A stretch of DNA of 64,000 bases from an uncultured Gammaproteobacteria bacterium (GTDB lineage: Bacteria; Patescibacteriota; Microgenomatia; UBA1406): NCBI GenBank assembly GCA_964414145.1, contig CAYPVH010000001.1, forward strand, positions 220,851-284,850, written 5' to 3'. Position numbers and translations under genes: made by a program. The notes under the pieces are model-generated. The model worked only from the letters and a program-made list of their open reading frames with translations. It made no database searches and was not told the DNA's origin. Of the stretch, positions 1 to 64,000 are shown one piece after another (position 1 is the stretch's first letter; each line of letters begins with the position of its first letter).

Positions 1-120
1 GGTAGTGAAGAGCATAAATATAACAAAGACGATTTTGGCAAAGATATATGTATTTCTATTCTTTATACCCTGGTTGTGGTAATTTTAATACTTAAGGGCT
101 GGCTAAAACCACCGTTTTAG
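1..120 (+). CDS. 3' end of an unidentified CDS with a hydrophobic C-terminus, truncated by the window edge
   Basis: Frame 1 is open from nt 1 to the TAG at 118-120 (…DICISILYTLVVVILILKGWLKPPF*). No start codon lies in the window. Confidence 0.3.
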   Translation, partial: GSEEHKYNKDDFGKDICISILYTLVVVILILKGWLKPPF

Positions 121-130
121 TAAACAGTTC

Positions 131-595
131 TTAAACCCGAATATTCCACTTTTTAAGTAGCTTAAGGATCTCTTTAAGCTGTGCTTTCTGATAGTGATGA
201 ATATTTACCTCAAGTAACTTTTTAGGTGTATATTTTTTGTTATTCCATATAATTTTATTTTCAAGCTCTTTAGGAATATTACTGTACTCATCAACAAAAT
301 CTTTTCCTGCATTAATAAATTCCGAATAAACTAATTCCCAACTTAAACTTTCTCTTTTTGATACTTCCTTTTCATTAAAGTTATTTATGTTATCCCAATA
401 GGGAACTGGTTTGTTATTTTTAAGTTGTTTAATTGTATTGGTAAAAAATATGTCCCAGGCACAAAAGTGGGCAACTACATCTTTTAAGTTCCAGGTGCCA
501 AATAATATTTCATTTCGTTTGTTACTGGGGAATTTATTAATAGCTTTTATTAACTTTTCTCTTGCCTCTATAAATTCTTTTAACAGGTCTTTCAT
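131..595 (-). CDS. DinB-superfamily (DinB_2-like four-helix bundle) protein
   Basis: 154 aa. His-containing helices (DVVAHFCAWD … NIHHYQKAQL) are typical of the DinB/YfiT metal-binding fold. Family assignment is by eye only. Confidence 0.5.
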   Translation of the reverse strand: MKDLLKEFIEAREKLIKAINKFPSNKRNEILFGTWNLKDVVAHFCAWDIFFTNTIKQLKNNKPVPYWDNINNFNEKEVSKRESLSWELVYSEFINAGKDFVDEYSNIPKELENKIIWNNKKYTPKKLLEVNIHHYQKAQLKEILKLLKKWNIRV

Positions 596-598
596 AAT

Positions 599-973
599 TT
601 ATTTTTTTGAAAAAGGGCTTTCTTCTTTCTTAATATTCCGAATATGTTTTTCAAACTCAGGCTTAAATGCGGGTACTGTTAATAGAATCATTTTCATTTT
701 GCCAAAATAGTGAACCCTATTATTTGGCGGTAAAACAATTATGTCTTTCGAATTTACCGGTATTTTTTCGTCGTTTATTATAAATATACCTTCACCCGAA
801 ATTATGAACCACATGAATGTACTTTTAGTATGCAAAAATTCTTCAAAATGCCCTTCTTCAACTTCTTCATAAATAACGTTTGCATCTTTATTGTTAATTC
901 CATAAGAGCTAATATTAACACCGTATTTAATAAATTTTTTTGTATCTTTGTATGAAAATTTGTATTTTGGCAT
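599..973 (-). CDS. Small cupin-like protein
   Basis: 124 aa. A beta-rich core (EGHFEEFLHTKSTFMWFIISGEGIFII…IIVLPPNNRVHYF) resembles the cupin_2 motifs. It lies 3 nt upstream of the DinB-like gene on the same strand. Confidence 0.4.
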   Translation of the reverse strand: MPKYKFSYKDTKKFIKYGVNISSYGINNKDANVIYEEVEEGHFEEFLHTKSTFMWFIISGEGIFIINDEKIPVNSKDIIVLPPNNRVHYFGKMKMILLTVPAFKPEFEKHIRNIKKEESPFSKK

Positions 974-1044
974 AAAGTAATTTTAGCAGGTAGATTATTT
1001 ATGAATCAATCGCTTGTTGCGAAATGCAAAGCCGGAGGACATAC

Positions 1045-1344
1045 TTAAATATTTTTTAATGTTCTTTTAAGAATTTGTTTTAGCTGATCTCTGCCAAAGC
1101 CGGATTTCAAAAATACTTCTCTAGCTTTAGCATCAGCTTTATTGATGAAGTATTCGTAATGAATAAGGCTGAAAGGAGTACGTAGACGGGTAGATTTAAC
1201 CTGATTTTTAGAGTGTTGAGTTAGACGTATTTTTAAATCGGATGTAAAACCAATATACAAGCCTTTATCTCTTAAAAAATACAAAACATAAACATAATAC
1301 TTGTGATTGCCGTAAGAAGGAATAGAAACGTCTAACGTTTCCAT
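1045..1344 (-). CDS. GIY-YIG nuclease family protein (small, URI-domain only), copy 1
   Basis: Motifs YYVYVLY…GLYIGFTSDLKIRLTQH…E match GIY-(x10)-YIG + R + H + E. The start is moved to the ATG at 1344 because the track ORF's extension (to 1488) overlaps the tmRNA 3' end and hairpins. TATAAT lies 9 nt before the ATG and there is no SD. Confidence 0.75.
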   Translation of the reverse strand: METLDVSIPSYGNHKYYVYVLYFLRDKGLYIGFTSDLKIRLTQHSKNQVKSTRLRTPFSLIHYEYFINKADAKAREVFLKSGFGRDQLKQILKRTLKNI

Positions 1345-1370
1345 GTATTTATTATTATATAAAAAAGATG

Positions 1371-1387
1371 GGGGCGTCAAACGCCCC
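1371..1387 (-). terminator. Rho-independent terminator of ssrA
   Basis: On the minus strand the sequence reads GGGGCGTTTGACGCCCC followed by CATCTTTTTT. It is the third of three GC-rich hairpins after the tmRNA. Confidence 0.6.
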
Positions 1388-1395
1388 TCGCTTAA

Positions 1396-1455
1396 GCCAC
1401 GTTTGACGTGGCTTACAAACGCTGTTTCATTATGGTAGAACCGCGTTTGACGCGG
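1396..1455 (-). repeat. Two further hairpins in the tmRNA trailer sharing the same loop (CCGCG-TCAAA-CGCGG and GCCACG-TCAAA-CGTGGC)
   Basis: Read directly from the sequence at 1441-1455 and 1396-1412. The first hairpin begins at the CC that follows the tmRNA discriminator base. Confidence 0.7.
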
Positions 1456-1837
1456 TGGAGATGCCCGGAGTTGAACCGGGGTACACAAAAAGTAAGCCCT
1501 AAAGATTTTATAGCAAGTTTAGTTCAACAATAAAGTTAAACAGTTTTAAGACCGTTTGTGTTTCGGCGCCCGTAGGTAGGTCTTTTCCCGGTTTGCCAAA
1601 GCCGAAAGGTTTGCACTAAATACAGCTATCGGCGTCTGCTGTACTTAATGTCCCGCCAAGCGGGAAAAGCTGTTTACGCAGTTGCATAAGCAAAACGGTT
1701 AGCAAAAGCTCCCGCTTGCATAGCTTCTAGGTATTCAGCTTCTTCTGCGTCATTATCTGCAGTTGTTTTTCCTGTTTTACGGACAAGTCCGACCTGCAAT
1801 CTTTAAAGCACAATTTGTGGCAAAGCCCGTCATCCCC
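1454..1837 (-). ncRNA. ssrA: tmRNA (SsrA), one-piece
   Basis: The 5' end GGGGATG pairs with CATCTCC at the 3' end, giving a G3:U70 pair. The T-arm is CCCGG-TTCAACT-CCGGG, followed by discriminator A and CC. An internal reading frame ends …GCT AAC CGT TTT GCT TAT GCA ACT GCG TAA (…ANRFAYATA*). The gene is immediately downstream of smpB. Confidence 0.85.
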
Positions 1838-1880
1838 GCTAGAAATTTTTAACGAGACTTATGAGTTTAGAATTTCTTGC

Positions 1881-1908
1881 GTCTCGCCGAAGCTTTTGTA
1901 AAGGCGAA
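1881..1908 (-). repeat. Hairpin of the TTCGCC…GGCGAGAC family in the smpB-ssrA spacer
   Basis: The plus strand reads gtctcgccgaagcttttgtaaaggcgaa. The same arms (GTCTCGCCG / GGCGAA) occur in the repeats around 48264-48751 and at 41351-41368. Confidence 0.6.
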
Positions 1909-1917
1909 CACGCTTAA

Positions 1918-2370
1918 TCACTTCCTCAAATATTCTTTCACCATCTGTTTGTCTTTTCGCTTAATGTCTCGTTCTTTTTCAACAGACTTTATTTGGTGTG
2001 CTTTTCTACCTTTTGAAAGAGCAATCTCAAACTTAATGAGATTGCCCAGATTATAACATTTTAGCGGAATGATTGTCAAACCAGCCCGTTCTTTAATTTT
2101 ACCCCTTAATTTTGCCAGCTCGGCTTTATTTAATAAAAGCTTTCTTGAACGGGTAGGGTCATAGCTGTCTACTTGGGCATATTTATAAAGCGGAATATCT
2201 GCATTCACTAAATAAAGTTCATTCCCAACAAAACGAATATAGCTCCCTTTTAGGTTAAGTCTACCGCTTTTTATAGATTTAACTTCGGGTCCGGTTAATT
2301 TTATTCCTGCTTGGTATTTGCTAAGCACTTCATATTCACGAAGCACCTGGCGGTTTACAATCGGTTGCAT
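1918..2370 (-). CDS. smpB: SsrA-binding protein SmpB
   Basis: 150 aa. It carries the segments LTGPEVKSIKSG…LNLKGSYI, DIPLYKYA and YDPTRSRKLLLNKAEL, typical of SmpB. It is adjacent to the tmRNA. Confidence 0.9.
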   Translation of the reverse strand: MQPIVNRQVLREYEVLSKYQAGIKLTGPEVKSIKSGRLNLKGSYIRFVGNELYLVNADIPLYKYAQVDSYDPTRSRKLLLNKAELAKLRGKIKERAGLTIIPLKCYNLGNLIKFEIALSKGRKAHQIKSVEKERDIKRKDKQMVKEYLRK

Positions 2371-2579
2371 AAGTATTATTTTAGCATGAAAGATGTCAAG
2401 CTTTTATAATGCTATTGCTGTATTACTTAAAATACCTAAAAATCATCCTCCGGTTTTGCTTTTCGGTACGCTAACATAGTGGGTAGTTAATTAACTTTCT
2501 ACTTGCAATTGTTATTCTTGTTGCCCGCTGGTTGGGTTTGAGTATATAATACTGTTAACAAATAAGGAGATGATAACTA

Positions 2580-2723
2580 ATGAACCTTTCTTTTGATAAT
2601 TTAAGCCCCCTCGCTTCCTTGATATTTGGAGTACTAATTCTGGTATTTCCAAAATTTTTAAACTATCTAATTGCAGCCTATTTAATTATTATTGGATTAC
2701 TAGGCCTGGGATTAATTCAATAA
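2580..2723 (+). CDS. Small two-helix membrane protein, DUF3096-like
   Basis: 47-aa ORF below the track cutoff: MNLSFDNLSPLASLIFGVLILVFPKFLNYLIAAYLIIIGLLGLGLIQ*. An upstream TTGCCC-N16-TATATAAT looks like a promoter and GGAG lies 9 nt upstream of the ATG. Confidence 0.5.
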   Translation: MNLSFDNLSPLASLIFGVLILVFPKFLNYLIAAYLIIIGLLGLGLIQ

Positions 2724-2744
2724 TCGCTGATAGAAGATTTTTAA

Positions 2745-3279
2745 ATGGATAATCAAAAAAAGAGCGGGACAATTTGGCAAAAAAAACTTTATACACAATC
2801 CGAAGTAAATGATTTGCTCGAAAAACAAACTACAATAAAAACCGAAGAGAAAGCGAAACTAAACAGAAGAAAAGTTGCCAAATTAGTTAAGCGATCCAAC
2901 AGAATATTAGTAAGTATCTCTACCCATGCCTTTCCCTTTGATATATTTCCAGACACTGTTAACATTGAAGAGAGCAGAGTTACAATTGTTCGTCGTCGGC
3001 TTTTGTCTTCTTCCGCCCATAGCATTGATATAAGAAATATTAGTAACGTTTTTATTAACAGTTCGCTCTTTTTTTTCACAACTCGTGATTATTTCCAAAA
3101 CTTACGAAGAAAACGAAGCAAAGATAAGTAACTTAAGAACGAAAGAGGCGGTTTTTGCCAGAAGAATTATAGAGGGGTTAAGAATTTTTGAAAATAAAAA
3201 AATAGATACCTCAAGTTACACCAAGGAAGAACTTATTTCTAAACTTAAAAAACTAAGTACAACTAAAATTGTTACCTAA
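2745..3279 (+). pseudogene. Hypothetical protein split into two ORFs (2745-3131 and 3085-3279) by a +1 frame change at a T8 run
   Basis: The two ORFs overlap in adjacent frames. Changing the length of the T8 run at 3069-3076 by one base joins …NISNVFINSSLFF to SQLVIISKTYEENEAKISNLRTKEAV…. Confidence 0.45.
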
Positions 3280-3357
3280 ATTGTTTTAAACTCACATTAG
3301 GTATTTAGAATAACATTAAAATAATATAGGCGCCAAATCCTTTGTTATAATTAGCTA

Positions 3358-4122
3358 ATGAAAAATAAAATCATTATCTTCGATATTGATGGTACTGCTG
3401 TTGATTCTCCTAAACAAAAATTACCTACCACTGATTTGGTTGAGGCGATAAAAAAGATTGAAAATAGATACTATCTTTGCCCTGCAACCGGCAGATGTTT
3501 AACTTTTGCTAAAGATATATTAAAGTCCTTAAACATTAAAGATTTATGTATTCTTTCTGGCGGTACTCAAATCTATGATCCACAAACCGAAAAAATTGTT
3601 TGGAAAAAAGATATTGAGTCTAAAGCTTTAGAAACAGTTATTAATATCTTCAAAAAAACAAACGGAAAACAAAGATTAATCTACAACGACTATACCGAAG
3701 ACGACTATTTTTTTGGAGGCGTTCTGCCACATGATTTTAACACCAATCAAAAAGTTAATTGGCTTTCACAAAGTTTTGTTCCCGAAAGTTTAGCCATCAA
3801 AATGTATCAGGAACTTAATACTGTAAAAGGCATTTCTTGTGTTATGGTTGTGGCTCAAAAACCAAATACCAGAGATTTGCATATCGTAAACAGTAAGGCA
3901 ACTAAAGAGCATGCAATTACCGAACTCTTGAAAAGAGTAGGTTTAAACAAAGTGGCTTCCATTGGCATTGGTGACGGCCACAACGATCTGCATTTGTTTA
4001 ATGCGGTTAAACTTAAAGTTGCAATGGGAAATGCCGTTGAAGAGTTAAAGAAATCTGCAAATATCACAATCAAACCTGTTCAGGAAGATGGTTTGGCAAG
4101 ATATTTTGAAAGCCTTTTTTAA
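3358..4122 (+). CDS. Cof-type HAD-IIB phosphatase
   Basis: Carries motif I IIFDIDGT, motif III/IV GIGDGHNDLHLF and AMGNA, with a cap domain in between. Confidence 0.8.
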   Translation: MKNKIIIFDIDGTAVDSPKQKLPTTDLVEAIKKIENRYYLCPATGRCLTFAKDILKSLNIKDLCILSGGTQIYDPQTEKIVWKKDIESKALETVINIFKKTNGKQRLIYNDYTEDDYFFGGVLPHDFNTNQKVNWLSQSFVPESLAIKMYQELNTVKGISCVMVVAQKPNTRDLHIVNSKATKEHAITELLKRVGLNKVASIGIGDGHNDLHLFNAVKLKVAMGNAVEELKKSANITIKPVQEDGLARYFESLF

Positions 4123-4152
4123 ATCCACAGAGTCTCTTTTAGCAATTCTATC

Positions 4153-4683
4153 TTAGTCATCTACGTACTCAATTATCTTGTCTACCACCTTCTTGGGTGG
4201 TGTATTGGTATTATCTATATTTAAACTCTTTTTGTAGGGAATGGTGGCGGTCAAGTTATATTTTGTAAATAACTCCTCAAGTATTTCGGCCTTATTGATC
4301 TTGTTGGTTGTTTGCCTGGACTTATTTGTAACTCTTTTAAATAGTTCTTTTTTAGAACAATTCAATTTAATAAAAATTACTTTTCCACCATTGTCTTCAA
4401 CCGCACTAATTACTCTTTCAATAAAATCATTATCTACATTACCTCCATAAACAAACGTGAAAATTACACCTTTTATATTCGATAAGGCTGCTTCGCCAAA
4501 TAGGGTTATTCTAAACTGTTCATTAAGTTTTCTAAATTGTCGACTACCAAAATCAAAAACGGCATTTACTAGATCAACTGTTAAATGATTATGAAACAGT
4601 TTATAACCGGTTCGTTCAGATAATAATTTGGCAACTGTTAATTTGCCTGAAGCAGGCGGGCCATAGATAAATATTAGTTTCAT
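4153..4683 (-). CDS. P-loop kinase/ATPase-like protein
   Basis: Walker A motif IYGPPASGKLTVAK at the N-terminus. At 176 aa it is the size of a small nucleotide or antibiotic kinase-like protein. Confidence 0.5.
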   Translation of the reverse strand: MKLIFIYGPPASGKLTVAKLLSERTGYKLFHNHLTVDLVNAVFDFGSRQFRKLNEQFRITLFGEAALSNIKGVIFTFVYGGNVDNDFIERVISAVEDNGGKVIFIKLNCSKKELFKRVTNKSRQTTNKINKAEILEELFTKYNLTATIPYKKSLNIDNTNTPPKKVVDKIIEYVDD

Positions 4684-4701
4684 AAAAGCAATTTTAGCAA
4701 A

Positions 4702-6399
4702 CTAATCAGTTATAACTTTATTGCCAATAACTTTTATAGCCACAAATATAAGTCCAACAAAACTTAAAACCGTTATTAGGTTTCCCAGTTTTTCAATGTT
4801 TGTTTGTCTGTAAATAATTGTTATCCCTGCCGGCTTTGTAAGTATTATTTTCGGTCGCCCCAGCTTGTCGAATGTTGTTGGCGTTACTTCTTTATTGTTA
4901 ACCAAAATCTGCCAATAGGGAAAGTAGTGAATGTTTATAAAAATCGTTCCTTTTTCTTTAATAACTACTTGTTTTTCAAAAACTTCGTTTTTTAAAACTT
5001 TAAACTTTGCTTTTGTAGTAACGGGAAGTTTTGTATTAAGCCTCAGTTTACGATAATTGCTTGTTTTTCGATTAAGAGTGGCCCAGTAAGGGTAATCTGC
5101 TTTACTGCTGATGTATTCGGGCATCATATAGGCCATATCTTTGGTGCGATACTCGTACGAGTCAAATTTTTGGTTATAAGCAGAAAACTTATACATCGGT
5201 TTAATTAAGTATTTTCGGGCGGTAACAAAACTAACAATAATTAAAAAAAGAATGGCAATATTTTTGAAGGGCATTTTTAATTTCTCAAAAAAATAAGCTC
5301 CTAAATAGGCGCCACCAAACATGGCAGACAGCATAAAGCGCCAAGGGAATTGGAAGAGCGCTACAATGGGCGAAAACAAATCCCAAATTGGTTTTGAATA
5401 ACTTGTTGTCATGAATAACGAGCCCAAAAACAACAAGGCAATGAAAATAGTTATTTTTGTGTTTGTGTCTGTTTTCTTTTTTAACAAAACCTGCAAAGTA
5501 ACCGGTACCAGCCCCAAAATTCCCAGTAAAAAGTGAATTTTTCCCAACTTAAAACTCATCATATCGCCTTCGCAGCCTGGCAGTGACGGGCCAAAGAACC
5601 AACCATTTGAAGACCAAAATTGCTTAATACAAAGAAAATGGTCGCCATAATAGTAGTTGCCAATTATGTTTTTGGTTTGGGTAAAGCCGGTCTCAAATAG
5701 GGCCGGCAGTAAAAAATAAGCCCCTAAACCCAGCCCAAAAAATATTGCCGCCAAATTCCTCTTTTTGTTTTTCAGGAGCAGTGAAAAAACAATTGTTAAG
5801 GGCAAAGCAAGCAGTGAAAAAATGTTATGAACTGTAAACAAAGCAAACAACGAAAGACCGGTTAAGAAGAACATTGATTTGGAGGCGGCACGCGAATTTT
5901 CAATTAGTAGTGCCAAGCAGAGGGGCAGTAAGGCTAAAAACCAAACTTCGGCCAGGTTACCCCGGATCATAATTTCGGTGGCAAAATAGGTGGAAGTAAC
6001 ATATAAAGTGGCCCCCAGCAAACTGGGCAAATAACTAAAATTTCTTTTTAAAAAATAAAACATTGCTAAATAACTACCAACAAATGCGGCAAAAAAAGAA
6101 AATTTAAGTGCAGCAACCGTACTTAAACCAATAAAGCTAAGAGCTGCAGTTAACCAATAAGCAAGTGGGGCGTAGAAGTTAAACAAAGGAAAGCCCAAAT
6201 TAAAAGATAATTCGGGTGCTAACCGCGGCGGTAACTGGTCTTGTTTTAAATTAAGAACAAACTGGTGTACCCGAGCCAGTTGGGTTTCGTCGTGAAAATC
6301 AAACATCTGCCCGCCGAGTGGGTTTAAAGAAGGCAGGCAAATATAAATTAGCAAACCCAAACTTAAAGCAAATAGCAACTGTTTAAATCTGTTTTTCAT
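4702..6399 (-). CDS. Large polytopic membrane protein, probable glycosyltransferase-C-fold or YfhO-like
   Basis: Has about 12 or more hydrophobic helices and a soluble C-terminal domain. The start is set at MKNRFKQLLF (ATG 6399), just after the stop of the upstream gene. Confidence 0.45.
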   Translation of the reverse strand: MKNRFKQLLFALSLGLLIYICLPSLNPLGGQMFDFHDETQLARVHQFVLNLKQDQLPPRLAPELSFNLGFPLFNFYAPLAYWLTAALSFIGLSTVAALKFSFFAAFVGSYLAMFYFLKRNFSYLPSLLGATLYVTSTYFATEIMIRGNLAEVWFLALLPLCLALLIENSRAASKSMFFLTGLSLFALFTVHNIFSLLALPLTIVFSLLLKNKKRNLAAIFFGLGLGAYFLLPALFETGFTQTKNIIGNYYYGDHFLCIKQFWSSNGWFFGPSLPGCEGDMMSFKLGKIHFLLGILGLVPVTLQVLLKKKTDTNTKITIFIALLFLGSLFMTTSYSKPIWDLFSPIVALFQFPWRFMLSAMFGGAYLGAYFFEKLKMPFKNIAILFLIIVSFVTARKYLIKPMYKFSAYNQKFDSYEYRTKDMAYMMPEYISSKADYPYWATLNRKTSNYRKLRLNTKLPVTTKAKFKVLKNEVFEKQVVIKEKGTIFINIHYFPYWQILVNNKEVTPTTFDKLGRPKIILTKPAGITIIYRQTNIEKLGNLITVLSFVGLIFVAIKVIGNKVITD

Positions 6400-6401
6400 A
6401 G

Positions 6402-7805
6402 TTATTTTTGTTTTAGTAACACCGCACTTAAATTTGTGGTGCAACTAAATTTGTTTTCAGTTTTAAAGTTACCAAAAAGTTCCAGCTCATAATACATACT
6501 TTCTTTAGTAAATTTGCCCGAGTCTTCAACCACCAACATTTTTTTAGCTTTTGTTTTATCTTCCTCAATATGAACTATATTACAACCATTCTTCATTAAT
6601 AAATACCTGTGTTCGGGGCCAAAGTGGTACGGGTAAAGTGAAGACGTAACCGAAACAAATATGGGCTTAGTTAATTGTTGGCAAATCTTGCTGTAGCAGT
6701 TATTCATTTCTTTAACAGTTCTGGGGCTTTTGGTAAAGTAACTATTTATTTGTAAGGGTTGTAAATAAAAAAATAATAATACAACCAATATTGGTAATAA
6801 AACTTTTCTGTTCAACTGTGTTATAAACACAAAAAGGCTGCTACTAATTGCAAATATGTAGTGCGCTTGTAAATTAAAAGGAGAAAGCAAGGTTAATAAA
6901 GTAGTGAGAAAAAAAAGCATAGCGGCAAGTTTAATATTAGTCTCCTTTTGTCTAAAAATATAAAAGGTATTTAAACAAAAAATAAAAAAAAGAAACAGGT
7001 AACCCAAAAGCGGAATATTAATGCCTAATATATGAAGGTTTAATGAGTTTAATTTGGCAACTAATCCCATCCCGGTTTGGTAAACTTGCTGGCTTTGCCA
7101 AAAATAACCTTGTAACATGAGGCGTTTTAACAGTTGGAAAAGGGTAGTAAAGTTAAGAAAAAACAGAGAAGCAAGGGTAACCAATAAAAATTTTGGCAGA
7201 ATTTCTCTTCTGTAAAAAGCCAGTATTACTGTATAGCTAACAATAACTACAATTGCCGAATAATGAAAAGAAATGGCAACAGCGGTAAGAAATGCCGACA
7301 GCCATAAATATTTCCGCCTTTTATTTTTAATAAAAACCAGAAAAGTAAACAAAGAAGTAACCAAAAGAGGCGGTAAAAAAGATGGGTTCCAAATAAACCG
7401 GCCCTGCAGAATGTGTTGAGGGTTAAGGACGGTGAGCAAGAACGTTAAAAGTACCCCTCTTTCAAGATTGGGGTACGGCTTGGTAATTTTTACAGAAAGC
7501 AAAAACAGAGCAATATAAAAAAAAGCATTACAAATTAAGGCGCTGTATGCTGATAGACCCGTTAATAAATAGAAAGGCATTAAAAGATAAAAATAAATGG
7601 GGCTTTGGTTTATGGGCAAAGCGCTGGTTTGGGGACCAAGCAACGGAAGTTTGCCTTGCCTTAACCATTCATACAAAACCATTAGGTCGCGACCCATATC
7701 GTTAAAGAAAAATAAAGTTTGATCTATTAAGTAAAAGCGGGTAAACAAGAACAAGGCAATTAAAACCAAAATTATCATCTTGTTTTTCATTATATTAGTA
7801 TACAA
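6402..7805 (-). CDS. GT39/ArnT-like (PMT_2) membrane glycosyltransferase
   Basis: Polytopic protein. The first-loop motif FFFNDMGRDL is typical of ArnT/PMT-like enzymes. It sits in tandem with another large membrane protein. Confidence 0.5.
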   Translation of the reverse strand: MYTNIMKNKMIILVLIALFLFTRFYLIDQTLFFFNDMGRDLMVLYEWLRQGKLPLLGPQTSALPINQSPIYFYLLMPFYLLTGLSAYSALICNAFFYIALFLLSVKITKPYPNLERGVLLTFLLTVLNPQHILQGRFIWNPSFLPPLLVTSLFTFLVFIKNKRRKYLWLSAFLTAVAISFHYSAIVVIVSYTVILAFYRREILPKFLLVTLASLFFLNFTTLFQLLKRLMLQGYFWQSQQVYQTGMGLVAKLNSLNLHILGINIPLLGYLFLFFIFCLNTFYIFRQKETNIKLAAMLFFLTTLLTLLSPFNLQAHYIFAISSSLFVFITQLNRKVLLPILVVLLFFYLQPLQINSYFTKSPRTVKEMNNCYSKICQQLTKPIFVSVTSSLYPYHFGPEHRYLLMKNGCNIVHIEEDKTKAKKMLVVEDSGKFTKESMYYELELFGNFKTENKFSCTTNLSAVLLKQK

Positions 7806-8060
7806 GAGAGCGCTAAATTTCTAAGGAATACTTGTGTTTTATGTTTTGTAACAAGCGCCCTCACGTTAGGAATTGAAATTAGTTACAGATATATTTTAAT
7901 AGAATCACGGTTTGGCTTTTAGTAATAAATGTTGAATACTATAGTCTACATAATAGATATATTAGCAAGTAAAAAGGAGCAGAACTATTAAACATTACTT
8001 TTGTACCTCGGGGGTTAGAACCTCGGGGATGCTAAGTGGGAATATTGTTATAATTTTAAT

Positions 8061-8858
8061 ATGCTGGTTTTTATTCTTACAATTCTATTTCTGGCCTTTT
8101 CACTAATTGCCCTTATTTTGTTTTGGTTAAATTTATTTTTTTATGCCAATGATTTTTCCAAAAAAACAGTTTCTTTATCAAAAAAGTTAAATAAGATCTT
8201 AATCATCTTCCCACACCCCGACGACGAGGTATTAACTTGTAGTGGCTTAATGGCAAAAGCTAAAGAGCAAGGCATTTTAACTACTTTAGCGGTTTTAACC
8301 AAAGGGGAAAAGGGAACACCGGAAGGCAAAGAAGAGAAAGGTTTAAAAGCTGTTCGCGAAAAAGAACTAAATAAAGTTAGCCAAATTTACGGGGTTAACA
8401 AAACTATTCTAACAGATATGGGTGACGGCGAATTGGGCAGTAAACAAAAAGAAATAGAAGCAGTTGTAAAAAAATTAGTAAATCAAGAAAAACCAGAACT
8501 GATTATTACTTATGACTTGTCTGGTCTTTATGGCCACTCAGACCATATTGCTGTTTCGAGGGCGGTAACCAAAGTTGTAAAAACAATAGGAAATGTGCAG
8601 CTTTGGTACACTTCTTTACCAAGACGAGTTTACAAACTTATTAAACTGCCTGTTGAAATGGCAAAGAATAAGGCATTTATTGAAAATCGCAAATTTCCAA
8701 CTCATAAAATATTTATCGGGACTCATATATTCAAAAAAATAAAAGCGCTCTATACTTATAAAAGCCAGCTTTTTGCTTTTCGCAAAGGTTATCCAAAACC
8801 TTTTCCTTTATGGTTTTTTGTGTCGATTATGCTTTTTGAATATTTTCACGAAGTTTAA
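8061..8858 (+). CDS. PIG-L/LmbE-family deacetylase with an N-terminal TM helix
   Basis: Carries the zinc-site motifs IFPHPDDEVL and GHSDHIAVS. Confidence 0.75.
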   Translation: MLVFILTILFLAFSLIALILFWLNLFFYANDFSKKTVSLSKKLNKILIIFPHPDDEVLTCSGLMAKAKEQGILTTLAVLTKGEKGTPEGKEEKGLKAVREKELNKVSQIYGVNKTILTDMGDGELGSKQKEIEAVVKKLVNQEKPELIITYDLSGLYGHSDHIAVSRAVTKVVKTIGNVQLWYTSLPRRVYKLIKLPVEMAKNKAFIENRKFPTHKIFIGTHIFKKIKALYTYKSQLFAFRKGYPKPFPLWFFVSIMLFEYFHEV

Positions 8859-8867
8859 ACCCCAAAG

Positions 8868-8886
8868 CAACACCGCTTCGGTGTTG
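8868..8886 (+). terminator. Putative terminator hairpin after the PIG-L gene
   Basis: CAACACC-GCTTC-GGTGTTG followed by a weak TTGT tract. Confidence 0.45.
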
Positions 8887-8971
8887 TTGTAAGCTATAAA
8901 TAAAAATTGGGATTAGGCTAATAATACGCTCTGTATCTTATGTATGTGGGCTGATTATGATATAATTCCTT

Positions 8972-9865
8972 ATGATAAGAGGCGAGGGGGTACCACGACC
9001 ACAATGGCGTCAAGAAGATTTAGGTAGGTATTTGTTGACAGATAGTAAAAGAGGAGCCGAAACATCTCAACATACAAACTTACTTCGAGTAGATACTGCC
9101 CTAAATGTTTTAGAGCAAATTATTATTCCTCGATTATCAGCGCCTTGTGTTAACGCAGTTATTATTGGGCCAGGCTTGGAAGATAGACCGAGTTTAAAAA
9201 ATTCACTTGAGGCGCCTTTCATCGCTGCGTTGTTAGATAATCTGGGTTTAGACTATACACAATTAATTATTGATATAGATCAAGAAGTACTCGACTGGAT
9301 AAGGCAATCAAAAGAAATATTTTTATGGACTTCTATTTATGACAGAAGCGAAAGAATAAGAGAGTTGTGGGATTGGTACTTAAAAATGGTACAGGGCGAT
9401 ATTAGAACGGTGGAAAGAAGCTATCCCGGAATACTTAACTACTCTAGGCCAGGTAAAGCTGAAGATTTTACTTATTATCGTGTAGCGCCGCTCCCAACTT
9501 CATTTACAACTAAGATTGGTGATGGTCAAATTTCGTTTTATACAGCCGATATAGCTCGGGCAGATATACCTAAAGGAGAATTTAATTACGTATTAGCAAG
9601 AAATGTTCTTGACAAACTTCCTCCGGAAGGACAAAGGCTTGGTCTACAAATAGCCGCTGACACTTTAGTTAGCGGAGGATTTATTCATATTAACGACTGT
9701 GAAACCAGAATATATAATCCTCTTTTTAAAATGGCTGGAGGATGGTTAACCCAAGATAGTTGGTGGCTGGAAGAAGTTGATTTAAGTGTTGTAGAAATTA
9801 TTGAAAACGATATCTCAGCTGATGACCCAAGAGAAAGCTGGGAAATTGTGCTTCAAAAAATATAA
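8972..9865 (+). CDS. Hypothetical protein, possibly a divergent class I SAM-dependent methyltransferase
   Basis: A Rossmann-like motif order is present: AVIIGPGLE, then LIIDIDQEV, then FYTADIA, then FNYVLARNVL. Assignment is by eye only. Confidence 0.35.
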   Translation: MIRGEGVPRPQWRQEDLGRYLLTDSKRGAETSQHTNLLRVDTALNVLEQIIIPRLSAPCVNAVIIGPGLEDRPSLKNSLEAPFIAALLDNLGLDYTQLIIDIDQEVLDWIRQSKEIFLWTSIYDRSERIRELWDWYLKMVQGDIRTVERSYPGILNYSRPGKAEDFTYYRVAPLPTSFTTKIGDGQISFYTADIARADIPKGEFNYVLARNVLDKLPPEGQRLGLQIAADTLVSGGFIHINDCETRIYNPLFKMAGGWLTQDSWWLEEVDLSVVEIIENDISADDPRESWEIVLQKI

Positions 9866-9964
9866 TTGTTTCTTTTATTTCTAACTTCTTACATTATTCA
9901 CATATAACAGACAAAAAAATTTGTAAATATTGTTTACATATGTTGTTTTTATTACAATAAAGCT

Positions 9965-11134
9965 ATGAAAAAATTAATAACTTATTTTTTAATCCTTTTA
10001 ACCATATTTACCTTTTCAGGTGGAGTTGCTCTTGCTCAAACCTACAGAGAAGGCAAAACAGTAACTTTGGGCCAAAACAGAACAGTAAACCAAAACTACT
10101 TTGCCACAGGCGAAACAATTATTCTTGAAGGTATCGTTAACGGCGACGCTTACTTAGCCGCCGGTAACATTATTGTTAACGGTACGGTTAACGGAGATTT
10201 AATAGCTGCTGGGGGCAACATAACAATTAATGGCACAGTAGCCGAAGATTTGCGAGTTGCGGCAGGCTCGGTTTCAATTCAAGGGCAAATAGGTGGTGGG
10301 GTAACGGTAATGGCAGGTTCGGTTACAGTAGCTAGGGACTCACAAGTAGCCGAAGGTTTGGTGGCCGCTGGGGGCAATTTAGATATAATGGCGCCAATTG
10401 GTGGTGGTATTACTGTTGGTGCCGGGAATGTTTTGGTTGGTAATACAGTAAACGGTAATGCACTGGTTGGCGCGGGCAAACTAACATTAACAAATAACGC
10501 CAATATAACCGGCAACTTGGATTATTACAGCGAGTCTCGTCTTACCCGAACCGGCGGCGCCAGGGTGGGTGGTAATGTTAAGTTTAACAGAGTGCAAGAT
10601 ATAACCGAAAAAGGTAGAGCAGAGGAGCGGGTAAGAAAAGGGTTTGGTGCTTATGGCGCCTCAATGCTCTTTATGAGTTTTGTGGGGCTTATTTCGTCAT
10701 TTGTGCTTGGGGCGCTACTGATTAAGCTAATGCCTAACTTTATGGCCAAAACCGCCGAAACGGTTGGTAGCAAGTCGTGGCAAAGTATGTTGCTTGGCCT
10801 AGCTGTGTTATTTTTAACACCAATTGTGGCACTGGTTTTGTTAATGACAGTTATTGGTATGCCGCTTGCTTTTATATTAATGCTAGCCTATATTTTAATT
10901 CTTTATGTTTCTAAAATATTTACCTCGATATATGTAGGTAAGATATTTATAAAAGCTAAAGATGCCTCGCTTTACTTACTGTTATTTTTAGGCTTGCTGG
11001 TTTATTACCTGGTTGGATTAATTCCAATTATTGGTTGGATCAGCTCTCTCTTGTTTGTAATTACAGGCATTGGGGCATATTTGTTGCAAAAACAAGAAGA
11101 ATATAAAACTTTGAGGGTAAAAAAGCAAGTTTAA
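9965..11134 (+). CDS. Bactofilin-like (polymer-forming beta-helix repeat) protein with signal peptide and C-terminal multi-TM domain
   Basis: Tandem degenerate repeats of the type GDxxxAGGNIxxNGTV / AGGNLDI / GAGNVLVGNTVNGN are followed by 4-5 hydrophobic helices. Confidence 0.55.
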   Translation: MKKLITYFLILLTIFTFSGGVALAQTYREGKTVTLGQNRTVNQNYFATGETIILEGIVNGDAYLAAGNIIVNGTVNGDLIAAGGNITINGTVAEDLRVAAGSVSIQGQIGGGVTVMAGSVTVARDSQVAEGLVAAGGNLDIMAPIGGGITVGAGNVLVGNTVNGNALVGAGKLTLTNNANITGNLDYYSESRLTRTGGARVGGNVKFNRVQDITEKGRAEERVRKGFGAYGASMLFMSFVGLISSFVLGALLIKLMPNFMAKTAETVGSKSWQSMLLGLAVLFLTPIVALVLLMTVIGMPLAFILMLAYILILYVSKIFTSIYVGKIFIKAKDASLYLLLFLGLLVYYLVGLIPIIGWISSLLFVITGIGAYLLQKQEEYKTLRVKKQV

Positions 11135-11148
11135 AATTTCTAAATTAA

Positions 11149-12122
11149 CTATTTAGAAATAATCCCTATAACTTGTCCTTCTGGATCTAGTTGAATAACA
11201 GCAACTCTACCAGTTCTTTCGTTAGTTGTTACTATCTGCAGTTCATGCCCGCTAAATTTACTATTTACCAAAGACCGGAATAACTCCAACTCACCGTAGG
11301 CCGCTACTGTTGCTATATCTTTTTTAGCAGCATAATCACCCTCAGATAATGGAATTACGAGAATATCGGTATCTGGTGGTACTTGTCTGTAGGTAGTCCT
11401 TTTTGCTCTTTCTCCACAAACCACAACTGTCATTTTTTTACTTTCACCATCCTTAGTAGTAATTGGTACAGATGAAATTGAGCCATATGTTAGTTCAACT
11501 ATTTCTTGAATATCTTTATCCTCGGAGGAGTTATCGATTGCATGCATAACTTCCGGTGTTCTGTCTTGCCAGTCTCCATCTTGTTCGATAAGAATTTCAC
11601 CTACTTTGCGTCGGAATATCATATTTCCGTCTGGTTGGGTAATTATTGTTGTGTTTAGAAGTACTTCTTTACCAGACTGTAATGTTTTTTTTCACAAACA
11701 GATCCAAGTACAATAGTTTTATTTTGTGTTATAGCAATCTCTCTAATTTGTCTAACTGCAGCTCTAATATTTGCAGAACCTGACATAATATCTCCTTCTT
11801 GGCTGAAAACCAATGGCTCAGCCTCGGATGGCAGAGCATATAAGGAAAACTCAGGGGTCACAACTACCGCAGCATCGGTTGCGCAAGCGTCTTTAATTTG
11901 TGTTATGAAAAAATCAGCCGCATCTGGTAAAACATCTTTGTATTTTCTATTTTCTATTAACGTTCTTCCTCTAGTAAATACAACAGGTTCAACAATTGGT
12001 GCAGTTTGTCTTGGTCTTTCTGCTAGTAATAAAAAGCTATAAACATCATCAGGGTCTGGGTATGCTTGAGCTAAGTTCCAGAGATCTTTCTCTCTTGGTG
12101 TTTGTGCTTCTTGGTCTTGCAT
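11149..12122 (-). pseudogene. Carbon-nitrogen hydrolase (nitrilase superfamily) split at an A8 run into ORFs 11655-12122 and 11149-11622
   Basis: The upstream ORF has the Glu motif (VVVTPEF) and …LGSVCEKK. Shifting frame at the homopolymer (plus-strand T8, 11685-11692) reads through …TLQSGKEVLLNTTIITQPDGNMIFRRKVGEIL (Lys motif). The downstream ORF has the Cys motif (MTVVVCGE). Confidence 0.55.
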
Positions 12123-12153
12123 AGTGCTAAGTATAGCAGAGATTTAAGGAGTT

Positions 12154-12360
12154 TTAATTTAAAGGGCATGGAGCAAATTCACATGTTGGTGGTTGGCGCC
12201 CAACTGCTGTACCGTCTGGGCAAATCTTAACTTCCATAGTACAAGCAATACCTTCTTCTTTTTTAGGGAAATCTTGTTTACTGACTCTTATACCTAACCA
12301 GAAAGATAGATAGATTAAGACTACTGAAACCAGTAAAAATAGTAATTTAACTAATTTCAT
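12154..12360 (-). CDS. Small membrane-anchored Cys-rich protein
   Basis: An N-terminal TM helix is followed by C-x5-CPDG-x9-C-x4-CP (CTMEVKICPDGTAVGRQPPTCEFAPCP). Confidence 0.5.
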   Translation of the reverse strand: MKLVKLLFLLVSVVLIYLSFWLGIRVSKQDFPKKEEGIACTMEVKICPDGTAVGRQPPTCEFAPCPLN

Positions 12361-12400
12361 TTTGATTTAAGTATACAGAATTTTGCAAGTTTGAATAAGA

Positions 12401-13078
12401 TTAGCTTTTCTTCATATTCGAGTGATATACAAGAAGTTCATGTGGGTAGAGTCCGGCTTGGCACCCTCCTACAGATCTAAGCCGCCTTAGTATTTGATCT
12501 TCTTTCTTGGCAAGTGCGCTATCTCCCATTCTTATTGACCTAAGCGGTATTACTAGTTGGCCAATCTGTTGCAGCATGTCGGCTACAGTGTCTCTTGTTT
12601 GCAAAACACCTGGCTTAAAGGGCATTTCTGGAATAGCTTGGGCTTCTCTGGGTCCTAGACCATCAATCAAAACGCCCTCTACTCCTAGTTGTTTTAAGTA
12701 TATAGCCCTGTCTACTACATGTATCCAAGGTTGATCGCCTGCCCTAAATCCACCTAACTGTGCAATTGGTTGTGCCTCTCCAGTATATGGATTTGAATAT
12801 AAAAAAGTAGCAACTAGCACCCCATCTGATTGATGGGTCATAGGAATCACCATTGTTCCTACTGGTTGATCAGCAAGATCAATCGTATCAACCGGCTTGC
12901 CATAGGCTAGCGCATCGGTTATTGCTCTCAACTTTGACATTATATCAACTGGACATTCACCTTCACTAAGTGAGGCTAAAAAGGCACCAAGATTTTCTGC
13001 TACTTCTGTATGTTTTTGAGGTTCTGGGTACTTTGGCTTACTGCCTTCTATTTTTGATGGTCTTATTTCTGTTAACAT
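12401..13078 (-). CDS. Hypothetical cytoplasmic protein (orphan)
   Basis: 225-aa ORF with no recognisable motif and no TM or signal segment. Confidence 0.45.
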   Translation of the reverse strand: MLTEIRPSKIEGSKPKYPEPQKHTEVAENLGAFLASLSEGECPVDIMSKLRAITDALAYGKPVDTIDLADQPVGTMVIPMTHQSDGVLVATFLYSNPYTGEAQPIAQLGGFRAGDQPWIHVVDRAIYLKQLGVEGVLIDGLGPREAQAIPEMPFKPGVLQTRDTVADMLQQIGQLVIPLRSIRMGDSALAKKEDQILRRLRSVGGCQAGLYPHELLVYHSNMKKS

Positions 13079-13220
13079 AGATTAAGTATTATACAAAACA
13101 AATTCGCTAAAGTCAAAAATTATAGGTTACTGTATATATTTACTAAAGCTAACACAGTACTGTATCCAAATATATATAGGATAATATATTTTTACTACTT
13201 TTTTGTTATACAATTAGCTT

Positions 13221-14342
13221 ATGCAAGAATCTCAACCAGCGCTTCCTCAAGTAGAAGCAGAAAAACAAAAGCCCTTTTGTGTTTTTTTTCCTGGTGCAAC
13301 CGGAGGTGGTGAAGGGCTAACGGCGATTCGCCAGTGCTTAACGGGTGAATTTGGAAAAGGAAATGTTCTTGCTCCATCTTCTTACACTACTGCAGAAGCA
13401 CATAAAAAAGGAATTGGTTATAAGCAAAGGATAAGAGAAATGGCAAACCAAATACTTGCAAGAGATAAGTCAGATATTCATGTTGTCAGTCATTCATTAG
13501 GGAGTTTTGAAGCAGTTGATTTGGTTCATGAGTTAACCGAAATGGGTTTCAAAGGAAAAATTGTTTTAGATTTTATCGGTACCCCTGGCTTATTTGACAA
13601 AGGTTTTGGTGCTGTAGCCCGTTTTGCAAGAAGGTTTGTAGGAATGATGAGAGATATCACAGTATCTGAACAGCATACGGCTTATCCATTACCGGATCAG
13701 TTCTATCAACAAAATGAATCTGAAAGAGCAGGAAAAAATTTTACTCCCCTTTGGCAAGATAGTGATCAAAGGCGAGCTGAAAGAAGACAGCTTTTCATAG
13801 AAAGCTTGCAGTCTCTTGTTCCAGATCAAAAAGAACGAGAAGAACTAATTGAAAATGTTAATAAAAAAGACAGAGAGCTTTTAGAAGAATCAGATCCACA
13901 AAGACAGGCGCAGATAGTTCAAGAAAGAGCGGAGTTAATTAAAGGCGTGATTCAAGACATGTTTGCTAATAAACATATTGAAGAAGAAGAGAGGCAAGCC
14001 TACGTAGCCTATAATGGCGAAACTAAAGAAGAACAAAATCGCACCTTGGCTACAATGGCTCAGGTGGCTGGTTTTTATGCCACCTCTGCTTTTCGCTCGG
14101 GCGTGATAAGTCGTCAAATTAAAAAAATGCATCAGGCAGCAATAGAAAATGGAATAGATCTTAGTTTGCGCTGCGTGTTACTGGAAAGAGATAATATAGT
14201 TCAAGTAGGTGATAATGAAAGACCTCAGGCAGAGGATATTGCGGATTTTGTTACCGCAGATGAAATGATCCAAACCTTAGCTCACTCTACTTTTGGCTAT
14301 TTTGCTACCCCATTAGTTGATGTTTTTAATAGGCATGAATAA
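13221..14342 (+). CDS. Alpha/beta-hydrolase-like protein (GxSxG) with a charged helical C-terminal half
   Basis: A nucleophile-elbow motif VVSHSLGSFEAV follows the strand FCVFFPGATGGGEG. The C-terminal half is rich in E/R/Q/K. Confidence 0.45.
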   Translation: MQESQPALPQVEAEKQKPFCVFFPGATGGGEGLTAIRQCLTGEFGKGNVLAPSSYTTAEAHKKGIGYKQRIREMANQILARDKSDIHVVSHSLGSFEAVDLVHELTEMGFKGKIVLDFIGTPGLFDKGFGAVARFARRFVGMMRDITVSEQHTAYPLPDQFYQQNESERAGKNFTPLWQDSDQRRAERRQLFIESLQSLVPDQKEREELIENVNKKDRELLEESDPQRQAQIVQERAELIKGVIQDMFANKHIEEEERQAYVAYNGETKEEQNRTLATMAQVAGFYATSAFRSGVISRQIKKMHQAAIENGIDLSLRCVLLERDNIVQVGDNERPQAEDIADFVTADEMIQTLAHSTFGYFATPLVDVFNRHE

Positions 14343-14883
14343 AATCATTCAAAAAATTAGGCTTAAGAATAGTCAAGAAGTAATCTTTCGAGTTCCGGTT
14401 ATGGCAGACGCAAAGACTATGCAAAACTACATTAACACACTTTCCCGCGAAAAAACCTTTATTCGTTTGCAAGGGGAACAATTAACTTTAAAAGAAGAAA
14501 CAGATTATTTGCAAAAGCAGCTTAAAAAAATAAAAGAAGGTAAAGCAGTTAAAATTTTGGCATTTATTAAAAAAGAAATGGTGGCAATGGCCGACATTGG
14601 TATGAAAGACAAAATAGAAAGCCATATTGGTGGCTTTGGAATTACGGTAAAGAAGGAATACAGAGGGCAGGGAATAGGTAAAAAAATAATGGAATTAACA
14701 TTATCTTATGCAACAAAACAAATTAAAAATTTGGAAATAGTAACACTAAGCGTTTTTGGCAAAAATACTGTTGCAAAAAAAATGTACCAAAAGTTAGGCT
14801 TTAAAAAATATGGTTTGTTGCCAAAAGGAATTAAAAGCAGAACCAACTATCAGGATCATATTTACATGTATAAAGTTATTTAA
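14335..14883 (+). CDS. GNAT-family N-acetyltransferase
   Basis: Acetyl-CoA motif RGQGIGKKIMELTLSYA. The preferred start is the ATG at 14335 (ATGAATAA overlap with the upstream stop). The ATG at 14320 is an alternative. Confidence 0.75.
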   Translation: MNKIIQKIRLKNSQEVIFRVPVMADAKTMQNYINTLSREKTFIRLQGEQLTLKEETDYLQKQLKKIKEGKAVKILAFIKKEMVAMADIGMKDKIESHIGGFGITVKKEYRGQGIGKKIMELTLSYATKQIKNLEIVTLSVFGKNTVAKKMYQKLGFKKYGLLPKGIKSRTNYQDHIYMYKVI

Positions 14884-15628
14884 GAGTCCAGCTAACTCTT
14901 TTACCTATTAATCTTGTTTCCTCAACAATTTGTGGCTGTTCCGGTAGTAAGTTTGGATTAGGTTTTATGTTTCTTCTTAGTAATCTTCTAATTTTTGTCA
15001 TAACAGCCTCGATATAGATATCTGCTGCATTGTCATCTATTAAAGAATATAATTCTGTCATTAAATTAATTAACAACCGACTTTCTTCTGGGTTTTTAGT
15101 TAGGTTATCTTTAATGTTTGGCGGCAGGTCAAAGTGATCAACTAAAAAAACATCGGTAAATAGTTTTGTAATTGGTGAATGAACTGTTTCACCAACAAAG
15201 CGAAATGGAATAGGCTTTGTTGGTGCATAGCCACCTAGTGCTTCAGTTAGCTCATCACCTAAAAAAGGATTTGTTCGTTCGAAAATTACAAATCTAGTTG
15301 ATGGCCGCCATACAGCACCATTAAGGTAGAGTATTTCTGAGCTCCAGGTAAGATTATTAAAATTAAATAAATCTGCAATAGCAATTGGTACATCTTTAAT
15401 TATCTGTAATATAATATTGTCGATTTGCTCTTGGTTGAAGGCTTTATGTAAATTGGTAAGAGATGCAGCACTAGAAATTTCTTCTGCAGTTAAGAATTTA
15501 CTTCTTAAACGACTGACAATAAAAACATTTAATGGGTCAGTAACGAGTTCTTGGTCTATTTGTTCAATATCCATTCGACGACCCGTAAATCTTTCAGCCG
15601 CGTCTATAATCTTTCTTTGTTCGGGCAT
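14876..15628 (-). CDS. Hypothetical cytoplasmic protein (orphan)
   Basis: 250-aa ORF with no recognisable motif. It is co-oriented with 15683-16483. Confidence 0.45.
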   Translation of the reverse strand: MPEQRKIIDAAERFTGRRMDIEQIDQELVTDPLNVFIVSRLRSKFLTAEEISSAASLTNLHKAFNQEQIDNIILQIIKDVPIAIADLFNFNNLTWSSEILYLNGAVWRPSTRFVIFERTNPFLGDELTEALGGYAPTKPIPFRFVGETVHSPITKLFTDVFLVDHFDLPPNIKDNLTKNPEESRLLINLMTELYSLIDDNAADIYIEAVMTKIRRLLRRNIKPNPNLLPEQPQIVEETRLIGKRVSWTLK

Positions 15629-15682
15629 AGAGTAATTATACTAAATCAACTATAGGATAAGATATTAAGGCTATATATAAAG

Positions 15683-16483
15683 TTAACACAGTTGAAAAGC
15701 GTCTCTAACAACTCCGGTTGCAAAATTTAGTTTATCAAAAAGCTCACCATAGAATGGGTAATTAGTAATATTGGTGTTAGATGTATTAAACAAATTACTG
15801 GTAGCGGTTCGAACTGCATCTTCAAATGTAATAAGAAAATTGCCTGTGTCAGTGGTTTTTTCATCAATGGACATATTTGCAAAAGGATCATATTGTTGTC
15901 CGGATCTAACAGCTATTCGAGCCAGATTATCTAAATGCTTACTGTAAACTAACCCACCTATTTTGATTGGTGCTAGAGGTAGAACTACAACGGGGCTAGC
16001 AGTAACTAAGTTTACGGGCGGAAATTTATATTTTCGATTTAAGAATCTTGTTGTGGTGGCTAGAGTAACGTCGATTCCAAGTACTAACTCTTGCATATTA
16101 TTAACAATTGCAATATCCATCCCCTTTGCTAATTCATAAGGACAGTTTTTTGTACTATCAAGGTCAGTTGGTACTAAATGTACAGAGAGTCCATAATAAT
16201 CTAATACATATCCCAATGCCTCATGAATAAGTACTGCAGAACAATACTCGCTAAATATTGTTCTTCCCCAATCAAGTTTACAAGGTAGTCTTAAATAATC
16301 AGTAAGAGCAACAAGTCTTGCTTGAACTAAGCTTTCACTTGAACCAAATTCAATAGGTCCAACATGATCTTGGATAGCCAAAGGTCTTTGTAATATAGCG
16401 TCATATTGTGTACAAAAGGCAGCGGTATTGGGTGTAACATCTGTGTCATAATTTACGTGATATATATCACTATCAACTGACAT
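15683..16483 (-). CDS. Hypothetical cytoplasmic protein (orphan)
   Basis: 266-aa ORF with no recognisable motif. Confidence 0.45.
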   Translation of the reverse strand: MSVDSDIYHVNYDTDVTPNTAAFCTQYDAILQRPLAIQDHVGPIEFGSSESLVQARLVALTDYLRLPCKLDWGRTIFSEYCSAVLIHEALGYVLDYYGLSVHLVPTDLDSTKNCPYELAKGMDIAIVNNMQELVLGIDVTLATTTRFLNRKYKFPPVNLVTASPVVVLPLAPIKIGGLVYSKHLDNLARIAVRSGQQYDPFANMSIDEKTTDTGNFLITFEDAVRTATSNLFNTSNTNITNYPFYGELFDKLNFATGVVRDAFQLC

Positions 16484-16585
16484 TCACAGCAATTCTACAC
16501 AAATAAATAAAAAAACCATAATTATTTTACTTTTTTAAATATTTATCTATACTAAAAGTAGTATTACAATTTATAAACAACCAAA

Positions 16586-17560
16586 ATGTTTAAAAAAAAT
16601 AAAAATAAGGGGCTAAATGGAGCGGTTATTTCCTTGCTTATGGCCTTTTTTCTTATACTTGGCGGTATATATTTTGTTGTTCAAAGCACCAACTCGCCCT
16701 TAGCTGATTTTTTAAATCCACCTCAAAAACGGCTTGAAAAGTCGTTGGCGAAAATGAATACCCTGGATACACTCTATTCAAAGTTTGAAATGACGGGTAC
16801 AACAAAAGTTACCCAAACAAGTTATGGTTATTCGAACACTCTAGATTTTATAGTAACTGGTAATTTATCGGGTTCGGTGAAAGACGAAGTTACACAACTT
16901 AATTTTTCAATTGCTTCACCCAAGGCGCCAACCAGGGCGGTAAATTTTTCCGCTATTTCAATGAAGAACGGCGACTACTATATTAAAGGGCCAACAACTA
17001 GAGGTCAGTGGGTTCATTACAGTAAAAAGAAATTTGAAGAAGTTACAGGTAAAAACCCAACCGACGGATCATTGTTTCTGGTAGATATTGCCTCTACAGT
17101 TTTATCTAAAGATCAAGTTTTGCTAGAAACAATCAATCCCGAAAACATTGAATATCTGGGTACAGAAATAATTGATGACAAAGAAGCCGATATATTTTCA
17201 ATTGATTTGGCTGTTCCCAGTTTTTTAATTGCTTTAGGCAAAAGTAGCGAATTTTCAAAAAAAGAAGTGGCCGACGCTAAAAAAATACTAGATGGGGCTA
17301 TTCTAGATATGCGAATTTCAATAGACAAAAAAAGTGGTTATGTAGCAAAGATTGTTTTAAACGGAGAGGGATTAAAGCAAATTCAAACAGAAGAAACAAA
17401 AAAGTACGGAATTTCTTCCGAACACACAGCTCAAGTAACTATGGAATTTTCTCGCTTTAATTTACCAACAAGCGTAGCAAAACCTACCGATTTTGTTGAG
17501 TACAGCGAAATGTATCCCAACGAAGTTTTAGGAATTTTTGACTACCAAAACGAGCTGTAA
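16586..17560 (+). CDS. Hypothetical membrane-anchored or secreted protein
   Basis: An N-terminal TM/signal helix (LNGAVISLLMAFFLILGGIYFVV) is followed by a soluble domain. Confidence 0.5.
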   Translation: MFKKNKNKGLNGAVISLLMAFFLILGGIYFVVQSTNSPLADFLNPPQKRLEKSLAKMNTLDTLYSKFEMTGTTKVTQTSYGYSNTLDFIVTGNLSGSVKDEVTQLNFSIASPKAPTRAVNFSAISMKNGDYYIKGPTTRGQWVHYSKKKFEEVTGKNPTDGSLFLVDIASTVLSKDQVLLETINPENIEYLGTEIIDDKEADIFSIDLAVPSFLIALGKSSEFSKKEVADAKKILDGAILDMRISIDKKSGYVAKIVLNGEGLKQIQTEETKKYGISSEHTAQVTMEFSRFNLPTSVAKPTDFVEYSEMYPNEVLGIFDYQNEL

Positions 17561-17632
17561 TTGTTTACTAATTCCTAACATAGTTATTTCTAAACTGGAA
17601 GACTAAAGCTGATATACTTGTGTTTAGAAATA

Positions 17633-18640
17633 ATGAATACCGAAATTGCTCGCTTGCTCAGAGAAATAGCCAAATATTTAGGAATGGAAAAAGAACCGTT
17701 CCGCCCAATTGCTTATTACAAAGCAGCAGATATAATAGAACAACTTCCTACAGACATTAGTGAAATATATACAAAACGAGCTGGTATTAAAACTTTGCAA
17801 AACTTACCCGGTATTGGCGAAGGCATTGCCAAAAAAATTGAGGAATATATAAAGACCGGGAAAATCAGTTATTTGGAAAAGTTAAAAAAGCAAACACCTG
17901 TAAATATTGCACAACTCTCCAAAGTAGAGGGTTTGGGGCCCAAACGAATTAATTATCTTTACAACAGTCTTAATATAAAGAGTATAAAAGACTTAGAAAC
18001 GGCAGCAAGAACCAATAAAATTGCTCCCTTGCCCGGATTTGGTGAAAAAACCCAAAAGAATTACCTAGAGGCGATTGGTTTTTTAAAAAAGGGATCAGGC
18101 AGAATTTTACTAGATAAGGCAAGTGCTTTAGTTGAAAAAGTAACTAAATATTTAAATCAATGCCCTCAAATAGAAAAGCTGGAAATTGCCGGCTCTTACA
18201 GGCGGAAGAAAGAAACTATTGGTGACCTAGACTTCTTGGCAGTTTCAGAAGACCCTGAAGCCGTTATGAACTACTTTATTCGCTTTCCAGGAGTTGTAAA
18301 GGTATTAGGGCAAGGTACAACAAAAGCATCGATCAAGGTTGAAGGTGGGGTAAATATAGATTTAAGAGTTGTCCCGAAAGAATCGTTTGGAGCAGCGCTT
18401 CAATATTTTACCGGTTCTAAAGAGCACAATATTATGTTACGGCAAATTGCTTTGGATAAAGGTTACAAACTGAACGAGTACGGTTTGTTTAAAGGAAAAA
18501 AAAGAATTGCTGGTAAAAAGGAGATAGAAATATATGAAGCATTAGGACTCTGTTTTATAAAGCCAAAGCTACGGGTAAATGAAGGTGAGATTGAAAGAGC
18601 TAAAAAATGTTTTAAAAATCGTAAAAAGAATCGGGATTGA
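17633..18640 (+). CDS. DNA polymerase X family (Pol beta-like), polymerase domain only
   Basis: HhH motifs (LPGIGEGIAKKI, VEGLGPKRI) and the nucleotidyltransferase motif GSYRRKKETIGDLDFL are present. There is no PHP domain. The ATG at 17633 is preferred over the TTG at 17618. Confidence 0.75.
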   Translation: MNTEIARLLREIAKYLGMEKEPFRPIAYYKAADIIEQLPTDISEIYTKRAGIKTLQNLPGIGEGIAKKIEEYIKTGKISYLEKLKKQTPVNIAQLSKVEGLGPKRINYLYNSLNIKSIKDLETAARTNKIAPLPGFGEKTQKNYLEAIGFLKKGSGRILLDKASALVEKVTKYLNQCPQIEKLEIAGSYRRKKETIGDLDFLAVSEDPEAVMNYFIRFPGVVKVLGQGTTKASIKVEGGVNIDLRVVPKESFGAALQYFTGSKEHNIMLRQIALDKGYKLNEYGLFKGKKRIAGKKEIEIYEALGLCFIKPKLRVNEGEIERAKKCFKNRKKNRD

Positions 18641-18675
18641 TAGCGATTAAATGATTCATTGTTTATAATTGAACA

Positions 18676-19449
18676 ATGATTTTATTAAAGACGGTGTTGC
18701 TTGGTTTAGTCGAAGGAGTCACCGAGTTTTTACCTATTTCCTCAACAGCTCACTTGATTTTGGTTTCCAAAGTAATAGACTTACCTCAATCCGAGTACTG
18801 GAAATTTTTTACAGTCTTTATTCAGTCGGGTGCCATACTGGCAGTTTTTTTTAATTTCTTAAATCGGTTAAAGGGTAAAAAATTATTTATTAATTTAGCC
18901 GCTAGCTTTATACCAACGGCGGTTGTTGGTTTGGTTTTTTATAAGCTTATAAAGAGCTTATTTTTTGAAAGCACTATATTAATGGTCTTTACTTTAATCT
19001 TGTTTGGCATTATATTTTTAGTTATAGAGTATTTGGTGTTTAGAAAAAGCTTAATACTAAAGAAAGAATTAAAAAATCTTTCAATAAAAGAGGCGGTCAT
19101 TGTAGGAGTGTTTCAGTCGTTTGCGGTCATTCTGGGCGTTTCACGTGCCGGAGCGGTGTTAATATCGGGAATGCTAATGGGGTATCGCCGGAGCGATATT
19201 GCCATGTACTCGTTTTTATTAGCGGTTCCTACAATATTGGCCGCCTCTTTTTTTGATCTTTTAAAAACCCCAAGCAGTGTTGTTTTTTCAAATATTGGGT
19301 TTAGTGTTTTGGGGTTTATAACTGCATTTATTTCGGCGCTTGTTGTGGTAAAGTGGCTAATTAAATATTTGCAAAACAATACACTGGTTGGTTTTGGGCT
19401 ATATAGAATAGTGCTTGGTTTACTGTTATTAGTATTGTTATTCATATAA
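18676..19449 (+). CDS. uppP: Undecaprenyl-diphosphate phosphatase
   Basis: Carries the motif GLVEGVTEFLPISSTAHL and the SRAG/PGxSRSG-like motif (GVSRAGAV). It has 8 TM helices. Confidence 0.9.
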   Translation: MILLKTVLLGLVEGVTEFLPISSTAHLILVSKVIDLPQSEYWKFFTVFIQSGAILAVFFNFLNRLKGKKLFINLAASFIPTAVVGLVFYKLIKSLFFESTILMVFTLILFGIIFLVIEYLVFRKSLILKKELKNLSIKEAVIVGVFQSFAVILGVSRAGAVLISGMLMGYRRSDIAMYSFLLAVPTILAASFFDLLKTPSSVVFSNIGFSVLGFITAFISALVVVKWLIKYLQNNTLVGFGLYRIVLGLLLLVLLFI

Positions 19450-19486
19450 TTTTGAATTTTACATTTTTAATTTTTTAATTATTTTT

Positions 19487-20320
19487 ATGCCTGAATTGCC
19501 CGAAGTTGAAACAATTAAAAACCAACTTAAAAAACATCTAGTCGGCAAAAGAATAGTATCTATAAAAGTTCTAGACAAAAAAATTTATCAAACAGTTACT
19601 CAGGCGGGCACAGAAAATCTAAGTGGCAAAAAAGTGACCGATATTTACCGACGAGGCAAAGTATTAATAGTAGAACTTGAAAACAATCATTATTTGGCTT
19701 TTCATCTAAAAATGACAGGAAAGCTAATTTTAAAAAAACAAAACCAGCAACTGAAGGTTTTACGTAGTAAACATAGTCGTGCAATTATTAATTTTAGCCA
19801 TAATTTAAAGTTGATATTTTCAGATCTTAGGCGCTTTGGTTGGTTTAAAGTTTTTTCAGGAAAAATAAAGGAAGATCAGTTGATAAAACAAAAACTTGGC
19901 CCCGAACCTTTTAGCAAAAATTTTAGCCTTTCATATCTAAAAGTAGAACTAAAAAAAAGTAAACGCCCTATAAAACTATTTTTACTGGATCAAAGTAAAA
20001 TTGCCGGCATTGGTAATATTTATGCCAGCGAAGCCTTGTATTTAGCCAATATTAACCCAAAAAGAATATCTAATACGCTAATGGGTAAAGAAATAGTAAA
20101 ACTGAGAAAAGCAATACTACAAGTTTTGCAAAAAGGTATAACATTAGGGGGTGCTTCCGATAATGACTATTTAAATGCGTATGAAGAAGAAGGTGAGTAT
20201 CAAAAACATTTTTTGGTTTATGGTCGCGAAAATAAGCCATGCCAAGAATGTGGTGCCAAAATAATACGAATCAAACAAGGTGGCAGAAGCAGTTTTTATT
20301 GCAAAATATGCCAAAAATAA
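19487..20320 (+). CDS. mutM: Formamidopyrimidine-DNA glycosylase
   Basis: N-terminal MPELPEVE, an H2TH region (IAGIGNIYASEALY) and a C-terminal zinc finger CQECGAKI…FYCKICQ. Confidence 0.9.
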   Translation: MPELPEVETIKNQLKKHLVGKRIVSIKVLDKKIYQTVTQAGTENLSGKKVTDIYRRGKVLIVELENNHYLAFHLKMTGKLILKKQNQQLKVLRSKHSRAIINFSHNLKLIFSDLRRFGWFKVFSGKIKEDQLIKQKLGPEPFSKNFSLSYLKVELKKSKRPIKLFLLDQSKIAGIGNIYASEALYLANINPKRISNTLMGKEIVKLRKAILQVLQKGITLGGASDNDYLNAYEEEGEYQKHFLVYGRENKPCQECGAKIIRIKQGGRSSFYCKICQK

Positions 20321-20958
20321 AATATATCGTTATTGCTGGCCCCCAATCTTGTGGTAAAACTACCGCTTTAGAATTTTTGAAAGCAAAATACTCTGATCGA
20401 CTCATTTTTCATAAAGAAATAAACCCTTATACCGTTTCAAATAAAGCCAAACTTGGCAGTATTGTTGCCGATAACAAAATCGAACATCTAATTCACAGCG
20501 AGGTATTAAAAAGAATTGAGAATATTAATGGCAACGCCATGAATTATGTTGCTGAAACAGAAATCTTCCATTTAGCATACGTTCTTATGTTAAATGGTAA
20601 GAAGGACTACAGGAAAAAAATGAAGGAGTATATTAAAGCGTTAGGTAAACGAGAATTTTATGTAATTTTTATCAACACTCAGCCCGAAATATCTTTTAAA
20701 CGTAGAAAAGATGAGTATATGGCACGGATCAGAAAAGAAGCTGTCAAACGAGGCATGAAAAGATCAGTAGAAAACAAATTTAGAAAAGAAATGCTTCAGA
20801 AGTATGAAGAAAGAATTAAAGAAATATATCCAAATTTAATTACTGTTTATAATGATATTTCTTTTGCTAAAAATAAAAACATAATTAATAACGGCTCCAA
20901 TAGTAAAAAAAAGTTTCTAGGCTTAGTGGAAAAAGAGTTAATAAGGATACTGGCCTAG
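20308..20958 (+). CDS. P-loop NTPase of unknown function
   Basis: Walker A motif IVIAGPQSCGKTT directly follows the ATG at 20308. That start overlaps the fpg stop region. The longer track ORF is a frame overlap. Confidence 0.5.
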   Translation: MPKIKYIVIAGPQSCGKTTALEFLKAKYSDRLIFHKEINPYTVSNKAKLGSIVADNKIEHLIHSEVLKRIENINGNAMNYVAETEIFHLAYVLMLNGKKDYRKKMKEYIKALGKREFYVIFINTQPEISFKRRKDEYMARIRKEAVKRGMKRSVENKFRKEMLQKYEERIKEIYPNLITVYNDISFAKNKNIINNGSNSKKKFLGLVEKELIRILA

Positions 20959-21803
20959 CTAAGTGCAATTTTCTTTGGAAAAAGTTGAGAAACTTCCTCT
21001 TTTAATAAAAGATCAGCCCCAAAATCTTGTCTAAATTTAATTTGTGCCATCCGCCTTCTTATATCTGTTTCTTGTAAAAGCCATCTCTGCATAGCCTGAA
21101 TAAAAACCCACATTTCGCAGTTAATACTGTCAAATTGTACTCTTTGATTTAGTCCATCTTGGACTAAGGGATTTAGGTTCATAGAAGGGCCTGTTAAGTC
21201 ATAAGTACCAGACATGATTGCTTCCAAAAGAGTGTTAGCTGTATCGATACTTGTATGAGGTACATAGTTTATATGAAAAAAACTACCTTCAGTTTTTAGT
21301 GTTTGATCTAAGTAGCTTCTGTAATTTGCCAATGTAGATTGTTTCCCGGCCAACCATTGTTCATATGTCAATTGTTCAACAAGTCTTCTCTCCTGTATCC
21401 CGTCTCTTAAAGGATCATAGTAGGCGACAACAAGTTCCCCCTTTTCATTTAAATGGGGACCTTTCAAAAATAACATCTCGTGTGCATAATCTGTACCACA
21501 AACTGCATAAGCTAAGCCTCTTTTTTCACACCACTTGGAAAAAGAGGCGCTTCTAAATCGCCTTGCTAATGCCTCTTCCTTGGAAAGTTGCTCACCATCT
21601 TCAAATTGTATATAAACCTCAGTATTCGGGTCTTTAAGTCTGGTTCTACCTTCAGTGATACTTCTTATACCTCTGTTACGCATTCTTTGTCTTAAAGTAG
21701 CTATTGCTTGTTCGCCATTGCGTCTAAAACGGGCATTGAAAGGATTGTCAGGATTAGAGATATCATCTTTTCTTCTTACATATAAGCCAGTTTCTTCTTG
21801 CAT
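20955..21803 (-). CDS. Hypothetical protein; possible clan-CE (Ulp1/C48-like) cysteine peptidase
   Basis: The ordered motifs YAHEMLFL…ELVVAYYDPL … VQFDSINCEMWVF fit H-x22-D … Q-x5-C. The D-to-Q spacing is longer than in Ulp1. Assignment is by eye only. Confidence 0.4.
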   Translation of the reverse strand: MQEETGLYVRRKDDISNPDNPFNARFRRNGEQAIATLRQRMRNRGIRSITEGRTRLKDPNTEVYIQFEDGEQLSKEEALARRFRSASFSKWCEKRGLAYAVCGTDYAHEMLFLKGPHLNEKGELVVAYYDPLRDGIQERRLVEQLTYEQWLAGKQSTLANYRSYLDQTLKTEGSFFHINYVPHTSIDTANTLLEAIMSGTYDLTGPSMNLNPLVQDGLNQRVQFDSINCEMWVFIQAMQRWLLQETDIRRRMAQIKFRQDFGADLLLKEEVSQLFPKKIALS

Positions 21804-21809
21804 TTATTA

Positions 21810-22535
21810 TTATTTTATATGTTTCTTAATATATTTTTTACCTGTCTTTAGTTTTGAAAAAGTTTCTCGGTAGGCAATTTTGGGCATTAATTCTTTGTTT
21901 TCTTTTAAGTAACTACTCACTTCTTCTTTATGGTTTTTTATAAGTGAACGCAGCAACCAAGAAACAGCTTTGGTAATTAATATGTCTTTTTCGTGCTGTA
22001 ATTTTTTTATGTTTTTAAAAGCCAAGTTTCTTAGTTGTTCGTCTTTGCTTTTCCTTACTGCTTTGGTTAACAAAACCAAAGAAGCCCGGCGTTTGCTAAT
22101 GTTTTTACTGCTCACAAATGCCTTTAAAAGTTTTTGCCATTCTTGCCATTTACCTAAAAGTTCTTCCGGTTCGAAGGTAGATTGGCAAAGAGTATCTATT
22201 TCGGCCCAGCCCGATAAGTTGCTTAACCATATATCTAACACAAAAGGATCTAAATTTTGCCTGTGTTTTTTAAAACAAGTTAAAAGTTCGGTAACGCTGC
22301 TTTTTTCTTGGAAAGATTCACCCGAATTTAAAGAGTTGAGTAAATCTATAAAATCTGAAAACTGAATGTTCTTATTATTCCTAGCCCAATCTTTAATTAA
22401 CTTTCTTTTAACTAAAGTTTTTATACTGTAGTACTTGGCCTTACTGCCTAAATAGTTGTTTATGTCAAAGTTGTTATTTTTCGATGTGGAGTTATTTTTT
22501 ATCGCGGTTAAGATTTCCTTGTGGTATTTATGCAT
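21810..22535 (-). CDS. DNA alkylation repair protein (AlkD/AlkC-like HEAT-repeat family)
   Basis: Segments …IKDWARNN…, …DIWLSNLSGWAEIDTLC…, …KRRASLVLL… and …ITKAVSWLLRSL… are typical of PF08713-like proteins. The start is moved to the ATG at 22535 because the upstream extension overlaps tRNA sequences. Confidence 0.6.
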   Translation of the reverse strand: MHKYHKEILTAIKNNSTSKNNNFDINNYLGSKAKYYSIKTLVKRKLIKDWARNNKNIQFSDFIDLLNSLNSGESFQEKSSVTELLTCFKKHRQNLDPFVLDIWLSNLSGWAEIDTLCQSTFEPEELLGKWQEWQKLLKAFVSSKNISKRRASLVLLTKAVRKSKDEQLRNLAFKNIKKLQHEKDILITKAVSWLLRSLIKNHKEEVSSYLKENKELMPKIAYRETFSKLKTGKKYIKKHIK

Positions 22536-22546
22536 TGTTTTCTCTG

Positions 22547-22651
22547 AGCGGTGGACGAGACTTCCCAGAACATTCTGTTCTGGACCAGTCCCGAACTTAT
22601 AGTTCGGGGGAACTCGTGACCTGTCGCCTAGGGCGACCATTCTACCCAACT
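22547..22651 (-). pseudogene. 5'-truncated, diverged tRNA copy (tRNA-Gly-related) with a 46-nt insertion in the T-loop
   Basis: It aligns to tRNA-Gly from the D-loop to the 3' end (…AAGTTGGGTAGAATGGTCGCCCTAGGCGACAGGTCACGAGTTC[46 nt]AAGTCTCGTCCACCGCT). The last 19 nt are identical to tRNA-Gly. No 5' acceptor strand is present. Confidence 0.7.
22564..22609 (-). mobile_element. 46-nt palindromic mini-element (two hairpins, termini CCCCGAAC…GTTCTGGG) interrupting the T-loop of the tRNA copy
   Basis: The minus strand reads CCCCGAACTATAAGTTCGGGACTGGTCCAGAACAGAATGTTCTGGG, lying between TTC and AAGT of a TTCAAGT T-loop. Confidence 0.55.
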
Positions 22652-22653
22652 TG

Positions 22654-22726
<73 letters not shown>

Positions 22727-22800
22727 AATATTGAGTAAATTCAAGTATATCAAACAGTGCTTTACTCAACAACTCAGGATGCAGTTGTATAATTATTGTT

Positions 22801-23355
22801 ATGGTAGACACTTTACTAAAACTGTCAGGAATATTTAGCGAAATATTTGTTGTGAGTTTTGTGTTTTATTGCAAGAAGAGGGCAAAAAACTTTAGTTTAA
22901 CCAATAATGCTTTTAGTTACTTAGGAATGGACAATAGTACAGAACGTTTTTTCAACATTTCTCTTTTTTTTCTAATGCTTGTCCGCATGTTATTTATAAG
23001 CAAGATTCTTACCTTTTTCAATCTTTGGCCAAACTTACTACTTATAGTTTCGTTTTTTACTTCACTAGTAGCTCTTGGCGTAGTTTCTCTTGTTCCCTTC
23101 AATAAAAATAAAGTACTACATAACATATCAGCCTATACGATTTCTGTTTTTACTATTATTTTTGTGCTAGCGCTTGTTTTAGCCTTTTGGTCTATTAATC
23201 TGTCTCTTGCCGTTAGTAATATTGTTGTTGCTCTGTTTATGATTGCTATTGTGTTTAAATTCTTAACTTCCAAAAAAACTCTGGCTTTTGATCAAATGCT
23301 CTTTTTTGTATCTATCGTTATTTGGGATTGGCTAATGACTTGGCATATGTTGTAA
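22801..23355 (+). CDS. Hypothetical polytopic membrane protein
   Basis: 184 aa with 5-6 hydrophobic helices. Confidence 0.45.
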   Translation: MVDTLLKLSGIFSEIFVVSFVFYCKKRAKNFSLTNNAFSYLGMDNSTERFFNISLFFLMLVRMLFISKILTFFNLWPNLLLIVSFFTSLVALGVVSLVPFNKNKVLHNISAYTISVFTIIFVLALVLAFWSINLSLAVSNIVVALFMIAIVFKFLTSKKTLAFDQMLFFVSIVIWDWLMTWHML

Positions 23356-23379
23356 AAAGTAGTTATTAAAAAAAATAAA

Positions 23380-24726
23380 ATGATATTTTTTTCGGTTGTA
23401 TTAATTGGTGCTGTTATTTTTCAACTTAGCTTATTATTAACCACAAAACCTATATTTTATTCTGAGTTATTCTACTATCCTTGGCTAGTTAGTAAAGGGC
23501 TTATGCCATACCGAGATTTCTTTGATAATCATGGTTTTTTACTTTATTATGTTTTATCTCCATTTGTTCAAGTTAAATCTTTGTTAGCTTTAAATATTTT
23601 TTATATTGGCTTGAAGTTAGGAATTTTAGTATTAATTTTTTCGATATTGATGAGAATAACAAACAAAGTGGGTCTTTTGGTAGGTAGTTTACTAGCCATT
23701 ATTCTTCTTACATATTCAAGCGCCAATACCTTTTGGTTTGAACATGTTATTGCATTTTTATATCTGCTTGCTTTCTTCATTAGCACCAAAGAATTTAAAC
23801 TAAAGGGGTTTGTAGTTGGTACTATTGTGGTTGGTGCTTCTCTTATTAAACCACAAGCTGCTTTAATTATGATTCCCTTATGGCTTAGTTACCCAAGATT
23901 TAATTTTTTAATAACTTTTTGCGCTGGCTGGGGTTTGGTGGGTCTGTTCTTGTTATTTAACAATATGTTTATCCCGTTTATTGATAATGTTGTGCTTTTT
24001 AATAAATTTTATTCTCATGATATTGATTTTCATCTAGAAATGTCGGTAGTTATAATTGCCTTGTTTATCCTTTTACTAACAGCCCTAATTAATAAACAAA
24101 CTAAACTAAAAAATAATTACAACATAACTCTTTATGTATTAATTTCGACTATTTTTGTTTATCCACAATTTACCTATTTTAATTTAGTTCCGTTTTTTTG
24201 TTTATTAATAATTCAAATATCAAGAACAATTAATTTAATAAAGCACAATAAAATAAAATACTTTACTTACTTATCAATAGTACTAGTGTTTGTTTTATTT
24301 ATGGGGCGAAAGGCCTATAGAGAATATAAACAATACAAAGGGTCCTCTTTTTATTCATTTTCAGAAACGAGTCTTTCGGTTGTTAATTATCTTAAAAGCA
24401 GTAATTTGAGTAAGAAAAGGATTTATTTAATGAGCAATAATCTTGAAATATATTATCTTTTAAACAAATTGCCACCTGACTATTTTCCCTTAAAATTTTA
24501 TTTGTTTATTGATTACTATGATTTATCAGAAGTAACTTTAGAAAAAATGATAGCTTTTAAACCGGAAGTAGTTATTAGGCCATTAGAAAAAGATCAATCA
24601 AGCGGGGCCTATGAGAAAGCAGGGAAGTATGTAGAAGATAATTTTCAATTAGTTTGGGAAAAAGATAACTATAAAATATATCTATTAGAGAGTTTAATAA
24701 AGAAGAGTTCTATTTTTTATCACTAA
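23380..24726 (+). CDS. Large polytopic membrane protein, possible GT-C-type glycosyltransferase
   Basis: 448 aa with about 11 helices. The early loop YYPWLVSKGLMPYRDFFDNHG resembles GT-C first-loop regions. The call is weak. Confidence 0.4.
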   Translation: MIFFSVVLIGAVIFQLSLLLTTKPIFYSELFYYPWLVSKGLMPYRDFFDNHGFLLYYVLSPFVQVKSLLALNIFYIGLKLGILVLIFSILMRITNKVGLLVGSLLAIILLTYSSANTFWFEHVIAFLYLLAFFISTKEFKLKGFVVGTIVVGASLIKPQAALIMIPLWLSYPRFNFLITFCAGWGLVGLFLLFNNMFIPFIDNVVLFNKFYSHDIDFHLEMSVVIIALFILLLTALINKQTKLKNNYNITLYVLISTIFVYPQFTYFNLVPFFCLLIIQISRTINLIKHNKIKYFTYLSIVLVFVLFMGRKAYREYKQYKGSSFYSFSETSLSVVNYLKSSNLSKKRIYLMSNNLEIYYLLNKLPPDYFPLKFYLFIDYYDLSEVTLEKMIAFKPEVVIRPLEKDQSSGAYEKAGKYVEDNFQLVWEKDNYKIYLLESLIKKSSIFYH

Positions 24727-25090
24727 AAAACTGAATTATATTTCCATCGGGGTCTTTGATTGTCATACACCAAAAACCACCCGGTGGTGCTTCAAAGGGG
24801 GGAGCAACAAACTCAACATCTTTTTGCTTGAGATCATCATAAAGTGCTGTTACACTTTCAACGTTAAAACCAATCATAATTCGATATGGGTCTTTAGCGT
24901 ATCCTTTTACTTTGTTGTGTTTGCCAATAGAGAAGTAATTGTTGCCAAAGTCAAAATCTATGTAGGTATCATTGGGTAAATTTACCTTATCTCGAACTTT
25001 AAAACCTAAGACTTTTTCATACCAGATCGCTAGCTGCTCGTAATTTCCTGACCAAATAATAACGCAGAGGTTTTTGTTTGAAAGTTGCAT
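24710..25090 (-). CDS. VOC (glyoxalase/bleomycin-resistance) family protein
   Basis: Has paired beta-alpha-beta-beta-beta modules and ends …FWCMTIKDPDGNIIQFF. The start is moved to the ATG at 25090 to avoid tRNA-Phe. Confidence 0.7.
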   Translation of the reverse strand: MQLSNKNLCVIIWSGNYEQLAIWYEKVLGFKVRDKVNLPNDTYIDFDFGNNYFSIGKHNKVKGYAKDPYRIMIGFNVESVTALYDDLKQKDVEFVAPPFEAPPGGFWCMTIKDPDGNIIQFFSDKK

Positions 25091-25093
25091 GTG

Positions 25094-25166
25094 TGCCGAG
25101 GGCAGGAATCGAACCTGCATCTGAGGTTTTTCAGACCACCGCCGTGACCGACTTGGCTACCTCGGC
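25094..25166 (-). tRNA. tRNA-Phe (anticodon GAA)
   Basis: Acceptor GCCGAGG/CCTCGGC, anticodon loop CTGAAAA, T-arm GCAGG-TTCGATT-CCTGC. There is one mismatch in the anticodon stem. CCA is not encoded. Confidence 0.85.
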
Positions 25167-25217
25167 AATAAGTTCATTTTTATGCAATGGTAATTTTATC
25201 ATATAATAAACCAATAT

Positions 25218-25520
25218 ATGAATAGTACAAAACAAGTTTTTAACCTAATTAGAAATATTCCCAAAGGCAGGGTTTTAACCTACAAGCAGGTGGCTAAGTT
25301 TTGCCAACTAAATAGCCCAAGACTTGTGGGGAAAATACTACACTTAAATACAGATCCATTAGAATTTCCTTGTCACCGAGTTGTAAAAAGTAGTGGAGAG
25401 GTAGCAACGGGTTATGCTTTTGGAGGAAAACAGGCTCAAATAAAAAAACTTAAACAAGAAGGGGTAATTTTTGTTAATTCGAGAATAAATTTGAGCGCGT
25501 CTTTATGGAAACGTGATTAA
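25218..25520 (+). CDS. MGMT-family protein (methylated-DNA--protein-cysteine methyltransferase DNA-binding/active-site domain)
   Basis: Carries IPKGRVLTYKQVA and the active-site-like PCHRVV. At 100 aa it is a stand-alone C-terminal domain. Confidence 0.75.
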   Translation: MNSTKQVFNLIRNIPKGRVLTYKQVAKFCQLNSPRLVGKILHLNTDPLEFPCHRVVKSSGEVATGYAFGGKQAQIKKLKQEGVIFVNSRINLSASLWKRD

Positions 25521-25582
25521 AATCATAGACATTTTGAAAATAACTCTTGTATATTTTAATTGGGCTAATTATTTACTTCATA

Positions 25583-25825
25583 ATGTCTAAACAAAGTATT
25601 TCCCAGATAGTTGGCCAAAATATAACTAAGGCCAGAAAAGAACTTGGAATTTCGCAAGAAAAGCTGGCTGATTATTCCCTAATAGACAGAGGTTACATTG
25701 GCAAAATAGAAAAGGGAACGGCTAATCCCTCAATTCGGGTAATTTATCGAATTGCTTTAATATTGCAAGTCCCGCTAACTTACTTAGTAAAATACTGTTG
25801 GTTAATATATTTTTTGAGTTACTGA
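25583..25825 (+). CDS. XRE-family helix-turn-helix transcriptional regulator
   Basis: The region ITKARKELGISQEKLADYSLIDRGYIGKIEKG is an HTH_3 motif. The ATG at 25583 is preferred over the upstream TTG. Confidence 0.7.
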   Translation: MSKQSISQIVGQNITKARKELGISQEKLADYSLIDRGYIGKIEKGTANPSIRVIYRIALILQVPLTYLVKYCWLIYFLSY

Positions 25826-25826
25826 G

Positions 25827-25898
25827 TGCTCCAGCCTGGGATCGAACCAGGGACCCCCATTTTATAAGAATGGTGCTCTACCACTGAGCTACTGGAGC
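25827..25898 (-). tRNA. tRNA-Ile (anticodon UAU)
   Basis: GCTCCAG-TA-GCTC-AGTGGTA-GAGC-A-CCATT-CTTATAA-AATGG-GGGTC-CCTGG-TTCGATC-CCAGG-CTGGAGC-A. The anticodon reads TAT, not CAT. Confidence 0.8.
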
Positions 25899-25951
25899 GG
25901 TGTCTATCTGTCTAATTTTAGCACTTCAGGTTTATATTTTCCACGCATCTG

Positions 25952-26023
25952 TGCCTCTTGAGCGAATTGAACGCTCATCTACGGTTCCGGAAACCGTTGC
26001 TCTATCCTTTAAGCTAAAGAGGC
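25952..26023 (-). tRNA. tRNA-Arg (anticodon CCG)
   Basis: Acceptor GCCTCTT/AAGAGGC, anticodon arm ACGGT-TTCCGGA-ACCGT, T-arm GAGCG-TTCAATT-CGCTC. Confidence 0.85.
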
Positions 26024-26082
26024 ATATTTTTTTGGTAGTACTTAATTTTATCACGAGCCTAAAGCTAATGGTGTTAGTCGCT

Positions 26083-26505
26083 TTACTTTAGAATTTTAAG
26101 TGCTTCTTGAAAAACATGTTTTTCTTCCTCAAAGGTTATTACTTCCTCAGCTTTGTTAGCAGTAAAAAACTGAGCCTCACTGATTTCATTATCGTGGTTA
26201 TTGGGATTACCCGAAATATATTCCATTAAAAATAACCAAACAACTTTACTAATTATATTACTGCCTTGACTATAACGATACCTAACTGGCTTATTTATTT
26301 TGCTTATTATTTTTGTCTTCACTCCGCCTTCCTCAAGTACTTCCCTTTGGGCTGCTTCTTCAAGGTCCTCATTTTTTACTTTATCACCAACTATTCCTTT
26401 TGGAAAACCCCAATGGCCGTGTACTTTATTTTTAACCAAGAGGAATAAATAATCATTATTAATTTTCTTGTAAACTATGCCACCGGCCGAAACTTTATTT
26501 ATCAT
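26083..26505 (-). CDS. NUDIX hydrolase
   Basis: Nudix box GHWGFPKGIVGDKVKNEDLEEAAQREVLEEGGV (GX5EX7REUXEEXGU). Confidence 0.8.
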   Translation of the reverse strand: MINKVSAGGIVYKKINNDYLFLLVKNKVHGHWGFPKGIVGDKVKNEDLEEAAQREVLEEGGVKTKIISKINKPVRYRYSQGSNIISKVVWLFLMEYISGNPNNHDNEISEAQFFTANKAEEVITFEEEKHVFQEALKILK

Positions 26506-27004
26506 GGTTTACTAAAAATTGAGATAATACAAAAAAATAATCGGAAAGCCGGTTAAATAAGGGTAGCAGCGGTTTTAATTTACTGTTTTTTTTACTAAGC
26601 TCTACCAATTCTGTTTCAAATATGCGGATTGTAGTTCTCACAACGTGTGCTTCAATTTCTTTTTGATTGGCTCCCGGAGTAACGAATTTTTTCGAAACCG
26701 AGGTTGTTTTTAATAATTTATCTTGTTCTTTTTCAACAAACTTTAAATATTTTATAAACACTTCATTATCTACCCCCCCTTTTTTACCGGCAACATAAGC
26801 CATGATTTTATATATATAAATCTGTATTTGCTCAAGTGTGGCTTCAATGTTTTTGTTGTCAACTATAATCTTTACTTTACCAATCAAAACCTGAATGTAA
26901 TCTAGTTTTGAAAGTAATTTAACTGTGTTGTTGTCTTTGTAGACAATAGAATGCCTGTAAAGGCTGGTTTTGCCAAAATCACCGTTTTTTGTAGTAACTA
27001 TCAT
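26495..27004 (-). CDS. PduO-type ATP:cob(I)alamin adenosyltransferase
   Basis: N-terminal TKNGDFGKTSL (the GDxGxT motif) and C-terminal RLSDYFFVL. Confidence 0.7.
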   Translation of the reverse strand: MIVTTKNGDFGKTSLYRHSIVYKDNNTVKLLSKLDYIQVLIGKVKIIVDNKNIEATLEQIQIYIYKIMAYVAGKKGGVDNEVFIKYLKFVEKEQDKLLKTTSVSKKFVTPGANQKEIEAHVVRTTIRIFETELVELSKKNSKLKPLLPLFNRLSDYFFVLSQFLVNHDK

Positions 27005-27390
27005 TTCTGAATAAAGGTTTCCAACCAGAGTTTATAATTGGGTTTTTTTGGCTTTTGTTTTCGTAGAATTGCTGGAGTAGGAGTTAAGTAGGCGCCAACT
27101 ATTATATATTCGTCTTTTTTTGAATATACCAACTCTCTGGCTTTCTTTTCTATATATTCTTCGGTTTCGCTTTTTTTTATTTGATATCTAGTTTTTTCCT
27201 GTTTTTTATTCAGTTCTGAAAGTTCTTGTTCTTGATTATGGATTATGTTAACGCGTTCAGTATATTGTTTAATGTGCTTTGCTAAGTTTATGGTTAAAGC
27301 TAAAGCAAAGAATCCTAGAATAAAAAAAACAGTTAAATGCGAATGGTCTTGATTATTTATATTTTGTTTGATATTATAGGACATATGCAA
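27001..27390 (-). CDS. Septum formation initiator (FtsB/DivIC-like) protein
   Basis: A single TM helix is followed by a coiled coil and then …EEYIEKKARELVYSKKDEYIIV, the FtsB/DivIC signature. Confidence 0.6.
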   Translation of the reverse strand: MHMSYNIKQNINNQDHSHLTVFFILGFFALALTINLAKHIKQYTERVNIIHNQEQELSELNKKQEKTRYQIKKSETEEYIEKKARELVYSKKDEYIIVGAYLTPTPAILRKQKPKKPNYKLWLETFIQK

Positions 27391-28254
27391 TCAGATAACA
27401 TTGTTTTTACAGACTATCTCGACAAATTTATAGCAAACCTTAATGAAAAAGGCAAATCTCGCTATACTATTATCGCATATAAAAAAGATGTTGAGCAGTT
27501 TTTGGGTTTTTTAGCCAAAAAGCGGGTTGGATCGATCAACGAAGTAAAAAAAGAAACAATCCAAGAATTTATTAGTGACTTGATTCAATCAGACTATACT
27601 AAAAAGTCTGCCTCTAGAAAGTTAAATTCTATTCGCACTTTTTATCGTTTTTTAAAAGAAGAGAACATTGTTACTATAAATCCGGCGCTAGACGTGCCTC
27701 ACCCTAAATTTGAATCAACAAAACCAAGGGTCTTATCTAAACTGGAATATAGGGCGCTAAGGGACTTTGCCAGACAAGATAAACGAACCTACGCCATAAT
27801 TGAACTATTTTTACAAACTGGAATTAGAATTGGCGAGATAGCCAATATACATCTTGAAGATATTGGTGAAAATGATATTAAAATTCGTACATACGGCAAA
27901 AATGTTGAACGCAAAATACCATTAAATAAGTTAGCAAAAAGAGCATTAGATAACTATCTAAAGGTAAGACCCGAATCCGAAACAACAAAATTATTCGTTA
28001 CCAAAAACCGGAAACCACTGCTTGTGCGTAATATAAGAAACGTAGTGGATAGGTGTTTTCGTGAGGTTGGTATTGAAAACGCTAAAGTAAACGACTTAAG
28101 AAATACTTTTATTGCTCATCAATTGGCTTCAGGTGTTCCTTTGGCTTATGTATCTAAAATCGTTGGCCATAAAAGGCTTTCGTCTACTGAACAGTTTCTA
28201 GATCTTGTTGAGCAAGACAATCCTCCTTCTCAATATAAACTAGACGAACTTTAA
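27385..28254 (+). CDS. Tyrosine-recombinase-fold protein (XerC/XerD-like) with substituted catalytic residues
   Basis: Has an N-terminal SAM-like domain and box I TGIRIGE. Box II reads VNDLRNTF and GHKRLSSTEQFLDL where XerD has PHVLRHAF and GHSDLSTTQIYTHV. Confidence 0.7.
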   Translation: MQSDNIVFTDYLDKFIANLNEKGKSRYTIIAYKKDVEQFLGFLAKKRVGSINEVKKETIQEFISDLIQSDYTKKSASRKLNSIRTFYRFLKEENIVTINPALDVPHPKFESTKPRVLSKLEYRALRDFARQDKRTYAIIELFLQTGIRIGEIANIHLEDIGENDIKIRTYGKNVERKIPLNKLAKRALDNYLKVRPESETTKLFVTKNRKPLLVRNIRNVVDRCFREVGIENAKVNDLRNTFIAHQLASGVPLAYVSKIVGHKRLSSTEQFLDLVEQDNPPSQYKLDEL

Positions 28255-28309
28255 ACTTCTTTGTTTCAGGTATAATATTGGCACTAAATAGGTAAATTTA
28301 TACCTTTAT

Positions 28310-29851
28310 ATGTTGTACAAAAGTAATAAGCAATCTAATAATTCTAGAATATATCTATATTATTTAATTTGTTTGCTTGTTTTTGTATTTTTTGTTTTTG
28401 AATTATTTAAGAAAACAATTATTGCCAACAAGTATTACAAAAAATTGTCGGAAATAAACAGAACTAAAGAAGAAATAATCTTAGCTCCCCGCGGAATTTT
28501 TTTTGATCGCACCGGTAAGCCCTTAGTGGTTAATATAACAGATAAAAAGTATGGGTTAAAACGAGAATATCTTTATCCGGAAGAAACGGCGCACTTGCTT
28601 GGTTACATGTCTCTACCCAACGAAATTAATCTTAAAGACTATGGGTGTGGTGCTCCACCACTATCTAATCAATTCTTAGGTAAGGTAGGGTTGGAAAAGT
28701 ATTTTGAGTGCTTGTTACGCGGAGAAAACGGAAAAAAGTTATACGAAGTTAACGCGTCAGGCGAAAAGTTACGAGAACTGGCTTTAATAGAAGCAAAACA
28801 AGGTAATAATATTAACTTAAGTATCAGTCTTGAATTGCAACAAACTGCTCATAAGGCTTTTAATGGTCAGCGAGGGGCGGCCATTGCAACTGACCCAACT
28901 ACAGGTGAAGTTTTGTTGTTCTATTCTTCACCAAGCTATAACACAAACATGATTGGCTCAAATCATACTATATTTAATAACCTTTCGAATCACCCCGATA
29001 AACCATTCTTTAATCGCTTGGCTTCAGCAACGTACCCGCCAGGATCTGTTATTAAACCTTTTTTTGCTCTTGGCGCACTCGAGGAAGGGGTAGTTAATTC
29101 AAAAACCACATTTGAAGATACAGGAATTTTTAAATTAGGAAATGTTGAATTCGGAAATTGGTATTTTTTACAATATGGCAAGAAAGATGGGTTAGTAGAT
29201 ACAGTAAAAGCTATTTCCCGTTCCAATGATATTTTCTTTTACCAAATAGGGGTTAAAATGGGGCAAAAAAAACTACTTCATTGGTTAAAAGTATTTGACT
29301 TTAATAATACAGATCTAGCTGCTTATTTTCCTCAAGCTCAGGGCTTGTTGCCGACTAATGATTGGAAAATAAAGAATCTTGGAGAAAAGTGGTACACAGG
29401 TGACACGGTTAATCTTTCTATTGGGCAAGGTTTTATGCAAATAAACCCGGCTCAATTGCATTTTGCCATGGCTACACTAGCTAACAAGGGTAAAAAATGC
29501 CCATTAACTTTTGTTAAGAATAAGTTAGGGCACTGTCAAGAGCTGGGAATTGATAAAAATAATATACAAGTTATTGAGCAAGGCATGATACAAGCTTGTT
29601 CGGATGGGGGAACAGCTTGGCCTTTATTTGATTTTAAAATTAACGGAAAACTAGGGCAATTAGCATGTAAAACTGGTACTGCCGAATCGGGTGGTAATAA
29701 AGCCCTGCCACATGCTTGGTTTACGGTTTACGCCCCTGCCGAAAATCCAAGGTTTGCCCTAACAATCTTTGTAGAAAATGGGGGCGAAGGCTCGGGGGTT
29801 GCTGCTCCAATTGCAAAAAAAATTCTTCATTCTTATTTTAGTAGTGATTGA
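28310..29851 (+). CDS. Penicillin-binding protein 2 (class B transpeptidase)
   Basis: An N-terminal TM helix, with SxxK (GSVIKP), SxN (SRSND) and KTG (KTGTAE). Confidence 0.85.
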   Translation: MLYKSNKQSNNSRIYLYYLICLLVFVFFVFELFKKTIIANKYYKKLSEINRTKEEIILAPRGIFFDRTGKPLVVNITDKKYGLKREYLYPEETAHLLGYMSLPNEINLKDYGCGAPPLSNQFLGKVGLEKYFECLLRGENGKKLYEVNASGEKLRELALIEAKQGNNINLSISLELQQTAHKAFNGQRGAAIATDPTTGEVLLFYSSPSYNTNMIGSNHTIFNNLSNHPDKPFFNRLASATYPPGSVIKPFFALGALEEGVVNSKTTFEDTGIFKLGNVEFGNWYFLQYGKKDGLVDTVKAISRSNDIFFYQIGVKMGQKKLLHWLKVFDFNNTDLAAYFPQAQGLLPTNDWKIKNLGEKWYTGDTVNLSIGQGFMQINPAQLHFAMATLANKGKKCPLTFVKNKLGHCQELGIDKNNIQVIEQGMIQACSDGGTAWPLFDFKINGKLGQLACKTGTAESGGNKALPHAWFTVYAPAENPRFALTIFVENGGEGSGVAAPIAKKILHSYFSSD

Positions 29852-29879
29852 TATATTTAGTGTATAAAGAGTTATCTTG

Positions 29880-29929
29880 ACACTAAAAATCTAGTGTGTT
29901 AAAACTATTAATTGCACTAGTCATAGTGT
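29880..29929 (+). promoter_or_regulatory. Putative NrdR operator pair upstream of nrdR-nrdJ
   Basis: GCACTAGTCATAGTGT (29914-29929) fits the 16-nt NrdR box (aCACTA-N4-TAGTGt). ACACTAAAAATCTAGTGT (29880-29897) has the same arms with a 6-nt spacer. The centres are about 33 bp apart. Confidence 0.55.
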
Positions 29930-29980
29930 TTCTTGGGTTTTTAATAATTACATTAAATTGGTTTATTTTTAGCAAAAAAC

Positions 29981-30427
29981 ATGAAATGTCCTTTTTGTAG
30001 CGCTCAGGAAAATGAAGTTGTTGAAACAAGAGTAGCCGAGGAAGGTAAGTCTTTACGCAGGCGTCGGGAATGTTTTAACTGTAAGAAAAGATTTACTACA
30101 TATGAGCGAGTTGATAGATTACCTATTGTTGTTATTAAAAGGAACGGAACGCGAGAAGTTTACGATAGGAATAAGGTAAAGGGTGGTGTTATTAAATCCA
30201 GCGAAAACACAAAAGTTACTAATGAACAAATTGAAAAATTACTTGACGAACTGGAAGGTGATTTAAAGCGTCAAGATACAACAGAAGTTGAAAGTAAAAA
30301 AATTGGTGAATTGAGCGCGCAAAAATTAAAAAAAATTAATAAAATAGCCTACATTCGTTTTGCCTCTGTTTTCAAGAGGTTTGTAGATATTGAAGATTTT
30401 GAAAGGGAAATTAAAAAACTATTATAA
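29981..30427 (+). CDS. nrdR: Transcriptional repressor NrdR
   Basis: Zinc ribbon MKCPFCS…CFNCKKRFTTYERV followed by an ATP-cone. Confidence 0.9.
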   Translation: MKCPFCSAQENEVVETRVAEEGKSLRRRRECFNCKKRFTTYERVDRLPIVVIKRNGTREVYDRNKVKGGVIKSSENTKVTNEQIEKLLDELEGDLKRQDTTEVESKKIGELSAQKLKKINKIAYIRFASVFKRFVDIEDFEREIKKLL

Positions 30428-30446
30428 GTTTTAAAATAAAATCATA

Positions 30447-32792
30447 ATGGGACTCAAAGGAATATCAAAAAAAGTTTTTTTAGACAGATATGCATTAAAA
30501 AATAAGAAAGGTGACCCAATTGAAAAAAGTGAAAAAGAAATGTGGAAACGAGTTGCTAAGGGAGTCGCTAAAATTGATTCAAAGAATACAAAAAAACTTG
30601 AGAAGGAATACCTAGAGGCCCTAGAAGATTTTAAGTATGTGCCCGGTGGTAGAATTTTGGCCGGGGCCGGCACCGGTTACCAAATTACCTACTACAATTG
30701 CTTTGTAATTCCGAGCCCTAAAGACTCCCGGGGTGGTATTTTAGAATCTTTAAAACAAATGGTCGAAGTTATGGCTCATGGTGGTGGAGTTGGAATAAAT
30801 ATGTCGTCACTCAGACCAAAAGGGTACAGAGTTAAGAAGGTAAACGGGTTTTCGTCTGGTCCAGTCAATTGGGCAGAATTGTTTTCGGTAGCTACAAAAG
30901 ACATTATTCAACAAGGTGGATCAAGAAGAGGTGCTTTAATGATTATGTTATGGGATTGGCATCCGGATATTGAAGAATTCATAACCGTAAAAAAAGATTT
31001 AACAAAAATTAATGGCGCTAATTTATCGGTGGCTGTATCTGATAAATTAATGGCAGCTGTTAAAAAAGACCAAGACTGGGAATTTTTGTATCCAGACATT
31101 TCCGACCCTGAGTATGACACAAAGTGGGATGGCGATATTACTGCTTGGAAACAAATGGGTAAAAAAGTAAAAGTAGTTCGAAAAATTAAAGCCAGAAAGT
31201 TGTGGGATTTCATTGCAGAAGCTACTTGGAGCTCAGCCGAACCGGGAGTTGTTTTTATGGAAAGATACAATAAGTGGCACAATAATTGGTATTGGAACAG
31301 AATCAACTGTGTTAATCCTTGTGGTGAAGAGGGTTTACCACCTTGGGGTGTTTGTAATCTTGGCTCTATTAATTTATCTGCCCTTGTAAAACAAGAAGCT
31401 GGATTCAAAAAACCCGGCGTATTAGATTATAAAAATCTTGCTAAAGTGGCTAAAACGGCGGTAAGGTTTCAGGACGCTGTTGTTGATGGTGATAACTATA
31501 TATTTAAAGGTATTAAAAAAATGCAGCTTGAAGGGGAGCGTCGTATTGGAATTGGTACGATGGGCCTTGGTGACGCATTAATTAAGATGCACTTACGTTA
31601 TGGTTCATCCCAATCTTTAAAAGTTATAGATAAAATCTATAAAACAATTAGAAATGCGGTTTATGAAGCTTCTTGCGACTTGGCAAAAGAAAAAGGAGCA
31701 TTCCCAATGTTTGACGCAAAAAAATATTTAAAAGGTTTATTTATTCAAAATTTACCAACAAAACTGCAAAATAAAATAAAAAAACACGGGATTCGAAACT
31801 CTCTACTTTTAATGCAAGCACCAACTGGGTCAACTTCTTTAATGTCTGGAACAACTTCTGGAATTGAACCGGTTTATGAATTTGAATTTATCAGAAAAGA
31901 TAGGCTGGGCGAGCATATAATTCGACATCCGCTTTACCAGGCATGGTTGGATGAGCATGGCGTAACAAATGGTGACGCAAAAAAAATAAAAAGGCCAGAT
32001 TATTTTGTTGGGGCAAATGATCTTACTCCCGAGGAACATGTGAAAGTTCAAGCAGTAATTCAAAAATACGTTGATGCCTCTATTTCTAAAACGGTTAACG
32101 CTCCAAATAACCATACGGTTGAAGACGTTAAAAATATCTATAATCTGGCGTATAAGCTGGGCCTAAAAGGAATTGCTTATATGAGAGAAGGGTCCAGACC
32201 AGGAGTACTCAGTCGAAAAGAAGAAAAGAAAGTAGAAAAAAAGATAGTGCCGGAATACGATATTATGCCCAGGCCACTAGTTATAAATGGTGCAACATAT
32301 CAAATAGACACACCGGTTGGTAGAGCTTTTATAACCGTAAACACCGATGAGCGTGGTGAGCCTTTCGAAGTTTTTGTAAACATTGGGAAAGCTGGGTCAG
32401 ACGTGTTTGCTATGGCAGAAGGCCTTGGTAGAGTAATTTCTTTAATTTTAAGAATTAATTCACCCTTAGCCGGTAAAAAAAGACTGGAAAAGATCATTGA
32501 ACAACTTGGAGGAATTGGTGGGGCGCGGACTTTAGGTTTTGGCGATTCAAAAATAAGGAGCTTGCCAGACGCGGTTGCCAAGGTACTAATTAAGCATTTT
32601 GCCTTTACTTTAACCAATGGTAGTCATGTGGTAAAAAAAGTAAATCAAGCAGAGCAGGCGTCGTTAATTACTGCCGAAACATCAGTCGTGGCTCCTAATT
32701 TTGATATCTGTCCCGAGTGTGGTGTTGCCTCTTTTGCCTATGAAGAAGGCTGCAAAAAATGTTACAGCTGTGGTTATAGTGAGTGCGGTTAA
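30447..32792 (+). CDS. nrdJ: Adenosylcobalamin-dependent (class II) ribonucleotide reductase
   Basis: Carries NPCGEEGLPPWGVCNLGSINL, a thiyl-Cys loop region, and the C-terminal Cys cluster CPECG…CKKCYSCGYSEC. Confidence 0.9.
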   Translation: MGLKGISKKVFLDRYALKNKKGDPIEKSEKEMWKRVAKGVAKIDSKNTKKLEKEYLEALEDFKYVPGGRILAGAGTGYQITYYNCFVIPSPKDSRGGILESLKQMVEVMAHGGGVGINMSSLRPKGYRVKKVNGFSSGPVNWAELFSVATKDIIQQGGSRRGALMIMLWDWHPDIEEFITVKKDLTKINGANLSVAVSDKLMAAVKKDQDWEFLYPDISDPEYDTKWDGDITAWKQMGKKVKVVRKIKARKLWDFIAEATWSSAEPGVVFMERYNKWHNNWYWNRINCVNPCGEEGLPPWGVCNLGSINLSALVKQEAGFKKPGVLDYKNLAKVAKTAVRFQDAVVDGDNYIFKGIKKMQLEGERRIGIGTMGLGDALIKMHLRYGSSQSLKVIDKIYKTIRNAVYEASCDLAKEKGAFPMFDAKKYLKGLFIQNLPTKLQNKIKKHGIRNSLLLMQAPTGSTSLMSGTTSGIEPVYEFEFIRKDRLGEHIIRHPLYQAWLDEHGVTNGDAKKIKRPDYFVGANDLTPEEHVKVQAVIQKYVDASISKTVNAPNNHTVEDVKNIYNLAYKLGLKGIAYMREGSRPGVLSRKEEKKVEKKIVPEYDIMPRPLVINGATYQIDTPVGRAFITVNTDERGEPFEVFVNIGKAGSDVFAMAEGLGRVISLILRINSPLAGKKRLEKIIEQLGGIGGARTLGFGDSKIRSLPDAVAKVLIKHFAFTLTNGSHVVKKVNQAEQASLITAETSVVAPNFDICPECGVASFAYEEGCKKCYSCGYSECG

Positions 32793-32900
32793 TAAAAAAA
32801 TACTATCCCAGCTTGACAAAAGTAGCTAATCGTAATATATAATACTCTTAACCTTAAATAAGGGCTTATTTTAGGTTTTATTAATAATTTAATATTTTAT

Positions 32901-33818
32901 ATGGATATAGAGAAAGATCAAACAGAACATAAAAAAGAAGAAATAACTAGTGCTGATACTAAGGCTAGTAATAAGGCGAAGAAAAATACGGTAACGATTT
33001 TATTGGCAGTAATTGCGGGCTTAGTTTTTTTAGCCATTGCCTATTTTATTGTTGGAAAAATTAATACTCCGGCAAAGGTAAAAGAAAAAGCGGTAGTAAC
33101 CCAAACTGCTTTTATAGAATATCAGAAAGGAATAAATAAGATTGCTAATCACTTGAAAGATGATTCTGGCGGTTCTGATTCTGATTCGCTTGAACGTGAA
33201 ATTCAGAAGGGTAAGGATTTAATTGAAACTGCAAAATCTACAAATAAAACCTTAAAAGTTCAAGTTGAAAATATAAATTTAAACGAGCTACAGAATTATA
33301 AAGACAAGCTTGAGGAATATTTAGCAAAATCCGATCAATTAATACTTTTAGAGGTTGAAACATTAGAATGGGCAGAGCAAGTTATTGACCCAATCAAAAC
33401 TTATGAAGACGCAAGTGTTGAAGTTAGTGGAGCCAGTAATTATATGTATTCAGATCCGAGTAAATATACGGAAATACTTGAAGAGTTTGTAACAAAAGAC
33501 AGGAAGTTAATTAAGGAATTGGAAAACATAAAAATTGGGGCTAGTTTAAAAGATGTTCATAAGCCCTTTATTGCTCACATGAAATCTGAACTTAAATTGA
33601 TTGAGGAATTGAGTAAGGCAGTTGAAAATCGGAGTACATCAGCCATAGCTGATGCGCAAAAGGTATATGCACAAGAAGCTCAAAAAAATGATCAAGATTT
33701 AAATCGCGAACAAGACAAGTTAGATGAGATAATAGAAGATCTTTCTGATGAGGTAGAAGACTTGGGAAAAGAGATAGAAAGTGAGTATACGCGCTTGCAG
33801 GCAAAGTATGGTTTCTAG
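32901..33818 (+). CDS. Hypothetical membrane-anchored coiled-coil protein
   Basis: One TM helix (VTILLAVIAGLVFLAIAYFIV) followed by a long E/K-rich helical region. Confidence 0.45.
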   Translation: MDIEKDQTEHKKEEITSADTKASNKAKKNTVTILLAVIAGLVFLAIAYFIVGKINTPAKVKEKAVVTQTAFIEYQKGINKIANHLKDDSGGSDSDSLEREIQKGKDLIETAKSTNKTLKVQVENINLNELQNYKDKLEEYLAKSDQLILLEVETLEWAEQVIDPIKTYEDASVEVSGASNYMYSDPSKYTEILEEFVTKDRKLIKELENIKIGASLKDVHKPFIAHMKSELKLIEELSKAVENRSTSAIADAQKVYAQEAQKNDQDLNREQDKLDEIIEDLSDEVEDLGKEIESEYTRLQAKYGF

Positions 33819-34843
33819 AAAGGAGTGAATTTACTTAACCAGCCAATTTCTTTTGCGGTTATTCTATTTATTACAAGGTTGTGGTCAACAAGTTTTGCTC
33901 TTCTATATTTGCTTGGTTTTTCTTCGATATACATACACATAAAGTCAGCTGTATTTTGGTCGAGTGGGGCAATATTATTAACAACTCCATGACCTTTATC
34001 TGTGCAATAATCTATACTCATTTCTTCATTATATTTATCAGTTGCTCCAAAAAAATGAAGCGTTTCGTGGATTACAATTTCGGTTACAGTTGAAGCAAAT
34101 TCCGGTGCTAGGCTATATATGTTTACATATGATCTTCCTTTTTCGTGCATGGCAAAAGATCTAAATTTTTTATTTTCATAGAAACTATAGTTTGAACCAC
34201 TGGTGTTCTCATATGAATTATCTAGGTACAAAAAAACAACCAAATCGTTATTTATTTGTATATTGTTTTTTATAAGTAGGTTTTCAAATGTATCTTCAAG
34301 TTTAACAATAGAAAAATTATCTTTTTCCCAACTGTAGAAAATATCACCAACTTGTTCAAGATGTGAAAGTGTAATAGGTGAACGAACTATTGGCTCAATG
34401 GTGAAATTATTAGCACCATAACTTTTTGCTGCCTTTTCCATATATGTTTTTAAGTAATAGAGGGATGAACTAGAATTACTTTTTTTAGCGCTAAGCTTTT
34501 TAACCAAATCGGATACCTGGCTATTCTGAAGCGTTTCTGGCTTAACAAATATCAAATAAAGCCGATGGTTGCCCTGAGCCTTTCTTTTTACAAAATTGGT
34601 GGAATAATCTTCTATATTGGAATTTATAGCTTGTTGCTTTGCCAGTTCTTCATAGTTTGAGCGGGCATTATGTTTTAGTTCAATTGTTTTATCTTTCAAT
34701 AGTTTGGTAGAAACCGAGATTTTGGTTTGTAAAAATATACGCTGAAAGAATATGGAAAGTGTTAGCACAGTAGCAATAACTAAAGCAACATACTTTACTG
34801 GTCCAAATTTTTGTAATAAATTTTGATGAGTCTTATAAAGCAT
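33815..34843 (-). CDS. Hypothetical membrane-anchored protein with an HExxH motif (putative zinc metallopeptidase)
   Basis: An N-terminal TM helix and VIHETLHFFGATDKY in the C-terminal third. Confidence 0.4.
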   Translation of the reverse strand: MLYKTHQNLLQKFGPVKYVALVIATVLTLSIFFQRIFLQTKISVSTKLLKDKTIELKHNARSNYEELAKQQAINSNIEDYSTNFVKRKAQGNHRLYLIFVKPETLQNSQVSDLVKKLSAKKSNSSSSLYYLKTYMEKAAKSYGANNFTIEPIVRSPITLSHLEQVGDIFYSWEKDNFSIVKLEDTFENLLIKNNIQINNDLVVFLYLDNSYENTSGSNYSFYENKKFRSFAMHEKGRSYVNIYSLAPEFASTVTEIVIHETLHFFGATDKYNEEMSIDYCTDKGHGVVNNIAPLDQNTADFMCMYIEEKPSKYRRAKLVDHNLVINRITAKEIGWLSKFTPF

Positions 34844-35092
34844 TAAAGTAGTTCATTATCAATATTAATATAAATGGGTACATTAATAAAATTAAAGAAA
34901 ATTATAGCAGAAGCATTAGTGTTGCAATGGCATTACTGTTTTTTTATTTTATGATAATAAACATAAAAACTTTTATGTATGCTCTTGGCAATTAAATTAT
35001 TTCGCTATTCTACATATATTTTACATATTGACAAAAAGATGAATTTATATAGTATGTAATTTAGGTAACATTATTAATTTTATTTTAGTAAG

Positions 35093-37003
35093 ATGAAAAA
35101 AATTATAATCGGTATGCTGTTATTTATAACCCTGATTTTCTTATCATTTAATTCTCGTGTAGTTTTGGCGCAAGAAGGTGGTCAATCTGGAACAACCCTA
35201 ATTGCCGAAAAAACGGCATCTGGTAGTTATACAAAAGAGTATGGTTGGTCGATTAATAAAACTGTAACTCCGTCAACATGGGACTTGCTTGGTGGAGATA
35301 GCGGTATATCACAATATACTATAGATATAACCAAAGATAACGGCAGAGATATTTATAAGGTTACAGGTGAAGTTTGCGTAACAAATGGTGGTGCAGTTAC
35401 TACCGAAAATTTAACTATTGTCGATCAGGTTGAGTATAAAGTGGGTGCCGGGCAGTTTCAAGATTTACTTGGAGCAACCCAAACAATTACTCCAGAGCAG
35501 TTACTTCCTGATCAAACAGGCTGTTATCCTTATGAAATTGAATTTACCCCGGTTAATGGGGCAACTTATCGGAACTCGGCACAGGTAACAATTACCAATC
35601 ACTCTGGCAGTATTGGCGAACCAAAAGGCCCAACTCCAAGAGCCGATTTCTCAATTCCGACAGAGCCGGTTTTAATTAATGATACTGTGACTGTTGCAGA
35701 TACAAATGGTGAAAGCTGGGAAGTAAGTGAATCAACCAGTATAAATTATGAAAAAGAATTTATTTGCCCAATCAATGTTGGCGAACATTCAAACACAGTC
35801 ACTATTTTACAAACAGGCCAAAGTTCAACGGCGGTGATAAATGTAAATTGCCATGGTTTAACAATCAGCAATGATGTTAATACTTTTTTTAATCGCTATT
35901 TTGATTGGTCAATAAATAAATCGGCGGATCAGAACGAACTTTTACTGGCAATTAATCAATCTTTTACGGTTAACTATGATGTGTTGGTAAGTTCGGGGTT
36001 TATGGATTCAGATTTTTTGGCTAAAGGAACAATAAACGTAACTAATAACACACCGCTAACTGCAGAGTTAACCGAGGTAAAAGTGTTGATGTCTGAATCT
36101 ATACCAACTACTGTTACTTGCGAAGGCATTTCATTCCCGTATTTACTGGCACCGGGGTCTTCAATTAGTTGTAGTTACTCAACAGAATTACCAGACTCAG
36201 CAAGCCGAATAAATACAGCTTACGCTGTTACCCAAAATTACAGTTATAGTTGGAATGGCAATACAACAAAGACTGGTACCAGTTCGTATGCCGCTCCGGC
36301 AAATATATTGTTTGAGAACGCAGAAATAGACGAAATTGACGAGTGCGTGGAAGTAACCGATAACTTGGGTGGTTATCTTGGCCAGTTTTGTACAGATGGA
36401 GTTGAAACAAAGAACTACAGTTATAGCTATGAAGTAGGGCCTTTTCTGGAGTGTGGAGAGCAGCAAATTATTAATATTGCAGAGCTGCTAACCAATGATA
36501 CCCAAACAGTTGCCTCAGACACATGGCAAGTAAATGTAGATGTTCCTTGTGACGAGGGCTGTACACTAACCATTGGTTACTGGAAAAATCATGCCGGATT
36601 TGGTCCGCAGAATGATATGGTTACCGAACTACTACCTCAGTGGCTAGGTAACGAAAATTTATGTTCTTTACTGGGAATTAGATTCTGTTCAAACAAGTCT
36701 GTTAAAGTAGACACGAATGTTTTAGCTGTACAGTATTTAAGTATGAAGGAGTTTGGAAAACCGTCTAACGGAATTACCAAGCTTTACGCTCAATTACTAG
36801 CTGCAAAGCTAAATTTAGCTAGTGGAGCCGGTAGCACTACCGTTGACAATATTATTAAAGAAGCAGATAGTTTTTTAAGTCAACATAACTACAAAGACTG
36901 GGACAAGCTATCTAAACAAGACAAGTCGTATGTTTTGTACTTAATGACTAAGCTTGACCAATTCAATAATGGAGAAATTGGTCCGGGTCATTGTTCTATG
37001 TAG
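35093..37003 (+). CDS. Large secreted or surface protein of unknown function
   Basis: A signal peptide (…SRVVLAQEG), a T/S/N-rich beta-type sequence, and a C-terminal Cys-containing domain (CTLTIGYWKNHAGFG…GPGHCSM). Confidence 0.5.
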   Translation: MKKIIIGMLLFITLIFLSFNSRVVLAQEGGQSGTTLIAEKTASGSYTKEYGWSINKTVTPSTWDLLGGDSGISQYTIDITKDNGRDIYKVTGEVCVTNGGAVTTENLTIVDQVEYKVGAGQFQDLLGATQTITPEQLLPDQTGCYPYEIEFTPVNGATYRNSAQVTITNHSGSIGEPKGPTPRADFSIPTEPVLINDTVTVADTNGESWEVSESTSINYEKEFICPINVGEHSNTVTILQTGQSSTAVINVNCHGLTISNDVNTFFNRYFDWSINKSADQNELLLAINQSFTVNYDVLVSSGFMDSDFLAKGTINVTNNTPLTAELTEVKVLMSESIPTTVTCEGISFPYLLAPGSSISCSYSTELPDSASRINTAYAVTQNYSYSWNGNTTKTGTSSYAAPANILFENAEIDEIDECVEVTDNLGGYLGQFCTDGVETKNYSYSYEVGPFLECGEQQIINIAELLTNDTQTVASDTWQVNVDVPCDEGCTLTIGYWKNHAGFGPQNDMVTELLPQWLGNENLCSLLGIRFCSNKSVKVDTNVLAVQYLSMKEFGKPSNGITKLYAQLLAAKLNLASGAGSTTVDNIIKEADSFLSQHNYKDWDKLSKQDKSYVLYLMTKLDQFNNGEIGPGHCSM

Positions 37004-37051
37004 TTTTCGATACTTGTAAACGGTATTAGTTGCGGTTATGATTGAGGGTGT

Positions 37052-37702
37052 ATGTTAATACGTCAGGTTTATAGTATCTACAAGATTCCACCTAACCTTG
37101 CTGAACATATGCTAAGGGTGGCAGCTTTAGGGCAATTTATTGCTACTTCATGGAAAGATAGTGTTGTGGTTGACTCCAACTTAGTTACTAAAACACTACT
37201 GTTGCACGATATGGGCAACATTATAAAATTTGATTTCAATAATTACCCAAAGCTTCTTGGTAAAGAAAAGAAAAACATAAATTACTGGAAAAACGTACAA
37301 ACAGAATTTGTTACAAAATATGGTAACAATGAATCTGTCGCTACACTAAAAATTGCTCAAGAACTTAATACAGGTAAAAATGTTTTAACTACGCTTCGCC
37401 AATTAGTGAGCCAAAAAAAAGGTATAAAATTTGATAGCTGGGAATTAAAGATTTGCTATTACAGCGATTGGCGTGTATCACCTTTTGGGTTAACAAGTTT
37501 AAGTAAAAGAATGAATGAGTTTTTGGAAAGAAAAAAGGCCAGAGGAATAACCGAACAAGAGGTTAAGAAGTATTTAGGTATAAAAGAGTATTGCCAACAA
37601 CTGGAGGAGCAGATTCAACAAAATATTTCGGTTGATTTAAAAAGCATTAATGAAGAATCGCTTCAGGAAAGAACCAACTTGCTTCTTGAAACAAATATTT
37701 AG
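37052..37702 (+). CDS. HD-domain protein
   Basis: Carries H…HD (EHMLRVAAL … LLLHDMGNI). Confidence 0.5.
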   Translation: MLIRQVYSIYKIPPNLAEHMLRVAALGQFIATSWKDSVVVDSNLVTKTLLLHDMGNIIKFDFNNYPKLLGKEKKNINYWKNVQTEFVTKYGNNESVATLKIAQELNTGKNVLTTLRQLVSQKKGIKFDSWELKICYYSDWRVSPFGLTSLSKRMNEFLERKKARGITEQEVKKYLGIKEYCQQLEEQIQQNISVDLKSINEESLQERTNLLLETNI

Positions 37703-37748
37703 TGGGCATAGCCTTTGTTTAAGCTTGGAATGATATAATTTTAATTTA

Positions 37749-37943
37749 ATGAGCACAGAGAACAAAAAAACCGGATTAAGATTTAATATTTTCGGAGCTG
37801 ATTTGGACATTCATTTCCCATGGGTTCACCCCGTTGATAAATCAAGGGAAGCAGAAGTTAAGAAACTAGTTAATCTTTTTGGAATATTTAGTGTAGGAAT
37901 TCTAGGTGTTGGCGCCAGATCGTGTAGAATCACAGAATTATAA
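37749..37943 (+). CDS. Small hypothetical protein
   Basis: 64-aa ORF only. It overlaps the spurious 5' extension of the lepB track ORF. Confidence 0.25.
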   Translation: MSTENKKTGLRFNIFGADLDIHFPWVHPVDKSREAEVKKLVNLFGIFSVGILGVGARSCRITEL

Positions 37944-37962
37944 GTCGGTATATAATACGCAT

Positions 37963-38493
37963 ATGAATAACAAAGGTTTTTCGTTACTGCTTATTTTATT
38001 GGTTTCTCCAGTTGTTGTAATTCTGTTTAGTCTAATGTTTATTATTTATTGGCAGATTGGTACTCCGGTTAGGATTATGGGTAACTCAATGGTACCAAAC
38101 TATGTTAATGGTGAATTCTATTTAACTAAAAAAAGAACAGAAAATAGTAAATATCTTAGAGGCAATACAATAATATATAAAAGCCCAGAAGATCAAAACA
38201 TTACATATATCAAAAGAATCATAGCTATTTCGGGAGACACCTTAAAAATAGAAGATGGGCAAGTTTGGTTAAACGGGGTTAAGTTAAACGAAAAGCATTA
38301 TGTGGTCAACACTTATACAGCAATTCCAAAAAATGGTGCTTTTTTAGAAGGGGAAATTTTGAAAGTCCCAAAAAATCATTATTTTGTTTTAGGCGATAAC
38401 AGAGCGATTAGCAAAGACTCAAGAAGCTATGGTTTTATTCCCCTTGAAAACATTGAAGGTAAAGTTTGGTTTTGCTATTTCAATTGCAAATAA
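37963..38493 (+). CDS. lepB: Signal peptidase I
   Basis: A TM helix, then the catalytic Ser box GNSMVPN, the Lys box IKRIIAISGD, and GDNRAISKDSR. The ATG at 37963 is preferred. Confidence 0.85.
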   Translation: MNNKGFSLLLILLVSPVVVILFSLMFIIYWQIGTPVRIMGNSMVPNYVNGEFYLTKKRTENSKYLRGNTIIYKSPEDQNITYIKRIIAISGDTLKIEDGQVWLNGVKLNEKHYVVNTYTAIPKNGAFLEGEILKVPKNHYFVLGDNRAISKDSRSYGFIPLENIEGKVWFCYFNCK

Positions 38494-38580
38494 TATTGTA
38501 AACCTATCAGATTTTTTTTGTTATTGACGATATTTAAATGAATTTTAATTTGGGAGTAGTTTATTTTGTTAACATATTAT

Positions 38581-39342
38581 ATGCAGTACAAAGCAATTAT
38601 TTCAGATATTGACGGCACACTCGCACCTGTTGCATTGAAATCGTTACCATCCCCCTACGTTAAAGAAATAATTCGAAAAGTGATTAAAAAAGGATTCTTT
38701 TTTTCTGTGGCAACAGGAAAACCTTTCTTATTAGTCGAAGACCTTATCAATGACCTAAATTTAAAGTCTCCAATAATTATTGACAATGGCGCAGCTATAT
38801 ATGATCCTGTTTCGAAACAGACTGTTGCTGATTTTGTTATTGATCGTAGTGAATCAAAAAAGCTTCTTAAGTTTATTAGGCAAAATAGCAAAGAATACAG
38901 TGTTTCGTGTAGGAAAAATAATTATCATAATTGTTTAGATTTGCCAATAGGTGATGAGGTGCGTAAATTTATTATTCTCGATTTACCACTTAAAAAAGTA
39001 GATAACATTATTAATCAACTACAAACCAAATTTAAGAATCTTCATATAATAAAAACAAGTAGCGATCTTGGAGAACAATACAATGCAATTTACATATCAT
39101 CTTATGAAGCCACTAAGCAACATGCGGTGGCAAAACTTGCCAAGTTATTAAATATATCAACGACAGAGATAATTGGAATAGGCGACCACTATAATGATTT
39201 TCCTCTTCTTATGGCTTGTGGATTTAAGGTGGCAATGGGGAACGCAGTACCGGAACTAAAAGCAATAGCAGATTATATTGGGCCAACCGTAGAGAACGAC
39301 GGACTTGCACACATTCTCAATAAATTTGTACTGAAGGCTTGA
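38581..39342 (+). CDS. Cof-type HAD-IIB phosphatase (second copy)
   Basis: Carries IISDIDGT, IGIGDHYNDFPLL and AMGNA. Confidence 0.8.
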   Translation: MQYKAIISDIDGTLAPVALKSLPSPYVKEIIRKVIKKGFFFSVATGKPFLLVEDLINDLNLKSPIIIDNGAAIYDPVSKQTVADFVIDRSESKKLLKFIRQNSKEYSVSCRKNNYHNCLDLPIGDEVRKFIILDLPLKKVDNIINQLQTKFKNLHIIKTSSDLGEQYNAIYISSYEATKQHAVAKLAKLLNISTTEIIGIGDHYNDFPLLMACGFKVAMGNAVPELKAIADYIGPTVENDGLAHILNKFVLKA

Positions 39343-39387
39343 TGTAAATTACAAGATTACTGTAATGTGTTGACTGAATAATTTTTA

Positions 39388-39570
39388 TTAGGCAAAGCCC
39401 AATACTTTCTTGCAATGAGGACAAATATATGTAGTAACATTAACTCTCCTCATTTCAATTTTTGCAGGCAAAACTCTTTCGATTACATCCATTTCTTGAT
39501 TACAAAAAGGGCATATTGGTTTAGCAGTTGAGTCTTGATATTTTATTTTTACAACCATAACGATTAGCAA
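39388..39570 (-). CDS. Small zinc-ribbon protein
   Basis: Two CxxC pairs (CPFCNQ … CPHCKK). The exact start is uncertain. Confidence 0.4.
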   Translation of the reverse strand: MLIVMVVKIKYQDSTAKPICPFCNQEMDVIERVLPAKIEMRRVNVTTYICPHCKKVLGFA

Positions 39571-39578
39571 ATAATATC

Positions 39579-39598
39579 AAAAACACTTATTAGTGTCT
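39579..39598 (-). terminator. Putative terminator after GIY-YIG copy 2
   Basis: The minus strand reads AGACACT-AATA-AGTGT followed by TTTTT. Confidence 0.4.
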
Positions 39599-39677
39599 AG
39601 AGAGATGGATTCCCCGATGTTACTTTGTTCATTGGGATTAACTTACAGTAATCCTAGTGATTATTCAAAAGAATTTT

Positions 39678-39971
39678 CTATTCTACGGAATATGCGTTCT
39701 GGACTAGAGATTTTAGACTTTCTTTAAGCATTATTCTCAAAGTCTTCTTACCGCAAGTGGTTTTGAAGTACTTTTCTCTTCTTGTTGCATCATGTTTTGA
39801 ATAGAAGAATTCACAAAACAGTAGTGTGAACGGTCTTCGAAAAGAAGTAGCCAAAGAGTGACCGTTGACATGGGCAGTTAATCTGTTGTGAAGATTTGTT
39901 GTATAGCCAATATAGAAACACTTATCCTTTAAACTATACAATACGTAAACACAATACTGGAGTTTCTTCAC
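39678..39971 (-). CDS. GIY-YIG nuclease family protein (small, URI-domain only), copy 2
   Basis: Motif YCVYVLYSLKDKCFYIGYTTNLHNRLTAH…E. The track start (TTG at 40004) lies inside a hairpin, so the in-frame GTG at 39971 is preferred. TATAAT lies 9 nt upstream and there is no SD. Confidence 0.7.
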   Translation of the reverse strand: MKKLQYCVYVLYSLKDKCFYIGYTTNLHNRLTAHVNGHSLATSFRRPFTLLFCEFFYSKHDATRREKYFKTTCGKKTLRIMLKESLKSLVQNAYSVE

Positions 39972-39993
39972 AATACTATAATTATAGACGTTT

Positions 39994-40078
39994 TTGACTC
40001 TCAAGAGTCAAGTAGTGTAGTGAAGTAGAACAGCAGTTCGCTTCACTACCATGAAGTCAACTGCGTTGTACTTCATGG
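39994..40078 (-). repeat. Three consecutive hairpins filling the tRNA-Tyr to GIY-YIG spacer
   Basis: The minus strand reads CCATGAAGT-N12-ACTTCATGG (40049-40078, starting with the tRNA CCA), then TAGTGAAG-N15-CTTCACTA (40018-40048), then TTGACTC-TTGA-GAGTCAA (39994-40011). Confidence 0.75.
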
Positions 40079-40161
40079 TCCAGGGGGATGGATTCGAACC
40101 ATCGAAGACTAATGTCAGCAGTTTTACAGACTGCTCCGTTTGGCCACTTCGGTACCCCTGG
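40076..40161 (-). tRNA. tRNA-Tyr (anticodon GUA), class II long variable arm, CCA encoded
   Basis: CCAGGGG-TA-CCG…CGG-A-GCAGT-CTGTAAA-ACTGC-(14-nt variable arm)-GATGG-TTCGAAT-CCATC-CCCCTGG-A-CCA. Confidence 0.9.
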
Positions 40162-40174
40162 GATGTGGGTTTTA

Positions 40175-40292
40175 TCCCAGAAGTAGCTTTTTCGCTACTG
40201 CGAAATTAGCACTTCGGGATCCCGTATTTCTACGCCAAATTCTATCATAAATTAAGGGATTTTATCAAAAATTTGGCTAGAAAGTACTGGGA
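40175..40292. mobile_element. About 118-nt structured mini-element bounded by TCCCAG…CTGGGA, between tRNA-Tyr and its decayed 5'-half copy
   Basis: The plus strand starts TCCCAGAAGTAGC…(inner hairpin TTTCGC-TACT-GCGAAA)…GCACTTCGGGATCCCG (40175-40224). A second hairpin GCCAAATT-N-AATTTGGC follows. The element ends AAGTACTGGGA at 40292. Confidence 0.5.
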
Positions 40293-40327
40293 CAGACCCG
40301 TGCGTTAGGCCACTCCGCCACCCCTGG
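40293..40327 (-). pseudogene. Diverged copy of tRNA-Tyr nucleotides 1-34 (5' half only)
   Basis: The minus strand reads CCAGGGG-TG-GCG-GAGTGGCCTAA-CGC-A-CGGGT-CTG and is then joined to TCCCAG. The D-stem differs from the intact gene by compensatory changes (GCG/CGC versus CCG/CGG). There is no 3' half. Confidence 0.7.
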
Positions 40328-40463
40328 AATAGATGTATTGTATCAATTTGACAATATAAACGCAAAATATGTTTAACAGGTCAGACCTGTTACGGTTACT
40401 ATTATTTAAATCTAATCTGCTTACTATAAAAGACTTGTTGTTAAATGATAAAATAGGTTAATT

Positions 40464-40535
40464 GGTGCGGTGGCGAAGTGGTAACGCGGCTGTCTGCAAA
40501 ACAGCTATGCAGGGGTTCGATTCCCCTCCGCACCT
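40464..40535 (+). tRNA. tRNA-Cys (anticodon GCA)
   Basis: GGTGCGG…GCTGT-CTGCAAA-ACAGC…AGGGG-TTCGATT-CCCCT-CCGCACC-T. Confidence 0.9.
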
Positions 40536-40597
40536 CAGATTAGTTATCAGTTGTCAGAAATAAGTTGTCAGACACTAGTTATTAGGTAACAAAAGAG

Positions 40598-40945
40598 ATG
40601 TATTCTTTTGAAAAACTTAAGGTTTGGCAAAAGTCTTTAGAGTTAATCAAAGACATATATCGTACGTGTGAAGAATTGCCAAAACAAGAAAGAACAAATT
40701 TAATAGACCAGATAAAAAGAGCGGCAACATCAATAAATTTAAATATTGCCGAAGGCGGTGGGGCAGAAAACAAGAAAGAAAATAAAAGATTTTTATATAT
40801 GGCAAGAAAATCTCTTTATGAAGTAGTAGCAATATTGTTAATTATTGAAAGGCTATACAAAATAGATATAACTAATCAAAGAAAGCAAGTTGATGAAGTT
40901 GGTAAAATGCTTAACGGGTTAATAAAGAGTTATAGTATAAGTTGA
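40598..40945 (+). CDS. Four-helix-bundle protein of the 23S rRNA intervening-sequence (IVS) / Avd-like family
   Basis: Carries FEKLKVWQKSLELIKDIY…LIDQIKRAATSINLNIAEG…RFLYMARKSLYEV, the signature of the S23-ribosomal/IVS-protein family. Confidence 0.8.
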   Translation: MYSFEKLKVWQKSLELIKDIYRTCEELPKQERTNLIDQIKRAATSINLNIAEGGGAENKKENKRFLYMARKSLYEVVAILLIIERLYKIDITNQRKQVDEVGKMLNGLIKSYSIS

Positions 40946-40988
40946 TAACTAGCTAATATTTACTAATAACTGAGAACTGAATGACTAA

Positions 40989-41108
40989 TTTTGACTGACA
41001 ACTGACAACTGAGAACCGACAACAGACAAATTTTGACTGACAACTGACAACTGAGAACCGACAACAGACAAATGTTGACTGACAACTGACAACTGAGAAC
41101 CGACAACT
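40989..41108 (+). repeat. 42-nt tandem repeat, about 2.9 copies, rich in CTGACAAC
   Basis: The unit TTTTGACTGACAACTGACAACTGAGAACCGACAACAGACAAA recurs with a period of 42 (unit starts 40989, 41031, 41073). The array runs up to 5 nt before tRNA-Ser(UGA). Confidence 0.85.
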
Positions 41109-41113
41109 AAATT

Positions 41114-41200
41114 GGAGAGGTGGCAGAGCGGCCGATTGCGCACGCCTTGAGAGCGTGTTTCGTCGTAAGGCGAACGTGGGTTCGAATCCCACCCTCTCCG
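41114..41200 (+). tRNA. tRNA-Ser (anticodon UGA), class II
   Basis: GGAGAGG…CACGC-CTTGAGA-GCGTG-(long variable arm)-GTGGG-TTCGAAT-CCCAC-CCTCTCC-G. Confidence 0.9.
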
Positions 41201-41320
41201 CACTGATATTTCTTAGCGAGTAATCGAGCTTAGAAACAACAGTGCCCGCCAGTAAATGAGAGAAAAAGCCGTGTGTGCTTGTCCTGAGTATCTCGAAGGA
41301 AATATAACCCCATAAGACTT

Positions 41321-41368
41321 GTTCACGAATATGGCGGGCGTATTTACAAGCTACGGCGAGACAAAGTC
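41321..41368 (+). repeat. 48-nt module homologous (45/48) to the sequence immediately 3' of GIY-YIG copy 3
   Basis: GTTCACGAATATGGCGGGCGTATTTACAAGCTACGGCGAGACAAAGTC matches the reverse complement of 48326-48373. No ORF lies between it and tRNA-Ser(UGA). Confidence 0.8.
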
Positions 41369-41541
41369 AGCCGGACAAAAGCGTATGTGGGATTTATATT
41401 TACTGAATCAAAAAAAAGCAAAGTTGTAGAATTATTCCCACTATACATCAGTATGGGTTAAGTGATATAATTTACCTTTCTCTTCTACACTTAAGTCCCT
41501 GTGGTTAGTGCAAGAGATAATATTATTTGAAAACTAAAAAA

Positions 41542-43386
41542 ATGGAAATTAGGAATATTGCAATTATTGCTCACGTTGATCATGGTAAAACTACACTGGT
41601 AGACGCCATGCTTAAGCAAACAAAAACGTTCAGAGAAAATCAAAAAGAAATGAGCGAAGATTTAATAATGGATTCAAACGACTTGGAACGGGAAAAAGGC
41701 ATTACCATTTTGGCTAAAAATACATCGGTTTTTTATGAAAACACAAAAATAAACATCATAGATACACCCGGCCACGCCGACTTTGGTGGCGAAGTAGAAC
41801 GTACCATAAATATGGCTTCCGGCGCTATTCTTTTGGTTGACGCAGCTGAAGGGCCACTACCCCAAACTAAATTTGTATTAAAACAAGCCTTAAAAAATCG
41901 ACTAAAAATAATTCTTATAATCAACAAGATAGATAAACGAGATGCAAGACCAAGTGAGGTAATAACCGAAGTTGAAAACTTGTTTCTAGAACTTGCGGAA
42001 GACGAAACGTCACTCGAATACATTACTCTTTTTGCAGTTGGTCGAGACGGAAAAGTGTTTTATGAGTTACCAGAAAACTATAGTCAGGAAACACCCGGTA
42101 ATTTGGTACCGCTATTTAACACGATAGTCAAAGAATTTCCTAATACATCGATATATAACGAAGAACCGCTTCAAATGGTAATATCAACCCTAGATCATGA
42201 TAGTTATGTAGGCAAGTTATGCATTGGTAAAGTTAGTCGGGGTACACTACATAAAGATCAGTCAATTGTACTAGTTGATGAAAATAATATAGTTGGTAGT
42301 TACAAGGTGCAAAAGTTGTTTACTACAAACGGATTAACCCGGCAAGAAATAGATAGGGTAGAATCGGGTGACATTGCCACATTGGCAGGAATTGCAGAGC
42401 TAACGATTGGTCAAACAGTCTGTGACCCGGAAAACCCAAAAAGTTTGCCCAAAATTGCAATTGAAGAACCAACCATAAAAATGACTGTTGGCCCCAATAC
42501 TAGCCCGCTTTCGGGTAGGGAAGGTAAATATTTTACCTCTCGCCAACTTAAAGCCCGTCTTTACAAAGAAATCGAAACAAATCTTGGGCTAAAGGTTGAA
42601 GATTATGATGAAGGGGCAAAGTTTGTAGTTTCGGGTAGGGGCGAACTTCATTTGTCCATACTTCTGGAACAGATGAGAAGGGAAGGCTATGAAATGGAAG
42701 TTTCTAAACCAGAAGTTATTTATAAAACCATTAATGGCAAAATTTATGAATCGTTTGAAGAGGTCACTATAGAAGTTGACGACGAATTTTACGGTCTGGT
42801 AAGTGAGGAAATGGGCAAACGAAAAGGTATTATGCAAGATATGAAAAAAGAAGGCAGCAGAGCAAGATTAGTCTATAAAATTGCCAGTCGAAACCTGCTT
42901 GGTATTCGTAATGCTTTAATGACTAAAACCAGAGGCACAATGCAAATTTACACCTATTTACTGGGTTATGAACCCAAGGGGCAAAAAATGGAAAGCATTC
43001 GAAACGGCGCTTTAGTTGCGGTAAAGAGTGGTATAGCCGTTAATTATGGTATTGGCAAAGTACAAGACCGAGGAGTGTTGTTTGTTGGGTCGGGTACCGA
43101 AGTTTATGAAGGCATGATTGTTGGTTTGGCCAATAAACCCATGGACATTGAAGTTAATATTTGTAAAGAAAAACAGCTCACCAATAACCGATCGGTTGGT
43201 GAAGGCGTGTCAACACAAATCACGCCACCAACAATTTTAAGTTTAGAGCAGTGTATAGATTTAATTGGTGACGACGAGTTACTCGAAATTACACCCACAA
43301 GTCTTCGTTTAAGAAAAATGTGGCTAAACACGGTTTTGCGAAGAGTTAAGACCAGAAATAAAAAAGATTTAGAACAATCAACATAA
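41542..43386 (+). CDS. typA: Translational GTPase TypA/BipA
   Basis: G1 AHVDHGKTT, G3 DTPGHADF, G4 NKID, plus EF-G-like domains and a C-terminal domain. The ATG at 41542 is preferred over the TTG at 41527. Confidence 0.9.
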   Translation: MEIRNIAIIAHVDHGKTTLVDAMLKQTKTFRENQKEMSEDLIMDSNDLEREKGITILAKNTSVFYENTKINIIDTPGHADFGGEVERTINMASGAILLVDAAEGPLPQTKFVLKQALKNRLKIILIINKIDKRDARPSEVITEVENLFLELAEDETSLEYITLFAVGRDGKVFYELPENYSQETPGNLVPLFNTIVKEFPNTSIYNEEPLQMVISTLDHDSYVGKLCIGKVSRGTLHKDQSIVLVDENNIVGSYKVQKLFTTNGLTRQEIDRVESGDIATLAGIAELTIGQTVCDPENPKSLPKIAIEEPTIKMTVGPNTSPLSGREGKYFTSRQLKARLYKEIETNLGLKVEDYDEGAKFVVSGRGELHLSILLEQMRREGYEMEVSKPEVIYKTINGKIYESFEEVTIEVDDEFYGLVSEEMGKRKGIMQDMKKEGSRARLVYKIASRNLLGIRNALMTKTRGTMQIYTYLLGYEPKGQKMESIRNGALVAVKSGIAVNYGIGKVQDRGVLFVGSGTEVYEGMIVGLANKPMDIEVNICKEKQLTNNRSVGEGVSTQITPPTILSLEQCIDLIGDDELLEITPTSLRLRKMWLNTVLRRVKTRNKKDLEQST

Positions 43387-43428
43387 GGCTTCAATTGACT
43401 ATTAGTCTTAATTTCTCTAAACTGTTTT

Positions 43429-43932
43429 ATGATGCTTAAGCGTGTATTGATTACTATTTTTGCATTTTTATTGCTTGCCTTATTTGTAAATTCAAACCTT
43501 GCTTTGGCACAAACTCCTGTTACTTGCGATCTTTGCGGTCTTTGTACCGGTCAAGAAAAAAGCGCTGTTCAAAACTGGGATTCGTGTGCCCAGTGCCTTT
43601 ATGGTACAGACAACCCTAATGATACTTTAAGCGGATTTGCCGCCCCGCTTGAAGACCAAACTTTTACCGTTTTTGGTTGTGTTAAAACAGATGCCGGTGG
43701 TTTTACCAATTTTTTTATGAATTTTCTGACTTCGATTGTTGGCGGCTTAGGTTTTTTAGGTATTATTTATGGCGCTGTCAAAGTTATGCTGGCGCGGGGC
43801 GATAAAGACGCAATCCGGGAAGGCAAGCGTTATGTGTACGGTTCTATCTTGGGAATTTTAGTGGTTTTGTTTTCGGTATTTATTGTTCGCACCATTGGCG
43901 TTACTATTTTAAATGTTCCCGGTTTTCTATGA
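43429..43932 (+). CDS. Secreted Cys-rich protein with a C-terminal two-helix TrbC/VirB2-like (T4SS-pilin-like) domain
   Basis: A signal peptide and Cys cluster (CDLCGLCTG…CAQC) are followed by …IVGGLGFLGIIYGAVKVMLARGD…YGSILGILVVLFSVFIV. Confidence 0.45.
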   Translation: MMLKRVLITIFAFLLLALFVNSNLALAQTPVTCDLCGLCTGQEKSAVQNWDSCAQCLYGTDNPNDTLSGFAAPLEDQTFTVFGCVKTDAGGFTNFFMNFLTSIVGGLGFLGIIYGAVKVMLARGDKDAIREGKRYVYGSILGILVVLFSVFIVRTIGVTILNVPGFL

Positions 43933-45314
43933 GAAAAATTATTACAGCTATGTTATTTTTGTTTAGCTTGCTTTTGGTATTGCCATTATCGGTACAGGCC
44001 CAGCCGGTCGATTTGTGTGCTGAGGGAATGATTGAGTCTATTAAAATAGAAGCAAAAACTGAGCAAAATAAAACCTATTATTATGAAATATACGAAAATG
44101 GCATTAAAGGCAAAGTCTATAATACAGGAGATATTTATTATGCTGACGAAGCCCTAACAGATAGAATTATAGATATTAGAAATATAGAGATCGTTTACAA
44201 TACCGATTTTATAAATAGCGTTGCTGCAGACAATGGCGGTTTAGGAGAGGCTACAAAAATAAGGTTTAGCGTTCCTCCAAATTTGTTTAATCGTGATAAA
44301 AAAATTAAAGATATTAGAAGTGATAGCTTTTCGCAAACTTTTTCTTTTGTTCCCACCGGTGATGACGTTATTCTAATTTTTGGTAGCGAAATTGTATTGG
44401 AACTAAGAGAAGCACAAGGCGGGAGTAATGTAGTTTGTTCCAGGGGTTATAGCTTTGCAACAGAAGGCAGCAGTAGAATTGGTGATTGTAAATTGGAAAT
44501 GGAACCAGGTGTAGGCGCTACCGTAGACGACGAAATTGTTATTAAAGGTAGTAATATTGATGATGAAGGCGAAGGTTTGAGAGTTTTTTTAAATGGGTCC
44601 GATATTTCACCTTTAAGTTGGAAAGTGCACAAAGACAGTTCAGGGGTTTATTTATCAAAAAATGCTAGTGGATATTTTACCATGGATTTTCCTCTCGGTA
44701 AGAAGTCGGTTGGTAACTATACATTTGATGTTCGTTATGAAGATGGCGATAAAAAAGGCCAGGTTATTTGCTCGTTCAGTTTTCCTGTTGTGCCATATAA
44801 TGCAGTACCAACTCCTGGAACACTGGCAACCAGAACTGCAGAATCAATTTTAACACTTGAAGTAACTTCAACAATGCCACTTTGCGAAACACTAATAGAG
44901 CCGGGCTATGCTACAATTGGCAACGATTGTGCTGAAGGTGGTGACTGCTTAAGCCGTTACGAAAAGTGTATGGAATGCCAAAAATCAGAATCAATCTGGA
45001 CAGGTCTTGGGTGTATTCCAACCAACCTGTCGGGTATTGTTAAATCAATTTTTTCCGTTTTTTCAGGTATTATTGGCGGCATAATCTTTTTATGTATTAT
45101 TGGTAATGGTATTAAGATAATGATGGCGGCGGGTAACCAGGAAACTATAAAAAAAGCACAAGAAGCTTTAACTGCCTGTATTGTTGGCTTTTTAGTATTA
45201 ACTTTTTCAATTTTATTTTTAAAGATTGTAGGAGTAGACATTCTTCGTTTACCCGGGTGGGGTCCAACACAAAATAATGCGGTTGAAATAAGACCGGTTG
45301 ATGGGCCAAGATAA
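43929..45314 (+). CDS. Larger paralog: secreted protein with the same C-terminal T4SS-pilin-like domain
   Basis: ATGA start/stop overlap with the previous gene. The C-terminus CMECQ…GIIGGIIFLCIIGNGIKIMMAAGN…CIVGFLVLTFSILFL parallels that of 43429-43932. Confidence 0.45.
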   Translation: MRKIITAMLFLFSLLLVLPLSVQAQPVDLCAEGMIESIKIEAKTEQNKTYYYEIYENGIKGKVYNTGDIYYADEALTDRIIDIRNIEIVYNTDFINSVAADNGGLGEATKIRFSVPPNLFNRDKKIKDIRSDSFSQTFSFVPTGDDVILIFGSEIVLELREAQGGSNVVCSRGYSFATEGSSRIGDCKLEMEPGVGATVDDEIVIKGSNIDDEGEGLRVFLNGSDISPLSWKVHKDSSGVYLSKNASGYFTMDFPLGKKSVGNYTFDVRYEDGDKKGQVICSFSFPVVPYNAVPTPGTLATRTAESILTLEVTSTMPLCETLIEPGYATIGNDCAEGGDCLSRYEKCMECQKSESIWTGLGCIPTNLSGIVKSIFSVFSGIIGGIIFLCIIGNGIKIMMAAGNQETIKKAQEALTACIVGFLVLTFSILFLKIVGVDILRLPGWGPTQNNAVEIRPVDGPR

Positions 45315-45328
45315 GATATAATAGGCAT

Positions 45329-47059
45329 ATGTTATTTTTTACGCTTGCTCAAACCCTGGATTTTCTTGAAAATACCGTATCCCGATTGGAAATGACAGAG
45401 CTTTTAGCTACCCTATTTCAAAAAGCCACACCTACCGAAATTAAAAATATCTGTTATTTACTTCAGGGTAGGGTAACCCCACTTTACAAGAAACAAGAAT
45501 TTGGTATGGCAGAAAGGCTGGTATTAAAAGCCTTTGTTTCGGCTTTTTCACTTAATATTCAAGATGCCAGAAAGCGATATAAAACAATTGGTGATATTGG
45601 TAAAACTGCCGAGGAATACCGAAAAACGTCGCAAAGCTTATTTCAAACTGCTGACGACTTGGAAATTGATCAAGTTTTTAAAGAATTAGTAACTCTTTCA
45701 CTGCTTGAAGGTGTGGGTTCGCAAGACAAGAAGATAGCGATTACCACTAATTTGTTACAAAGCTTGCGACCGGTTTCAGTACGTTTTTTAACCAGAATAC
45801 TAGCTGGGAAACTTCGGCTTGGTTTTTCAGAAATGACTTTGCTAGACGCATTTTCCTGGATGCTAATTGGTAATAAAAGCCTAAGAAAAAAAATAGAACA
45901 AGCATACAATGTTTTTCCCGATATTGGATTTATTGGGCAAAAACTAAAGGCTGGCGGGATTGAATCTATTAGTAAAATTGAACCGGTTATTGGTATTCCT
46001 ATACTAATGGCTAAGGCCGAGAGAGTGTCAACTCCAGAAGAAATAATCGAAAAAATTGGGGAATGTGCGGTTGAACCAAAATTTGATGGTTTTCGACTAC
46101 AATTGCACAAAGATCATGACAAAATTACCATATATTCTCGAAATTTGGAAAATATTACTTTTATGTATCCTGATTTGGTCGAAGCCATGAAAACAGAAGT
46201 GAGCGCAGATAGGGTAATTATAGAAGGCGAGGCGGTTGGTTATAACAAAGAAACGCAAGAATTTTTGCCATTTCAAGAAACGGCACAACGGAAAAGAAAA
46301 TACGACATTCAAAAATATAGCAAAGCCATTCCTTTAAAACTGTTTGTTTTTGATCTGCTTTATATAAATAACCAGTCATATATCAATAAACAGTATACAG
46401 AAAGAAAAGCCAAGTTAGAGTCTGTTGTAAGGAATGGTACAGCAATAATATCAATAGCCAAAGAACAAATTGTTAAGCATCCACAAGAACTTGTAGCTCT
46501 TTTTGAAAAGGCTAGTGAAGAAGGGTTGGAAGGGGTAATCGCAAAAAAATTAACTGGACTGTATCAAGCAGGGGCGAGGGCTTGGAACTGGATCAAATTT
46601 AAGCATAGTTATTCTTCTAAATTAACCGATACAATCGATTGTTTGGTAATGGGTTATGACTATGGCAAAGGTAAAAGAGCAGTTTTTGGCATTGGCGCTT
46701 TTTTAGTTGGCGTTTACAATAAAGAAAAAGATGAGTTTGTAACTGTAGCAAAAATAGGTACTGGATTAACTGACGACGAATGGCGTCGAATAAAAAAAGA
46801 AGCTTATGACCAACGGCTTACAAATAAACCGGTCAATTATATTGTTAATAAACAAATGGAAGTAGATGTTTGGACTAGTCCCAAAATTGTTGTAGAAATT
46901 AGGGCAGACGAAATATCAAAATCAACTGTTCACACTGCCGGATACGCTCTGCGATTTCCTCGACTAGAAAGATTCAGAACAGACAAGAAACCAAACGATA
47001 TTACCACCAAAATAGAAATTATTTCAATGCTTAAAGCACAGAAGCGACTTTCATTGTAG
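45329..47059 (+). CDS. ATP-dependent DNA ligase (archaeal/eukaryal type)
   Basis: Adenylation motif I EPKFDGFR, motifs EGEAV, LFVFDLL and EGVIAKK, and an OB domain with ALRFPRLERFRTDK. Confidence 0.85.
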   Translation: MLFFTLAQTLDFLENTVSRLEMTELLATLFQKATPTEIKNICYLLQGRVTPLYKKQEFGMAERLVLKAFVSAFSLNIQDARKRYKTIGDIGKTAEEYRKTSQSLFQTADDLEIDQVFKELVTLSLLEGVGSQDKKIAITTNLLQSLRPVSVRFLTRILAGKLRLGFSEMTLLDAFSWMLIGNKSLRKKIEQAYNVFPDIGFIGQKLKAGGIESISKIEPVIGIPILMAKAERVSTPEEIIEKIGECAVEPKFDGFRLQLHKDHDKITIYSRNLENITFMYPDLVEAMKTEVSADRVIIEGEAVGYNKETQEFLPFQETAQRKRKYDIQKYSKAIPLKLFVFDLLYINNQSYINKQYTERKAKLESVVRNGTAIISIAKEQIVKHPQELVALFEKASEEGLEGVIAKKLTGLYQAGARAWNWIKFKHSYSSKLTDTIDCLVMGYDYGKGKRAVFGIGAFLVGVYNKEKDEFVTVAKIGTGLTDDEWRRIKKEAYDQRLTNKPVNYIVNKQMEVDVWTSPKIVVEIRADEISKSTVHTAGYALRFPRLERFRTDKKPNDITTKIEIISMLKAQKRLSL

Positions 47060-47070
47060 AATAGATAATT

Positions 47071-47790
47071 ATGACTTCATTTTCGATATTGACACATAAT
47101 CTATTATTTGGCCAAGCAATAGATAGTTTGGTTATCTATCTAAAAAAATATAAGCCAGAAATAGTTTGTTTACAAGAATTTAAAGTAGAACCTGAAGAGA
47201 TTGCTAAAGTAGAAAGTTGTGGTTATAAATTAGCTGATTATTCCCATTCTTTTTTTCGTATGTTTAAATTTTACTCTGTTGCTACTTTTTATAATCCAAA
47301 AATTGTTAAACATAAAAATGGTGAATCATTAAGTTTGGCAAGTGGAGCGTACGAAGTCTTATTATATTTACTAAAAGTTAGTAAAACTAAAAGAACAGCA
47401 CTTAGTAATAAATTTATACTTAGAAATGGGAAAACCATTAATGTATGCAATCTTCACTTAACTCCCCTAACCGGAACAAACAAAACTCGAACAAAACAAC
47501 TTACTTCAACTCTTAATCACTTTCACTCAGAATCTAACAGATCGATTATTGTTGGTGATTTCAATTTTCCTTATAGAAGAAAAGCTCTAGAGAAAATATT
47601 TTTTGATAAAGGTTTTAAAGAGGCAACAGATAATATCTTCTATACTTATAAGGAAAAATATTTTGGATTATTTACTTTTAAGGGTAAATATGACTACATT
47701 TTTTTTAAAGGGGTTAATAAAAAGGGGTTAATTAGATTAGCTCAAAACAACTCAGATCATTTTCCGCTTCTTGCTAAATTTACAGTTTAG
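47071..47790 (+). CDS. Endonuclease/exonuclease/phosphatase (EEP) family protein
   Basis: Carries CLQEF near the N-terminus, VGDFNF, and C-terminal NSDHFPLLAKF. Confidence 0.7.
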   Translation: MTSFSILTHNLLFGQAIDSLVIYLKKYKPEIVCLQEFKVEPEEIAKVESCGYKLADYSHSFFRMFKFYSVATFYNPKIVKHKNGESLSLASGAYEVLLYLLKVSKTKRTALSNKFILRNGKTINVCNLHLTPLTGTNKTRTKQLTSTLNHFHSESNRSIIVGDFNFPYRRKALEKIFFDKGFKEATDNIFYTYKEKYFGLFTFKGKYDYIFFKGVNKKGLIRLAQNNSDHFPLLAKFTV

Positions 47791-47909
47791 AGTTATTCCA
47801 AAGTTATCCACATTTAATATTAATATCTATAAATAGCCTTGTAATAGGGCAATACAAAACAAAATAACTATAGGGTGACTTATAATAAACAACAAAATTG
47901 CTATAGGTC

Positions 47910-47938
47910 TTGACAGTTGGTAAATCAGCAGGTAAACT
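47910..47938 (+). promoter_or_regulatory. Near-consensus sigma70-type promoter
   Basis: TTGACA, a 17-nt spacer, then TAAACT, ending 11 nt before a 43-codon ORF. Confidence 0.4.
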
Positions 47939-47949
47939 AGTGACTAGGA

Positions 47950-48081
47950 ATGAAAAAAGAGGTAAAGAAAATAACAACAATTAAGATTGGAAGTAAACAG
48001 ATAGTTAGGGATCAGTTTAAAACTGAACTTAAAAAACTTATTGGTCTGGGGCAAAAATTACCCTTACAAAGAATTACATAA
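47950..48081 (+). CDS. Small basic hypothetical protein (43 aa)
   Basis: MKKEVKKITTIKIGSKQIVRDQFKTELKKLIGLGQKLPLQRIT*. It is below the track cutoff and is supported only by the upstream promoter-like sequence. Confidence 0.3.
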   Translation: MKKEVKKITTIKIGSKQIVRDQFKTELKKLIGLGQKLPLQRIT

Positions 48082-48129
48082 AAAAAGAGCATTACTACCG
48101 CTCGCGGGGGCTGCGACGTATAGTAATGC
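48081..48129 (-). terminator. Rho-independent terminator closing the minus-strand tRNA-Ser(GCU)/GIY-YIG unit
   Basis: The minus strand reads GCATTACTA-(GC-rich 23 nt)-TAGTAATGC followed by TCTTTTTTT. Confidence 0.55.
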
Positions 48130-48343
48130 CCTAGTTATTCTGAATTGTACTAAATTAGATTTTTTTGTCAAATTAATTTTACTCAAAATATTCCTATTCT
48201 TATTATTGTAGGTATCGTTATTGACCAGTTAAGAACGAATTTTGTTTACGCTCTTAATCGGTAGACTTTGTCTCGCCGTAGCCGAGCTTCAGCGAGGCGA
48301 ACCCTGCTTTCGCTTTTATCAGGCGGACTTTGTCTCGCCGTAG

Positions 48344-48681
48344 ATTGTAAATTCGCCCGCCGTATTCGTGAACTTAGTATTTGAAAAAATGTTTCTTCAT
48401 AAACGCCCTACCAGAACCAGACTTTAAATATTTTTCAAATTTAAAAGCTGTAATTTCTTTATCAAATGCAAAGTATAGTTTCAGAGCTACTGGTGTTCTA
48501 TTTTTGGTTGCCTCAATGTAATTACTGTTATGCATTTGTAATCTGTCTTTTAGGTTATTTGTACATCCAATATATGTTCTGTTGTCATTACAAATAAGAA
48601 CATAAACGTAGTACATGGAATAATTGTAGCGGATTTGTATCGCTAAGCCTCAATAAATTTTGACTTTTTTTAGACAAAATT
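48344..48681 (-). mobile_element. 338-nt cassette carrying GIY-YIG copy 3, inserted in the loop of a repeat-unit hairpin
   Basis: Its boundaries are defined by where unit 2 departs from units 1 and 3 (after TTCGCCTC and before CTACGGCGAGAC). It contains a 5' hairpin GCCTCAAT…ATTGAGGC, a TACAAT box, the ORF and a 30-nt 3' tail. Confidence 0.55.
48374..48616 (-). CDS. GIY-YIG nuclease family protein (small, URI-domain only), copy 3
   Basis: MYYVYVLICNDNRTYIGCTNNLKDRLQMHN…E. TACAAT lies 6 nt before the ATG and there is no SD. Confidence 0.7.
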   Translation of the reverse strand: MYYVYVLICNDNRTYIGCTNNLKDRLQMHNSNYIEATKNRTPVALKLYFAFDKEITAFKFEKYLKSGSGRAFMKKHFFKY

Positions 48682-48753
48682 GAGGCGAATCCCGCTTTCG
48701 CTTTTATCAGGCGGACTTTGTCTCGCCGTAGCCGAGCTTCAGCGAGGCGAAGG

Positions 48754-48839
48754 CGGAGGAGGTGGGATTTGAACCCACGTGAGCCAAAAGGCTCGCAGGT
48801 TTAGCAAACCTGTGCAATGGACCACTATGCGACTCCTCC
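48754..48839 (-). tRNA. tRNA-Ser (anticodon GCU), class II
   Basis: GGAGGAG-TC-GCA…TGC-A-CAGGT-TTGCTAA-ACCTG-(17-nt variable arm)-GTGGG-TTCAAAT-CCCAC-CTCCTCC-G, followed by CC. Confidence 0.9.
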
Positions 48840-48856
48840 AATGAACCTGCCTTTTA

Positions 48857-48862
48857 ATTATA
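48857..48862 (-). promoter_or_regulatory. -10 box (TATAAT) for tRNA-Ser(GCU), duplicated at 49068-49073
   Basis: On the minus strand TATAAT is separated from tRNA nucleotide 1 by 17 nt. The same hexamer sits in the 85-nt duplicate. Confidence 0.4.
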
Positions 48863-48889
48863 ACCCAAAGCCCCTTTCGGTTTAGTCCC

Positions 48890-48979
48890 GAAAAACTTTC
48901 TCAACGGAACGTTGAGATTAGTTTTCGGGATCCCGAAGTACTAAACCCGATGAGTTTCATCGGGAAGTTACTTCTGGGA
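48890..48979 (-). mobile_element. 90-nt structured spacer or mini-element between the two copies of the tRNA-Ser 5' region
   Basis: The minus strand reads TCCCAGAAGTAAC-(hairpin CCCGATGAAACTCATCGGG)-TTTAGTACTTCGGGATCCCG, then the hairpin GAAAAC-TAATCTCAACG-TTC-CGTTGAGAAA-GTTTTTC. Its ends resemble those of the tRNA-Tyr and tRNA-Gly elements. Confidence 0.55.
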
Positions 48980-49100
48980 CAAACCTGTGCAATGGACCAC
49001 TACCTGCCCGCATTGCTATGCAAAGCGTTGCAGGCGGGTGCGACTCCTCCAATGAACCTGCCTTTTAATTATAACCCAAAGCCCCTTTCGGTTTAGTCCC
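48980..49100 (-). pseudogene. Duplicate of the promoter plus tRNA-Ser(GCU) nucleotides 1-34, with a 36-nt insertion in the D-loop
   Basis: Identical over 85/85 nt to 48805-48889 apart from the insertion at 49003-49038 (plus strand cctgcccgcattgctatgcaaagcgttgcaggcggg). It ends after G34 and joins TCCCAG. Confidence 0.75.
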
Positions 49101-49189
49101 TTATAACTTTCTTAGCACAGATATTATACTAAATGGAATAGTCACACTTAAGTGAAAATTAACTTAATTGTATTCCGTATAATAAGTTT

Positions 49190-49981
49190 ATGCAGAAATA
49201 TTGGCAGATATTTAAAACATCATTAAAACAGTATCTGGTTTACAGACTAAGTTTTGTACTTTGGCGCTTGCGTTTGGTTTTAAGTTTATTGCTTGTTTAT
49301 TTTCTCTGGTCTTCCGCTTTTACTGGAAGGCAGCAAGTATTTTCTTACAGTTTAGCCCAAATGAGTAGTTATGTAATTTTAGTGCACTTGGCTGGTGATA
49401 TTGTTTTCTCTAGTCGTGTTGGTGATCTGGCCGGTTATATACGCGACGGTACTATCATGAACTATTTACTTAAGCCATTTTCAATTTTTCATACTATGTT
49501 TGGAAGAGAAATTGTCGACAAGATTATTAACATCTGTTTTTCTGTTATTGAAATATTAATTCTTGTTTGGTTGTTAAAACCCAGTTTGGTTATCCAACTA
49601 AATCCGTTAGTATACGCCCTAATGTTTGGCGCGATATTATTAGGAGTGATTATTTCATATTTTATCTTTTTCTCTTTGTCTTCTATTGCTTTTTGGACAC
49701 CAGAAGTTTGGGCGCCTCGCTTTGTTTTTTTTGTGTTAATTTCCGGTTTGGCTGGCGGCTATTACCCACTAGATATTTTCCCCAAAACAGTCTATTATGC
49801 ACTGCTGTTTACACCTTTCCCTTATTTGGTATATTTACCGGCTAAGATATATATCGAAGGTGTTAGTTTGTCGCTTTTTCCCCTATTTACCGGAGCCTTA
49901 TTTTGGGCAATTTTATCAATTATAGTAGCTAAAGCCATTTGGAGAAAAGGTTTAGCCGAGTATAGTTTTTTTGGCAAATGA
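49190..49981 (+). CDS. ABC-2-type transporter permease
   Basis: 263 aa with 6 TM helices. It is translationally coupled (ATGA overlap) to a similar permease. Confidence 0.55.
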   Translation: MQKYWQIFKTSLKQYLVYRLSFVLWRLRLVLSLLLVYFLWSSAFTGRQQVFSYSLAQMSSYVILVHLAGDIVFSSRVGDLAGYIRDGTIMNYLLKPFSIFHTMFGREIVDKIINICFSVIEILILVWLLKPSLVIQLNPLVYALMFGAILLGVIISYFIFFSLSSIAFWTPEVWAPRFVFFVLISGLAGGYYPLDIFPKTVYYALLFTPFPYLVYLPAKIYIEGVSLSLFPLFTGALFWAILSIIVAKAIWRKGLAEYSFFGK

Positions 49982-50760
49982 AAAAAAACTTAAAAATTTT
50001 CTTTTTATTAAGTTTGTTTAGTATTAAAAGCTCGTTTCAACATAAAAGCGGTATTGTTTTCTTTTTGTTTGGAAAAATATTGCGATTTTTAATGTTTTTT
50101 CTGTTTGTTTATTACCTACTGTTAAATACTAAGCTTTTGGTTGGTTATAATTTGCCACAAACAATTGTATTTTTTTTAACATTCAACCTAATAGATACCT
50201 TAGCCCAGCTTCTTTTTAGGGAAGTGTATCGTTTTCGATCATTGGTTGTTTCGGGCGACTTGGATACAATACTGGTCAAGCCTTATAATTCCTTATTAAG
50301 AGTTTTACTCGGGGGAATAGATATTCTTGATTTGTTTCTGGTATTACCCTACGCTTTGCTGGTTACTTATTTTATTCTTCAAATTCCAATGCTTTCGGCC
50401 TTCTCCTTGTTTTTGTATTTAATCTTACTTATTAACGCCTTGTTTATTGCCGCCGGGCTGCACATTTTGGTACTTGCCTTGGGCATATTAACAACAGAAG
50501 TTGATCACACCGTTATGATTTACAGAGACTTAACCAAAATGGCAGCAATGCCGGTTGATATATATATAGAGCCTATTCGTAGTATAATTACATTTATTGT
50601 ACCCATTGGAATTATGATGACTTTTCCGGTTAAGGCACTGCTGGGGTTGTTAAATACACAATTTATATTGATTAGTTTGGGTTTTGGCTTAGTGTCAATG
50701 ATAGTCGGATTATTTTTTTGGAAAAAAGCTTTGGCAAAATATCAGAGCTGGGGAAGCTAA
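49978..50760 (+). CDS. ABC-2-type transporter permease (second subunit)
   Basis: 260 aa with 6 TM helices. It is paired with 49190-49981. Confidence 0.55.
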   Translation: MKKNLKIFFLLSLFSIKSSFQHKSGIVFFLFGKILRFLMFFLFVYYLLLNTKLLVGYNLPQTIVFFLTFNLIDTLAQLLFREVYRFRSLVVSGDLDTILVKPYNSLLRVLLGGIDILDLFLVLPYALLVTYFILQIPMLSAFSLFLYLILLINALFIAAGLHILVLALGILTTEVDHTVMIYRDLTKMAAMPVDIYIEPIRSIITFIVPIGIMMTFPVKALLGLLNTQFILISLGFGLVSMIVGLFFWKKALAKYQSWGS

Positions 50761-50843
50761 TAATAGTTTAAAATTTAAAGTTTATAGTTAAAAAATCAGA
50801 TTAAAAATTAATTCAGAGATAAGAATTAAAAATAAAAAAACTT

Positions 50844-50889
50844 GTCATCCTGAGCGAGTCCGCCTGAGGCGGACGAGTCGAAGGATCTC
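50844..50889 (+). repeat. REP-like hairpin element GTCATCCTGAGCGAG-TCCGCC-TGA-GGCGGA-CGAGTCGAAGGATCTC
   Basis: A 7-bp stem GTCCGCC/GGCGGAC sits inside TCCTGAG…TCGAAGGA flanks. A shorter TCCTGAG…TCGAAGGA version occurs at 41282-41300. Confidence 0.6.
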
Positions 50890-50931
50890 AAATAAGTTAA
50901 AATTTATCTATTAAAATAAAATTAATAAAGA

Positions 50932-51897
50932 ATGATAAAAATTAAAAATTTAAAAAAAGTTTACAGATCTATAGTTAAGCAAAATAATATAGTAGCAGAT
51001 TTCTTTTTTCGGAAACATGAGGAAATTGTTGCGGTAGATAATATTTCATTTGAAATTGAAAGGGGAGAGCTGGTAGGTTTTATTGGCCCAAATGGCGCTG
51101 GAAAAACAACAACGCTAAAAATGCTTTCCGGAATTTTGCACCCCACTTCAGGCAATATTGAAGTTTTAGGTTTTAGACCATTTACTAAAAAAGAAGCATT
51201 TTTAAAGCAAATCGCTTTTGTTATGGGCCAAAAAAATCAACTATTGTGGGAATTGCCCCCATCAGACAGCTTTCAACTGAATAAAGTAATTTATGAAATT
51301 GATGATATAGCATATAGGATGCAACTTCAAGAGTTGGTAGAGCTGATGGAAGCGGAAAAGTTGATTAATCAGCCAACCCGTAGTTTGTCACTCGGGCAGC
51401 GGATGAGAGTAGAATTTATAGCCTCACTTTTGCATAAACCGAAAGTGTTATTTTTAGATGAGCCAACTATTGGTCTAGATATTTTTGCCCAAACTCATAT
51501 TATTGATTTTATCCGGAAGTACCAAAAAAAGTATCATTCAACCATAATTTTAACTTCTCATTACATGAAAGATATTCAACGCCTGGCTGAACGAATAATT
51601 TTAATAAACAAGGGCAAAATATTGTTTGATGGCAAACTGTCTACATTGGTAACAAAATATGCCAGAGAAAAAGAAATGCAAATTGTATTAAAAAAGCCGG
51701 TAGAAGAACCTTTGTTGAAAAGATTGAATATTGAATATAATTATGTTTTTCCAATTCTTAAACTAAAAGCCAAGAAAGACAAATTGCTAAAGTTAATGCA
51801 GTCGTTTTTACTAGACCTTGAATTTTCCGACTTTACACTAGAGGACGAACCAATTGAAGAAACAATAAAGCGGGCTTTAGTAGAAAACGAGAAATAA
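50932..51897 (+). CDS. ABC transporter ATP-binding protein
   Basis: Walker A GPNGAGKTT, signature LSLGQRMR, Walker B VLFLDEPT. Confidence 0.85.
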   Translation: MIKIKNLKKVYRSIVKQNNIVADFFFRKHEEIVAVDNISFEIERGELVGFIGPNGAGKTTTLKMLSGILHPTSGNIEVLGFRPFTKKEAFLKQIAFVMGQKNQLLWELPPSDSFQLNKVIYEIDDIAYRMQLQELVELMEAEKLINQPTRSLSLGQRMRVEFIASLLHKPKVLFLDEPTIGLDIFAQTHIIDFIRKYQKKYHSTIILTSHYMKDIQRLAERIILINKGKILFDGKLSTLVTKYAREKEMQIVLKKPVEEPLLKRLNIEYNYVFPILKLKAKKDKLLKLMQSFLLDLEFSDFTLEDEPIEETIKRALVENEK

Positions 51898-51947
51898 ATA
51901 TTAAGAGTAGCTTTGTTTTATTAATAATTAGCGGTACAATACAAGCA

Positions 51948-53162
51948 ATGAATAAAAAAAGAATTGAACCAAGAACACTTAAGGGATTTCGGGATTTTTT
52001 TCCGGAAGATGTGTACAAAAGAAATTATGCAATTTCAATAATTAAAGCTGTTTTTGAACGTTGGGGTTTTGTTCCAATTGAAACTCCGGCAATTGAATAT
52101 TTGGAAGTGTTTACCGGAAATGTTGGCGAGGATGAAAAATTATTCTATAAATTTACCGATGAGGGTGATCGACAAGTTGCTTTAAGATATGATCAAACTG
52201 TTCCAACATGCAGATTTATTGCTGAACATTATTCTAAACTAACCTTTCCTTTTAAGCGTTATCAAATTCAAACTGTTTGGAGAGCAGAAAAACCACAAAA
52301 AGGTAGATTTAGAGAATTTTTACAATGTGATGGTGATATATTTGGGCTTAACAATTCAGAATCAGATGCTGAGGTTGTTGCCCTTACCATAGATATATTT
52401 AAACAACTGGGCTTTAAATCTCCCAAAGCACTAATTAATGACAGAGAGCTGTATAAAGGTATTCCTTACAAAGCAATTGTTGCCATTGATAAGCTTGAAA
52501 AAATTGGTAAAGCAGGAGTAATCCGAGAACTTGAAAAGAAAGGTTATACAAACAATGAGGCTAAACAATTATTTAGTAAAGTTGAACAACAAGAACCAAA
52601 TAACAATCTAAAAGAGATTTTTAAGTATTTAGACAATTATGGTTTTAATAATTATTATCAATTTAAACCGACCTTGGCACGCTCTTTTTCCTATTCAACA
52701 GGAACAATATGGGAGATTGAAGTTAAAGAATTTAGTGCTGGTTCATTAGCCGGCTGTGAACGTTTTGACAGCCTTGTTTCTCGTTTTTCCAACAAAGAGG
52801 TTCCCGGCGTGGGCTTTGCTATTGGTTTTGACAGAACAATAGAGGCAATGACCGAACTTAATTTATTTCCAGATTTTGTAGCAAAAACAAAAGTGTTGGT
52901 AACGGTTTTTTCAAAAAACACAGTTAAAAAATCATTAAAAATAGTGAAACAACTTAGAGACGCAAGAATTAATAGTGAAATATTTTCAAATCCTGAAGAA
53001 AAATTAAGTAATCAGCTAAAATACGCCAATAAACGGCAAATTCCATTTGTAATAATAATTGGCGACGAAGAAATAAAGGCCGGTAAGGTAGCTGTTAAAA
53101 ATATGCAAAGTGGAGAACAAACTTTACTATCTGAATCCGATTTAGTAGACTTTTTGAACTAA
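51948..53162 (+). CDS. hisS: Histidine--tRNA ligase
   Basis: Carries LKGFRDFFPED, class II motifs (FKRYQIQTVWRAEKPQKGRFREFLQCD, GFAIGFDR) and an anticodon-binding domain. Confidence 0.9.
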   Translation: MNKKRIEPRTLKGFRDFFPEDVYKRNYAISIIKAVFERWGFVPIETPAIEYLEVFTGNVGEDEKLFYKFTDEGDRQVALRYDQTVPTCRFIAEHYSKLTFPFKRYQIQTVWRAEKPQKGRFREFLQCDGDIFGLNNSESDAEVVALTIDIFKQLGFKSPKALINDRELYKGIPYKAIVAIDKLEKIGKAGVIRELEKKGYTNNEAKQLFSKVEQQEPNNNLKEIFKYLDNYGFNNYYQFKPTLARSFSYSTGTIWEIEVKEFSAGSLAGCERFDSLVSRFSNKEVPGVGFAIGFDRTIEAMTELNLFPDFVAKTKVLVTVFSKNTVKKSLKIVKQLRDARINSEIFSNPEEKLSNQLKYANKRQIPFVIIIGDEEIKAGKVAVKNMQSGEQTLLSESDLVDFLN

Positions 53163-53180
53163 TAAAAATAGCAAGTGCAA

Positions 53181-53849
53181 ATGAAAAAAGATAATGTTTT
53201 TTATGGCCAAACATACATTAATGGATTAAAACGGGTACTTGATATATCCTTGTCTCTTCTTTTAATGATTATTTTTATTCCTGTAAGTTTAGTTGTGGCG
53301 CTTTTGATTGTATTAACATCTGAAGGGCCAATCTTTGCCGATACTCCCGAAAGAGTTGGTCGTAAAGGGGTTTTATTCAAAATGTTCAAGTTCAGATCGA
53401 TGATTAAGAATGCTCATATTATATTGAGAACAGACCCAAAGTTAAAAGAACTTTATCAGAAATACAAAAGAGGAAGTTATAAGCTATATAATGACCCGCG
53501 GGTTACTTATTTTGGCAAGATTATACGTAAGTATTCACTCGACGAAGTGCCGCAATTACTCAATGTTATAAAAGGTGATATGAGTATTGTTGGGCCTCGA
53601 GCTTACTATTCTGACGAAATAAAAGAACAGTTAAAAAAACACCCAAAGGCAGGTAGATACTTAAAAATAGTCCAAAATGTAAAGCCAGGTATTACCGGTT
53701 TTTGGCAAGTTTATGGGCGTAGTGAGGTTCATTTTGATAAACGAATAAAAATGGATGCTGACTATGTTGAAAACATTTCTTTTTGGTATGATATTAAGAT
53801 TATTTTAAAAACGCCCTGGGCTATGATTAGCGGCAAAGGGGCGGTATAG
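53181..53849 (+). CDS. Polyprenyl-phosphate sugar phosphotransferase (bacterial sugar transferase family)
   Basis: Carries KRVLDISLSLLL…(TM), FKFRSM, DEVPQLLNVIKGDMSIVGPRA. Confidence 0.85.
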   Translation: MKKDNVFYGQTYINGLKRVLDISLSLLLMIIFIPVSLVVALLIVLTSEGPIFADTPERVGRKGVLFKMFKFRSMIKNAHIILRTDPKLKELYQKYKRGSYKLYNDPRVTYFGKIIRKYSLDEVPQLLNVIKGDMSIVGPRAYYSDEIKEQLKKHPKAGRYLKIVQNVKPGITGFWQVYGRSEVHFDKRIKMDADYVENISFWYDIKIILKTPWAMISGKGAV

Positions 53850-53877
53850 GGTTACAAATTTAGAAAAAAAATTCAAA

Positions 53878-55824
53878 ATGAAATTCAGAAAACTCTCAAG
53901 TAGCACAACAGACAAAGATTTTGCTAATATTAGTGCAGATGATGGTTCTATGAGAAGAAAGAAAAAAATATTCAAATTCTCTAAAAAACAGATTTACATT
54001 CTTTGGTCAATAAGTGCTTTTCTTGTTTTGTTTGTCTACTTTACGCTCCTAAGGCCAATCCAAATGGTTACAGCCAAGTCTAGTAACTTAAAGAAAATTG
54101 CCAATAAAACTTTTAGCGCTGCAAAAACTCAAGACTTAACAGCACTTGAGAAAAATTTAAAGGAATTAAAAAGTGAGTTAGCAGAAACAGAGAAAGGTAT
54201 TAGAATTGTATACATTTATAAACATCTTCCTTTGGTTGGATATATGTTTTCTGACCTTGAAAATGGGTTAGAAGCGGCAAAGCACTTACTTAATGCTGGA
54301 GAAAAGTCTGTTGTAGCAATTGAACCATATGCTGATTTGATTGGCTTTAAAAAGGGAAGTGAGTTTTCGAACCAACCAACAGAAAAACGGCTAGAAACAG
54401 CTATATTAACGATTGATAAACTGGTACCTCAGATAGATAATATAGATACAGATCTGGAAAAAGCCAAAGTATATTTGAGCAAGATCAACCCCAATAAATA
54501 TCCGAAAAAGATTGGAGGAAAGATTGTAAGGGAAAGAATAATTCAAATTTATGATCAAATATATGGCATGGTAACGCTAGCCACAGATGCCAAACCTCTC
54601 TTTAAAAAGTTACCTTATATTTTGGGTAAAGACGAAGAAAGAAAATATTTAGTTCTCTTTCTAAATGACGCCGAATTAAGACCAACAGGTGGGTTTATAA
54701 CAGCTTATGCTATATTTTCTGTTGAAAAAGGACAGATTAGGGTTAAAGAGTCTTCAGATATTTACGATCTTGATAGTACTATTTCTCATCCGAAAGCGCC
54801 TTCTGAGATATTAACTTATCACAAAGGGGTAAGCACTTTTAATATTCGTGATAGTAATCTTTCTCCCGATTACGTTAAATCTATTGGTTATTTTGAAGAT
54901 TTATTGGAAAAGAGTAGTCGGAATCTAGAGTATGATGGTATTATTTCAATAGATACCCAAATTTTGGTTAATACTTTGTCGATACTTGGTGAAACAGAGG
55001 CCGGTGGAGTAATGTTTAAGGCAGATATTGATCCACGCTGTGACTGTCCGCAGGTAATATACGAGCTGGAAAACATTATTACCCGCCCAACACCTTATTT
55101 TCGTGAACAGAGGAAAAGTATTTTAAGTGTGTTGCTTTATAACTTAATGCAGAAGTCGCTTGGGGTATCTCCATCACAATATTGGGGTAGTTTAGTCCAA
55201 ACTTATCTTAATGATCTTGATAGAAAACACATCCAAGTTTATTTTAAAGACAAGTCGTCTCAGAAAGCGATTGAGTCTTTAGGATATGGCGGGCGAATAG
55301 AGAAGTTTGATGAAGGTGACTATTTACACATCAATAACACTAATTTTGCCGGTGCCAAGTCTAATATGTATATTAAATATACAGTTAATTCGGAAACCGA
55401 AAAAAAAGGCAATGTTCTTCTTCGAGAGCTAACACTGGAATATCGGAATATTTACCCGGCTTCGGACTGTAATCTAGAAAGAGGCGGTCTGTGTTTAAAT
55501 GCTCCGCTTAGAAACTGGCTTAGGGTTTATGTACCGGAGGGGGCAAAACTTACCAATTTTGTTGGTTCGGAAATGAAGGTACAACAATATAAAGATTTAG
55601 GGAAGCAGGTTTTTGAGGGTTTTATAACCGTAAAGCCAATGGGGAAATCGGTAGTAAGAATTTCTTACGAAATCCCGACTAACAAGGTGATACAAAAAGA
55701 CGCTTATAAATTGTTTATCCAAAAACAAGCAGGAATAGAGGAAATGGAAGTAAGTGCTAAGTATAATGGCCAAGAACAATTAGGTACCCAAATCAAAGAT
55801 ATGGTCTATACCTTTAAAGACTAA
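53878..55824 (+). CDS. DUF4012-domain protein
   Basis: An N-terminal TM helix and the core motif FLNDAELRPTGGFITAYA. It lies downstream of the sugar transferase, as is common for this family. Confidence 0.7.
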   Translation: MKFRKLSSSTTDKDFANISADDGSMRRKKKIFKFSKKQIYILWSISAFLVLFVYFTLLRPIQMVTAKSSNLKKIANKTFSAAKTQDLTALEKNLKELKSELAETEKGIRIVYIYKHLPLVGYMFSDLENGLEAAKHLLNAGEKSVVAIEPYADLIGFKKGSEFSNQPTEKRLETAILTIDKLVPQIDNIDTDLEKAKVYLSKINPNKYPKKIGGKIVRERIIQIYDQIYGMVTLATDAKPLFKKLPYILGKDEERKYLVLFLNDAELRPTGGFITAYAIFSVEKGQIRVKESSDIYDLDSTISHPKAPSEILTYHKGVSTFNIRDSNLSPDYVKSIGYFEDLLEKSSRNLEYDGIISIDTQILVNTLSILGETEAGGVMFKADIDPRCDCPQVIYELENIITRPTPYFREQRKSILSVLLYNLMQKSLGVSPSQYWGSLVQTYLNDLDRKHIQVYFKDKSSQKAIESLGYGGRIEKFDEGDYLHINNTNFAGAKSNMYIKYTVNSETEKKGNVLLRELTLEYRNIYPASDCNLERGGLCLNAPLRNWLRVYVPEGAKLTNFVGSEMKVQQYKDLGKQVFEGFITVKPMGKSVVRISYEIPTNKVIQKDAYKLFIQKQAGIEEMEVSAKYNGQEQLGTQIKDMVYTFKD

Positions 55825-55848
55825 ATAAAATATATAAATTAAATTAAT

Positions 55849-56748
55849 TCAGTAACTGATCTCTTTATATTGCTGATCTATTTTTTGGTTATTATTATTT
55901 AATTCTTCAACAATTTTCAAATTCTTGTTTAGGTCCTTCAAAAAATCTGGATTATTTATTGTTTTACGAACAACACCGTTAATAGAAAAAACAGTAACAA
56001 CAATAACTATTGCAAATCCTAGTGCAGATATAGCTAACCAAGTCTTTGGGGGTTTAACATCTTTTGGTTCCGGTAATTTTTTATACAATTCATATTTGAA
56101 AGCAATTATGAATGGTGTAGCAAAAAACCACATTAGAATGTTAAAAATTGACATTCTTTCATCAAGTGCCGTTAATGAAAAAGAAACAATAAATAGCGCC
56201 AGATAAAGAACAACTAAGGTACCAAAAACCTGCCAAAATTTAGTATCTACTTTTGCTTTGCTATACCACAAAGGCGAAAGTAATTTTTGCTTACCTTCCA
56301 AGTATGCAAAAATTTCAAATGTACGCCAAGTACTCCATAATATTAGAGGAATAAAAAGAAGAATATTTGTGTAAAACAAGCCAAAAAAGAACAAACCTGA
56401 AAGAATACTATAAATAACAAAACCGACAGTTATTTTTCTGGTTTGTTTAATAACGCTCATAGCGCCTTCTGCCTTAAAGTCGGTAACGGCGGCTATTTTT
56501 GCTAGATTGGTCCAGCTACTGACATAAATTAAAGTGGCAATGCTTAATAACCCATACGCGGCTGCTAGAATTGTGCCTGCAGTTGGATTTTTGTCTAAAA
56601 GTATATAGACTAAAAAGAATACCACGCCAAGCAGTAATAAACCAAAAACAGCAAGAATCACAATACCGACACTAATAATAAATGTGAAAAAGTATTTTAA
56701 AAATTTTTCCTTAAATCTACTCCAGGCTTTTTTGGTAAGTATTTCCAT
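55849..56748 (-). CDS. Hypothetical polytopic membrane protein
   Basis: 299 aa with about 7 helices. Confidence 0.45.
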   Translation of the reverse strand: MEILTKKAWSRFKEKFLKYFFTFIISVGIVILAVFGLLLLGVVFFLVYILLDKNPTAGTILAAAYGLLSIATLIYVSSWTNLAKIAAVTDFKAEGAMSVIKQTRKITVGFVIYSILSGLFFFGLFYTNILLFIPLILWSTWRTFEIFAYLEGKQKLLSPLWYSKAKVDTKFWQVFGTLVVLYLALFIVSFSLTALDERMSIFNILMWFFATPFIIAFKYELYKKLPEPKDVKPPKTWLAISALGFAIVIVVTVFSINGVVRKTINNPDFLKDLNKNLKIVEELNNNNQKIDQQYKEISY

Positions 56749-56786
56749 TTCAATTTTTAGTTAATTACTAATAGTAAAATAATAAC

Positions 56787-57980
56787 TCATTTTTTATTTT
56801 TTGTAAAAGAATTTGTGAAGCTTTTTTCATATTTTTTCAATTCAATTCTAACTGTGGTACCTTGATTTATTTTAGAATTAATACTGATTTCACCTTCGTG
56901 TTTATCTATTATTTTCTTTGCCAAAAACAATCCTAAACCAAGTCCACCTTTGTCTGTTGTATTATTCTGAGCACGAAAATAAGGTTGAAAAATCTCCTCT
57001 AAATCTGATCTGCTAATTCCAATACCCTTGTCTTTAATTGAAATAATAAATTTGTTTCGCTTTTCTTCCAACAGTACCTTTACATCTGTTTTGGTGCCGG
57101 TAAACTTAATGGCATTGTTTAGAATATTAATAATTACCTGTCTAATTTTTCCGGGATCTATTGAGACAAGGCTATCGTTCTTGTTTTTAACAGTGTCCTC
57201 GTAAATTATGTGCTCAGTTGGGTGTATTAGTTTAAAATCCATCATTACAGTTTTCATTAATTTTTGGATATTGGTTATTTTCATTTTAAAAACTAATTTA
57301 CCAGCCTTGAATTTTGAAGATTCCAGCAGTTCATTTATTAGTCGCTCTAGTCTACTTGTCGCTGCTTGTGCACGGTTCAGATACTTATTTATTTTATTTG
57401 TTTCTAAATTATTGGATCGATTAAGTAGCTGCACATAGGTATTTACCGTTGTTAGTGGTGTTCTTAGTTCATGAGCAGCTAGCGCTGTAAACAAGTCTTT
57501 ATCTTCTATTATTTTTTGTTGAAATTCAAGTAACATGGCATTTCGGATTGCTAAAGAGGCTACTGGTTGAAAATATTGCAAAATTTTAAGCTCATCATTT
57601 CCAAACGTAACTTTTTTATCGGAAAGAACTGAAAGCACACCAAGTGATATACCTTTGTAATGAATGGATATACTTAAATCAGAACCAACATTCAATTTCT
57701 TTAGTTGTGGGTGTAACTTGGTAATTTTATTTACTGTTAATATTTTTTTTGAATGATTATCTAAAACCGTTCGCATATTACCTTTCGGATTTGGCACTAT
57801 CTTGTAAAGAATTGGGGAGGAAGCGTAAACACGTTCAAGTTCACCGTCTTTGTATAGATACATTGTTCCGTGTTTTGCCTTAGTAAGTTTTATTGCTTCT
57901 TCAACAATTACCCGGTATACCTCTTCCAAATTATGAGTAGACATTAAGTTCATCGTAGCCTTGTGTATTTTCTCTAGCAT
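56787..57980 (-). CDS. Cytoplasmic sensor histidine kinase (GAF + HisKA + HATPase_c)
   Basis: H-box AAHELRTPLTT, N box IINILNNAIKF, G boxes DKGIGI and GGLGLGL. No response regulator gene is nearby. Confidence 0.8.
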   Translation of the reverse strand: MLEKIHKATMNLMSTHNLEEVYRVIVEEAIKLTKAKHGTMYLYKDGELERVYASSPILYKIVPNPKGNMRTVLDNHSKKILTVNKITKLHPQLKKLNVGSDLSISIHYKGISLGVLSVLSDKKVTFGNDELKILQYFQPVASLAIRNAMLLEFQQKIIEDKDLFTALAAHELRTPLTTVNTYVQLLNRSNNLETNKINKYLNRAQAATSRLERLINELLESSKFKAGKLVFKMKITNIQKLMKTVMMDFKLIHPTEHIIYEDTVKNKNDSLVSIDPGKIRQVIINILNNAIKFTGTKTDVKVLLEEKRNKFIISIKDKGIGISRSDLEEIFQPYFRAQNNTTDKGGLGLGLFLAKKIIDKHEGEISINSKINQGTTVRIELKKYEKSFTNSFTKNKK

Positions 57981-58143
57981 CTATATATTTGACTTGACAT
58001 CGATTTTAACTGCCAACCTTAATTAGTATATCAAATGGTTTGGTCAGTTCTATTTACTTAAAAATGAAGTATTGGCTAATTTCAGTGTGACAAATAATAA
58101 GGCAGGCTGTTAATTTAACATTATTTTAGTTAAAATTTAGGAA

Positions 58144-58677
58144 ATGGCATATTTTGAAAAATCAACAGGCATAATACTTAAGAAAATTAAAGGTAAAGAT
58201 AACGATCAGATTTTAGTGGTTTTTACTGAAGAATTCGGAAAACTTTATATTATTGCCAAAGGAGCACAAAAAGTTAGTGGTCGTCGGGTAGGATCGCTAG
58301 ACTCTCTTAATATCATTAGGTTTAGCTACAGCGAAAATAACGATTTTTACTACCTTAAAGAAGTAGATTTAATTAGTAGTTTGCAGCTTTTAAAAAATAA
58401 TTATAGAAAAAGAAAAGCGGTGCTTGTGATTGTTGAAATTCTAGACAAGTTACTACCCAATAATCAAACAGAAGCAAAGGTTTTTCATTTTTTGAAAAGT
58501 TTTCTGGTTAAACTAAGCAAGCGAGACTTAGCAGATACGGCAATTTTTACCGAAATTGAACTGCTTTTAAGTTATTTAGGCTATGCTTTTTCGAAAAAAG
58601 AAAGCCTGTCTTGGCTATTAATCGGCAACTTTCTTGAACAAACTGGCTCAAGAAAACTTATAAGTTCTAGGCTTTAA
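58144..58677 (+). CDS. recO: DNA repair protein RecO (short form)
   Basis: An N-terminal OB-fold region (GIILKKIKGKDNDQILVVFTEEFGKLYIIAKGAQK) is typical of RecO. Confidence 0.65.
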   Translation: MAYFEKSTGIILKKIKGKDNDQILVVFTEEFGKLYIIAKGAQKVSGRRVGSLDSLNIIRFSYSENNDFYYLKEVDLISSLQLLKNNYRKRKAVLVIVEILDKLLPNNQTEAKVFHFLKSFLVKLSKRDLADTAIFTEIELLLSYLGYAFSKKESLSWLLIGNFLEQTGSRKLISSRL

Positions 58678-58707
58678 ATAGCAGGCATAGTGTAAAATAG
58701 AATCTGT

Positions 58708-60096
58708 ATGGTGTCATTAGATAAAATTGTTTCATTAGCTAAAAGGCGAGGGTTTGTTTACCAAACATCTGAAATATATGGCGGTATAGCCAACTCGTAT
58801 GATTACGGCCCCCTTGGAGTTGAATTACTTCGACTTATTAAATCAATGTGGTGGAACGAATTTATTACAAAGAAGGAAGACATGGTAGGAATTGATTCGC
58901 AAATTATTCTTCATCCAAAAACCTGGGAGGTGTCGGGGCATGTTAGTTCTTTTTTTGATCCTTTAGTAGAAGACAAGGTTAACCATAAACGTTATAGAGC
59001 AGATTACCTCATTGAAAGATGGTTGGAAAAGCACCCGGGAAAAGCAAACAGTATCGTTGTTGAAGATCTTTCACTGGATGAGATGGCAAAGATTATGAAA
59101 GAAAACCAGATCAAAAGCCCGGATGGGAATGAGGTAACAGAACCAAAACGATTTGACTTACTTTTTGAAACAAGTTTGGGAGTAGTTACGGGCGAAAAAA
59201 CGAAGGCTTATTTAAGGGGGGAAACGGCACAAGGAATATTTACTAATTTTAAAAATATTTTGAACACAACAAGAGTTAAGTTACCTTTTGGGGTTGGACA
59301 GATAGGAAAAAGCTTTAGAAACGAAGTAACAACCGGGCAGTTTGTTTTTCGAACTTATGAATTTGAGCAAGCAGAAATTGAGTACTTCTTTAACCCCGAA
59401 ACAAATAAGTGGCAAAAACTACTTGAAGACTGGAAAAGTGAGGTGTGGAGTTTTGTAGCTAATAAGTTGGGCATAACTAAAAAAAATTTACGTTGGAGGC
59501 GCCACACAGACAAAGAAAGAAGTCACTACAGTAAGGATACTTATGACCTTGATTACAACTTCCCCTTTGGCTGGAAAGAGCTTTGGGGTTTAGCTTACCG
59601 GGCAGATTATGATTTAACTCAACATACGAAGGCTACTGGCCAGGATTTTTCATACACAGACCCTTACACAGGAAAAAAAGTTACTCCTCATGTAATTGAA
59701 CCGGCGGTAGGAATTAACAGATTATTCTTAATGATTTTGACAGACGCTTATAAAGAAGAGGGCGAAAGAGTATATCTTAAGCTTAATTCGTCGCTGGCAC
59801 CTTTTCAAGTGGCTGTTTTTCCTCTTTTAGCGAATAAACCAGATTTAATACAGAAAGCAAGGCAAGTATATAAAATGCTTAAGTCAGATTTTAGAGTTTA
59901 TTGGGATGATCGGGGTAATATTGGAAAACGATATCGATATATGGATGAAATAGGTACTCCTTTTACCGTAACAATTGACTTTAATACCCTTGAAGAGGAA
60001 ACAGTAACTGTTAGAAATAGAAACACAATGAGTCAGAAAAGGATTGCGATTAATCAACTTATAAGTTATTTAAATTCAGATGAAAAACAAGAATAA
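58708..60096 (+). CDS. glyQS: Glycine--tRNA ligase (dimeric class II type)
   Basis: Carries RRGFVYQTSEIYGG…YDYGPLGVEL, GQIGKSFRNE and an anticodon-binding domain. Confidence 0.9.
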   Translation: MVSLDKIVSLAKRRGFVYQTSEIYGGIANSYDYGPLGVELLRLIKSMWWNEFITKKEDMVGIDSQIILHPKTWEVSGHVSSFFDPLVEDKVNHKRYRADYLIERWLEKHPGKANSIVVEDLSLDEMAKIMKENQIKSPDGNEVTEPKRFDLLFETSLGVVTGEKTKAYLRGETAQGIFTNFKNILNTTRVKLPFGVGQIGKSFRNEVTTGQFVFRTYEFEQAEIEYFFNPETNKWQKLLEDWKSEVWSFVANKLGITKKNLRWRRHTDKERSHYSKDTYDLDYNFPFGWKELWGLAYRADYDLTQHTKATGQDFSYTDPYTGKKVTPHVIEPAVGINRLFLMILTDAYKEEGERVYLKLNSSLAPFQVAVFPLLANKPDLIQKARQVYKMLKSDFRVYWDDRGNIGKRYRYMDEIGTPFTVTIDFNTLEEETVTVRNRNTMSQKRIAINQLISYLNSDEKQE

Positions 60097-60541
60097 AATT
60101 GTAATTTCTGTTGTTTTTGTATTAGCTCTGCTATTAGTAGTTGTTTTTGTGTTAAGTAGGAAAGGAAACGATGATACAGATACTGAGAGAGGGGGAACAC
60201 TACCTCAGGGTGTAAAAGTTCTTCCAATTGATGCTTCAGTTAAGGTGTCGGTATCTAAAACAGATGACGGAAAAAATGTGATTTTATCTATTAAAAATGT
60301 TCCTGATCACTATGAAACCATTGAATACGAATTCTCATATGATACAGTTGACCAGATTCCACGAGGAGTTTTAGGGTCTATTGAAGTTGATAGTAGTAAT
60401 ATTGAAGAGGAAATTCCTTTGGGAAGTTGTTCAACCAATGTTTGTACATATGATGAAGGTGTAGAAAAAGTTAGAGTGGCGCTCAAGTTTGAAAGTCCAA
60501 AGGGCAATAGGGTTTTTGACAAGGAATTTAATCTGAAATAA
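60080..60541 (+). CDS. Hypothetical membrane-anchored protein
   Basis: A TM helix followed by a beta-rich domain. It overlaps the glyQS end by 17 nt. Confidence 0.45.
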   Translation: MKNKNKIVISVVFVLALLLVVVFVLSRKGNDDTDTERGGTLPQGVKVLPIDASVKVSVSKTDDGKNVILSIKNVPDHYETIEYEFSYDTVDQIPRGVLGSIEVDSSNIEEEIPLGSCSTNVCTYDEGVEKVRVALKFESPKGNRVFDKEFNLK

Positions 60542-60602
60542 AAAACATTTCTGCCCTATTAATCCATTGCTAAATGGCTAATTTAGTAGTACAATTTAGT
60601 CT

Positions 60603-61568
60603 ATGGCAATTAGAAAAAGTGAGTTTTCGTTAGCTCTAAACCAAGTCGCAACAGAAAGAGGAATTCCTGTTGAGGAGGTATTGGAATCAATAAAAACTGC
60701 AGTTAAGGTTGCTTATAAAAAAGAATATGGTGAAGAAGAACTTGAAGAGTACGAGGTTCAAATTGATCCAAATAGTGGCGAGGCAAAAGTGCTTCATAAT
60801 AATAAAGATGTTACTCCTCCCGGATTTGGTAGGATTGCTGCCCAAACAGCCAAGCAGGTAATTATTCAGAAAATTCGTGAAGCCGAAAAAAAGGCTGTAG
60901 TTGACTATTTTGGAAAACAGGTTGGTACAGTCATAACAGGAAGAATTATTCGTTCTGATGGTAAAAATGCGTATGTTGACATTGGTCGTGCCGAGGCCGT
61001 TCTGCCTCAAGACGAGCAAATCAGGGGGGAAAAATATTTCCCTAATGCTCGATTTTTATATTACTTGGTAAGTGTTGGGGGCGAAGAAGTAAGATATCGG
61101 CTTATTGTTTCCAGGCGTCATCCAAATTTAGTTAGTGAACTTTTTAAAAGAGAGGTGCCAGAGCTGGCGCAGGGGTCAGTTGAAATTAAGAAAATTGTTC
61201 GGGAAGCAGGAGAGAGAACTAAATTAGCAGTAAGTTCACGAGAAAGAGGAATCGACCCTGTTGGTAGTTGTGTTGGGCAAAAAGGTGTAAGAATTCAGGC
61301 GGTTATCAGTACTCTTGGAGTTGACGAAAAAATAGACGTAATACAATGGAGCAACGATCCCAAAACATATATTAATAATGCCATATCTCCTTCGAAGCCA
61401 ATGGAAGTGGTAATTAATGAAGAAAAGAAGATTGCCGACTTATTTGTTGATCCCGAAGAATTATCACTAGTGATTGGAAGAGAAGGGCAAAATATTCGTT
61501 TGGCCTCAATGCTTACAGAATACACTCTAAACGCATATTCAAAAGAAGAAAAAAATAAAAAAAAGTAA
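60603..61568 (+). CDS. nusA: Transcription termination/antitermination factor NusA
   Basis: An N-terminal domain, an S1 domain (GTVITGRIIRSDGKNAYVDIG) and two KH domains (GIDPVGSCVGQKGVRIQ, IGREGQNIRL). Confidence 0.9.
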   Translation: MAIRKSEFSLALNQVATERGIPVEEVLESIKTAVKVAYKKEYGEEELEEYEVQIDPNSGEAKVLHNNKDVTPPGFGRIAAQTAKQVIIQKIREAEKKAVVDYFGKQVGTVITGRIIRSDGKNAYVDIGRAEAVLPQDEQIRGEKYFPNARFLYYLVSVGGEEVRYRLIVSRRHPNLVSELFKREVPELAQGSVEIKKIVREAGERTKLAVSSRERGIDPVGSCVGQKGVRIQAVISTLGVDEKIDVIQWSNDPKTYINNAISPSKPMEVVINEEKKIADLFVDPEELSLVIGREGQNIRLASMLTEYTLNAYSKEEKNKKK

Positions 61569-61627
61569 GTACTAAAAGTTAACTTAACAAATCAGCGGTA
61601 GTTTTTAGGTATAAAGGAAGTAAAAAT

Positions 61628-63076
61628 ATGGAGAATAATAAAAATATGAAAAAAAGATCACCAGTAGTTGTTGTGCTTGGTCACGTAGATCACGGAAAAA
61701 CTACACTGCTTGATAAAATTAGAAAAACAGATGTTGCGTCAGGTGAGCAGGGCGGTATAACGCAACATATTGGTGCTTATGAAATACAAACAGAAGAGCA
61801 AAAAGGAATTACTTTTATTGATACTCCGGGCCATGAGGCGTTCCAAAACTTACGTCAACGTGGAGCCAACATTGCCGATGTTGCTTTGTTAGTTGTGGCA
61901 GCAGATGATTCTGTACAACCACAAACTGTGGAGTCTATTGCAATAATTAAGGAAAGTAAAATTCCTTACATTGTTGTTATTAATAAAATAGATTTACCGG
62001 GTGCAAATATTGAAAAAGTAATAAAAAACCTAGCCCAAAAAGAAGTATACCTTGAGGGTCGAGGTGGAGAAGTGCCATATGTTGAAATTAGTGCTAAAGA
62101 AGGTACAGGTATAAGTAATCTTTTGGAACTAATTACTTTGGTTTCAGATTTAAATAATCTGGAATATAATCCAGATGGTCAACTTGAAGGTGGAGTTATT
62201 GAAGTAAAAAAAGATAAACGCGGAATTGTATTAACGATTATTCTCAAGAACGGCAGCCTAAAAATAGGGGATGACATATATGTTGATAATAAGGAAATCA
62301 GAACCAGAGCTTTGTTTAACGATAAAGGCAAAAGTATTAAAGAAATATTTCCAACAACGCCAGCTGAGCTTTTGGGTAGTAAAGACGCAGTTGAATCGGG
62401 AGCAAGAGTTACGGGAAAACAACAATCAATAACAGCAAAAACAGAAAAGCTGACCAGTGTAATTCCTATAAATAATGATGATTTCTTCAAAGACATAGCC
62501 GATAAATTCAATTTTATTGTTAAAGCTGATACTTACGGTACAGAGGAAGTAATCAAAGAAAAATTAAGCCAATTTGATGAAATTAATATAGTCAGTAGCA
62601 GTGTTGGCGAGTTGAATGAGAATGATGTGGAGCTTGCTAAAACAACCGGAGCTAGCATTATTGCTTTTAACACAAAAATAAAAGGATCAATACAAAAAAA
62701 AATAATTCTTGAAGAAGTGAATGTTTTTGAGTTTAGATTGATATACGAGCTGCTTGATCAAGTTGAAAGTCTAATTACAGCACTAAGAGAAAAAAGAGAA
62801 AAAGAAGCACGAAAAGCCGGTGAGGCAAAAATTTTGGCAAAATTTAATAAGGAAACATATTCAATAGCTGGAATGAAAGTGATAAGCGGTAGAATTAGAA
62901 TCAATGACAAGGCAGAAGTATATAGAGGTAAAAAGCTAATAAAAGAAACAACTATAGGCTCATTATACCAAAGGAGTAATAGCGTTTCAGAAGTTAAAAA
63001 GGGGGAAGAATGTGGCGCGCTATTCGAGCCAAAACTTGACTTTCAACAGGGTGATATAGTAAAATTATACACATAA
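61628..63076 (+). CDS. infB: Translation initiation factor IF-2 (short form lacking the long N-terminal region)
   Basis: RSPVVVVLGHVDHGKTTLLD, DTPGHEAF, NKIDL. It lies downstream of nusA. Confidence 0.9.
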   Translation: MENNKNMKKRSPVVVVLGHVDHGKTTLLDKIRKTDVASGEQGGITQHIGAYEIQTEEQKGITFIDTPGHEAFQNLRQRGANIADVALLVVAADDSVQPQTVESIAIIKESKIPYIVVINKIDLPGANIEKVIKNLAQKEVYLEGRGGEVPYVEISAKEGTGISNLLELITLVSDLNNLEYNPDGQLEGGVIEVKKDKRGIVLTIILKNGSLKIGDDIYVDNKEIRTRALFNDKGKSIKEIFPTTPAELLGSKDAVESGARVTGKQQSITAKTEKLTSVIPINNDDFFKDIADKFNFIVKADTYGTEEVIKEKLSQFDEINIVSSSVGELNENDVELAKTTGASIIAFNTKIKGSIQKKIILEEVNVFEFRLIYELLDQVESLITALREKREKEARKAGEAKILAKFNKETYSIAGMKVISGRIRINDKAEVYRGKKLIKETTIGSLYQRSNSVSEVKKGEECGALFEPKLDFQQGDIVKLYT

Positions 63077-64000
63077 TGAATGAAAACATTGTTAGCTTAT
63101 TAAATTCGGCTCAGAATATTCTTATTTGTGTTAGTAAGAATGCTAAATTGGATTCGATTGCTTCAGCCCTGGCTTTAACGCTTGCTATTTCACAACAGGG
63201 TAAAAGTGTTAAGGTTTGTTCTGAAACAGATACAAAAGAAGCAAGTCGATTACCCGGTAGCGATAAAATAAGTAATAAACTGGATCTTGGAGGTGATATT
63301 CTTAAAGTATCCTTTCCATACAAAGAAGGAGCGTTAGACAAGGTAACGTACAATATCACAGACAATAATTTTAACTTGTTAATCGAACCTCGCAAAGGTC
63401 AAGCTCCTTTGTCGTCGGAAGGTGTTAAGTTTTCTCATACAGGAGGAAATGTTGACTTAATTATAACAGTAGATACACCTAACTTAGAATCTTTAGGTGA
63501 TATATATTTTGAAAACCCTGACATATTTGATAGAGAAAAAATTATTAATATTGATAGACGCTTTGACAACAAAAAATATGGAGTGGAAAATATCATAGAA
63601 AAGCAGTTTTCTTCAACTTCAGAAATAATTTTGAATTTAATTGATACCTTAAGATGGAACATTAATCCTGATATTGCTACCAATCTTTACTCAGGTCTAA
63701 TTTCTGCCACAAATAATTTTAGTTCGTTTTCTACCAATGCTCAAACTTTTGAAGCTGCCTCTTTTTTAGTCAAGAATGGTGCGAAAAAGTTGGCTGTTAC
63801 TGCCCCAGGTGTACAAACACCACCGGTAAGAAATATGCCATCGTTCAATCAAAGATATACAAATCCAAGTTCATTTAATACTCCAGCAGTGCCTTCATTT
63901 GGTAACCAAGAAGATGCTTATCAAAACCAACCTATTTACTCAAATACTATTAATCAAATACCTCCTCAGTCTGAAGAAAATAAACCACAAGCAAAACCCG
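63076..64000 (+). CDS. DHH-family (NrnA-like) fold protein with degenerate catalytic motifs, 3'-truncated by the window edge
   Basis: The ATG overlaps the infB TAA (TAATG). The frame is open to nt 64000. The layout resembles NrnA, but motif III reads IDRRFDN instead of DHH and motif I is NAKLDSIAS. The tail is rich in P/Q/N. Confidence 0.5.
   Translation, partial: MNENIVSLLNSAQNILICVSKNAKLDSIASALALTLAISQQGKSVKVCSETDTKEASRLPGSDKISNKLDLGGDILKVSFPYKEGALDKVTYNITDNNFNLLIEPRKGQAPLSSEGVKFSHTGGNVDLIITVDTPNLESLGDIYFENPDIFDREKIINIDRRFDNKKYGVENIIEKQFSSTSEIILNLIDTLRWNINPDIATNLYSGLISATNNFSSFSTNAQTFEAASFLVKNGAKKLAVTAPGVQTPPVRNMPSFNQRYTNPSSFNTPAVPSFGNQEDAYQNQPIYSNTINQIPPQSEENKPQAKP

Follow-up and report, generated by a model that had tools for sequence, protein, structure and literature searches.

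The three small GIY-YIG genes analyzed here, each located behind a tRNA or tmRNA gene, are probably members of a widespread family of small selfish cassettes that reside at tRNA/tmRNA genes and use them for insertion, with one copy of the RNA gene left intact. A cassette contains one catalytic-domain-only GIY-YIG gene and a structured leader, comprising ~0.33-0.65 kb. The earlier note on this DNA had proposed the RNA gene itself as target or insertion site, and this part of the reading is well supported by the sequence comparisons, which combine enrichment next to RNA genes, one cassette behind different RNA genes, filled and empty tmRNA loci, duplications, and arrays. We infer that the movement is driven by nuclease homing. 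The note had also taken the arrangement to be undescribed, and we found no earlier account of tRNA-linked small GIY-YIG cassettes in the searchable literature.

The window, i.e., the whole stretch of 64,000 nucleotides submitted to the analysis, is Microgenomates-type CPR DNA with 35% GC. The six-frame hmmsearch of the whole window resulted in exactly three GIY-YIG ORFs and none besides. Every one of them lies 3' of a co-oriented RNA gene (tmRNA, tRNA-Tyr, or tRNA-Ser-GCU) with a hairpin-rich spacer in between, so the three modules reported earlier were recovered in full, with the RNA genes called by both ARAGORN and Rfam and the ORFs recognized by PF01541.

1454..1837, minus strand: tmRNA gene (ARAGORN; Rfam RF00023, 77.9 bits)
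1918-2370, minus strand: smpB, upstream of the tmRNA gene
1045..1344, minus strand: g1, 99-aa GIY-YIG ORF of Slx1/UPF0213 type (Pfam E 2.7e-12; PDB matches to UPF0213; Foldseek matches to UPF0213 and Slx1)
40076..40161, minus strand: tRNA-Tyr(GTA) gene, CCA encoded (ARAGORN, Rfam)
39678..39971, minus strand: g2, 97-aa GIY-YIG ORF, GTG start with an alternative TTG start at 40004 (Pfam E 7.9e-16)
48752..48839, minus strand: tRNA-Ser(GCT), the tRNA-Ser-GCU gene (ARAGORN, Rfam)
48374..48616, minus strand: g3, 80-aa GIY-YIG ORF (Pfam E 4.9e-14)

The spacers measure 109, 104, and 135 nt in modules 1, 2, and 3, respectively (overall range 104-137 nt). In comparable loci, the share of control ORFs with a co-oriented RNA gene no more than 300 nt upstream is 3.4%; three out of three would therefore occur by chance with a probability of ~4e-5. 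The proposed one-to-one tie to RNA genes did not hold, as three of the nine RNA genes in the window carry a GIY-YIG ORF; ORF-less relics were found at two others. The three proteins are as divergent as had been claimed, with a mutual identity of 43-44%. In the NJ tree, g3 groups with the tRNA-Ser-GCU-linked ORF of locus L057 (Wolfebacteria), where a spacer resembling that of module 3 is also found 3' of tRNA-Ser-GCU. Judged by the sequence identity and by a weak target remnant at module 2 only, the three copies of the window look old and largely vertically inherited.

With Pfam PF01541 (curated cut-off 22.6), g1, g2, and g3 scored 47.3, 58.6, and 52.8 bits, and residues Y19, Y30-I31-G32, R40, H44, and E76 were invariant in 31 sequences as well as in the three-way alignment of g1, g2, and g3. 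The AlphaFold model of g1 (pLDDT 85.9, residues 1-11 below 50) is a single domain with the order E-E-H-E-H-H, and its predicted three-stranded sheet flanked by helices is that of the GIY-YIG fold. Foldseek ranks 1-11 for this model were occupied by UPF0213 and Slx1 structures (6SEH, 4XM5, and 7CQ2 for Slx1), and the UvrC N-terminal domain was also matched. In the PDB sequence search, the matches were 1YWL (EF2693, E 8e-12), 1ZG2 (BH0048, E 4e-11), and SLX1 7WME (E 3e-3), and the NCBIfam group I intron endonuclease model stayed below threshold (19 bits against a cut-off of 56). The Pfam domain spans residues 1-75 or 15-84 of the 80-99-aa ORFs with nothing after it; the ORFs end 4-21 residues past the Glu helix region and lack the C-terminal Asn motif (motif E), which is absent from the Slx-1 family too (PMC1564403). 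From sequence and predicted structure, the window proteins are classified as catalytic-domain-only nucleases of the Slx1/UPF0213 branch and not as I-TevI/Seg-type enzymes; the comparison with SegB drawn in the earlier note was not sustained at the level of the nuclease branch, and no DNA-binding domain was found.

The closest known proteins are the UPF0213/YhbQ-type (COG2827) members of the prokaryotic Slx1-like branch, which are likewise ~80-100 aa long and restricted to the catalytic domain. Their solved examples, EF2693 and BH0048, are the best sequence and fold matches of the window proteins, and the UPF0213/Slx-1 cluster keeps the same Tyr, Tyr-x-Gly, Arg, His, and Glu residues in the absence of the Asn motif (PMC1564403). 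The searchable literature reports no function or genomic rule for UPF0213/YhbQ; unlike UPF0213 as described, the window-type genes are bound to tRNA/tmRNA genes, with tRNA duplications, hairpin leaders, and the behavior of a mobile cassette. Regarding defense systems, the PADLOC models gave no match for g1 and g2 and only marginal matches for g3 (E 1e-3 or above), and this reading was rejected as nothing was significant. Phage carriage was rejected as well; no relatives were found in viral contigs, and the PHROGs matches were marginal only.

The spacers folded far more stably than shuffled sequences (z -5.57, -5.50, and -4.05 for modules 1, 2, and 3; 0 of 200 shuffles equal), and the terminal (A)CC or CCA of the RNA gene takes part in the first spacer stem, in agreement with the earlier note, which saw the first hairpin start at the CC or CCA.

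1345..1456, minus strand: module 1 spacer (fold z -5.57; terminator/promoter scan; perfect triloop hairpins)
1440-1456, minus strand: hairpin h1, ACCGCGT-CAA-ACGCGGT, abutting the tmRNA end
1393-1415, minus strand: second hairpin of the module 1 spacer
1371-1387, minus strand: hairpin h3, GGGGCGT-TTG-ACGCCCC followed by a T-run, terminator-like and also contributing a TTGACG -35 box
1354-1359, minus strand: TATAAT of module 1
1322-1344, minus strand: hairpin h4, which holds the g1 start codon and encodes the disordered N-terminus of g1
39972..40077, minus strand: module 2 spacer with three hairpins (fold z -5.50)
48617..48757, minus strand: module 3 spacer (fold z -4.05; repeat families D1 and D2)

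In module 1, the tmRNA gene ends in ...CTCCACC, and the first cassette base stands in place of the A of CCA. The hairpins of this module have homologues in 10 cassettes, among which h1 and h4 are sequence-invariant and h3 has compensatory changes. The first stem of module 2 pairs the tRNA-Tyr CCA with trailer sequence (CCATGAAGT...ACTTCATGG). The module 3 spacer is ordered as a 62-70-nt multi-hairpin unit, whose outer stem uses the last bases of tRNA-Ser-GCU, a second hairpin, and TACAAT. The hexamers TATAAT, TATAAT, and TACAAT end 9, 9, and 6 nt upstream of the g1, g2, and g3 start codons, as the earlier note had seen. The leaderless layout without a Shine-Dalgarno (SD) motif that it had read from them is present; however, it was discarded as a cassette hallmark because it is the norm of this genome, where, out of 53 long ORFs, only 2 show an SD-like motif and 21 show TAnAAT upstream of the ATG at a distance of 3-10 nt.

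Cassette leaders have a 23-fold higher density of hairpins of the apex-motif type. For the apex, a perfect 7-bp palindrome (GTYNRAC) was considered as a dimer-binding or restriction-like site and was rejected, since many copies read GTCAAAC or GTTTGAC with a center that is not palindromic, and only a subset fits. A genome-wide REP-like family was ruled out for the module 1 hairpins in the window, where the motif is confined to the cassette and one hairpin at 40374-40392. Leader hairpins of the window's CPR type probably terminate the RNA gene, supply the cassette's own promoter, and bury the start codon, which would keep nuclease expression low. In phage homing endonuclease genes, start-site-sequestering hairpins limit translation.

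The linkage to RNA genes was then counted in a comparison set of 80 loci gathered by protein similarity alone, most of them from metagenome-assembled genomes, which provided 66 close-relative ORFs; 413 ORFs from the same loci served as controls. A co-oriented tRNA or tmRNA gene was located within 300 nt upstream of 38 of the 66 relatives versus 14 of the 413 controls (odds ratio 39, Fisher p 8e-27), in line with the enrichment predicted by the earlier note. Twelve further relatives have an RNA gene directly downstream (within 150 nt), and from the 16 without an adjoining RNA gene, at least nine lie beside pseudo-tRNA pieces or within arrays. ARAGORN alone missed the tmRNA genes in L002, L004, L010, L011, and L028, which Rfam recovered; the ARAGORN-only count of 35/90 is an underestimate for this reason, and the count was redone. 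Twenty different tRNA species and tmRNA are used, and the hosts belong to at least six phyla (CPR, Omnitrophota, Ignavibacteriota, Bacteroidota, Bdellovibrionales, and Planctomycetes). The architecture is also present in isolate genomes, such as that of Flaviaesturariibacter aridisoli, and in complete chromosomes; CP066689.1 (Roizmanbacteria) and OZ246412.1 are complete genomes with family members. The Flavobacterium-type subfamily had no tRNA link (0 of 21). The protein tree displays target fidelity as well as target switching, the latter also within one clade.

One cassette can be followed behind different RNA genes. The 13-mer GCGTCAAACGCGG occurred 25 times in 1.14 Mb, all inside cassettes, and in 17 loci it directly follows the CC of tmRNA, tRNA-Lys, tRNA-Gly-TCC, tRNA-Gly-GCC, or a 3'-end remnant; in two of these, the CC belongs to a remnant of tRNA-Glu (L019) or to a tmRNA-like one (L005). 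A common cassette 5' end, CC|GCGTCAAACGCGG, stands behind different RNA genes with conserved junction sequences. At the tmRNA gene, filled and empty sites were both found, as expected from a presence/absence polymorphism of the ORF: 5 of 37 SmpB-anchored tmRNA genes carry the cassette, and the order is tmRNA, terminator, comF at an empty site and tmRNA, cassette, comF at a filled one. The closest SmpB relative, L082, has a tmRNA gene without cassette.

Duplicated pieces of the target provided further evidence. A near-exact 14-nt copy of the RNA gene 3' end was found downstream of 20 of 110 RNA genes and upstream of none (0/110). Where the ORF lies upstream of a tRNA, the 5' part of the tRNA is repeated before the ORF in 10 of 12 cases, and where it lies downstream of the RNA gene, a copy follows the ORF in 7 of 39. 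In many loci, the ORF is flanked by an intact tRNA on one side and, on the other, by a pseudo-copy of this tRNA, either partial or full; loci with the intact gene upstream have a copy of its 3' part, and loci with it downstream have a copy of its 5' part. Direct repeats in related loci start in the T-loop and extend to the tRNA 3' end. Full units and arrays occur in L043, L044, L049, L053, and L054/L055; the last has at least four identical 430-nt units in an isolate genome, that of the cultured F. aridisoli 17J68-15, where they lie behind tRNA-Pro(CGG). Decay forms among the loci comprise frameshifted, internally deleted, and ORF-less units. Group I introns were rejected as an explanation of the split or duplicated tRNAs, since the ORF is followed by a complete tRNA copy and not by a 3' exon.

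Traces of the same kind were detected in the window.

39595..39612, minus strand: degenerate copy of the tRNA-Tyr T-loop-to-3'-end segment, GAATCCATCTCTCTAGAC versus GAATCCATCCCCCTGGAC (local alignment, 15/18)
48232..48373, minus strand: right flank of module 3, ~1.7 extra spacer-unit copies (repeat copies 96%, 83%, and 70%; blastn)
22653-22726, minus strand: tRNA-Gly(GCC), part of 22546..22726
22546-22652, minus strand: ORF-less pseudo-tRNA-Gly directly after tRNA-Gly(GCC)
41114-41201, plus strand: tRNA-Ser(TGA), part of 41114..41394
41321-41394, plus strand: ORF-less relic near tRNA-Ser(TGA) (alignment, blastn)

The module 2 remnant lies ~66 nt past the g2 stop codon and is weak, as 2 of 500 shuffles reach its score; its position and kind agree with the exact remnants of related loci. 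By local alignment, no tmRNA or tRNA-Ser remnant was detectable after g1 and g3. The spacer-unit copies on the right flank of module 3 leave g3 bracketed by direct repeats. In the pseudo-tRNA-Gly, a hairpin replaces the anticodon arm and two hairpins (44 nt) sit in the T-loop after GAGTTC, and its 3' 18 nt are identical to those of the real tRNA-Gly(GCC) gene; an intact RNA gene with a direct repeat of its 3' segment is thus present in the window. The relic near tRNA-Ser(TGA) has a 63-nt stretch (41321-41383) that is 90% identical to the sequence starting right after the g3 stop codon, and no ORF lies between this tRNA and the next gene.

For the mechanism, sequence-specific homing in the manner of I-TevI or SegB is not expected from 80-99-aa proteins without a DNA-binding domain. 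The eukaryotic Slx1-Slx4 nuclease, whose domain is homologous to the window proteins according to the 7WME and Foldseek matches, cuts branched and stem-loop DNA and not a specific sequence, and by analogy such shape-based cutting offers a possible way for a domain-only nuclease to recognize tRNA genes or palindromic hairpins. The window proteins differ from Slx1-Slx4 in lacking a RING/PHD domain and an Slx4 partner; Slx1 works as a repair enzyme of its host and is no mobile gene. The cassette nuclease would nick or cut tRNA-gene DNA, with the T-loop as recurrent junction, possibly recognizing its target as a stem-loop or branched structure. The cassette would then be copied in by recombination, with the ORF flanked on either side by tRNA-derived sequence that acts as portable homology arms; one gene copy would stay intact, and the other would become a pseudo-tRNA that gathers hairpin insertions.

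Tentatively, the cassettes may represent a so far unrecognized selfish class, in which a domain-only Slx1-like nuclease gene invades tRNA/tmRNA, perhaps rRNA, genes through target duplication instead of splicing out, with the tRNA-derived flanks as portable homology arms. With such arms, the nearly universal tRNA sequence would be sufficient for insertion, whatever genome surrounds it, and this would explain why the cassettes have spread across phyla and switched targets, and why tandem arrays and hairpin-decorated pseudo-tRNAs occur.

SegB of the T4 tRNA gene cluster is likewise a GIY-YIG gene beside tRNA genes that is present or absent among relatives; in a phage without the endonuclease, SegB cleaves the region of the tRNA genes, and its gene is transferred together with the markers around it (PMC2330249). 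The cassettes share with I-TevI/Seg genes the position beside a conserved target with presence or absence between relatives (5/37 tmRNA loci filled). However, Seg/I-TevI proteins have ~200-250 aa, arranged as an N-terminal catalytic domain, a linker, and a C-terminal DNA-binding domain that the window ORFs lack, and they belong to a different GIY-YIG branch by sequence and fold. Unlike T4 Seg genes, the cassettes are chromosomal and occur in several phyla at many tRNAs and tmRNA, and they carry duplicated target-gene pieces, which classic intronless homing does not produce. The rRNA insertions of Tsurumaki et al. 2024 (PMC11270868), which we liken to the cassettes by description, are also found in CPR, with GIY-YIG ORFs in structured-RNA genes and neither group I nor group II introns; they sit inside the rRNA genes, and the authors described them as sparse, with homing an unlikely route of spread. 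The tRNA/tmRNA linkage, target duplication, and hairpin leaders are not described for them (PMC11270868). Horizontal transfer out of Patescibacteria has been predicted for a set of genes that includes GIY-YIG genes (PMC12455944).

Several observations count against selfish cassettes. Modules 1 and 3 have no RNA-gene remnant after the ORF, the proteins have no DNA-binding domain, the Flavobacterium-type subfamily lacks the tRNA link, a nuclease targeting tRNA genes would have to spare the intact resident copy, and no relatives that could point to a vector were found in viral contigs. The tmRNA-linked clade, moreover, is kept in many Microgenomates genomes with 60-76% protein identity, invariant h1 and h4, covarying h3, and a nuclease stop codon that overlaps the comF start in L004/L005; in these respects it resembles a stably inherited gene that may be useful. 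A domesticated host gene would account for this tight packing and for a first hairpin always paired with the CC(A) end of the RNA: an Slx1/UPF0213-type nuclease with a tRNA/tmRNA-related cellular job, co-transcribed or co-regulated with the RNA gene, the hairpins being RNA processing or regulatory elements. The job might be RNA processing or quality control, or the resolution of DNA structures or R-loops at heavily transcribed genes. UPF0213 is widely conserved without a known function, and prokaryotic Slx1-like GIY-YIG domains are fused to or in operons with a TrmH-like tRNA methyltransferase and COG4123 methyltransferases, the TrmH-like association having been read as a possible link to RNA metabolism (PMC1564403). 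Nevertheless, we consider a host gene unlikely, since a housekeeping gene would not be expected to have so patchy a distribution (5 of 37 tmRNA genes, with the closest SmpB relative lacking it), three divergent paralogues at three different RNA genes in 64 kb, frameshifted, internally deleted, and ORF-less copies, identical tandem arrays, pseudo-tRNA duplications bracketing the ORFs, or target switching inside one protein clade.

It is decidedly doubtful that the ORF is a passive passenger, a small cargo or leftover without a role in movement, and that the tRNA duplications are attachment-site scars left by a trans-acting tyrosine integrase or Xer-type recombinase. Such a history would fit the ORF-less units and the direct repeats from T-loop to 3' end, the classic signature of integrase crossover; in Nucleic Acids Res. 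in 2002, Williams is said to have described such repeats as marking crossover at tRNA/tmRNA genes. Integrase-type islands and prophages resemble the cassettes in targeting the tRNA/tmRNA 3' region, in regenerating the intact gene with a partial 3' copy started in the T-loop at the far end, and in accumulating in tandem at one gene, as is typical of integrative elements. However, they are 10-100 times larger than the 330-650-nt units, whose sole content is the nuclease ORF, and no integrase lies in the unit or nearby: the 20 ORFs next to repeat-bounded cassettes at 10 loci are all housekeeping genes, with no integrase, transposase, or other recombinase among them, and cargo of an integrase island was rejected on these grounds. 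Integrases that target 3' ends do not produce the 5'-part duplications (10 of the 12 ORFs upstream of a tRNA), full-length pseudo-tRNAs with small hairpin insertions in the loops are likewise foreign to such islands, and random cargo would hardly be one and the same protein family in at least six phyla and at 20 tRNA species. Coincidence or artefact, i.e., small ORFs that by chance fill gaps behind RNA genes, or wrong contig joins at tRNA genes in metagenome assemblies, might be suspected because the comparison loci are mostly metagenome-assembled; it is effectively refuted by the Fisher test against same-locus controls and the conserved junctions, and the F. aridisoli isolate genome and complete chromosomes have the same architecture.

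If the selfish-cassette reading is true, these genes represent a third strategy for a selfish nuclease in an essential conserved gene, i.e., target duplication that leaves one copy intact, besides the two known ones of self-splicing introns or inteins and of settling in the neighboring intergenic gap. The finding connects UPF0213/YhbQ, the orphan bacterial Slx1-like family, with a specific genomic behavior that can be tested, and, if the class proves to be an unrecognized one, it would give this 20-year-old orphan family its first biological role. Some of the incomplete tRNAs and pseudo-tRNAs that make tRNA annotation confusing, in CPR genomes and elsewhere, are also accounted for. The cultured F. 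aridisoli 17J68-15 allows a direct test of the mechanism, and a nuclease that recognizes tRNA-gene DNA by shape could serve as a laboratory tool.

ARAGORN called nine RNA genes in the window, and Rfam confirmed all nine. Three are followed by small GIY-YIG ORFs, g1 (1045-1344), g2 (39678-39971) and g3 (48374-48616), all on the minus strand and forming modules 1, 2 and 3, as an earlier note had placed them:

1454-1837, minus strand, tmRNA of module 1 (ARAGORN, Rfam)
40076-40161, minus strand, tRNA-Tyr of module 2 (ARAGORN, Rfam)
48752-48839, minus strand, tRNA-Ser-GCU of module 3 (ARAGORN, Rfam)

Each ORF exceeded the Pfam GIY-YIG gathering score, and a six-frame hmmsearch with a profile built from the three matched only these ORFs in the whole 64 kb. 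Their pairwise identity is 43-44%, so they are not recent duplicates, as the earlier note had also held. The hairpin spacers, previously put at 104-137 nt, measured 109, 104 and 135 nt and were far more stably folded than shuffled sequence (z = -5.6, -5.5 and -4.1 for modules 1 to 3). In all three modules, the first spacer stem makes use of the (A)CC or CCA with which the RNA gene ends. In module 1, the third hairpin and its T-run were scored as a terminator in a terminator scan, and the loop and 3' arm of this hairpin form a TTGACG -35 box. Leaderless mRNAs had been predicted for the modules; the -10-like hexamers do precede the ORFs as described, but the feature is not specific to the modules. 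A Shine-Dalgarno-like motif was found in only 2 of the 53 long ORFs of the window and TAnAAT lies 3-10 nt before the ATG in 21, so the leaderless layout is a habit of the genome. Judging from these counts, leaderless mRNAs may be the main expression mode of the organism.

For comparison, one genome per GTDB species was scanned with the three-protein alignment, which gave 80 loci (L-numbers) with the protein as the sole criterion. With Roizman-, Levy-, Gottesman- and Daviesbacteria as the closest matches, the window (34.8% GC) comes from a Microgenomates-type CPR genome. RNA gene calls for the link count combined ARAGORN and Rfam. The tmRNA genes of L002, L004, L010, L011 and L028 were missed by ARAGORN, whereas Rfam RF00023 detects them at 55-130 bits; an undercount is to be expected in CPR tmRNA surveys based on ARAGORN alone.

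Linkage of ORFs to RNA genes in loci L001-L059 plus L061
GIY-YIG ORFs (n = 66): co-oriented RNA gene within 300 nt upstream, 38; RNA gene only within 150 nt downstream, 12; neither, 16
Control ORFs of at least 100 aa, same loci (n = 413): co-oriented RNA gene within 300 nt upstream, 14

The earlier note had called for such a count, and the result was a strong enrichment next to tRNA and tmRNA genes (odds ratio 39, Fisher p = 8e-27). At least 9 of the 16 ORFs in neither class lie beside pseudo-tRNA pieces or are themselves second or third array units. The partner is tmRNA 12 times, along with 19 different tRNA species, and the hosts come from CPR, Omnitrophota, Ignavibacteriota, Bacteroidota, Bdellovibrionales, Planctomycetes and further groups. 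No tRNA link (0 of 21) was seen in a Flavobacterium-type subfamily of more distant relationship (L060, L062-L080). One of its loci, L073 (Flavobacterium sp. ACAM 123), has three 646-nt tandem units at 4278-6176, 87-96% identical and each with a more distant GIY-YIG ORF, and no tRNA or tmRNA was detected near them.

SmpB, whose gene lies upstream of tmRNA, served as a bait independent of the nuclease, and the sample was 37 tmRNA genes followed by 300 nt or more of sequence. A GIY-YIG ORF lies behind five of the 37, one of the five being degenerate. In L082, which is closest by SmpB (64% identity), the tmRNA ends in ...CCACCA and unrelated AT-rich sequence comes next. The order is tmRNA, a simple terminator or nothing, and comF in L084, L090, L096 and L147; it is tmRNA or its remnant, cassette (structured leader plus nuclease ORF) and comF in L004 and L005, where the nuclease stop codon overlaps the comF start. 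At filled tmRNA sites, the first G of the cassette stands in place of the A of CCA. The comparison of loci with and without the ORF, also proposed earlier, thus gave both filled sites and empty sites that go on to comF. Upstream of smpB, some CPR metagenome contigs carry perfect palindromes of the GAAGTCSGACTTC type, arrayed about 23 nt apart (L094 3322-3368; L098 240-263 and 3324-3347; L109 2160), which resemble the cassette hairpin cores and have no adjoining GIY-YIG ORF.

In the g1 clade, the leader begins with a common CC followed by GCGTCAAACGCGGCTTCGCC behind different RNA genes:

after tmRNA: window, L001-L004, L010-L012, L014, L139
after tRNA-Lys: L007
after tRNA-Gly-TCC: L008
after tRNA-Gly-GCC: L009
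after a tRNA-Glu remnant: L019
after an 8-nt remnant: L005

The leader 13-mer occurs 25 times in 1.14 Mb, always within cassettes. Seventeen copies, counted one per locus (L139 and L142 being the same sequence), lie directly 3' of the CC of an RNA gene or of a 3'-end remnant (L005, L019); two are placed after the ORF (L001, L007), and the rest, on the other strand, are hairpin h3, an inverted copy of h1. RNAalifold predicted four leader hairpins (h1-h4) from ten cassettes, in which h3 shows compensatory changes in four of six pairs, and h1 and h4 are invariant in sequence despite a protein identity of only 62-76%. More distant cassettes keep the position of h1 with fully compensated stems (CCAAGT/ACTTGG in L006, CGAGT/ACTCG in L015). 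The start codon is inside h4, which encodes an N-terminal segment predicted by AlphaFold to be disordered, so it is as nucleic acid that h4 is conserved. The g3 spacer is similar to the spacer that follows tRNA-Ser-GCU in L057, a Wolfebacteria genome, whose linked protein pairs with g3 in the protein tree. In this tree, tmRNA-linked members occupy no fewer than five separate positions, with tRNA-Lys and tRNA-Gly members nested within the tmRNA clade, which shows both target fidelity and target switching.

Pieces of the target are duplicated. A 14-nt copy of the RNA gene's own 3' end, with at most one mismatch, lies within 1.2 kb downstream in 20 of 110 RNA genes and upstream in none of the 110; these copies begin in the T-loop (AATCC or AGTCC ...). 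Full units, found in L043, L044, L049, L053 and L055/L054, follow an intact tRNA once or more and consist of a short spacer, the ORF and a full-length pseudo-tRNA, whose U8-A9-G10 is the ORF stop codon and whose loops hold small GC-rich hairpin insertions, mostly in the T-loop after GGTTC. The ORF of the first L049 unit is internally deleted, and in the isolate Flaviaesturariibacter aridisoli tRNA-Pro is followed by at least four identical units of 430 nt. Where an intact tRNA directly follows the ORF, a copy of its 5' part precedes the ORF in 10 of 12 cases (0/200 shuffles each), often broken by a palindrome such as CCTGCCTGCCGGCAGGCAGG; where the RNA gene precedes the ORF, a significant copy follows in 7 of 39. 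Both arrangements would be expected from recombination between a tRNA-copy-plus-ORF unit and a chromosomal tRNA, and the side of the hairpin insertion on which exchange occurs would decide which results. No integrase or transposase was found among 20 ORFs flanking ten repeat-bounded loci. Pseudo-tRNA pieces of different CPR genomes repeatedly contain CCTGCCTGCCGGCAGGCAGG or a close variant of it (L020 ~2240-2300 and ~2690-2760; L039 ~4940-4990; L056 ~4900-4990; L059 ~2270-2340), and in other pseudo-tRNAs the D-loop, variable region or T-loop is the exact site of TCCCG..CGGGA or CCCCG..CGGGG mini-hairpins.

Within the window, module 2 has a weak remnant of tRNA-Tyr, from T-loop to 3' end, 66 nt after g2 (15/18; 2/500 shuffles reach the score), and no tRNA or tmRNA remnant was seen after the ORF in modules 1 and 3. 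The 62-70-nt leader unit of module 3 is present in direct copies on both sides of the module. Relics lie near two further tRNA genes:

22653-22726, minus strand, tRNA-Gly-GCC without ORF
22546-22652, minus strand, pseudo-tRNA-Gly without ORF, directly after tRNA-Gly-GCC
41321-41394, plus strand, relic 120 nt downstream of tRNA-Ser-TGA

The pseudo-tRNA-Gly has a GTCGCC/GGCGAC hairpin in place of the anticodon arm, two perfect hairpins (44 nt) inserted in the T-loop and a last 18 nt identical to the real tRNA. The relic behind tRNA-Ser-TGA is a 63-75-nt copy (87-90%) of the sequence after the g3 stop (48373-48311), with no ORF between tRNA-Ser-TGA and the next gene (41527-43386), which looks like typA/bipA. 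Together with the three modules, five of the nine RNA genes have a cassette or relic. A 42-nt repeat in three tandem copies (97% matching; 40983-41107, plus strand) stops 6 nt short of tRNA-Ser-TGA; with a TTGACT-like hexamer in every copy, it is possibly a reiterated promoter region. A long imperfect hairpin around CGGGATCCCGAA...TAAACC is common to 40162-40240 and 48840-48950 (minus strand), just upstream of the cassette-bearing tRNA-Tyr and tRNA-Ser-GCU; it may be associated with the promoter, or else belong to the mobile unit. A tRNA-Ile with anticodon TAT, uncommon in bacteria, lies at 25826-25898 (minus strand), paired with a tRNA-Arg-CCG 52 nt upstream.

In the nuclease, Y19, Y30-I-G32, R40, H44 and E76 are invariant in 31 of 31 sequences. 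The best solved-structure matches by sequence were the UPF0213 proteins EF2693 and BH0048, then SLX1, and the fold of the predicted model (pLDDT 85.9) matched UPF0213, Slx1 and the UvrC N-terminal domain, in this order. The group I intron endonuclease model scored far under the cut-off, and the proteins have no DNA-binding domain. These comparisons place the proteins in the structure-specific Slx1 branch and not with I-TevI/Seg, a different branch from that of phage SegB, which the earlier note had named. Prokaryotic Slx1-like domains occur in fusions or operons with a TrmH-like tRNA methyltransferase and with COG4123 methyltransferases (Dunin-Horkawicz et al., PMC1564403), which independently hints at a tRNA connection.

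That the RNA gene is itself the insertion site, as first suggested from the sequence, is strongly supported by the same cassette at different targets, filled and empty sites, duplicated target pieces, linkage to RNA genes and tandem arrays; decayed copies, an intact catalytic site and the lack of a recombinase among the flanking ORFs were likewise observed. The best-supported reading, which we consider probable, is that these are selfish cassettes inserting at tRNA and tmRNA genes with one functional copy preserved. The nuclease would start the insertion event, perhaps by recognising tRNA-gene DNA from a stem-loop or branched shape; tRNA-derived flanks would be portable homology arms, and the leader hairpins may serve as a terminator, a promoter and a brake on translation. 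A domesticated tRNA-related host nuclease would also fit the long persistence of the ORF behind tmRNA and the invariance of the hairpins, but is an unlikely explanation given its conflict with the patchiness, decay, arrays and duplications. It seems quite improbable that a trans-acting integrase makes the insertions with the ORF as passenger: the 3'-end repeats fit, but the constant tie to this GIY-YIG family alone and the 5'-part duplications do not, and none of the 20 flanking ORFs is a recombinase.

The earlier note had not recognised the family as described, and we likewise found no account of tRNA- or tmRNA-linked small GIY-YIG cassettes in full-text literature of incomplete journal coverage. 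SegB sits in the T4 tRNA cluster (PMC2330249), GIY-YIG ORFs occur within non-intron insertions in CPR rRNA genes (PMC11270868), and predicted horizontal transfers from Patescibacteria include GIY-YIG genes (PMC12455944). The cassettes are akin to free-standing homing-type nuclease genes and tRNA-targeting insertions; they are unusual in their domain-only Slx1-like nuclease, in target duplication instead of splicing, and in the hairpin insertions carried by their pseudo-tRNAs.

What the first reader, a model, noticed from the sequence alone, without database searches (positions are those of the whole stretch)
22545..22670. tRNA-Gly followed by a 5'-truncated tRNA copy sharing an identical 19-nt 3' block, with a 46-nt palindromic insert in its T-loop
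The 19-nt sequence AAGTCTCGTCCACCGCTCA (T-loop 3' part, T-stem, acceptor, trailer) occurs at 22652-22670 as the end of tRNA-Gly-GCC and again at 22545-22563. Between the two copies lies a diverged tRNA body running from the D-loop to the T-stem, with no 5' acceptor strand.

The T-loop of that body (TTC|AAGT) is split by a 46-nt insert made of two hairpins (CCCCGAAC-TATA-AGTTCGGG and CCAGAAC-AGAA-TGTTCTGG). The insert termini (CCCCGAAC…GTTCTGGG) resemble the CCCAGAAG…CTTCGGG termini of the elements at the Tyr and Ser loci. On the plus strand TCCCAGAAC again abuts the tRNA-derived breakpoint directly.

This looks like a third member of the same mini-element family, here at the T-loop. The T-loop is the other classical integrase sublocation in tRNA genes.
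Basis: seen in the sequence. Interest (0 to 1): 0.6.

Follow-up and report, generated by a model that had tools for sequence, protein, structure and literature searches.

The report
Broken tRNA-Gly copy with palindromic insert
Directly after a working glycine tRNA gene lies a headless second copy whose T-loop is split by a 46-base double hairpin, and this hairpin resembles a widespread, apparently undescribed family of small palindromic elements that sit in the loops of disrupted tRNA genes next to an intact replacement tRNA.

Summary
tRNA-Gly(GCC) is on the minus strand at 22653-22726. It is followed directly by a 5'-truncated tRNA-like body (22610-22651), a 46-nt insert of two 8-bp hairpins (22564-22609), and an exact 19-nt repeat of the tRNA 3' end (22545-22563).

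It is not a misassembly. The same structure occurs in independent assemblies and at the orthologous site of a sister species. There, all three substitutions in the insert fall in the hairpin loops. A more distant relative has a plain tRNA-Gly.

A scan with their termini found 83 metagenome contigs against about 0.15 expected. Members are two inverted hairpin modules with strong covariation and TCCCAG...CTGGGA ends. They split a tRNA gene in the anticodon, D or T loop, and an intact tRNA with the same anticodon always lies beside or inside them. Removing the insert in silico restores the host tRNA in 14 loci.

The Gly locus shares the family's basal stem, polarity and architecture. It fails the family covariance model (8 bits), and its 46-mer was found nowhere else.

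Best reading: an inherited, constrained relic of tRNA-gene replacement. The mobilising enzyme is unknown.

The parts
22653..22726 (-). Functional tRNA-Gly(GCC). CCA is not encoded; the sequence runs ...CCACCGC-T-CA|AG.
   Evidence: ARAGORN. Rfam RF00005, 70.4 bits. Sequence.
22652..22670 (-). Copy 1 of the 19-nt direct repeat AAGTCTCGTCCACCGCTCA. It covers T-loop A57 to the tRNA 3' end plus CA.
   Evidence: Exact match, 0 expected.
22610..22651 (-). Gly' body: a 5'-truncated tRNA-like segment covering about positions 14-56. It contains a D-loop, GAAT, a 15-nt palindrome in place of the anticodon arm, the variable loop AGGTC, the T-stem 5' strand ACGAG, and TTC. It abuts the functional tRNA with no spacer.
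   Evidence: Not called as a tRNA. Only 2 substitutions against L002.
22623..22637 (.). 15-nt palindrome GTCGCC-CTA-GGCGAC occupying the anticodon-arm position of Gly'.
   Evidence: The same GTCGCS...SGCGAC hairpin type occurs in displaced Pro' (L081) and Val' (L087) copies.
22564..22609 (.). 46-nt insert splitting the T-loop between C56 and A57. On the minus strand it reads CCCCGAACT-ATA-AGTTCGGG, ACTGGT, CCAGAACA-GAA-TGTTCTGG-G. On the plus strand it has the family-like ends CCCAGAAC...GTTCGGG.
   Evidence: Unique in the window. Fold z = -6.6. Termini pattern: 3 hits against 0 expected. Covariance model R1 gives only 8 bits. All 3 differences from L002 lie in the two 3-nt loops.
22545..22563 (-). 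Copy 2 of the 19-nt repeat. This is the 3' part of the displaced Gly' copy (A57 to the 3' end plus CA). It ends 9 nt before the alkD start codon.
21810..22535 (-). alkD-like DNA alkylation repair gene. It lies immediately downstream and is probably co-transcribed. Gene callers over-extend it through Gly' and the tRNA.
   Evidence: Pfam PF08713, 5.5e-24. Homologues. Over-called products P0001, P0121 and P0122. No promoter-like or terminator-like site between the tRNA and alkD.
40162..40327 (-). Canonical family member at the Tyr locus. It consists of the displaced Tyr' 5' fragment 1-34 (40327-40293), module TCCCAGTAC..TACGGGA (40292-40220), inverted module (40219-40175), and the host remnant TAAAACCCA plus CATC (40174-40162). 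tRNA-Tyr follows at 40161-40076.
   Evidence: Covariance model R1: 71.3 bits (+) and 29.8 bits (-). Sequences. The D-stem of Tyr' differs from tRNA-Tyr by a compensatory pair (CCG/CGG against GCG/CGC).
48879..49112 (-). Canonical family member at the Ser(GCT) locus. It consists of a duplicated upstream region plus the displaced Ser' 5' fragment 1-34 (49050-48980, with a 36-nt hairpin at 49038-49003), module 1 (48979-48931), module 2 (48930-48886), and the host remnant CTAAACC (48885-48879). A spacer and tRNA-Ser follow (48839-48752).
   Evidence: Covariance model R1: 60.0 bits (-) and 42.5 bits (+). 74-nt repeat at 96% identity. Sequences.

Best explanation
The Gly locus is an inherited relic of tRNA-gene turnover. 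The functional tRNA-Gly(GCC) is followed, with no spacer, by a displaced and non-functional earlier copy (Gly', positions about 14-76). Gly' has three defects: it lacks the 5' acceptor and D-stem strand, its anticodon arm is replaced by a 15-nt palindrome, and its T-loop is split (C56|A57) by a 46-nt palindromic module.

That module is a short, atypical relative of a widespread family, probably of Patescibacteria. Family members are small non-coding DNA elements with TCCCAG...CTGGGA ends, made of two inverted hairpin modules. They are found inside the anticodon, D or T loop of a tRNA gene and are always accompanied by an intact tRNA with the same anticodon.

Shown:
- the anatomy of the locus;
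- that family elements are true insertions, because removing them in silico restores the host tRNA;
- the same-anticodon companion tRNA;
- the inheritance of the Gly structure in a sister species, and its conservation there.

Inferred:
- The family acts at the DNA level as a mobile or recombining cassette. It inactivates the resident tRNA gene and supplies a replacement, which is expressed from the host promoter and probably released from the module-2 helix by normal tRNA processing.
- Gly' plus the 46-mer is what remains of such an event, or of a partial tandem duplication later hit by a module.
- The relic has been kept under constraint since the two species split, possibly as a structured spacer or 5' leader between tRNA-Gly and alkD.

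The enzyme that moves the elements is unknown.
For: Anatomy.

Real and inherited: the identical arrangement occurs in L002 (JGI) and L003 (Logan) of a sister species with AlkD 86-87% identical. Two further JGI contigs have over-called AlkD products that translate identically through the region. It is absent in L004-L006 (AlkD 69% identical), where a plain tRNA-Gly with encoded CCA is followed by pspC.

Constraint: there are 5 differences in 88 nt, against 16-22% divergence at third codon positions (P = 0.003 to 3e-5). All 3 differences in the insert lie in the 6 loop nucleotides (P = 0.0013).

Family:
- The termini pattern gives 3 hits in the window against 0 expected.
- TCCCAGAAGTA-N25-45-CTTCGGGATCCCG is found in 83 metagenome contigs against about 0.15 expected.
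- 9 of 18 helix pairs covary.
- The same covariance model hits the partner module on the opposite strand.
- 60 of 68 non-redundant copies have an intact tRNA within 9-90 nt on the same side.
- Removing a 162-176-nt insert in silico restores an ARAGORN-recognised tRNA with the same anticodon as the nested tRNA in 14 of 14 such loci: Thr TGT, GGT and CGT, Cys, Pro.
- In 12 of 17 T-loop-class loci the element splits a coherent T-arm at T55|C56. The truncated copy lies 0-15 nt after the functional tRNA, which is the Gly layout.
- L087 has a functional tRNA-Val directly followed by a Val' copy starting at the D-loop, as in Gly'.
- L058 has a 36-nt collapsed hairpin in the T-loop of a 3' fragment identical to the functional tRNA.
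- The basal stem GAAC/GTTC with a bulged T is the module-2 variant of L042 and L043.
Against: - The 46-nt insert scores only 8 bits (E about 3) with the family model, and L002 gives no hit at E <= 0.01.
- It is one compact double hairpin, not two inverted modules joined at GGGA|TCCC. It sits one base away from the canonical T-loop site.
- The 46-mer is unique in the window. Its central 20-mer is absent from 185,579 representative genomes and from IMG/VR. Mobility of this copy is therefore not shown.
- The T-arm and 3' end of Gly' are identical to those of the functional tRNA, so nothing marks either copy as foreign. A purely local partial tandem duplication explains that equally well.
- No transposase or recombinase is consistently linked to the family in the flanks examined.
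- Strong conservation of the stems suggests the structure now does something. 'Relic' may therefore understate it.
Confidence: 0.55

Rival explanations
1. Purely local origin. A partial tandem duplication of tRNA-Gly (positions 14-76) decayed in place, and its palindromes arose by local processes. The resemblance to the Ser and Tyr elements is limited to a short GC-rich stem and is not due to common descent.
For: The direct-repeat geometry fits a 107-nt duplication unit: a 19-nt exact repeat, no spacer, and a T-arm identical to the functional copy. The covariance model fails. The 46-mer is unique. Partial tRNA fragments without any hairpin element also occur near tRNAs in the fetched contigs, for example L012, L018 and L038.
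Against: A 15-position termini match that occurs only three times in 64 kb, all three at tRNA breakpoints, is not expected by chance (0.00 expected). The polarity, the loop position and the 'functional tRNA, then truncated copy with split T-loop' layout all match the family's T-loop class. The stems are conserved far beyond neutral expectation.
Confidence: 0.15
2. Classical integrase scar. The two 19-nt repeats are the attL and attR of a tRNA-integrating island or prophage that used the T-loop sublocation. The interior of the island was later deleted, leaving 88 nt.
For: A direct repeat of the tRNA 3' end starting in the T-loop is the textbook signature of tyrosine-integrase integration (established knowledge; see also PMC9897764). 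The region between tRNA-Phe and tRNA-Gly varies among relatives.
Against: There is no integrase, recombinase or phage gene on either side. The 88 nt between the repeats are a tRNA-like body plus hairpins, not island DNA. Under integrase logic the partial T-arm at attR would be continuous, not split by an insert at the crossover point. The same tiny architecture recurs in many unrelated contigs, which random internal deletions would not produce. There are no matches in viral contigs.
Confidence: 0.08
3. Primarily a functional RNA element. Gly' plus the hairpins would be a structured spacer or 5' leader of the tRNA-Gly-alkD co-transcript. It could act as a processing or stability signal, or as a tRNA-like decoy for RNase Z or RNase P. 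On this reading its origin as a tRNA copy is incidental.
For: The stems and linker are invariant, and all the insert's substitutions are in loops, between species whose synonymous sites differ by 16-22%. The structure persists even though 19-nt direct repeats flanking palindromes are deletion-prone (established knowledge). There is no promoter-like or terminator-like site between the tRNA and alkD, and alkD starts 9 nt after the repeat. The whole tRNA plus Gly' segment folds well (z = -4.0).
Against: Only two species are available, so there is no covariation and only conservation. No Rfam family matches. The closest relative lacking the element (L004) has an ordinary tRNA followed by a gene. 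Hairpin stems can also be kept by DNA-level processes.
Confidence: 0.17
4. Assembly artefact, or a cryptic second tRNA that contains an intron.
For: Repeats and palindromes can mislead assemblers.
Against: The same sequence occurs in at least three independent assemblies plus two further contigs, judged by their translated products. The copy has no 5' acceptor strand or anticodon loop. ARAGORN and Rfam do not call it, and there is no group I intron hit.
Confidence: 0.01

Closest known systems
tRNA-gene-targeting integrative elements (tyrosine-integrase islands and prophages; anticodon-loop, T-loop and 3'-end sublocations)
   Same: The target is a tRNA gene loop. The gene stays functional because a replacement part comes with the insertion. 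A displaced partial tRNA copy remains as a direct repeat. The 19-nt repeat here starts in the T-loop.
   Different: There is no integrase and no cargo genes. The whole unit is about 90-200 nt of non-coding palindromes. In many family members a complete tRNA, not just the 3' part, is supplied. The partial copy is itself split by the hairpin element at the breakpoint. No att-site test was possible.
Non-autonomous palindromic repeats (MITEs; REP/BIME/REPIN doublets)
   Same: They are small and non-coding, with terminal inverted repeats, two inverted hairpin modules, bulged bases and helices kept by compensatory change.
   Different: Family members are confined to tRNA-gene loops and always paired with a same-anticodon tRNA. 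No RAYT or transposase partner was found. The Gly 46-mer is single-copy as far as could be searched. No target-site duplication is seen.
Disrupted tRNA genes of Archaea, and the mobile-element model of tRNA disruption (Caldiarchaeum subterraneum tRNA-Thr; PMC3293823)
   Same: A tRNA 5' fragment lies next to a complete tRNA of the same anticodon, separated by an inserted element. Insertions occur at non-canonical loop positions.
   Different: The archaeal case involves a 1.8-kb element that encodes a recombinase, and introns removed by the splicing endonuclease. Here the hosts appear to be bacteria, the insert is 46-176 nt and non-coding, and many displaced copies are truncated, so they are clearly dead.
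Group I introns at position 35/36 of Patescibacteria tRNA genes (bioRxiv 10.1101/2025.07.03.662931)
   Same: Probably the same phylum, and the same anticodon-loop position (35|36) as the family's Thr class.
   Different: There is no group I intron hit in Rfam. The elements occur in either orientation, also target the D and T loops, carry a nested tRNA, and leave truncated host copies. The Gly insert is 46 nt and sits in a headless copy.
Partial tRNA gene fragments mis-annotated as tRNAs (PMC9897764)
   Same: Gly' is a non-canonical partial tRNA next to a real one. It is the kind of fragment that paper attributes to integration of genetic elements.
   Different: That survey concerns fragments left by large integrated elements or by CRISPR activity, not fragments split by small palindromic modules.

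Membership tests
TCCCAG...CTGGGA two-module tRNA-loop elements (family defined here; model R1) | Basal stem TCCC-[bulged A]-GAAS ... STTC-GGGA at the ends of a module | tested here: met
   The insert matches CCCAGAAS-N20-50-STTCGGG, one of only 3 matches in 64 kb against 0.00 expected. The GAAC/GTTC variant is also seen in module 2 of L042 and L043. The terminal T...A pair is missing if the insertion is read as lossless.
TCCCAG...CTGGGA two-module tRNA-loop elements (family defined here; model R1) | Full-length match to the covariance model of a module (GAAGU-A-NNN ... NNN-ACUUC helix plus an inner hairpin) | tested here: not met
   8.0 bits, E = 2.9 at 22563-22603(+). The Tyr and Ser modules score 71, 60, 42 and 30 bits. 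L002 has no hit at E <= 0.01.
TCCCAG...CTGGGA two-module tRNA-loop elements (family defined here; model R1) | Two inverted modules joined at CGGGA|TCCCG | tested here: not met
   The insert is two 8-bp hairpins separated by ACTGGT. There is no GGGATCCC junction.
TCCCAG...CTGGGA two-module tRNA-loop elements (family defined here; model R1) | Lies inside a loop of a tRNA-derived sequence, with coherent stem halves on both sides | tested here: met
   It splits TTC|AAGT between the T-stem strands ACGAG and CTCGT. The canonical T-loop class splits at TT|CRAAT in 12 of 17 loci. The site here is one base further 3'.
TCCCAG...CTGGGA two-module tRNA-loop elements (family defined here; model R1) | An intact tRNA with the same anticodon lies immediately beside or inside the element, on the side away from the A-bulge end | tested here: met
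   tRNA-Gly(GCC) lies 42 nt from the insert on that side. In the family this holds for 60 of 68 copies. The anticodon of Gly' itself is lost, so 'same anticodon' rests on its identical acceptor and T-arm.
Classical integrase-mediated tRNA integration scar (attL/attR) | Direct repeat of the 3' part of the tRNA gene | tested here: met
   19-nt exact repeat starting in the T-loop.
Classical integrase-mediated tRNA integration scar (attL/attR) | Integrase or recombinase gene, or island DNA, between or next to the repeats | tested here: not met
   Only 88 nt of tRNA-like and palindromic DNA lie between the repeats. The neighbouring genes are alkD, an AAA_28 protein, fpg, two ORFs with no Pfam match, and a glyoxalase.
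Functional or intron-containing tRNA gene | Cloverleaf with a paired acceptor stem and a 7-nt anticodon loop, allowing for an intron | tested here: not met
   There is no 5' acceptor strand, and the anticodon arm is a 6-bp stem with a 3-nt loop. Neither ARAGORN nor Rfam calls it, and there is no group I intron hit at E <= 10.
MITE / REP-type multicopy repeat | Multiple near-identical copies dispersed in the genome | tested here: inconclusive
   The 46-mer occurs once in the 64-kb window, allowing up to 3 mismatches. Its central 20-mer has no exact match in the GTDB representative genomes or IMG/VR. The rest of the source genome could not be searched.

The most novel reading that the evidence does not exclude
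The Gly relic, together with the canonical Ser and Tyr elements in this window, may expose a previously undescribed class of selfish, protein-less DNA cassettes in Patescibacteria. These cassettes would insert into the loops of tRNA genes, kill the resident gene, and stay viable by bringing their own tRNA with the same anticodon, nested in a processing-stem-like hairpin. Repeated over time, this would cause serial replacement of tRNA alleles and leave stacked fossil fragments. On this reading the Gly copy is an exapted derivative kept by selection as a structured spacer before alkD.

A more extreme variant is not excluded, because the ends are symmetric (UCCCAG/CUGGGA). In that variant the inserts are removed at the RNA level, which would amount to protein-dependent tRNA splicing in Bacteria.
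Probability: 0.4. Interest if true: 0.85.

Novelty: new variant of a known kind. Interest (0 to 1): 0.62.

Why it matters
tRNA genes are classic landing sites for large integrating elements. Here the same logic, disrupting the gene while supplying a replacement, appears in elements of only about 90-180 non-coding bases. Some of them carry a whole tRNA nested inside another tRNA gene.

If this is confirmed, it would matter in four ways:
- It would explain the many odd partial tRNAs in genomes of candidate-phyla-radiation bacteria.
- It would reveal a route for horizontal replacement of essential single-copy tRNA genes.
- It would define a new loop-specific insertion mechanism whose enzyme is still to be found.
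- It would warn annotators, because gene callers already read alkD through this region.

The Gly locus adds a case in which such a remnant has been conserved between species. That makes exaptation directly testable.

Tried and rejected
- **Source genome.** Exact look-ups of the window's AlkD, in three start variants, found nothing on record. The Fpg look-up gave only a 989-nt contig.
- **GTDB representative genomes.** The 20-mer GTTCGGGACTGGTCCAGAAC gave 0 hits. The search for related loci with AlkD gave 151 pattern hits, none confirmed. The source species and its sister are therefore not among the representatives.
- **Viral contigs.** 0 hits for the Gly 20-mer and 0 for the family termini. 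This gives no support for a phage attP.
- **Rfam.** Searches at gathering and at E-value thresholds, on the window and on four family loci, found only tRNAs and noise.
- **Protein-database trick.** Searching with the translation across Gly' and the insert returned no candidate, not even the known over-called products. This result is uninformative.
- **Distant AlkD loci.** The loci for P0003 and P0012 have no tRNA-Gly synteny.
- **Associated mobilising gene.** All-against-all ORF clustering of the 83 loci found no recurrent transposase or integrase. A large serine recombinase is genuinely present in only 2 loci; other cluster members are translations of tRNA DNA. Small GIY-YIG ORFs recur in 3 loci and in the window, but no link could be shown.
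- **Literature.** No paper holds CTTCGGGATCCCG or either RNA spelling. Text searches for nested, disrupted or replaced tRNA genes in Patescibacteria gave no description of these elements.

Considered and rejected:
- Suppressor tRNA. The CTA in the pseudo-anticodon position sits in a 3-5-nt loop of a copy with no acceptor stem.
- Split or permuted tRNA. There is no 5' half.
- Integron attC. The core sites do not fit.
- Group I intron. There is no catalytic core, and the elements occur in both orientations.
- IS200/IS605-like or IS91-like single-strand transposition. This remains only an idea; nothing tested here bears on it.
Full report
**1. What is there**

The tRNA is on the minus strand. ARAGORN and Rfam place tRNA-Gly(GCC) at 22653-22726. 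In the tRNA sense the locus reads as follows:

- tRNA-Gly, ending ...GAGTTCAAGTCTCGTCCACCGCTCA.
- A 42-nt tRNA-like body with no spacer before it (22651-22610): AGTTGGGTAGAATG / GTCGCCCTAGGCGAC / AGGTC / ACGAG / TTC.
- A 46-nt insert (22609-22564).
- AAGTCTCGTCCACCGCTCA again (22563-22545).
- Nine bases, then the ATG of an alkD-like gene.

The 19-mer occurs exactly twice, with 0 expected. The insert is unique in the window. It folds into two 8-bp hairpins with 3-nt loops on either strand (z = -6.6).

The second copy has no 5' acceptor or D-stem strand. A perfect 15-nt palindrome stands where the anticodon arm should be. Neither ARAGORN nor Rfam (E up to 10) calls it a tRNA or an intron.

**2. 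Real, inherited and constrained**

AlkD homologues led to syntenic contigs.

L002 (JGI) and L003 (Logan) come from a sister species. Their AlkD is 86-87% identical to the window's, and third codon positions are 78-84% identical. They carry the same tRNA-Gly, Gly', insert and repeat directly before alkD. Two more JGI contigs encode over-called AlkD products that translate identically through the region. Misassembly is therefore excluded.

L004-L006 (AlkD 69% identical) have an ordinary tRNA-Gly with encoded CCA, followed by pspC and alkD. They have no second copy.

Between the window and L002, the 88 nt between the repeats differ at 5 positions. That gives P = 0.003 to 3e-5 against neutral rates of 16-22%. 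The three differences inside the insert all lie in the six loop nucleotides (P = 0.0013). So the structure was present in the common ancestor of the two species. Its stems have since been conserved more strongly than synonymous sites.

**3. The 'Tyr and Ser elements' are a large family**

The pattern CCCAGAAS-N20-50-STTCGGG has three matches in the window against 0.00 expected. They are the Gly insert, a site upstream of tRNA-Tyr, and a site upstream of tRNA-Ser(GCT).

At Ser and Tyr, a 5' tRNA fragment ending at G34 is followed by two hairpin modules. The functional tRNA comes after them.

A single metagenome scan with the Ser/Tyr termini, TCCCAGAAGTA-N25-45-CTTCGGGATCCCG, returned 83 contigs against about 0.15 expected. 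The 24 fixed bases are invariant by construction. The unfixed helix positions, however, covary strongly: 9 of 18 pairs have double changes, and one pair shows up to four pair types.

A covariance model of one module (R1) also finds the partner module on the opposite strand in most loci and in the window. The Ser partner scores 42.5 bits and the Tyr partner 29.8 bits. An element is therefore a pair of inverted modules joined at CGGGA|TCCCG, with TCCCAG...CTGGGA ends.

No Rfam family matches. None of the literature searches found a description. No copy was found in IMG/VR.

**4. What the family does to tRNA genes**

In element orientation, the left end always abuts a tRNA-derived sequence that stops inside a loop, nearly always after a G. 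The classes are:

- anticodon loop 34-36: Thr TGT, GGT and CGT, Ser, Tyr, and Cys in antisense;
- D-loop 15|16: Pro, Gln;
- T-loop 55|56 in antisense: Leu, Val, Asp, Ala, His.

An intact tRNA lies 9-90 nt to the right in 60 of 68 non-redundant copies.

In the Thr, Pro and Cys loci that tRNA sits inside the loop of module 2, whose two arms pair right up to the ends of the tRNA. The rest of the interrupted gene follows. Deleting the 162-176-nt insert in silico restores an ARAGORN-recognised tRNA in 14 loci, every time with the anticodon of the nested tRNA.

The outer halves are mutually coherent but differ from the nested tRNA. In L008, for example, the acceptor is GCCGACG/CGTCGGC in the outer gene and GCCAGGG in the nested one. 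The functional allele of one contig (L024, GCCGTGA) is the disrupted outer allele of another (L021). This points to serial replacement.

Many displaced copies are truncated or carry further small hairpins. They are therefore dead genes, not intron-bearing ones.

The elements occur in both orientations relative to the tRNA, whereas the nested and host tRNAs are always co-oriented. This fits a DNA-level insertion in which the replacement tRNA is expressed from the host promoter (inference).

No transposase or integrase recurs in the flanks. The mobilising activity is unknown.

**5. Where the Gly locus fits**

In the T-loop class, the functional tRNA is followed within 0-15 nt by a 5'-truncated copy. 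That copy usually consists of only the T-stem 5' strand plus TT, then the element, then CRAAT, the T-stem 3' strand and the acceptor 3' strand. In 12 of 17 loci the two stem halves are complementary.

The Gly locus has this architecture and this polarity: the A-bulge end CCCAGAAC abuts the 3' fragment. Two other loci have comparable features:

- L087 has a tRNA-Val directly followed by a Val' copy that starts at the D-loop.
- L058 has a 36-nt collapsed hairpin in the T-loop of a 3' fragment identical to the functional tRNA.

The GTCGCS...SGCGAC palindrome of Gly' recurs in the displaced Pro' and Val' copies of L081 and L087.

The Gly insert nevertheless differs from canonical members in four ways:

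- It is 46 nt rather than about 90 nt, with two short hairpins and no GGGATCCC joint.
- It sits at C56|A57 rather than T55|C56.
- It scores only 8 bits (E about 3) with R1.
- No other copy was found.

I therefore treat it as a short, atypical relative. It is related by its basal stem and its context, not by demonstrable full-length homology.

**6. Mechanism**

Shown:
- the anatomy of the locus;
- its inheritance and conservation;
- that family members are insertions accompanied by same-anticodon replacement tRNAs.

Inferred:
- Gly' is a displaced former tRNA-Gly copy. It arose either from a replacement event or from a partial tandem duplication that a module later hit.
- The relic persists because the structure is now useful. 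It may serve as a structured spacer or 5' leader between tRNA-Gly, which has no encoded CCA, and alkD. No promoter-like or terminator-like site lies between them.
- 19-nt direct repeats flanking palindromes are deletion-prone (established knowledge), so retention in two species suggests selection.

**7. Rivals**

- Purely local duplication and decay. This explains the identical T-arm but not the termini, the polarity, or the conservation.
- A classical integrase scar. There is no integrase or island, the partial T-arm is split at the would-be crossover, and the same small layout recurs widely.
- A primarily functional RNA. This is compatible with the conservation, but there is no covariation from only two species.
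- An artefact or a cryptic tRNA. This is refuted.

**8. Comparison with known systems, and verdict**

The logic resembles tRNA-integrating islands, and the form resembles MITE or REPIN doublets. The closest published picture is the mobile-element model for a disrupted archaeal tRNA-Thr (PMC3293823). Patescibacteria group I introns share the 35/36 position but nothing else.

I rate the Gly locus as a new variant of a known kind. It is moderately interesting in itself, and more so as an entry point to an apparently undescribed family of tRNA-loop cassettes.

Noticed in passing
window 48879-49112 (-) and 40162-40327 (-): These are canonical two-module elements at the Ser(GCT) and Tyr loci. At Ser, the upstream region plus the tRNA 5' part is duplicated (74 nt at 96% identity). 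A degenerate module-2 end (AAGAAAGTTATAAGGGA|CTAAACC) precedes the upstream copy, which suggests at least two successive events. The D-stem of Tyr' differs from tRNA-Tyr by a compensatory pair, so Tyr' derives from a different functional allele.
   Followed up: partly
metagenome loci L008, L016, L017, L025, L026, L033, L037, L044, L054, L055, L063, L068, L073, L078: These loci show tRNA-in-tRNA nesting. A 162-176-nt insert carrying a complete tRNA splits a tRNA gene with the same anticodon. Removing the insert in silico restores the outer tRNA.
   Followed up: yes
window 49003-49038 (-); L021, L059, L049: A 36-nt GC-rich hairpin (CCCGCCTGCAACGC..GCAATGCGGGCAGG) is inserted without loss in the D region of the displaced Ser' fragment. 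Very similar hairpins (CCTGCCCGCAATGCTACGCATAGCGTTGCAGGCGGG) sit in displaced Thr and Lys fragments elsewhere. This looks like a second mini-element type.
   Followed up: no
window 22623-22637; L081 about 1708; L087 about 2037: A GTCGCS-N3-5-SGCGAC palindrome recurs inside three independent displaced tRNA copies (Gly', Pro', Val'). About one chance hit is expected in the whole 575 kb searched (my estimate).
   Followed up: partly
window 48374-48616 (-), 48232-48343, 48682-48751, 41321-41394: An 80-aa GIY-YIG ORF lies just 3' of tRNA-Ser(GCT). It is bracketed by repeats of about 66-74 nt. A further inverted copy lies 3' of tRNA-Ser(TGA). Small GIY-YIG ORFs also occur in 3 of the family loci.
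   Followed up: no
window 40598-40945 (+), 40983-41108: A 23S_rRNA_IVP / bAvd-like four-helix-bundle gene lies between tRNA-Cys and tRNA-Ser(TGA). It is flanked by CAGTTGTCAG-type repeats and by five tandem 21-nt units.
   Followed up: no
window 25826-25898 (-); L004 134-206: ARAGORN calls a tRNA-Ile with anticodon TAT. This is unusual for Bacteria, where AUA is normally read by a lysidine-modified CAU tRNA.
   Followed up: no
window 22727-25092 compared with L002 470-476 and L004 2969-5397: tRNA-Phe and tRNA-Gly are 5 nt apart in the sister species. In the window they are 2.4 kb apart, separated by two ORFs with no Pfam match and a glyoxalase. In L004 they are separated by a 772-aa ORF. This interval is variable.
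   Followed up: no
L026, L038, L067 (upstream of tRNA-Leu): A different element type (GCTCAACTGACAGTTT..ACTGTCAGTTAGTCCCGCC..GGCGGGAG) follows a displaced tRNA-Leu 5' fragment that is broken in the D-loop. It occurs in three unrelated contigs.
   Followed up: no
window 21810-22811 (-): Gene callers extend alkD by 79-92 codons through the insert, Gly' and the tRNA (320-aa and 333-aa products in public databases). This is an annotation artefact caused by the open frame.
   Followed up: yes
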